A DNA stretch of 19,034 nucleotides. It comes from Fidelibacterota bacterium (GTDB taxonomy: Bacteria > Fidelibacterota > Marinisomatia > Marinisomatales > TCS56). Shown here piece after piece: positions 1-19,034 of the stretch (positions are counted from its first letter, which is position 1; each line of letters starts with the position of its first letter). The notes beneath the pieces are model-generated. The model saw nothing but the letters and a program-made list of their open reading frames with translations, was not told the DNA's origin and did no database searches. A program made the translations under genes and the position numbers. The stretch lies in the NCBI GenBank assembly GCA_043822705.1, contig JBDRBK010000179.1, forward strand, positions 1 through 19,034, given 5' to 3'.

Positions 1-13
1 TGAATAAATTATC

Positions 14-1099
14 ATGCGCGAAGAACTAAAAATTCAGTTGCCGTTTCAAAAAGCGTTGGAGAAGAACTGGGTTCAACATCTGTTGTTCTGGCTGGCCTAC
101 CTGGTTCTGTTTACCACGATCCATCTCCTGCGGGGAATTCATGAAGGTGAAGCGCTCAGCCTGATGCAGTTCGAACTGTTTCATCTGGTCGGCCTGATCG
201 TTGTGGTTTATTCCAACCTGCGGGTGCTGATTCCGCGACTGCTGGATAAAAAACACTATCTGGTTTATGCCATTGCGGTTTTCGTGCTGGCCCTGACGGT
301 CTCAATTGTCGTCCATTATCTGGCCGCCATCTTTTTGGGCAGTCCGCCTGCCTTCCGCGGTGAACATCACCCCCGGCGACCGCAAATTTTTATCATGGGT
401 TACATGATGATGAATTTTTTCTTCATCGCCATTTCTTCCTTTCTGCATTATGTCAAGAAATCGACCCGCCTGAACGAGATCGCCCTGCGGGTCAAGGACC
501 TGGAGAGCAGCAAGCTGCAGGCCGAGCTGGATTCGCTGAAAGCCCAGATCAATCCCCATTTTTTGTTCAACACCCTGAACAATATATATTCCCACAGCCT
601 GTTCAAATCGGACCAGACGTCGGAGATGATCCTGAAGCTATCCGGGTTGATGAATTACATTATCTATGATTGCCGCGACGACCGCGTGTCCTTGTCCCGG
701 GAAGTCGAATTCATTAATAATTACGTGGCCCTGGAAAAAGTCCGGATCGACGAGGACGTGGAAACCAGAGTCGAGATCGATGTTCCGCCGAACGGTCACC
801 GGGTGGCGCCGCTGCTGTTTATCCCGCTGCTGGAAAACGCCTTCAAGCACGGCGTCAATCTGCGGACGGGGCAGTCCTTAATCGTTATCCGGCTGACTGT
901 GGACGATAACGATCGGCTGCGGTTCTTTATCGAGAATGCCCTCGACGGCGACGCCCCGGAAGTGCCGGAAAGCGCCGGCGGCATCGGACTGGAAAACGTC
1001 CGCAAGCGTCTGGAGTTGATTTATCCCGGCCGCCACCGCCTGGAGATCGAACGGACCGACGGCAAGTTTCGGGTGTGCCTGACAATCGATTTGAAGTAA
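14..1099 (+). CDS. LytS/YehU-family sensor histidine kinase (His_kinase + HATPase_c, N-terminal TM helices)
   Basis: About 4 hydrophobic N-terminal segments; H-box LKAQINPHFLFNTLNNIY; N-box PLLENAFKHG; G-box GIGLENVRKRL. Confidence 0.95.
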   Translation: MREELKIQLPFQKALEKNWVQHLLFWLAYLVLFTTIHLLRGIHEGEALSLMQFELFHLVGLIVVVYSNLRVLIPRLLDKKHYLVYAIAVFVLALTVSIVVHYLAAIFLGSPPAFRGEHHPRRPQIFIMGYMMMNFFFIAISSFLHYVKKSTRLNEIALRVKDLESSKLQAELDSLKAQINPHFLFNTLNNIYSHSLFKSDQTSEMILKLSGLMNYIIYDCRDDRVSLSREVEFINNYVALEKVRIDEDVETRVEIDVPPNGHRVAPLLFIPLLENAFKHGVNLRTGQSLIVIRLTVDDNDRLRFFIENALDGDAPEVPESAGGIGLENVRKRLELIYPGRHRLEIERTDGKFRVCLTIDLK

Positions 1100-1104
1100 C
1101 AACG

Positions 1105-1851
1105 ATGTCGCCCACCAAGCCAATCAACTGCCTGATTATCGACGACGAGGCCCCGGCCCGCCGGGTGATTCAGAAATATCTGGAAGACGTGCCCGGCGTT
1201 ACGGTGGCGGCGGAGTGCCGGAATGCCTTCGAAGCGCTGGAGGCCCTCCACGAACACCACCCGGACCTGATCTTTCTGGATATCAACATGCCCAAGCTCA
1301 GCGGCCTCGATTTTCTGCGGACCCTCAGCCGGCCGCCGCTGGTGATCATCACCACCGCCTACCGCGAGCATGCCATCGACGGCTTCGACCTGGATGTTGT
1401 CGATTATCTTCACAAACCATTCGCCCTGGACCGCTTTCTCAAGGCACTGCAGAAGGCCCGCGCCCGCCTGGCGCCCCAGCCCGCGGAAACCATCGTCAAG
1501 CCCGCCGAGCCGGCCAAAACCGAGGACCAGTTCATCTTTGTGAAAGAAGATAAAAAAGTGGTGCGGGTGGACCTGAAAGATATCCTGTATCTGGAGTCGG
1601 TGGGTGATTACGTGCGGGTGGTGACCGGCCGCAAGGCCCTGGTGACCTACATGTCGCTCAAGAAAATGGCGGACCTGCTGAGCCCGCTGCTTTTCCCGCG
1701 GATTCACAAATCATATATCGTCAACATCGCCCATATCGATTCGATCGCGGACAACCGCGTCCGCGTCCGTGAAGACAGCCTGCCGATCGGCGCCAGTTAT
1801 CGGGCCGGTTTCATGAAACTGGTGGATAGATTTATGGCGGGGAAGGCCTAA
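1105..1851 (+). CDS. LytTR-family DNA-binding response regulator
   Basis: Receiver motifs IIDDE, DLIFLDINMP, TTAY, DYLHKP; LytTR C-domain with ILYLES.GDYV and FPRIHKSYIVN. Start placed at ATG 1105, 5 nt after the kinase stop, rather than at 1075. Confidence 0.95.
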   Translation: MSPTKPINCLIIDDEAPARRVIQKYLEDVPGVTVAAECRNAFEALEALHEHHPDLIFLDINMPKLSGLDFLRTLSRPPLVIITTAYREHAIDGFDLDVVDYLHKPFALDRFLKALQKARARLAPQPAETIVKPAEPAKTEDQFIFVKEDKKVVRVDLKDILYLESVGDYVRVVTGRKALVTYMSLKKMADLLSPLLFPRIHKSYIVNIAHIDSIADNRVRVREDSLPIGASYRAGFMKLVDRFMAGKA

Positions 1852-1855
1852 AGAT

Positions 1856-1865
1856 AAACGCTACC
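1856..1865. repeat. Left copy of 10-bp direct repeat AAACGCTACC bounding the AT-rich cassette
   Basis: Exact match to 5553-5562; lies at the GC-to-AT transition 4 nt after the LytTR stop. Confidence 0.6.
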
Positions 1866-1885
1866 TAAAATAATTGTGTGAATAA

Positions 1886-1914
1886 GGTTTTATTGTATAG
1901 ATAAAACCATTTTG
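1886..1914. terminator. AT-rich hairpin between the convergent LytTR and S8 peptidase genes
   Basis: GGTTTTAT (1886-1893) / ATAAAACC (1901-1908) inverted repeat followed by ATTTTG. Confidence 0.4.
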
Positions 1915-2008
1915 AAAAAAACAGGAATATCAGATAAATATTGTCCCGATAATGAAATATTTTATTAAAATGTCAAATCACTATAACTTGTAAATTGTAA
2001 TGTAAAAA

Positions 2009-4225
2009 TTATGTTTTAATAGGAATATTAATTACAGGTGTCAAAGGTCTGATCTGGGTTCTATAACGCGATGTTATTTTATTGTAAATATTATTATCAT
2101 TTTTAACTGTCACAGCAATAACCATTGCATATCTCAGTTTTGGGGCAAACAACCGAGCGTTACGCCCACTTTCCCTGGCCATATAATGAATATCAAATAC
2201 CGGTCCTTTTAAACTTGCTCCTCGCTTTGTTTTTTCACTATGCATTGTTGTTTCCCATTTCAAAGAATCCATTCGTAGTTCAAGTTCACCAGAATAGTTA
2301 CCGGCGCTAAAAAAAGAATCTGTTATTGCCACAGTTGAATCTTCTCTAAACTTATCTTCATGCGGTCGAAATATCACACCAATTCCGGCTTTTGTGTAAT
2401 TCCCAATGTGGTTCGACTCAGTATCAGATACATAGCATAATGTTGCTTTAATATTTACATTGCCACTTATTTGTTCTTCTGGTAGTGGAATCTTTGCACG
2501 TATCACAGTTCCTGGTAATATCTCACCCTGATATAGAATTCTTACAGAACCCGGAGAGCAAATAACTAATTTTTCAATATTATTAGGAACCTTACCCCAT
2601 CCGATCTCATGTCTATTTTCACGGTTAGGAGTAGAACAATTTATCAGTAAAGTTTTAATGGCTAAAATACTTATTAAATTTCCAAAGTGAGCTCGAACTC
2701 CCATACCTAAACGCATAACAGATGGAGAGGCAAAGCTAGTTCCAACCGAAGGGGAATTCATCAGAGTATCACCATTTATTGTATTAAATGGCATATCTTC
2801 TGAACCGCCAAAAGCAACTACATCCGGCTTAATTAAACCGGGGCTACGCCCGGGTCCTATTGAGCTGTATGATGCACGCAACCAATTATCGTCTGTTGAG
2901 TCGATACTCCCAACACTTAAACCATTTACTGAATCAGAAGGAACTTGTATTCTATTAAATCTTAATATAGGATCAAGCTCACCTCCGTTGCCAACTGCTA
3001 TCGTACATAATGTATTGCCATTAGACAGTATTTCGTCAATAACAGATGTCCATACATGGACTTCATCATCTTCTATTGGCAATTCGGGTCCGATACTTAA
3101 ATTAACAAATTCATAAATATTAGATTGCAAAATGTCGCGAATCCGAATCAAAACATCAAAAAGATCTTCGTCTTGATCTATATTATTGTCTAATACCCTA
3201 TAATGGTCGATATAACCAAACGGACGGGGTATTTCTTCATCTTCTTGTATGTGACCAAATAAGGCTGAAGATGTTACTTTTTCGCCATGCTCTAAATAAT
3301 TTGGATTTGTTTGTAGGCACCCCTCGGTTTCATATGGGTTGGTCCAAGTAATTAGTGGGGATTTTGCTCTTATTCCCCCATCAAAAATTGCACCTACCAG
3401 TCCAGGGTCTATTGGTACACCAGTCGGCAATTGAATAGAAAAAAGATTTGCATTGTCATCGATATTTTGTCTAATTGGATGTGGTCTCAATCTTGGCATT
3501 GGTCTTATAGCTCGGATAAGTGAAAAATTCGCAAGTTGTTCAATCTGTTCTGGTCTTGAAACAGTTGGAATAAAAACAAGACCATTCGTTGATATACTTC
3601 GTCTCAAATCGGGGATAACACCAAGTGTCGTGGCATAACTATTATATGATAAATTAATGTCAATTTCTTCTTGCTGTATGTCTGTATGTATAACAACCTC
3701 ATATTTATTATTATGCGTACTTAGTGTGCCACCTTTTATTTTATCAATTGGTCTAATTGATGAAAATTTTTCAAATCGAGTAAGTTCGTCTCGAAGTTTA
3801 TTGTTAGCACTAAAAGTATTAAAGATTTCGGGCCATGCTTCAAGCTTGTTTTTATTACATGCTACGAAGTACTCTATTGTGAATGTTGGTATCATTTCCC
3901 TTTCAGTCGAGAACCTTCTTGGAACAATCTGTATTAGTTTGCTACCAACAATATCAACAGAAAGCTCATTAAATATTGTTTGAGGGTAATATGACATTGC
4001 CATGAATTCGGGATGCAAAACAAAAGATACTACAGCTATATTTTTGGGAAGAGAAAGCACGGGCATAGCATTTACAGTAGTAACTATTGCGCCAATATCT
4101 TGAGTTAAAAATTCCAAAGATTCACTATAATCATATACAGGTTTTTTCTCAATTTTTCTTCCAGGGAGTGTTGTCGGCTCTGATAGCCGTTCACCAAAAC
4201 CCAATATAAAATTTTGATTTAGCAT
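2009..4225 (-). CDS. S8 subtilisin-like serine peptidase, IetS/Y4bN-like
   Basis: Catalytic motifs FDGG (Asp), HGEKVTS (His), VGNGG (oxyanion Asn), KPDVVAFGG, GTSFASP (Ser). No signal peptide. SD-like TGAGGA upstream. Directly downstream of an AAA ATPase. Confidence 0.92.
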   Translation of the reverse strand: MLNQNFILGFGERLSEPTTLPGRKIEKKPVYDYSESLEFLTQDIGAIVTTVNAMPVLSLPKNIAVVSFVLHPEFMAMSYYPQTIFNELSVDIVGSKLIQIVPRRFSTEREMIPTFTIEYFVACNKNKLEAWPEIFNTFSANNKLRDELTRFEKFSSIRPIDKIKGGTLSTHNNKYEVVIHTDIQQEEIDINLSYNSYATTLGVIPDLRRSISTNGLVFIPTVSRPEQIEQLANFSLIRAIRPMPRLRPHPIRQNIDDNANLFSIQLPTGVPIDPGLVGAIFDGGIRAKSPLITWTNPYETEGCLQTNPNYLEHGEKVTSSALFGHIQEDEEIPRPFGYIDHYRVLDNNIDQDEDLFDVLIRIRDILQSNIYEFVNLSIGPELPIEDDEVHVWTSVIDEILSNGNTLCTIAVGNGGELDPILRFNRIQVPSDSVNGLSVGSIDSTDDNWLRASYSSIGPGRSPGLIKPDVVAFGGSEDMPFNTINGDTLMNSPSVGTSFASPSVMRLGMGVRAHFGNLISILAIKTLLINCSTPNRENRHEIGWGKVPNNIEKLVICSPGSVRILYQGEILPGTVIRAKIPLPEEQISGNVNIKATLCYVSDTESNHIGNYTKAGIGVIFRPHEDKFREDSTVAITDSFFSAGNYSGELELRMDSLKWETTMHSEKTKRGASLKGPVFDIHYMARESGRNARLFAPKLRYAMVIAVTVKNDNNIYNKITSRYRTQIRPLTPVINIPIKT

Positions 4226-4238
4226 ATATATTTCCTCA

Positions 4239-5333
4239 TTATATGTTTTGCCTAATTGTATCTCGACTGACCCCTGTTAATTTGTTGGCCAATCTTTGAG
4301 ATAATACATTTTCCGATACCAAATATGTAGCAAAGGCTTTTTTTTCAGGTTTTGTTAAAGAATCAACATGTTTTGAAATAAGTCTTTTAGCGTGTTCTTC
4401 AAGAGATTCGTTGTTAATCGCTAGAGCCCTTTTTACACGATTAATTTCCCTTTCTATATCACTAAATGAAAAATTTGAAAAGAGCCGTGCTATTACTTCT
4501 ACCCATGGCCCATGTTCTTGCCCAAAAGACCCAAGAAAGGTTATTACGGCCTTTCTTACTAGCTGAATATCTGGCATAGGAAAATTTATAAGCACATCAA
4601 ACCGTCTCCATATTGCAGGATCTAGCAAGTCTGGATGGTTTGTTGCCGCAATTATCAAGCCTGTTGATGGCCAATCATCAATTTCCTGTAATAAAACAGT
4701 TACCAGCCTTTTTAATTCACCAACTTCAGTTGAATCATCGCGCTTTTTGGCAATTGCGTCGAATTCATCTAGCAACAGAATACACTTCATGCTTTTTGCA
4801 TATTCTAACACACTACGGATATTGTTACCCGTTCTACCTAAAAAACTGCTCATTACAGCAGATAGGTCTAGTGTAAAAAGAGGCATATTTAATTCGCGCG
4901 CAATCCAATGCGCAGCCATAGATTTTCCCACGCCGGGCTTACCAGTAAAAATTACTGATTTCGATGGAGTGAGACCAATTTCTTCAAGACGATGCACATT
5001 TTGCCATTCAATAACTAGTTGGGTGATTTGTCGACCCAGATCTTCCTCCATGATAGGTTCATATTCTAGGCCTATATTAGGATTGTAGCGCAGTAATTGA
5101 ACTCGCGAGTCTATGTCCACCGGGATTGCATCTTTAATTCCTTTAACTGGAGAAAGTCTTGTGGGTGAACTACGCATAATCGATAAAATCTTTTCTCCGA
5201 AATTGGGCTTTTCATCTTTAAACTGCAGGTAAATTCTTCTTAGTAGTAACTGTACGTCTTGTTCGCGTCCTGTAAGCGCAACCCTGGCAAGGTGGGCTAT
5301 TATTTCTTCATACTTCATATTGTCGTCCAGCAT
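4239..5333 (-). CDS. AAA+ ATPase, IetA/Y4kL-like
   Basis: Walker A GKPGVGKS, Walker B LLLDEFD, sensor-1 IAATN, Arg finger DPAIWRRFD. Start is probably ATG 5333 (AAGGAG upstream) or 5318, not 5450. Confidence 0.93.
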   Translation of the reverse strand: MLDDNMKYEEIIAHLARVALTGREQDVQLLLRRIYLQFKDEKPNFGEKILSIMRSSPTRLSPVKGIKDAIPVDIDSRVQLLRYNPNIGLEYEPIMEEDLGRQITQLVIEWQNVHRLEEIGLTPSKSVIFTGKPGVGKSMAAHWIARELNMPLFTLDLSAVMSSFLGRTGNNIRSVLEYAKSMKCILLLDEFDAIAKKRDDSTEVGELKRLVTVLLQEIDDWPSTGLIIAATNHPDLLDPAIWRRFDVLINFPMPDIQLVRKAVITFLGSFGQEHGPWVEVIARLFSNFSFSDIEREINRVKRALAINNESLEEHAKRLISKHVDSLTKPEKKAFATYLVSENVLSQRLANKLTGVSRDTIRQNI

Positions 5334-5552
5334 CCCGTTATTTGTCTCCTTCGGTGTTTGGTTTAATTTATACCTATATGGACCAATATGCAACCACACA
5401 AGCATTACCAGTCCATTTTCAAGGATGGCGTCGATTATGATTGGCATCATAATTCACTCTTCATTAATACTATTCATAATGTCATACCCAGCCCCTTTAG
5501 AAAATTTCGTCCCCCATGAAATGAATTTGGTGCACTAAATGTCATTCGCTGC

Positions 5553-5562
5553 AAACGCTACC
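5553..5562. repeat. Right copy of 10-bp direct repeat AAACGCTACC
   Basis: Exact match to 1856-1865; near the return to GC-rich sequence. Confidence 0.6.
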
Positions 5563-5585
5563 CACACCTTAATCATTGATTGTTC

Positions 5586-5629
5586 TACCGGCCGGAAACA
5601 TCCTATCGGCAAAGTGTCTCCGGCCGGTA
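5586..5629 (-). terminator. Strong hairpin just downstream of the small hypothetical gene
   Basis: TACCGGCCGGAAACA (5586-5600) / TGTCTCCGGCCGGTA (5615-5629): 15-bp stem, 1 mismatch, 14-nt loop, 8 nt past the stop. No clear U-tract. Confidence 0.5.
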
Positions 5630-5637
5630 TTTAGCGG

Positions 5638-5952
5638 CTACCTTTTAGCCGTAATCCCGAACTCGACCCAGCGTGATTTATCCATAGCCAGTTTCACCAC
5701 TTTGGTGGCTTCGCTGAGTTGGTTCTTGATTTCCAGAACCTGGGCGTCCAGTTCGGCCGTCTTGGTTTTCAGGGCGGCCTTGAGGGCCTCCTGTTCACCG
5801 TTCAGTGCTTCGGCATTCGTGGCAGCGGTTCCCAGGGCGGTTATGAATTCGGCGCTGAGTCCCCGGGCGGCCACCGCCGCGGCATTGGCCTGCAGGCCGG
5901 TAACCATCACCTTGGTGGTGCTGATTAATTCAGCGAAGGATGTATTTCCCAT
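5638..5952 (-). CDS. 104-aa alpha-helical/coiled-coil hypothetical protein
   Basis: ATG 5952 with AAAGGA SD. Amphipathic Ala/Leu/Lys/Glu-rich sequence (LNGEQEALKAALKTKTAELD) ending WVEFGITAKR. From recollection only, it resembles uncharacterised small proteins of Bacteroidota. Confidence 0.8.
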   Translation of the reverse strand: MGNTSFAELISTTKVMVTGLQANAAAVAARGLSAEFITALGTAATNAEALNGEQEALKAALKTKTAELDAQVLEIKNQLSEATKVVKLAMDKSRWVEFGITAKR

Positions 5953-5973
5953 GCTTGTTTCCTTTCTGTTGTT

Positions 5974-6097
5974 GGCGGGGTCGTTCAGCGGTCGTAATTG
6001 ACAGCCCCCCGCCACCTGGCCGGGCGACTATCACGCGCATCAGCGCCCGGTCGGGTCGAACCAGGCGCTGTGCGGCCGGATGCAGTCATCGGGTGGC
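5974..6097 (-). ncRNA. Putative structured leader RNA upstream of the small gene
   Basis: Inner 11-bp stem 6041-6051/6060-6070, whose single mismatch is a G-U pair only on the minus strand. Extended by CGCA/TGCG, GACT/AGTC and GCCACC/GGTGGC (6011-6016/6092-6097). Alternative helix GGCGGGG/CCCCGCC (5974-5980/6007-6013). Confidence 0.55.
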
Positions 6098-6120
6098 TTC
6101 GGAAAACAATAGTCGATTTG

Positions 6121-6309
6121 GGACGAAAGCATAATCCACCGGGACGAACAACCGGTCCATCCGGACGGAGTCGTGATCCATGTGGACGAAAGGAAGGTCT
6201 ATCGGGACGAAGGCGTGGTCCATATGGACGGAAGGTCGGTCCACCCGGACGAAGCAGTGGTCCACCTGGACGAAAGGATCGTCCACCGGGACGGAAGGTT
6301 GGTCCGGAT
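6121..6309. repeat. Tandem array of nine 21-bp quasi-palindromic units, consensus GGACGRA-N6-RTCCAYNN
   Basis: Units start at 6121, 6142, 6163, 6184, 6205, 6226, 6247, 6268, 6289. Period is exactly 21 nt, GGACG is invariant, and all nine 6-nt cores differ. Confidence 0.95.
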
Positions 6310-6490
6310 AAAAACCAGGCAAAGCGTGTCGGAATACGGAACGTGCTATACTGCCACCCGTGACAATTGACATAAACATACCCCGTTTAATTAAAAACTC
6401 CGCCTGAAATTAATAAAATATCGGTGCACTGGCATTCAATTGATAATCGGGATCGCATTGACAATCGGCATTGACTGCGACAGCGTCTAT

Positions 6491-7504
6491 TCAGGAATCA
6501 TAATTGACCAATCCGGTTTCCATTTCGAGCAGCTCGTGCAATTTGGCGCGCAGCAGTTGTTTATCGATCAGCCTGGTTTCATAATCGGCGATCAGGGTTG
6601 GTGAAATATTGCGGGCCAGGGCGAATTCCACCACTTCGGCGTCTTTTCCTTTGCAGAGCAAAATCCCGACACTGGGATTCTCATGCCCCTTCTTAAACTC
6701 CCGGTCCAGGGCCTCCGGATAGAAATTCATTTTTCCCAGAAATTCCGGTTTAAAATCTTCGGTTTTCAGTTCCACCGCTACCAGACACTGGAGATCACGG
6801 TGGAAGAACAGTAAATCAAGATAGTAGTCATGGTTACCCACCTCTACACGATATTCCTGGCCGATAAACGAGAATCCCCGGCCCAATTCCAGGATGAAAT
6901 CCTTCAGGTTCGCTACCAGCGCTTTTTGCAGGTCGTTCTCAGAGTAATTTTTAGGCAAATCCAGAAATTCAAAGATGTAAGTATCTTTGAAAAAATGCGC
7001 CGTTTGTGATTGTGTCACCACCGGCAGGGTTTTGCCGCCGGCCGGCAATGTCCGCTCATATACCGCCGTATTCAATTGTCTTTCGAGTTCACGTGAAGAC
7101 AGTTTATCCCCGATTGTAAGATTTACGTAAAACTCCCTCTCAGCCCTTGATTTTGTTTTTGCCAATATTAATCGATGGTGGATCCAGGTTAATTGTGCCC
7201 GCAGTGCGGACACTTATTCATGATCTTTGTACGTCTCATAAAACTGTTTCATTCGGTAAAGGCCGCGGCGGGTGAAGCCTTTGGTGTCAGGATACTGGTC
7301 ACGAATAAATTCCACCAGATTATCCACCACGCCGGAACCCCACTCCGCCGATGCCACTTTTTCTGAAATAAACTTGCCCGTTTCGTAGTACAGGTTAATC
7401 AGTTCCGCGTTTACCTGAGCAAGCGCCCGCCCGCGGGCGGACTGAATCATTAAAATAATATGCTGAAAGTCCCGGTTTAAATCAGTGGAAATATTACCGC
7501 GCAT
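6491..7504 (-). pseudogene. YhcG/DUF1016 PDDEXK nuclease-domain gene interrupted by an in-frame stop
   Basis: ORFs 7214..7504 (DUF1016_N: VNAELINLYYETG, WGSGVV, GFTRRGLYRMKQFY) and 6491..7213 (KDTYIFEFL, ELGRGFSFIG, YLDLLFFHRDLQCLVAVELK) share one frame and are separated only by TAA at 7214-7216. Confidence 0.85.
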
Positions 7505-7678
7505 AATTCACCTGTAACTAAATCTTAATTGAACTACCTCCCGTTTCCGGATCGAGACAAATTTAACCTGCGAGATAATTTGTTACCACTATTCAATTTC
7601 AGGCGTATCCGCCTCCGCTAATCTTGGTAACAATACCTGCCGCCGTCCGTAAATTCCACCCCTCAGGAACTATACTTT

Positions 7679-8020
7679 ATGCACGAAATGTCAATTGCCA
7701 TGAACGTGGTGGAAATCGCCACCAGCCAGGCCCTCCAGAATGAAGCCCGGCGAATCAATTCGATCACCCTGGATATCGGCAGTCTGGCGGGAGTGATGAT
7801 CGAGGCGCTGGAATTCTGCTTCGCTTCTGTTGGCAAAGGCACCATGGCCGAAGGGGCCGAATTGCGGATCAATGAGATTGCCGCCTGGGGCTGCTGCCGC
7901 GACTGCGGCGAAGAATTCCGCACCGAAACCTACCTGACGGCCTGTCCGGCCTGCGGCGCTTTCCGGATTGACATTATCCGGGGGCGGGAACTGAAGATTA
8001 AAACCATCAATGTTGATTAG
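7679..8020 (+). CDS. hypA: Hydrogenase maturation nickel metallochaperone HypA
   Basis: N-terminal MHE Ni motif, two CxxC (CRDC, CPAC), GREL near the C-terminus. Confidence 0.97.
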   Translation: MHEMSIAMNVVEIATSQALQNEARRINSITLDIGSLAGVMIEALEFCFASVGKGTMAEGAELRINEIAAWGCCRDCGEEFRTETYLTACPACGAFRIDIIRGRELKIKTINVD

Positions 8021-8028
8021 GACCAATT

Positions 8029-8817
8029 ATGTGTGACACCTGCGGCTGCGGAGCTGACGAAGTAACGATCCGGAAACCGGGGCAACAACCCGGCCACGCC
8101 CATACGCACGACCTCCATCATGATCATTCTCACGATCACACCCACGACCACGATCATTCCCACGCCATCATCGTGGAACAGGATCTGCTGACCCGGAACA
8201 ATCTGCTGGCGGAGCGCAACCGCGGCTATTTTGAAGCTCTGGGCATCCTGGCCCTGAACCTGGTCAGTTCGCCCGGTTCCGGCAAGACCACCCTGCTGGA
8301 AAAAACGATCGCGGCCCTGAAAGATGAAATTAAAATCGCGGTGATCGAAGGCGACCAGCAGACCACCAACGACGCCGACCGGATTGCCAAAAGCGGCGCC
8401 CCGGTGATTCAGGTCAATACCGGCGCCGGCTGCCACCTGGATGCCAACATGATCAACCGGGCGGCCAAGGAACTGGAACCGGCCGGAGATTCCCTGCTGC
8501 TGATCGAAAACGTCGGCAACCTGGTCTGCCCGGCCCTGTTCGATCTGGGCGAGGCCCACAAGGTGGTGATCATCAGCGTCACCGAAGGTCAGGACAAGCC
8601 GGAAAAATATCCCCACATGTTCGCCGCCGCCGATCTTTGTATCATCAACAAGACCGACCTGCTGCCCTACGTCGATTTCGACGTGGAAAAATGCAAGCAG
8701 TTGGCCCTGCAGGTGAATCACCACCTGCGGTTTATCGAACTTTCGGCCCGGACGGGGGAAGGCTTGGAGGACTGGCTGGTCTGGATCAAAAAAGAACTGG
8801 CGACCCGGCAGAAATAA
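8029..8817 (+). CDS. hypB: Hydrogenase nickel incorporation GTPase HypB
   Basis: N-terminal CxxCGC, His-rich linker, SSPGSGKT, CHLDA, ENVGNLVCP, NKTDL. Confidence 0.98.
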   Translation: MCDTCGCGADEVTIRKPGQQPGHAHTHDLHHDHSHDHTHDHDHSHAIIVEQDLLTRNNLLAERNRGYFEALGILALNLVSSPGSGKTTLLEKTIAALKDEIKIAVIEGDQQTTNDADRIAKSGAPVIQVNTGAGCHLDANMINRAAKELEPAGDSLLLIENVGNLVCPALFDLGEAHKVVIISVTEGQDKPEKYPHMFAAADLCIINKTDLLPYVDFDVEKCKQLALQVNHHLRFIELSARTGEGLEDWLVWIKKELATRQK

Positions 8818-8823
8818 CGTTTG

Positions 8824-11088
8824 ATGACCTTACGGAAACGAATCCGGGTCAACGGAATTGTACAGGGGGTCGGCTTCCGCCCCTTCATTTTTAACCTGGC
8901 CCACAGGCACCGGCTCGGCGGCTTTGTTACCAATGCTTCCACCGGCGTCATCATCGAAGTTCAGGGTCCGGAGTCGGCCATAACCGAATTTTTAACCGCT
9001 ATCAGCCGGGACGCCCCGCCCCTGGCGCTGATCACCGAAATTTCCGCCAGCGACCTTTCCCTCTCCGGCGCGGGTGAATTTGTAATTACTGCTTCCGATA
9101 ACCAGGCACCGGTGGCCACGATGATCTCTCCCGATATCGCCGTCTGCGACGATTGCCGCCGGGAACTGTTCGATCCGGCCGACCGCCGCTACCGCTACCC
9201 GTTTATCAACTGCACCAACTGCGGGCCGCGCTACACGATTATCGAGGCCTTGCCTTATGACCGGCCGCTGACGTCGATGCGCGATTTTAAGATGTGTCCC
9301 GCCTGCCAGGCCGAGTACGACGATCCCGCCAACCGGCGCTTCCATGCCCAGCCCAACGCCTGTCCGGTCTGCGGCCCGCGGCTGAAGCTTTTAAACATCG
9401 ATAAACAAGTGATCGCAGCCGCCGATCCAATCAAGGAAACGGTCCGGTTGCTGAAAGCCGGGAAGATTCTGGCAATCAAGAGCCTGGGCGGTTTTCACTT
9501 AGCAGTCGACGCGACCGACGCTGTCGCCGTAACCGAGCTGCGGCGCCGCAAGCAGCGTGAGGAAAAACCGCTGGCGGTGATGGTTAAAGATCTGACGGCA
9601 GCCCGGCAAATCTGTGAATTAACTGCGGCGGAAGAGGATTTGCTGGTATCGCCGCGCGCCCCGATCGTGCTGGCCCGCAAGCGCGCTGATTTACCTTTGG
9701 CCGATGAAGTTGCCCCCGGCAACGACCGCCTTGGCGTCATGCTGCCCTACACGCCCCTGCACCACCTGCTGCTGGCGGAGTATTTTGATGCACTGGTGAT
9801 GACCAGCGCCAACCTCAGCGAGGAGCCGATCTGCATCGCTAATTCTGAAGCGTTCGAACGGCTGCGGAATATAACTGATTTCGTGCTGGTCCACGACCGC
9901 GATATTTACCTGCGTGGCGACGATTCGGTGTTCATTCATCTGGCCGGTAAAAACCGGCCGCTGCGTCGCAGTCGCGGTTACGCTCCCGCGCCGGTGTTGG
10001 TGAAATCGGTTGGTGCACCGTTACTGGCGGTGGGCGGCGAATTGAAAAATACCGTCTGTCTTCTGCAGGACGACCGGGCGTTTATGAGCCAGCATATCGG
10101 CGACCTGGAAAATCTGGAAGCCTACAATTTCTTCCGCAAGACCATCGACCACCTGCAAAAGATATTTGACACGCAGCCGGAACTAATCGTTCACGATCTA
10201 CATCCCCGCTACCTGTCCACCCAGTGGGCCAAAGAGCAGCCTGTGCCACTGCTGGGGGTCCAGCATCACCACGCCCACCTGGCCGCGGTGCTGGCCGAGC
10301 ATCGACTGGACGAACCGGTGATCGGGATCATTATGGATGGCACCGGTTACGGCAGCGACGGCACGATCTGGGGTGGCGAAATATTAATCGGTGACTTCAG
10401 CGGTTTCGAGCGCTTCGCCGCATTTGAACCGCTGCCCCTGCCCGGTGGTGATGCCGCCATCAAGGCGCCTTGGCGCACGGCGGTGGCTTATCTCCAGGAT
10501 ACCTTCGGGGACGATCTGCCCGATTTACCGTTTTTGCAGGAGGTTGAACACCAACCGATCAGCGAAATGGTGGCCAAAAACATTAATTGTTTTCCAACCA
10601 GCAGTTGCGGGCGCCTGTTCGACGCGGTGGCGGCCATGGCCGGCGGCCGTCCAACAATCCGCTATGAAGGTCAGGCGGCGATTGAATTGATGCAGGCCGC
10701 CGCCGCAATCAGTGGTAGTCCGTTTGACTTTTCCTTTGCCAGGAATGGCGCCTTGACTCAAATGGAAGTTAAGCCGCTGATCCGGTCCGTAGTTGAGGCG
10801 CTACGGACCGGCGCCGGTTTTGCTGAAATCGCCCGGCGCTTTCACCGGACGCTGATAGAGATATTCTCAGCAATTGTTGAGAAAGCCCGAAATGATTCAG
10901 GTATCGACAAAGTTGTTATTAGCGGTGGAGTTTTTCAGAACCAGTTGTTGTTTGAAAATCTGATTCCGCGCCTCGAAAAAGGTAAATTTGAAGTATTCGC
11001 CCATGAACAGGTACCTACCAACGATGGCGGCATCGCCCTGGGACAGGCCCTGATCGGCCGGAAGAAGCTGGAATCAGGCAATGTTTGA
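8824..11088 (+). CDS. hypF: Carbamoyltransferase HypF
   Basis: Acylphosphatase GIVQGVGFRPF, zinc fingers CDDC/CTNC/CPAC/CPVC, QHHHAH, DGTGYGSDG, PTNDGGIALGQ. Start is ATG 8824 or TTG 8821. Confidence 0.98.
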   Translation: MTLRKRIRVNGIVQGVGFRPFIFNLAHRHRLGGFVTNASTGVIIEVQGPESAITEFLTAISRDAPPLALITEISASDLSLSGAGEFVITASDNQAPVATMISPDIAVCDDCRRELFDPADRRYRYPFINCTNCGPRYTIIEALPYDRPLTSMRDFKMCPACQAEYDDPANRRFHAQPNACPVCGPRLKLLNIDKQVIAAADPIKETVRLLKAGKILAIKSLGGFHLAVDATDAVAVTELRRRKQREEKPLAVMVKDLTAARQICELTAAEEDLLVSPRAPIVLARKRADLPLADEVAPGNDRLGVMLPYTPLHHLLLAEYFDALVMTSANLSEEPICIANSEAFERLRNITDFVLVHDRDIYLRGDDSVFIHLAGKNRPLRRSRGYAPAPVLVKSVGAPLLAVGGELKNTVCLLQDDRAFMSQHIGDLENLEAYNFFRKTIDHLQKIFDTQPELIVHDLHPRYLSTQWAKEQPVPLLGVQHHHAHLAAVLAEHRLDEPVIGIIMDGTGYGSDGTIWGGEILIGDFSGFERFAAFEPLPLPGGDAAIKAPWRTAVAYLQDTFGDDLPDLPFLQEVEHQPISEMVAKNINCFPTSSCGRLFDAVAAMAGGRPTIRYEGQAAIELMQAAAAISGSPFDFSFARNGALTQMEVKPLIRSVVEALRTGAGFAEIARRFHRTLIEIFSAIVEKARNDSGIDKVVISGGVFQNQLLFENLIPRLEKGKFEVFAHEQVPTNDGGIALGQALIGRKKLESGNV

Positions 11089-11103
11089 ATCAGGAATAAT
11101 TTA

Positions 11104-11168
11104 TCACCCTGAGACTGTCGAAGGGTGTAATTTTTCTATATTCTCATGCTTCGACACGCTCAGCATGA
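11104..11168. repeat. REP/REPIN-like inverted doublet
   Basis: TCACCCTGAGACTGTCGAAGGGTG (11104-11127) and CATGCTTCGACACGCTCAGCATGA (11145-11168) are inverted relatives, each self-palindromic, around a 17-nt AT spacer. Confidence 0.8.
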
Positions 11169-11195
11169 CCGTAACTAGTATAAAAAGGTAGAACT

Positions 11196-11498
11196 ATGTG
11201 TTTAGGAATTCCGGGAAAAGTGATTGAGACCTACGAGGAAAATGGCCTGCTGATGGGCAAAGTTGATTTTGCCGGTACGATAAGTCAGGCCTGTCTGGCT
11301 TATGTACCGGAGATTGAAATCGGCCAGTACACGATTGTTCATGCCGGTTTCGGGATATCGATCGTCGATGAGGATGAGGCCCGCAAGACCTACGAAGCCT
11401 GGGAAGAACTGGTGGAAGCTGCCGCTAAGGAGGGAGTGGATTTATACGGCCAACCGCTGCCTAAAACCAGCAGTGGAGATGAGAAGTTGAGGCGATGA
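11196..11498 (+). CDS. hypC: Hydrogenase assembly chaperone HypC/HupF
   Basis: MCLGIPG start, VHAGFGI motif, position between hypF and hypD; carries a C-terminal extension. Confidence 0.96.
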
Positions 11499-11502
11499 TG
11501 GG

Positions 11503-11575
11503 AGCGAAGCAAAGAGCAAAGAGCAGAGAGCGAAGAGGCCAACAACCTTTAACTCCATTACTCCTGTTCTCAAGT
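11503..11575. repeat. Short-period intergenic repeats (7-mers then 8-mers)
   Basis: AGCAAAG AGCAAAG AGCAGAG AGCGAAG (11508-11535); ACTCCATT ACTCCTGT TCTCAAGT (11552-11575). Confidence 0.7.
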
Positions 11576-11580
11576 TTTTT

Positions 11581-12672
11581 ATGAAATATTTAGACGAATT
11601 CCGCGACCCACAAGTCGCCCGGGAAATTCTGGCCGAACTACACCAGACGGTGACCCGGCCCTGGGTGATCATGGAAATCTGTGGCGGGCAGACCCATTCA
11701 ATTATCAAGAATGGAATCGATCAGGTCATCCCCAGAGAGATCGAATTAGTCCACGGACCCGGTTGTCCGGTTTGCGTCACCCCCCTGGAAATAATCGATC
11801 AGGCCATTGCGATTGCCTCCCGGCCCAACGTGATATTCACAAGTTTTGGCGATATGCTGCGGGTGCCGGGCAGCCACAGTGATTTATTTATGGCGCGGAG
11901 TACCGGTGCCGATGTGCGAACGGTGTTTTCGCCTTTGGAGGCGTTAAAAATTGCCCGGGAAAATCCCGATTGGGAAGTGGTGTTTTTTGCCGTTGGATTC
12001 GAAACCACCGCCCCCGGAAACGCCATGGCGATCAACCAGGCCAAGGTCGAAGGTTTGACCAACTTCAGTGAACTGGCCAGTCACGTGCTGGTGCCGCCGG
12101 CCATGGAGGCGCTGCTGTCGTCGCCGGATAATCGCGTGCAGGGATATCTGGCGGCGGGCCATGTATGTACGATAATGGGTTGGGAAGAATACCAACCCAT
12201 TGCCGCCAAATACCGGGTGCCGATCGTGGTCACCGGATTTGAACCAGTCGATATTCTGGAGGGGCTGCTGATGACGGTCAAACAACTGGAATCAGGCCGC
12301 CATGAGGTCGAAAACCAGTATGTGCGCTCGGTCCGCCGTGAGGGCAACCGTCCTGCTCAGGATATCATCAAGCGTGTCTTTGAACCGGTCGCCCGCAAAT
12401 GGCGTGGCATCGGCGAAATTCCGCTCAGCGGCTACGGTATTCGCGAAGAATACGCCGTGTTCGACGCGGAGAAGAAATTTTCCGTGGGCAATATCACGAC
12501 TGAAGAATCGCCGCTGTGCATCAGCGGTGAAGTGCTCCGGGGTTTGAAGAAACCCCACGAATGCCCGGCTTTCGGCAAGGAATGTCTGCCGGAGCATCCC
12601 CTGGGGGCGCCGATGGTTTCCAGCGAAGGTGCATGCGCCGCCTACTATTGTTATAATCGAAAAGTTATTTAA
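11581..12672 (+). CDS. hypD: Hydrogenase formation protein HypD
   Basis: [28 protein letters not shown]-terminal Fe-S cysteines, [12 protein letters not shown]. Confidence 0.98.
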
Positions 12673-12704
12673 CCCAGAATCGAACAAGAACACTCAGTAA
12701 TTAT

Positions 12705-13766
12705 ATGTCTGATAAAACCTGTTTTCCCGAAGCACTGTCCTGTCCCCTGCCGATCATGGATTACGATACGATTCAATTATCCCACGGCGCCGGCGGCAAG
12801 CTGTCGGCCCAGTTGATCGAAAAACTGTTTCTGCCACGTTTTGGAAATCAGACCCTTGATAAATTGGAGGATCAGGCAGTTCTGACCCTGCCACCCGGCC
12901 GGGTGGCTTTCACTACCGATTCGTTTGTGGTTGATCCGATATTTTTCCCTGGCGGCGATATCGGCGACTTGGCGGTTAACGGCACGGTAAACGACATTTG
13001 CATGAGCGGAGCTGACCCGCTGTATATCAGCGTTGCCTTCATTCTGGAAGAGGGCTTGCCCATGGAAACGCTTCACCGTATTTTACTTTCGATGGAAACC
13101 GCCGCCCGGGCGGCCGGAGTCACAATTGTGACCGGCGATACCAAGGTGGTTAATCACGGAAAATGCGACCGGATTTTTATCAATACTTCCGGCCTGGGGG
13201 TGGTGCCGGATGGAGTTAATGTTTCAGCAGCCAACCTGCAGCCGGGGGATAAAATTATTATCTCCGGCACAGTGGCCGATCATGGTATGGCGGTCATGAC
13301 CACCCGTGAAGGATTGTCTTTTCAGTCCCGTATTAGTAGCGATACTGCTCCTCTGAACGGACTGGTAAAAGCAATGCTGGCGGCGACCAGGGAAATCCAT
13401 GCCATGCGCGATCCCACCCGTGGCGGATTGGCAACCTCGCTGAATGAATTCGCCCGGTCATCCAAAGTCGGAATTCGCCTGGAAGAGGGTGCGGTTCCGG
13501 TCCGGCCGGAAGTAAACGGCGCCTGCGAAATCCTGGGGATAGATCCGCTCTATGTGGCCAACGAAGGCAAGCTGGTTGCGGTGGTGCCCGGGCAAATTGC
13601 AGGCCAGGTCTTGACAGCCATGCGGCGACATCGGTATGGTCAGGATGCCACCATCATTGGTGAAGTTACATCTGATAATCCCGGACTGGTTATCATGCAC
13701 ACAGGACTGGGCGCCAACCGAATTGTCGATATGCCGGTTGGCGATCTACTGCCGCGGATTTGCTGA
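12705..13766 (+). CDS. hypE: Carbamoyl dehydratase HypE
   Basis: HGAGG, DSFVVDPIFFPGGDIG, GDTKVV, RDPTRGG, ANEGK, C-terminal PRIC. Confidence 0.98.
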   Translation: MSDKTCFPEALSCPLPIMDYDTIQLSHGAGGKLSAQLIEKLFLPRFGNQTLDKLEDQAVLTLPPGRVAFTTDSFVVDPIFFPGGDIGDLAVNGTVNDICMSGADPLYISVAFILEEGLPMETLHRILLSMETAARAAGVTIVTGDTKVVNHGKCDRIFINTSGLGVVPDGVNVSAANLQPGDKIIISGTVADHGMAVMTTREGLSFQSRISSDTAPLNGLVKAMLAATREIHAMRDPTRGGLATSLNEFARSSKVGIRLEEGAVPVRPEVNGACEILGIDPLYVANEGKLVAVVPGQIAGQVLTAMRRHRYGQDATIIGEVTSDNPGLVIMHTGLGANRIVDMPVGDLLPRIC

Positions 13767-13771
13767 ATATT

Positions 13772-15505
13772 TTATCTGTTTTGGCTGATGTGTCGGGAAA
13801 TATCTGTATCGACCGTAGTCAGTATACGCCGGTCCAGTTTATCGCCGGTCCAGAGTTGATGTCGTTCAACTTCTGTCTTAAGTGTCACCAGCCGTGCAAA
13901 ATCGCCCTTAAGACGATCGTACTGTAAAATATTGAATCCCGGTAAATAGCTGGTGAAACCCCAGCCGACAATATAATCGGCATTGGCTGGATCGTTGCGG
14001 ACATAGACGCGGGCGCCGGTACGATCCCAGTAAGCCAGAAACCAGGTGGAATCGCCAGATTCTTTGCTGATATTCCAGGAGAATTCATCTTTGCCGATGA
14101 TCAGCGACTGGAAATGGTACTTTTCATCCTGTTCCCGGAAGGCCGGGAAATCGGTTCGAACACGACCTGCCTGCCGTACGAAATCGGCCGGATAAGCCGG
14201 AACCCGGCCGTCGATATAGACCGGTTGATCGGGATACAAATGCCAGGCCAGGTATCCGCCCCAGAAATAATTATTATAGCGCGTACCGGGAACCGGGTTT
14301 TCCTTCAGAAAAGCGGTAGCCGAAACGGGCAGCCGGTAGTGGTTGACACCGGCGCCGAAATCAGTCTGATTCGGCAGGAACGGCAGTTTTCCGATAAGGA
14401 AAAGCGGGGCCAGTATTATGGCCGTTCCGAGCAGCAGGTCGACCAGCAGGCGATTATTGGCCGGCAACGACAGGCGATCAGATTTTATATTTTGATTCAA
14501 GCGACCTAACGTTATCCCGACTTGAACAATCGCCAACGCACAAAAATAGGGAACGATCCGGTTATAGGATAATGACAGTGCCAGAAAAACCGGTACCACT
14601 AGGTCGTAGGGCTGAAAGCGGTATTTGACAAGCAGGCGCAGGATTGTGGTCAGCACGATAACCACAACCAGGAAAAAATAGGGAATCAGTCCGGGACCCA
14701 GCTTCCAGGGCGGCAAATATTCGCTGATGGCGATGATATTATCGACATTAAGATGGGAGAAGGAATGAATCAGCCAGTACGGCCCCTGCGGATTAATTAC
14801 GGTCGCAGCCAGACTGGCTAATCCGATTAGCAGATAGTGCCGGAAAAAATTTTCCCGCAGTAGCCTTTTCAATGAATAATGATTGTTCACCAGGTAGGCG
14901 ACACTATCTTCAACTGCCACCAGGGCCAGCAGCGCCAGACCGAAGACCACCCCGGAGTGCAGATTAGTCCAGACGACCGCGATAACCGGTAGCCGCCACA
15001 GTGTTTTTATCGTGCCTGATCTATAACGATCGATTAAAAGCAAATACAGGTTGAATAACAGCAGGGAAGACAGATGCGCCCGGATCATTATCCGAAAATG
15101 GATACTGAGAACATAGATGATTATCAGAGCCAGCAGGATATAAATATTGGTCCGGCGGTTCTCCAGGGTTTTAAATAAAAAATACACCAGGATCAGAAAA
15201 AGGATGATTTTCAGCGTAAAGAGACCGGCCGTGCCGGTAAACAGGTGGATCAAGTAGGCGAAGGTCGAAAACAGCCATTGGGCCGAATTCCAGGAATGAT
15301 CCGGGAAAGTGAAGGAGAATAGATTAGTATTCTGCAATGAATGAGCTGCGGCAATCTGACGGCCCTCCGCCAGCGACCACCAGATATCGCCGTTATGAAT
15401 CCGGGTAAAAGAAATGATGAAAACGAAACAGAACAGGGCAGCAACCAGGAAACAGTTTGAAAATATAAGCGTCGCCGCCGAGTTTTTGTGGCTGTCTAAT
15501 TGCAT
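13772..15505 (-). CDS. Polytopic membrane protein, probable GT-C-fold glycosyltransferase-like
   Basis: About 10-12 TM segments; first-loop DIWWSLAEGRQI; WTNLHSG; ISEY; soluble C-domain with YNNYFWGGYL and VYIDGR. Start uncertain (15505 or 15604). Confidence 0.6.
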   Translation of the reverse strand: MQLDSHKNSAATLIFSNCFLVAALFCFVFIISFTRIHNGDIWWSLAEGRQIAAAHSLQNTNLFSFTFPDHSWNSAQWLFSTFAYLIHLFTGTAGLFTLKIILFLILVYFLFKTLENRRTNIYILLALIIIYVLSIHFRIMIRAHLSSLLLFNLYLLLIDRYRSGTIKTLWRLPVIAVVWTNLHSGVVFGLALLALVAVEDSVAYLVNNHYSLKRLLRENFFRHYLLIGLASLAATVINPQGPYWLIHSFSHLNVDNIIAISEYLPPWKLGPGLIPYFFLVVVIVLTTILRLLVKYRFQPYDLVVPVFLALSLSYNRIVPYFCALAIVQVGITLGRLNQNIKSDRLSLPANNRLLVDLLLGTAIILAPLFLIGKLPFLPNQTDFGAGVNHYRLPVSATAFLKENPVPGTRYNNYFWGGYLAWHLYPDQPVYIDGRVPAYPADFVRQAGRVRTDFPAFREQDEKYHFQSLIIGKDEFSWNISKESGDSTWFLAYWDRTGARVYVRNDPANADYIVGWGFTSYLPGFNILQYDRLKGDFARLVTLKTEVERHQLWTGDKLDRRILTTVDTDISRHISQNR

Positions 15506-15659
15506 CGGTGAATATAGACTGGATTGGGACTCAATCAGGAAGGAAAAAACAGTTGTCAAAAATTTATTTATTTTCGGTATTGCCGGTTGAGTTCTTTCCT
15601 GCATTCAATTAATTTAGATTATTGAATTAACTGTTTGAAAAAATATCACGGGAACGGGA

Positions 15660-16358
15660 ATGGAATTACAGGTTCTAATTTTCACTGCGATAAGCATCGG
15701 ATTCGTACATACTCTGATTGGGCCGGATCACTACATACCATTTATCATGATTGGACGGGCACGGAACTGGTCCCTGCGTTTTACCGCCATGATTACTGCG
15801 CTTTGTGGTGTCGGCCATGTTTTGGGATCGGTGGTTCTTGGTTTGCTGGGAATTGCCCTGGGCGTGGCCGTCGGCACCCTGGAACGGGTGGAGGCTGTCC
15901 GTGGTGATCTGGCGAGCTGGCTGCTTGTAGGCATCGGTGTGGCGTACGCCGCTTGGGGTCTCCGGATCGGCCTGCGCGCCGGCGAGCATGTTCATGAACA
16001 CGACCACAAGGAAGGGCATCACGATCACCGCCACCATCATTTGAGCAGCCATACCCACATTCACGGCGACACCAGTTCCGTCACCCCCTGGGCCCTGTTT
16101 ATTATTTTTGTGCTGGGTCCCTGCGAGCCGCTGATTCCGCTTCTGATGTATCCGGCGGCCAAGAATAGTTGGCTGGATCTGGCCTGGGTAACGCTGGCCT
16201 TCGGTGTGGTAACGATCCTGACCATGACGGCAATTGTAGTGGCGATGCACCGGGGATTGATCAACCTGCGCTTCGGAAAGCTGGAACGCTACATGCATGC
16301 CATCGCCGGTATTATTATCGCCCTGTCCGGATTGTCGATTATGCTGTTCGGGCTGTAA
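15660..16358 (+). CDS. Nickel/cobalt transporter-like membrane protein (UreH/DsbD_2/NiCoT-related)
   Basis: HTLIGPDH TM1 motif, GHV in TM2, His-rich loop, GPCE motif, about 6 TM; close to the hyp operon. Confidence 0.75.
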   Translation: MELQVLIFTAISIGFVHTLIGPDHYIPFIMIGRARNWSLRFTAMITALCGVGHVLGSVVLGLLGIALGVAVGTLERVEAVRGDLASWLLVGIGVAYAAWGLRIGLRAGEHVHEHDHKEGHHDHRHHHLSSHTHIHGDTSSVTPWALFIIFVLGPCEPLIPLLMYPAAKNSWLDLAWVTLAFGVVTILTMTAIVVAMHRGLINLRFGKLERYMHAIAGIIIALSGLSIMLFGL

Positions 16359-16787
16359 ATGGAATTACGCGCCGACCTGGTTCTGGCGATATTGCTGAGT
16401 ATTAGCGGCGGGTTGGTTTCATTGTATTTCCTGAAAGTCTACCGCCGGCAGATTTCACTGCGGCCCTGGTGGATACCGCGACCGGTGCAAATGACCGGAG
16501 CGACCTGCGTCCGGATCGTCGATTCGCGTTACGGGCGGGTGTTTCGTCAGCCCAATGCCTACTGGGGCTTGTGGTATTATAGTGGCTTGTCCGGCTTGAT
16601 ATTAATCAAGCAGGTCACTGATTTTCCGGATGCCCGGGTTCTGGCTGTGATCACCGGGGCGGCCCTGGTTCTGAGCCTCTATCTTTTGCACGGACTGTAT
16701 GTGCTTAAGGTGATTTGCCGACCCTGCCTCACGACCCACGCCATTAATTTCGGACTGTTTCTGATCTTTTTTCTGCGATTGCAATAA
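16359..16787 (+). CDS. Vitamin K epoxide reductase (VKOR) family protein
   Basis: 4 TM; CVRIVDSRYG..FRQPNA..G loop motif; C-terminal ICRPCL (CxxC) followed by H. Start abuts the upstream stop (TAAATG). Confidence 0.8.
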   Translation: MELRADLVLAILLSISGGLVSLYFLKVYRRQISLRPWWIPRPVQMTGATCVRIVDSRYGRVFRQPNAYWGLWYYSGLSGLILIKQVTDFPDARVLAVITGAALVLSLYLLHGLYVLKVICRPCLTTHAINFGLFLIFFLRLQ

Positions 16788-16801
16788 ACAGGAAGCGAAA
16801 C

Positions 16802-17062
16802 ATGAATGACCGTCTGCAAGTATTGCGCGATGAAATTAATGTACTCGATGCCGAACTGATTCAGCGGCTGACACGGCGACTGGAAGTCGCCCGGCAGATC
16901 GGCCAGATGAAGGCGGAATTGAATCTGCCAATCTACGATCCCGCTCGCGAACAGGAAATCCTTGCAAAACTCGAGCAAGACATCGATCTGCCGGAACACC
17001 GCTGGGCGCTACGGCAAATATATCTGGCAATCTTCGCGGCGGCCCGGGAAATCCAGGGATAA
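16802..17062 (+). CDS. Monofunctional chorismate mutase, AroQ/type II
   Basis: LRDEINVLDAELI..L..R...A..IG..K......IYDPARE..IL signature. Confidence 0.92.
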   Translation: MNDRLQVLRDEINVLDAELIQRLTRRLEVARQIGQMKAELNLPIYDPAREQEILAKLEQDIDLPEHRWALRQIYLAIFAAAREIQG

Positions 17063-17074
17063 AAAGAAAAAGGT

Positions 17075-17103
17075 TTGCCGGAACCGGTTTCCGGTTTTAT
17101 AAT
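17075..17103 (+). promoter_or_regulatory. Sigma70-type promoter of the aromatic operon, overlapping a hairpin
   Basis: TTGCCG (17075-17080), 17-nt spacer, TATAAT (17098-17103). CCGGAA/TTCCGG inverted repeat (17078-17094) followed by TTTT. Confidence 0.75.
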
Positions 17104-17111
17104 CCGTGGCG

Positions 17112-17189
17112 ATGAAAACTATGATTATCAGTATTTACAACTTTTACTACCGGTATTTTACCCGGCTGGGGTTGATTTTGCGACCTTGA
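17112..17189 (+). CDS. Tyr/Phe-rich attenuator leader peptide, 25 aa (MKTMIISIYNFYYRYFTRLGLILRP)
   Basis: Translated by hand; 6 of 8 consecutive codons are Tyr/Phe (YNFYYRYF). Lies between the promoter and the terminator upstream of pheA-tyrA-aroF. Confidence 0.85.
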   Translation: MKTMIISIYNFYYRYFTRLGLILRP

Positions 17190-17215
17190 CCAAAGGTGTA
17201 CCGGTCGCATGACTC

Positions 17216-17244
17216 AACCCCGCATAACAGCGGGGTTTTTTTTT
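17216..17244 (+). terminator. Attenuator intrinsic terminator
   Basis: AACCCCGC-ATAACA-GCGGGGTT followed by a T-run to 17244. Its 5' arm can alternatively pair with GGGGTTGA (17168-17175). Confidence 0.9.
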
Positions 17245-17296
17245 GCCCGTAATTGAAACCGAACAGAATCGACAGCAAACAAATGGAACCAAACCA

Positions 17297-17884
17297 ATGA
17301 AAATGACAACGATCGGCATCCAGGGCGGGAAAGGCAGTTTCTCCGAAGAAGCAGCCCGGCGGTTTATCGATAATCACGGCTTGGGCCGAACCAAATTTGA
17401 ATATCTGATTACTTCTGAACGCGTCCTGGCGGCGGTTGAAGCCGGCACTGTGGACTACGGCATCTTCGCAATGGAAAACGCCCAGGGTGGCGTGGTGATC
17501 GAGAGTGTGGAAGCGCTGGCACGCTACCGCTGTGAAATCGTGGAAATGTTCCACGTGGCGATTTCCCAGTGCCTGCTGGCCCGCCGCGGTGTGTTTCTGG
17601 GCGATGTCACCGAAATTCACTCGCACCAGCAGGCTCTGCGGCAGTGCCGCAATTACTTGGCGGAAAATTTCTGGACCCGGCCCCTGATCGAGCAGGACGA
17701 TACAGCCGAATCGGCCCGGCGCCTGAAAGAAGGTAAACTGCCGAAGACCGCTGCCGTAATCGCCCCGAAGTTCTGTGCCGAACTTTATGGGCTGGTCCTG
17801 CTGGCCGAAAATATCCACGATCTGAAGAATAATCTGACTTTGTTTCTGGGCGTGAAAAAACTGGGAGAAACTAAAAATGAATAG
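17297..17884 (+). CDS. pheA: Prephenate dehydratase, catalytic domain only (no ACT domain)
   Basis: IGIQGGKGSFSEEA, MENAQGGVV, SHQQALRQC, DTAESA, NIHD..NNLTLF. Ends just after that motif. Start is 17297 or 17303. Confidence 0.88.
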   Translation: MKMTTIGIQGGKGSFSEEAARRFIDNHGLGRTKFEYLITSERVLAAVEAGTVDYGIFAMENAQGGVVIESVEALARYRCEIVEMFHVAISQCLLARRGVFLGDVTEIHSHQQALRQCRNYLAENFWTRPLIEQDDTAESARRLKEGKLPKTAAVIAPKFCAELYGLVLLAENIHDLKNNLTLFLGVKKLGETKNE

Positions 17885-18605
17885 TGTTGGACTGATCGGC
17901 TTTGGCCGCTTCGGGCGGGTGCTGGCCAAAATTTTAACCGATGACTTTATTGTCCGGGCGTTTGATACCCGGTCGCAGGATGAATTCTACGGCGTCGAAT
18001 TCGTGGACTGGTCGGAAGTCGTCAAAGAAGAGAACATTTTTGTTGCTGTGCCGATTCATTCCTTCAAGGCGGTGATTCATCGCCTGTCCAGCGATCTGCG
18101 GTCGCCGGCCACGATCATCGATGTCTGTTCTGTGAAAGTCTATCCGGTCACTGTGATGCGCGAGCATCTGCCGGAAACGGTCGATATTATCGCCACCCAC
18201 CCGCTGTTCGGACCCGATTCGATCAACAGTCCCGAAGGTCTTAAAATAATGATGGACAGTGTTCGCGACAACCACGGCCGCTTCGGTTCCTGGCGGGATT
18301 ATTTCGCGGCCAAAGCGCTGCAGGTAATCGAAATGTCGCCCGAGCAGCATGATCGGCTGGCGGCCGAAAGCCAGGGGATCACCCATTTCGTCGGGCGGGT
18401 GCTGCGGGAAGCCGGAATCAAATCCACCGCCATCGATACGCTTGGTTTCCACGATCTGGTCCAGGTGATCGACCAGACTTGCAACGACAGTTGGGAGCTG
18501 TTCATGGACCTGCAGAATTTCAACCCCTACACCCTGTCGGTGATCCAGCGCCTGGAAACGGCGATCGGAACGGTCCGCGGCAAAATACTCAGTCGAGAGG
18601 CCTGA
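17877..18605 (+). CDS. tyrA: Prephenate/arogenate dehydrogenase
   Basis: GLIGFGRFG Rossmann motif, DVCSVK, HPLFGP, EQHDRLAA.SQGITH. Overlaps the pheA stop by 8 nt. Confidence 0.92.
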   Translation: MNSVGLIGFGRFGRVLAKILTDDFIVRAFDTRSQDEFYGVEFVDWSEVVKEENIFVAVPIHSFKAVIHRLSSDLRSPATIIDVCSVKVYPVTVMREHLPETVDIIATHPLFGPDSINSPEGLKIMMDSVRDNHGRFGSWRDYFAAKALQVIEMSPEQHDRLAAESQGITHFVGRVLREAGIKSTAIDTLGFHDLVQVIDQTCNDSWELFMDLQNFNPYTLSVIQRLETAIGTVRGKILSREA

Positions 18606-18606
18606 C

Positions 18607-19034
18607 ATGCTGGTTATAATGAATACCGATGCCACGGCCGATCAGATCCGGCGTGTTCGCGACCGGATCGGCGAAATGGGTTATTCGGCCCACAGTGTAA
18701 AATGGCACGGCCAGCAGGCCCTTGGCGTTACCGGCAACAAGGGCAAGGAAGACCGGATTTACCTGGAAGGCCTGCCGGGCGTCCTGAAAGTGGTGCCGCT
18801 GTCCAAACCATATAAGCTGGCCAGCCGCGAAACCCGGCCGGAGAACTCGGTCTACAATATCGGCGGGGCCGTGTTCGGTGATGGCAATGTCGTCATGATC
18901 GCCGGACCCTGCGCCGTGGAAAGCGAGGAGCAGACCCTGCGGATTACGGAACAGGTGGCCCGTCGTGGCGCCCAGATGATCCGGGGTGGGGCCTACAAAC
19001 CGCGGACTTCGCCCTATGCCTTCCAGGGATTGGG
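18607..19034 (+). CDS. aroF: DAHP synthase type I-beta with N-terminal regulatory domain (partial, runs off the window; absent from the ORF track)
   Basis: Hand translation: MLVIMNTDATADQI...KPYKLASRE...IAGPCAVESEEQ...RGGAYKPRTSPYAFQGL. Confidence 0.95.
   Translation, partial: MLVIMNTDATADQIRRVRDRIGEMGYSAHSVKWHGQQALGVTGNKGKEDRIYLEGLPGVLKVVPLSKPYKLASRETRPENSVYNIGGAVFGDGNVVMIAGPCAVESEEQTLRITEQVARRGAQMIRGGAYKPRTSPYAFQGL

Follow-up and report, generated by a model that had tools for sequence, protein, structure and literature searches.

A gene for a small all-helical protein and an adjoining non-coding array of 21-nt repeats form a widespread, apparently unpublished bacterial module

Non-coding tandem repeats with a constant unit size of 20-21 nt have been reported in many bacterial groups by Subirana and Messeguer, with several sequence families per genome and short conserved cores, and these authors suggest a protein that needs the constant repeat size in order to polymerise on DNA (PMC8161180); in the sections of that paper available to us, no partner gene is named and the word palindrome is absent. 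Plasmid centromere and iteron systems, such as parC/ParR of R1 (PMC2241845) and parH/ParG of TP228 (PMC3130281), place a small-protein gene beside phased repeats near its own promoter, as outlined in the parts of these reports on which we draw. From the corresponding parts of two further papers, the BrickBuilt MITE of Porphyromonas gingivalis (Bacteroidota) forms dispersed, intergenic, non-coding tandem arrays of 23-nt units, with common leader and tail units that have inverted ends (PMC4596501), and type III toxin-antitoxin loci (ToxIN, CptIN and TenpIN) are ordered as repeats, hairpin and gene, with repeat units of 36 nt or longer (PMC3401426). The PQLLE protein family (NCBIfam NF052641) is also relevant here, and our literature search found no described function for it.

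Here, we analysed a locus in a 19,034-nt stretch of DNA (the window) from a Fidelibacterota bacterium. Its features, and the two neighbours outside the module, are as follows.

6117 to 6305, minus strand: non-coding array of nine 21-nt units, in each of which GGAC and GTCC form inverted cores at distances of 13 and 8 nt
6086 to 6379, minus strand: 97-aa heptad ORF overlying the array, probably spurious; no Pfam match, and negative in the family-level coding tests
5999 to 6074, minus strand: leader with two G+C-rich hairpins, specific to this locus and not a family feature
5960 to 5965, minus strand: Shine-Dalgarno-like AAAGGA, 7 nt ahead of the ATG
5638 to 5952, minus strand: gene whose 104-aa product is all-helical, with a helical hairpin, a helix of 56 residues and a WxEFGI cap at the C-terminus
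5586 to 5629, minus strand: 15-bp hairpin 3' of the stop codon, probably the transcript end; found family-wide
2009 to 5450, minus strand: IetA/IetS-like ATPase and S8 peptidase in low-G+C DNA, a neighbour outside the module
6491 to 7504, minus strand: YhcG/DUF1016 nuclease gene, read as two in-frame ORFs, a neighbour outside the module

The nine 21-nt units listed in the initial annotation were recovered on the minus strand from 6305 to 6117, with every spacing exactly 21. On average, two units are 67% identical, and eight columns, located in the cores GGAC and TCGTCC, vary little or not at all. Periodicity scores 72.8 compared to a maximum of 15.6 in 1000 shuffles, in agreement with TRF. The 104-aa gene with its good Shine-Dalgarno sequence (ORF 5638-5952, AAAGGA 7 nt 5' of the ATG) was likewise confirmed, as was the 15-bp hairpin (5586-5600 with 5615-5629, z = -5.8), an inverted repeat that the terminator scan missed because it has no U-run. 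The leader had been described as one hairpin of ~90 nt; it is indeed structured (folding z = -2.94, with 1 of 200 shuffles equally good), but it consists of two adjacent hairpins (about 6074-6036 and 6033-5999), which have no U-run either in the terminator scan. The flanks are as first described, with IetA/IetS-like genes on one side and a YhcG/DUF1016 gene on the other. The IetA/IetS-like pair scores under the NCBIfam equivalog cut-offs and was probably acquired recently, since it lies in DNA of 33-41% G+C in a genome of 53% G+C, and the YhcG/DUF1016 gene reads as consecutive in-frame ORFs of 96 and 240 aa that one stop codon apparently splits. Judged by their translations, the genes at 7679-13766 (plus strand) are presumably a hydrogenase maturation cluster of the ordinary kind (hypA, B, F, C, D, E-like), and 15660-16358 (plus strand) is presumably a nickel-transporter-like gene. 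The window has no match in Rfam, and a CRISPR array was rejected, the units being head-to-tail and 67% alike with no spacers.

A profile search found 562 representatives of the 104-aa family at 50% clustering. Among 165 gene matches, 138 have at least 500 nt of upstream sequence, and periodicity at lags of 20, 21 or their multiples was found in 118 of these 138 upstream windows compared to 5 of 144 downstream windows. After removal of 55 matches that were near-duplicates or too near a contig end, an array lies upstream at 95 of 110 non-redundant loci, which upholds the expectation that homologs would show a ~21-nt periodicity there; the period is 21 in 86 loci and 20 in seven, with two doubtful short calls. 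The arrays have a median of 10 units and end a median of 107 nt before the gene start. As a control, arrays are present in 9 of 800 upstream windows of the window genome, which is repeat-rich, and in 3 of 107 control windows taken from other genomes. Loci found later behave alike: of ten, eight come with an array of their own, another is second in a tandem pair of genes that follows an array, and the last has none. A copy on a Treponema plasmid also has an array, and Riemerella copies have at most a trace.

The 15 loci without an upstream array at the threshold include three in which it is visibly decayed (L002, L010 and L155), two in which it follows the gene instead (L037 and L059) and some operonic ones in which none is visible. 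The array can thus stand on either side; it is downstream of the gene in L120 as well, and in L037 and L059 it lies past a terminator-like hairpin. The pairing extends to two other protein families, as PQLLE loci have a 21-nt array in 14 of 22 cases (one of them downstream), and a helical+beta family, found via a gene on contig C65 of the window genome, has a 22-nt array at six of nine loci, with two more under the threshold. Neighbour genes are not conserved, falling into 459 clusters among 568 ORFs, and the most frequent of them, Cas3, is present at 8 of 110 loci. One locus, L253 (G810), was dropped as a false array with a seemingly coding repeat; L200, L201 and L205 were rejected as homologs, being unrelated coiled-coil matches with no array; and a search of 400 sampled Bacteroidota genomes for the gene gave weak matches only. 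Taken together, these results bear out the proposal of an undescribed, conserved gene-plus-array module: the module is real and widespread, and it is apparently unpublished, as nothing on the pairing was found in a search of a literature collection with few subscription journals.

One clade (L007, L009, L087, L090, L092, L094, L099 and related loci) immediately follows cas3 within CRISPR-Cas operons that resemble type I-B; five of the loci have cas1 downstream, and the array unit differs at most loci. In another genome (G827), the gene occurs twice in tandem with a single array ahead (L259 and L264, G827:C19:82599-83561); G827 carries four strong copies along with two PQLLE-like genes, and only the second tandem copy lacks an array.

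The 104-aa protein has no family match in Pfam, PHROGs or PADLOC and no sequence match in the PDB. Its AlphaFold2 model (pLDDT 95.6) has helices at residues 6-22, 24-28, 34-89 and 92-98 and no strands. Searches with this model gave nothing at E <= 0.001 in Foldseek and nothing at Z >= 8 in VIA, where the top match (Z 7.0, rmsd 4.2, 87 aligned residues) is in the range of generic helical matches; these results are not proof of a new fold. By structure and PDB sequence searches, the fold resembles no known nucleic-acid-binding family and no nuclease fold. The conserved residues are Q54, E55, K58, K62, T65, K87, W95, F98 and G99, hence positions of the types Q, E, K, T, W, F and G, with no evident catalytic residues. 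The family is mildly basic (median net charge +2, window protein +1), and PQLLE proteins are mostly acidic.

Weak matches to the PQLLE model were found for 112 of 131 family members. The window protein scores 21.2 bits, over positions 110-201 only of the 211-position model; since it has half the length and falls far under the membership cut-off of 80 bits, it is not a PQLLE member. In PQLLE proteins, the 104-aa domain occurs twice, and by sequence comparison the 104-aa protein is a single-domain relative of the PQLLE family. The fusion of two copies in PQLLE suggests that the 104-aa protein probably acts as a dimer. A single-sequence model of PQLLE is poor (pLDDT 52.7), and its helix pattern alone echoes two domains. 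Look-alikes in the ESM Atlas, all predicted models, are fused to carboxypeptidase-regulatory-like or FN3 domains (TM 0.79 and 0.59).

Hosts of the 104-aa family belong to at least seven phyla, including Bacteroidota, Spirochaetota, Chloroflexota, Bacillota, Myxococcota, Calditrichota and Fidelibacterota. The distribution is patchy: the window genome has four copies, one of them frameshifted, compared to none in 100 relatives, and mobile replicons rarely carry the family (one viral contig, five plasmid records and no phage records). The frameshifted fourth paralog (G000:C136:41622-41934) has retained its array. The founding gene of the helical+beta family encodes a 198-aa protein (L207, G000:C65:19414-20310) behind a 22-nt array, with nothing found for it in Pfam, NCBIfam, PADLOC or PHROGs. 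Its broken paralog (L208, C13:18044-18663) has a 20-nt array, the two loci have ~120 nt in common upstream of the arrays, and several 22-nt solo arrays look like the C65 array.

Unit sequence turns over. At 75-90% protein identity, 57% of array pairs share at least 15 of 21 letters, compared to 0.5% at 35-45% identity; the unit thus tracks the protein at short range only and is random beyond about 50% identity, and the four paralogs in the window genome have four different arrays. The window-type unit GTCC-N4-GGAC recurs with distant proteins (L155, L263, L264 and L265), which suggests that there is no evident one-to-one code between protein and unit sequence. What is kept, besides the period, is a division of each unit into a purine-rich and a pyrimidine-rich half (first harmonic z = 22), together with a dyad: in a per-unit stem test, stems reach p <= 0.05 in 33 of 92 arrays and lie above the null mean in 76 of 92, with inverted cores mostly 8+13, 9+12 or 10+11 nt apart. 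This test was used in place of a whole-consensus palindrome test, which was weak (8 of 95 arrays at p <= 0.05). The 20-nt arrays are confined to two protein clades (4 changes compared to 6.9 when shuffled), one of which also has two 21-nt arrays. Because the 22-nt sample is one clade in six genomes, and the C13 paralog has a period of 20, plain inheritance could account for the period.

The arrays gave no sign of A/T bending phased at 10.5 nt. Family-wide, the A/T content of the units has a 7-nt harmonic (z = 5.3), and the window genome (G000) also holds separate 7-nt tandem repeats (C13, C60, C84, C100, C178 and C192). GTAG-type palindromes, which we take to be REP-like, lie just upstream of several arrays (L003, G000:C115:80037 and C136:734).

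Arrays also occur alone. The window genome has about 23 intergenic arrays of period 20-22. Two gene-less ones, C30 and C38, have 21% of 7-mers in common with the window array, which C30 matches at E = 3e-10; the gene-less C25 has 29% in common with the linked C115 and the gene-less C57 28% with the linked C199, and other pairs have mostly 1-10%. Solo arrays of the linked type are present in the window genome and in three of five host genomes searched. There are six in Tannerella G101, and G105-G107 (Chloroflexota) hold two or three apiece; the sites are orthologous between genomes, and the solos are 77-90% identical to the linked array. G102 and G110 have a linked array only. Near the solos there is no gene remnant and no flank in common with the linked array, and a BLAST of the flanks found no common terminal repeats, the only links being genes or orthologous sites. 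Among 81 genomes of that Chloroflexota family, its unit type is present in three, all of them gene-bearing, plus one false match. Three Tannerellaceae genomes (G767, G780 and G785) have Tannerella-type solos with neither protein family found; most of these matches lie at contig ends, in genomes whose completeness is not given. One Tannerella solo (L169, G101:C102) has a 14-nt motif in inverted orientation at its two flanks, TA-rich at the ends and similar to MITE termini, and motifs related to those of L169 flank L173.

The position of promoters bears on how the array is read. The motif TAnnTTTG, which we take to be the Bacteroidota promoter, has 21 matches at -60 to -41 among 54 Bacteroidota loci, compared to five in the next bin, and many of these matches stem from one related Bacteroidales clade. 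Of 37 loci, 14 have it between the array and the gene, in 13 cases at -41 to -56, and eight have it ahead of the array. RNA contigs at the Seramator locus L012, from four runs, are of low depth, and their starts differ between studies. At this locus, contigs from two studies skip 382 nt (L012:3711-4092, most of the array and the gene start), a natural deletion, and in another contig the upstream DNA is different and the module starts at 3641.

Two readings would make the array a transcribed element. An array that encodes a heptad-repeat peptide partnering the helical protein is suggested by the ATG-started 97-aa ORF (6086-6379) that spans the window array, and by a gene-strand open frame in 59 of 92 arrays compared to 46.6 expected. 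However, the opposite strand has an equal excess (54 compared to 45.4), the gene strand of 33 of 92 arrays is without an open frame, and an ATG-started one exists in just 31 of 92. Seven arrays have a 20-nt period, non-21 spacings occur in 23 of 95 arrays, the sister family has a period of 22, and no codon-phase signal was found. The periods of 20 and 22, the broken spacings, the frameless arrays and the missing codon phase together rule out a general heptad peptide, so that this reading, largely refuted at family level, is barely credible; the 97-aa ORF, which the initial annotation does not mention, is judged a by-product. The arrays are non-coding, and they account for a recurring class of spurious heptad-repeat ORFs. 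The alternative is an RNA of arrayed hairpins by which the protein would be bound, titrated or neutralised, in a way that resembles type III toxin-antitoxin systems. The dyad units could fold as short hairpins, the window array with its leader folds at z -2.87, double-change pairs reach 1.29 times expectation at the best axis, and 52-nt repeats in Bacillus are reported as transcribed (PMC8625621). The defence-like context in the initial annotation also points this way, and the enrichment is positive but weak: defence-like neighbours make up 21 of 130 compared to 4 of 90 in controls (p = 0.009), with p = 0.055 when the cas3 clade is counted once and p = 0.13 when three housekeeping look-alikes are removed as well. 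Against it, dyad mismatches are symmetric (191 G-U compared to 225 A-C; 30 compared to 28 arrays), compensatory change stays within the range of slid controls (which reach 1.26, with the partner axis at 0.9), and the gene strand folds better in just 38 of 88 arrays. There is no conserved hairpin between array and gene, where 15 of 77 loci fold (median z -0.7), so the structured leader did not hold as a family feature; the 3' hairpin did, with z < -2 at 58 of 90 loci. The promoter motif between array and gene, the arrays behind a terminator-like hairpin in L037 and L059, and the lack of an Rfam match and of a nuclease fold argue in the same direction. The protein also stands outside ToxN, CptN and TenpN, as first noted, with none of these found for it in Pfam, NCBIfam, PADLOC or PHROGs and no PDB sequence match. 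An array acting as RNA read together with the gene, as the initial annotation had proposed, was therefore not supported, with no G-U bias, no covariation, no strand advantage and a promoter motif in between, and we consider an RNA partner quite improbable. Taken together, these tests favour the array as a DNA element, which may still be transcribed.

As to what such a DNA element does, we propose tentatively, and with slightly less than even confidence, a two-part accessory module in which the protein assembles on its cognate array of double-stranded DNA, with units phased two helical turns apart. In each 21-bp unit, two inverted half-sites would face the same side of the helix; the protein, probably dimeric, would bind one unit and assemble cooperatively along about ten units, with the conserved lysines 58, 62, 64, 84 and 87 as candidate contact residues. 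Beside its own promoter the complex would tune expression of the protein, and at solo arrays the same complex would form in trans, possibly for local chromosome organisation, regulation or a role in conflict; it would work like a centromere or iteron array, outside those systems. The pairing, the fixed period with turnover of the unit, the dyad pattern, the independence of side, the solos with the same unit and the PQLLE homology are consistent with such assembly, and the weak basicity, the recurring unit types, the lack of a match to a known nucleic-acid-binding family, the missing bending signal, the loci with no upstream array, the two host genomes with a linked array only and the solos in genomes with neither protein family found speak against it. 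The weak basicity, the recurring unit types and the solos in such genomes would be expected if the protein makes no contact, and the array is a cis element for a host factor or a fast-evolving minisatellite riding with the gene; the report of 20-21-nt repeats in many bacterial groups (PMC8161180) also fits. This reading is distinctly unlikely, as the linkage spans seven phyla and three protein families despite the turnover of units, neighbour genes are not conserved, and the period tracks the protein lineage. Selfish propagation, by contrast, would have the protein drive the birth, expansion or copying of arrays, or recombination between arrays move the module, with solos as non-autonomous offspring, just as REP sequences are the non-autonomous offspring of RAYT transposases. 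The solos, alike to the linked array with no common flank or gene remnant, the patchy, multi-copy distribution, the inverted motifs at the Tannerella solo L169 and the start of a related strain's module behind other upstream DNA (one contig) would suit it. With no evident catalytic residues, solos that stay at orthologous sites, no common terminal repeats and a module rare on mobile replicons, we regard it as very improbable. Assembly on double-stranded DNA remains our preferred reading, and it has a broader form, which we find somewhat unlikely: the whole superfamily (the 104-aa, double-domain PQLLE and beta-sandwich-fused proteins) may act as a molecular ruler that reads spacing and dyad geometry and not a fixed sequence, assembles on its own and solo arrays, sets the 20-22-bp period of the constant-size bacterial repeats and possibly aids their spread.

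Compared to the described systems, the window array belongs to the constant-size 20-21-nt repeat class of Subirana and Messeguer, having nine units in this size range (family median 10), no coding function and several array families in the genome; it differs in having a specific gene family beside most loci and a dyad pattern in its units. PQLLE loci share the homologous domain and the 21-nt arrays, and differ in a protein of double length. In contrast to centromere and iteron systems, there is no ParA/ParM or Rep among the recurrent neighbours, no ribbon-helix-helix or winged-helix fold is seen in the predicted 104-aa model, and the module is mostly chromosomal, with dispersed solos. Unlike BrickBuilt, one array copy is tied to a protein gene and the solos have no common flanks. 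The repeats-hairpin-gene order at this locus resembles type III toxin-antitoxin loci, but the units are 21 nt long, the protein has no toxin homology or nuclease fold and an all-helical model, a terminator between array and gene is not a family-wide feature, and the promoter motif often lies downstream of the array.

What is new here is the single-domain family, its domain link to PQLLE, periods of 20, 21 and 22 that go with protein lineage, a dyad pattern in the units, the cognate solos and the tests that speak against RNA. Many bacteria keep non-coding repeats of 20-21 bp while the sequence of these repeats drifts, and the 104-aa protein offers a small, confidently modelled candidate for the polymerising protein proposed by Subirana and Messeguer (PMC8161180). 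Because one genome holds four paralogs with four arrays, which gives natural cognate and non-cognate pairs, and natural variants of 20, 21 and 22 bp exist, the idea of a ruler lends itself to straightforward tests of binding and of swapped partners. Should the idea hold, it would mean a new DNA-binding fold and a mode of recognition that reads geometry.

Follow-up and report, generated by a model that had tools for sequence, protein, structure and literature searches.

Results

The array lies upstream of a small gene

The window, by which we mean the whole 19,034-nt stretch of Fidelibacterota DNA analysed here (contig JBDRBK010000179.1), contains a tandem array at 6121..6309 (no strand assigned) made of nine units of 21 bp, each a 12-bp dyad plus a 9-bp linker. 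The array lies upstream of the gene P0001 (5638..5952, minus strand), which encodes a protein of 104 aa without a Pfam family, predicted to be all-helical and to pair as an antiparallel homodimer. Array and start codon are separated by a GC-rich stretch of 168 nt (5953..6120, minus strand), whose 155 gene-proximal bases fold better than shuffled sequences (z -2.97) and which carries a Shine-Dalgarno-like AAGGA at 5960..5964 (minus strand), 7 nt 5' of the ATG. A search of this stretch for a sigma-70-like promoter found none, and no terminator was called between the array and the gene. Directly 3' of the P0001 stop lies a strong hairpin (5586..5629, no strand assigned; z -5.44) that has no U-run and was not called an intrinsic terminator. 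No Rfam family matched anywhere in the window.

Array and gene sit in an island bounded by a LytTR regulator and hypA. IetA/IetS-like genes flank them on one side, and opposite these lies a YhcG-like gene in two pieces. The IetA/IetS-like genes (2009-5450, minus strand) encode an IetA-like AAA ATPase and an IetS-like S8 protease (PADLOC E 3e-83 and 7e-39) and are low in GC (33-41%). The YhcG/DUF1016-like gene (6491-7504, minus strand; PADLOC PDC-S02) is split over two adjacent ORFs of 96 aa and 240 aa. Further along (7679-13766, plus strand), hypA, identified by Pfam, is followed by ORFs that resemble hypB, F, C, D and E by translation. The HypB-like protein and a membrane protein encoded at 15660-16358 (plus strand) both contain His-rich stretches.

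Units of the array are related variants with partial two-fold symmetry

An earlier note, made from the letters of the window, had described nine contiguous units of exactly 21 nt from position 6121, nine different 6-nt cores, a tail RTCYAYNN from which unit 9 deviates, and GGACGGA at units 3, 6 and 9; all of these descriptions hold. Unit positions 1-5 (GGACG), 7, 15 and 16 are invariant in 9/9 units, and 15 positions per unit are near-constant. Periodicity scores reach 70.6 at lag 21 and 82.2 at lag 42; none of 200 shuffled windows scores above 19.2. The unit can be parsed as a 12-bp GTCC-N4-GGAC dyad that spans each unit junction, with the 6-nt core in the 9-bp linker. The proposed complementarity of GGAC and GTCC is found in part of the array: GGAC-N9-GTCC is exact within 6/9 units and GTCC-N4-GGAC at 5/8 junctions, and the sole perfect 12-bp palindrome lies at the junction of units 5 and 6 (6218..6229, no strand assigned). 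Dyad symmetry of the nine units is significant against column shuffles (p=0.016), with p=0.052 and 0.09 when the boundaries are trimmed automatically.

The higher-order periodicity claimed in the same note is present as a two-unit alternation (p=0.017 for lag 2 against lag 1, and p=0.022 when the cores are taken by themselves); a three-unit periodicity is not significant (p=0.18). Its picture of a constant scaffold with unique cores is not supported: the cores are related variants of one another, alike at 2.28 of 6 positions versus 1.69 by chance (p=0.003).

One related-strain contig (~94.5% identical) covers 5768-6584 at a depth of 4.8, so that single changes may be errors. Its listed changes number 4 over the 189 nt of the array; the gene has 6 over 185 nt and the flanks have 25 over 349 nt. 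The array thus diverges less than its flanks (p=0.015, or p=0.030 if one unplaced G>A change falls in the array) and is under purifying selection. Unit number and order are unchanged. All four array changes fall at unit positions 20-21; the 117 positions of the scaffold and the 54 of the cores have none. The absence of listed changes in the core bases (p=0.035 versus flanks) favours the earlier note's view of the cores, which are therefore not obviously neutral; a second, short related-strain contig has one core change, at 6175.

One gene family carries the array across five phyla

The earlier account of the array overlooked what matters most, its link to the 104-aa gene. A profile search with the 104-aa family returned 562 representatives at E<=0.001, from which we sampled 41 genome and 80 metagenome loci, plus four loci of the window's own genome. 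Dropping loci with <300 nt upstream and six weak coiled-coil matches left 105, and removal of those >=80% identical left 64 non-redundant relatives. A periodic array lies within 620 nt upstream of the gene in 55/64 of them, compared with 4/56 downstream and 2/47 far-upstream windows; the redundant set gives 96/111, 7/96 and 6/78. Three of the nine relatives that lack an upstream array have a downstream one, and in one locus counted as array-bearing (L035) the repeat unit may instead be 9 nt long.

The period of these 55 arrays is 21 nt in 51, 20 nt in 3 and 21.5 nt in 1; one related array is built of a 43-nt double unit, and mixed 20/21-nt arrays also occur. Arrays have a median of 11 units and typically stop ~90 nt short of the gene start. 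Gene-linked arrays occur in five phyla, represented (by record titles) by Bacteroidota, Chloroflexota, Bacillota and Fidelibacterota and by the cultured Treponema saccharophilum, which carries the array-gene module with the protein WP_002705223.1. The module is widespread, and it fits no family tested. Array sequence is free across the family: arms read, for example, GTCC/GGAC, CCCC/GGGG, GTAC/GTAC or ATTCC/GGAAT, GC ranges from 0.18 to 0.69, and the GGAC/GTCC scaffold itself is not conserved. The two-unit alternation is a family trait (31/41 arrays).

Pairing of gene and array also holds among paralogs. The window's own genome has four gene copies (P0001 and three paralogs), each with an upstream 21-nt array of different sequence, and each of five full-length paralogs sampled from genome G049 has an array, again differing in sequence. 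Three array patterns tested over five gene-bearing genomes each matched only their source genome. One own-genome paralog (G000:C136:41622-41934) is frameshifted yet retains its array, and near a paralog in G049 lie four near-identical 62-nt repeats (L167, 295-541).

A search for the gene found it in 0/40 related genomes. A generic four-unit CC-N4-GG pattern matched 1/40 of these gene-less genomes; it detects one array type only, and gene-less relatives are therefore not shown to be array-free. Residue-base covariation between protein and array gave scattered signals, none convincing, with statistics that ignore kinship. The arrays with a 20-nt period (L076, L077, L091, L120), few of them independent cases, are rich in A/T or purine/pyrimidine tracts. 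In Riemerella (L177, ~2730-2920), within a suf gene cluster, the 3' end of the coding sequence upstream itself shows a weak 21/42-nt periodicity.

P0001 is predicted to form an antiparallel dimer

An AlphaFold2 model of P0001 built from 142 sequences has helices at residues 6-22, 24-28, 34-89 and 92-98 (pLDDT 95.9). Modelled as a homodimer, the protein scored 0.79, versus 0.00 for the best of 3 controls, with pLDDT of at least 91 and runs that agree in at least 97% of contacts. That score was reached by 20/30 proteins solved as pairs and by 1/23 single chains, a calibration that is rough here because P0001 was run with its own alignment. The model thus favours pairing, and contacts 57-61, 50-68, 47-71 and 40-78 predict chains that run antiparallel about a two-fold axis close to residue 59. 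The conserved residues K58, K62, K64 and T65 map to this axis, and K/R83, K84 and K87 to both ends. The median pI of the family is 8.8, and P0001 itself is only mildly basic (net +1). An alpha helix rises ~1.5 A per residue; by this textbook figure, rather than from coordinates, the basic end patches would be separated by 71-83 A, a distance close to the 71 A that 21 bp span.

Sequence searches of Pfam, PHROGs, PADLOC and the PDB gave no family for P0001, and we recognised in it no DNA-binding fold and no catalytic fold or motif. The best fold-search hits (Z 7.0) are unrelated helical chains, with CsoR/CstR (Z 6.0-6.1) tied with noise, which does not make the fold new; a viral fold library gave nothing at E<=0.001. 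No relatives were found in the phage and viral collections IMG/VR and INPHARED. Five plasmid records carry family members, and the family is mostly chromosomal.

The nearest named family is NCBIfam NF052641 (PQLLE), a 211-position model with no function given, which 98/142 family members match weakly (best E 1.9e-10). P0001 was rejected as a member: its score is 21.2 bits, below the curated cut-off of 80, and its alignment spans model positions 110-201 and so covers one half of the model. The profile match of the family to a 217-aa relative is 89.5%, and the 104-aa family is a distant one-module relative of PQLLE. Five longer relatives from whole-genome searches (217-259 aa, L151-L155) also adjoin 21-nt arrays. 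A separate search turned up no longer fused forms, a negative that carries little weight. Modelled from its sequence alone, the 217-aa relative gave a structure too poor to use (pLDDT 47). A literature search for the word PQLLE found no paper.

Symmetry of the arrays points to double-stranded DNA

Dyad symmetry is significant in 34/46 related arrays cut in register, and 12/46 are not significantly symmetric. Complementarity, to which the earlier note had tied its reading, is kept in these 34 arrays despite changed letters. Within them, the bases on either side of the central two complement each other in 74% of units, a match beyond the reach of a hairpin within one unit, although not of pairing between units. 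The dyad centre A-N-N-T (76%/72%) is the sole feature of the family profile. Column variability is mirror-symmetric (r=0.92), but this is partly built in by the best-dyad alignment and we do not count it as evidence.

Since most relatives, in five phyla, carry a row of the same spacing and different sequence, the array is likely a set of DNA binding sites for this protein and not a miniature guide-RNA array. We propose a module in two parts, of which the array would be the cis half and the 104-aa helical gene the other. The array would act as double-stranded DNA, offering two-fold symmetric sites two helical turns apart, along which the predicted P0001 dimers could bind side by side on one face of the helix. 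Recognition would rely on geometry and the weak A-N-N-T centre rather than on a long sequence; the bound array may control the adjacent promoter, and gene-less sibling arrays elsewhere in the genome may serve as further sites. We give about even chances to this reading, in which dimers of the small protein would occupy a row of dyad sites in phase with the helix, next to the protein's own promoter, and the gene-less copies would provide extra sites. Points against it are that no DNA-binding fold is recognisable in the only mildly basic P0001, that arrays diverge quickly between proteins ~60% identical, with no convincing residue-base covariation, that promoters are not enriched outside Bacteroidota, that related arrays hold more open frames than the null, and that 12/46 arrays are not significantly symmetric and 9/64 relatives have no upstream array.

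A more ambitious version, which we regard as possible but tentative, would make the module a DNA-organising one, of a class not yet described. The rod-shaped coiled-coil dimer would act as a two-turn ruler that polymerises on its own array and on gene-less ones along the chromosome and reads their symmetry and spacing, not their sequence; it would be the missing partner of the unexplained 20-21-nt bacterial repeats and, kept beside cas1 in one lineage, could tune spacer acquisition.

Folding and promoter position argue against an RNA element

The array might instead work as RNA. It would then form part of a leader, or be transcribed separately, and the small protein would bind its repeated hairpins, as in an attenuator or a type III toxin-antitoxin-like pair. 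The array is co-oriented with the gene and upstream of it, and because no promoter was found between them in the window, it could lie inside the transcript here. The intervening stretch folds well, as noted above, and across the family the arrays outdo their shuffles in folding, with a median z of -2.1 for the sense and -2.5 for the antisense strand. However, the window array, for which the earlier note had suggested folding both strands, does not beat shuffles on the gene's (minus) strand (z -0.64) and does so weakly on the plus strand (z -1.90). Neither a G.U bias nor a strand preference is apparent, since G.T versus A.C mismatches on the gene's strand are in excess in 11 versus 15 arrays and the comparison of the strands in folding gives 21/46 arrays.

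Promoter position in relatives also counts against RNA. Bacteroidota promoters have a -7 motif with the consensus TAnnTTTG. This motif lies within 75 nt of the gene start (28-56 nt before it) in 21/24 Bacteroidota loci versus 2/96 control windows, downstream of the array where an array was seen. In Treponema saccharophilum, a sigma-70-like site (10 of 12 match) lies between array and gene; outside Bacteroidota, promoters are not enriched (9/42 loci vs 24/142 controls). Together with the lack of an Rfam match, these results make a function as RNA unlikely.

Mobility may concern some arrays

We consider equally improbable that the module is a selfish or mobile element, with the array as a recombination or copying substrate, the protein as a helper and gene-less arrays as non-autonomous copies. 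Its distribution is patchy (0/40 related genomes), several paralogs can share a genome, its neighbours across loci are mostly unrelated (75 flanking ORFs), and it often lies in defence islands. The own genome holds eight gene-less 21-nt arrays, most of which share 9-mers mainly with one gene-linked array; two of them, of the GGAC type, share 9-mers with the window array. Of four gene-less copies sampled from genome G041 (L161-L164), three have a common 5' end and three a common 3' end; their borders are AT-rich and their termini form an imperfect inverted repeat, and such arrays can therefore become MITE-like cargo. A Y1 transposase matches in 9/121 loci, all in a clade linked to cas genes, where it follows the gene and sometimes sits between module and cas genes. 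On the other hand, the protein lacks a catalytic fold or motif, the 12 own-genome 21-nt arrays share no flanks, and the phage and viral collections hold no match.

The cas-linked clade also held one position. Cas genes lie beside the module in 21/121 loci (L009-L011, L055-L071, L106), as a rule with cas3 or csc genes on its upstream side and cas1-cas2 on the other. These loci are the closest relatives of the module, and the 20 that have a full protein are 58-67% identical to P0001; effector modules differ among the loci, and the subclade stayed fixed in place while cas3/csc modules and array sequence changed. In the cas-linked genome G047, the CRISPR repeat (37 nt, period ~73) is unlike the 21-mer, and the window's own genome (93% complete) has no cas1; the cas link is therefore positional. 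One CRISPR repeat copy of G047 (L172, ~12440-12490) is broken by a short palindromic insertion.

Other short-period arrays occur in the window's own genome. A non-palindromic 22-nt array (L140; G000:C65:19411-20342) lies upstream of a gene for a 198-aa protein without a Pfam family and without detectable kinship to the 104-aa family. Gene-less siblings of this array are found on C40 and C146, and other 22-nt arrays on C40, C71, C115, C123, C126, C127 and C136. A 20-nt array (G000:C13:18044-18666) sits beside a fragment that shares 56% identity with the C-terminal region of the 198-aa protein.

Peptide, slippage and guides are improbable accounts of the arrays

Compared with binding sites in DNA, a heptad-repeat peptide encoded by the array, for instance a coiled-coil partner of the small protein, is quite improbable. 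It would be suggested by the unit of seven codons, by several frames open in the window, by an excess of open frames in the family over a dinucleotide-aware null (83 vs 60; antisense 32 vs 22) and by the strain comparison, where three of the four array changes are synonymous in one plus-strand frame. But the best frame is open in only 17/46 arrays, all three sense frames are stopped in 19/46 and all six in 8/46. There is no shared frame, arrays of 20-nt, mixed 20/21-nt and 43-nt units exist, and the related strain has lost 1 nt at 6119, which puts the very frame in question out of register. TA depletion (0.69) may explain part of the open-frame excess. With complementarity kept in 34/46 arrays while letters change, the earlier note's preference for a nucleotide-level constraint over a peptide is borne out.

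We also disfavour, at a similarly low level of belief, a neutral minisatellite that arose by slippage and template switching and hitch-hikes with the gene. Such an origin would suit the fast sequence turnover, the exactly duplicated units (12/46 related arrays), the two-unit alternation and the weak tracking of flank GC by array GC (rho 0.37). Against it stand a period fixed in five phyla with unrelated sequences, a position fixed relative to one gene family, and divergence below that of the flanks.

Least credible is the miniature repeat/variable-spacer array of the earlier note, with the 6-nt cores as guides or acquired memory: the nine different cores in a constant frame, their lack of listed change in the related strain and the cas genes beside the closest relatives speak for it, but the cores are alike and alternate, duplicated units are common, the joined cores match the own genome once against 0-4 times in shuffled order, no more than expected by chance, the 21-mer is unlike the G047 CRISPR repeat, the own genome lacks cas1, and no Nop or Cas domain was found.

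Discussion

What binding by the small protein would mean

Bacterial tandem repeats with a fixed unit of 20-21 nt and free sequence are an open puzzle, stated as such in the part of PMC8161180 available to us, and a small, soluble, single-domain candidate partner with an array of its own makes this puzzle directly testable. If P0001 dimers do bind the array, reading its spacing and symmetry without any known DNA-binding fold, DNA recognition of this kind would be new, and the arrays specific to each paralog would make natural orthogonal pairs. Should there be no binding, what is left is a minisatellite linked to a gene.

Comparison with known systems

CRISPR arrays alternate a conserved repeat of ~24-48 nt with unrelated spacers of ~20-45 nt. 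CRISPR-like arrays have periods of 60-79 nt and acquired variable parts, whereas here the period is 21 nt, the variable parts are related variants and no Cas domain is found. An assignment to CRISPR arrays or regulatory mini-arrays was rejected on the 21-nt period, the related 6-nt cores and the absence of an Rfam match, and kinship through a cognate cas locus or host repeat on the own genome's lack of cas1 and the dissimilar repeat of G047. Type III toxin-antitoxin loci (ToxIN, CptIN, TenpIN) have pseudoknot repeats of 34-57 nt followed by a terminator and then an RNase toxin gene; here the units are 21 nt, Rfam, Pfam and PADLOC give no match, and no terminator was called before the gene.

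ParR-parC, omega-repressor sites and plasmid iterons place a small dimeric protein beside helically phased repeats near its own promoter, and the module resembles them in having a small, predicted-dimer protein that adjoins a helically phased array. We nonetheless rejected ParR/parC and iteron/Rep as assignments: no ribbon-helix-helix, helix-turn-helix or Rep domain was found in P0001, its best fold hit (Z 7.0) ties with unrelated chains, and its neighbours are not conserved, with no conserved NTPase or origin near the module and a ParA-like neighbour in 1/75 flanking ORFs. REP/RAYT elements combine GTAG-tagged hairpins with an adjacent Y1 transposase; units of the window carry no GTAG tag, and a Y1 transposase matches in 9/121 loci, all of the cas-linked clade.

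TIGR-Tas arrays, in the accessible part of their description, have a 36-nt unit with two spacers, box C/D motifs and a Nop-domain partner, and TasR dimerises via a coiled coil (PMC12045711). The likeness is a repeat array that adjoins a small protein gene, with a coiled-coil dimer predicted here too. Yet the period is 21 in 51/55 arrays, not 18/36, and the layout is not that of box C/D, with the A-N-N-T centre only. No Nop match was found at E<=0.01 for P0001 or in the 25 top families of 142 members, and the fold search lists none, although absence from such a list is no exclusion. VIPR arrays have a 5-nt GGY/NN periodicity, as far as that source was accessible (bioRxiv 10.64898/2026.10.21.760802), and were rejected because the window unit is 21 nt with 15 near-constant positions. 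The strings '21-nt', '21 nt' and '21-bp' do not occur in the accessible main text of that preprint, whose periodicity filter drops some multiples of three and whose supplements or database may hold such arrays. The BrickBuilt MITE of Porphyromonas gingivalis is a dispersed intergenic minisatellite of 23-nt units with leader, tail and terminal inverted repeats, and with no linked gene in the part of the paper available to us (PMC4596501). The window array differs in having a partner gene and no common ends, which only the gene-less copies of G041 possess.

The closest precedent is the class of non-coding bacterial tandem repeats of constant 20-21-nt size and variable sequence described by Subirana and Messeguer, with short conserved motifs and several families per genome (PMC8161180). 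In the portion of their paper that we could consult, the authors noted the two helical turns, suggested an unknown polymerising protein, and named no partner protein or gene linkage. We found no description of this array-gene pairing in the literature searched, which left most subscription journals outside its reach. As far as the accessible text defines that class, the window array belongs to it by its constant 20-21-nt unit, free sequence, non-coding nature and several families per genome. The repeat class is already in print without a partner protein; the element added here is the pairing, a gene family tied to the array in 55/64 relatives.
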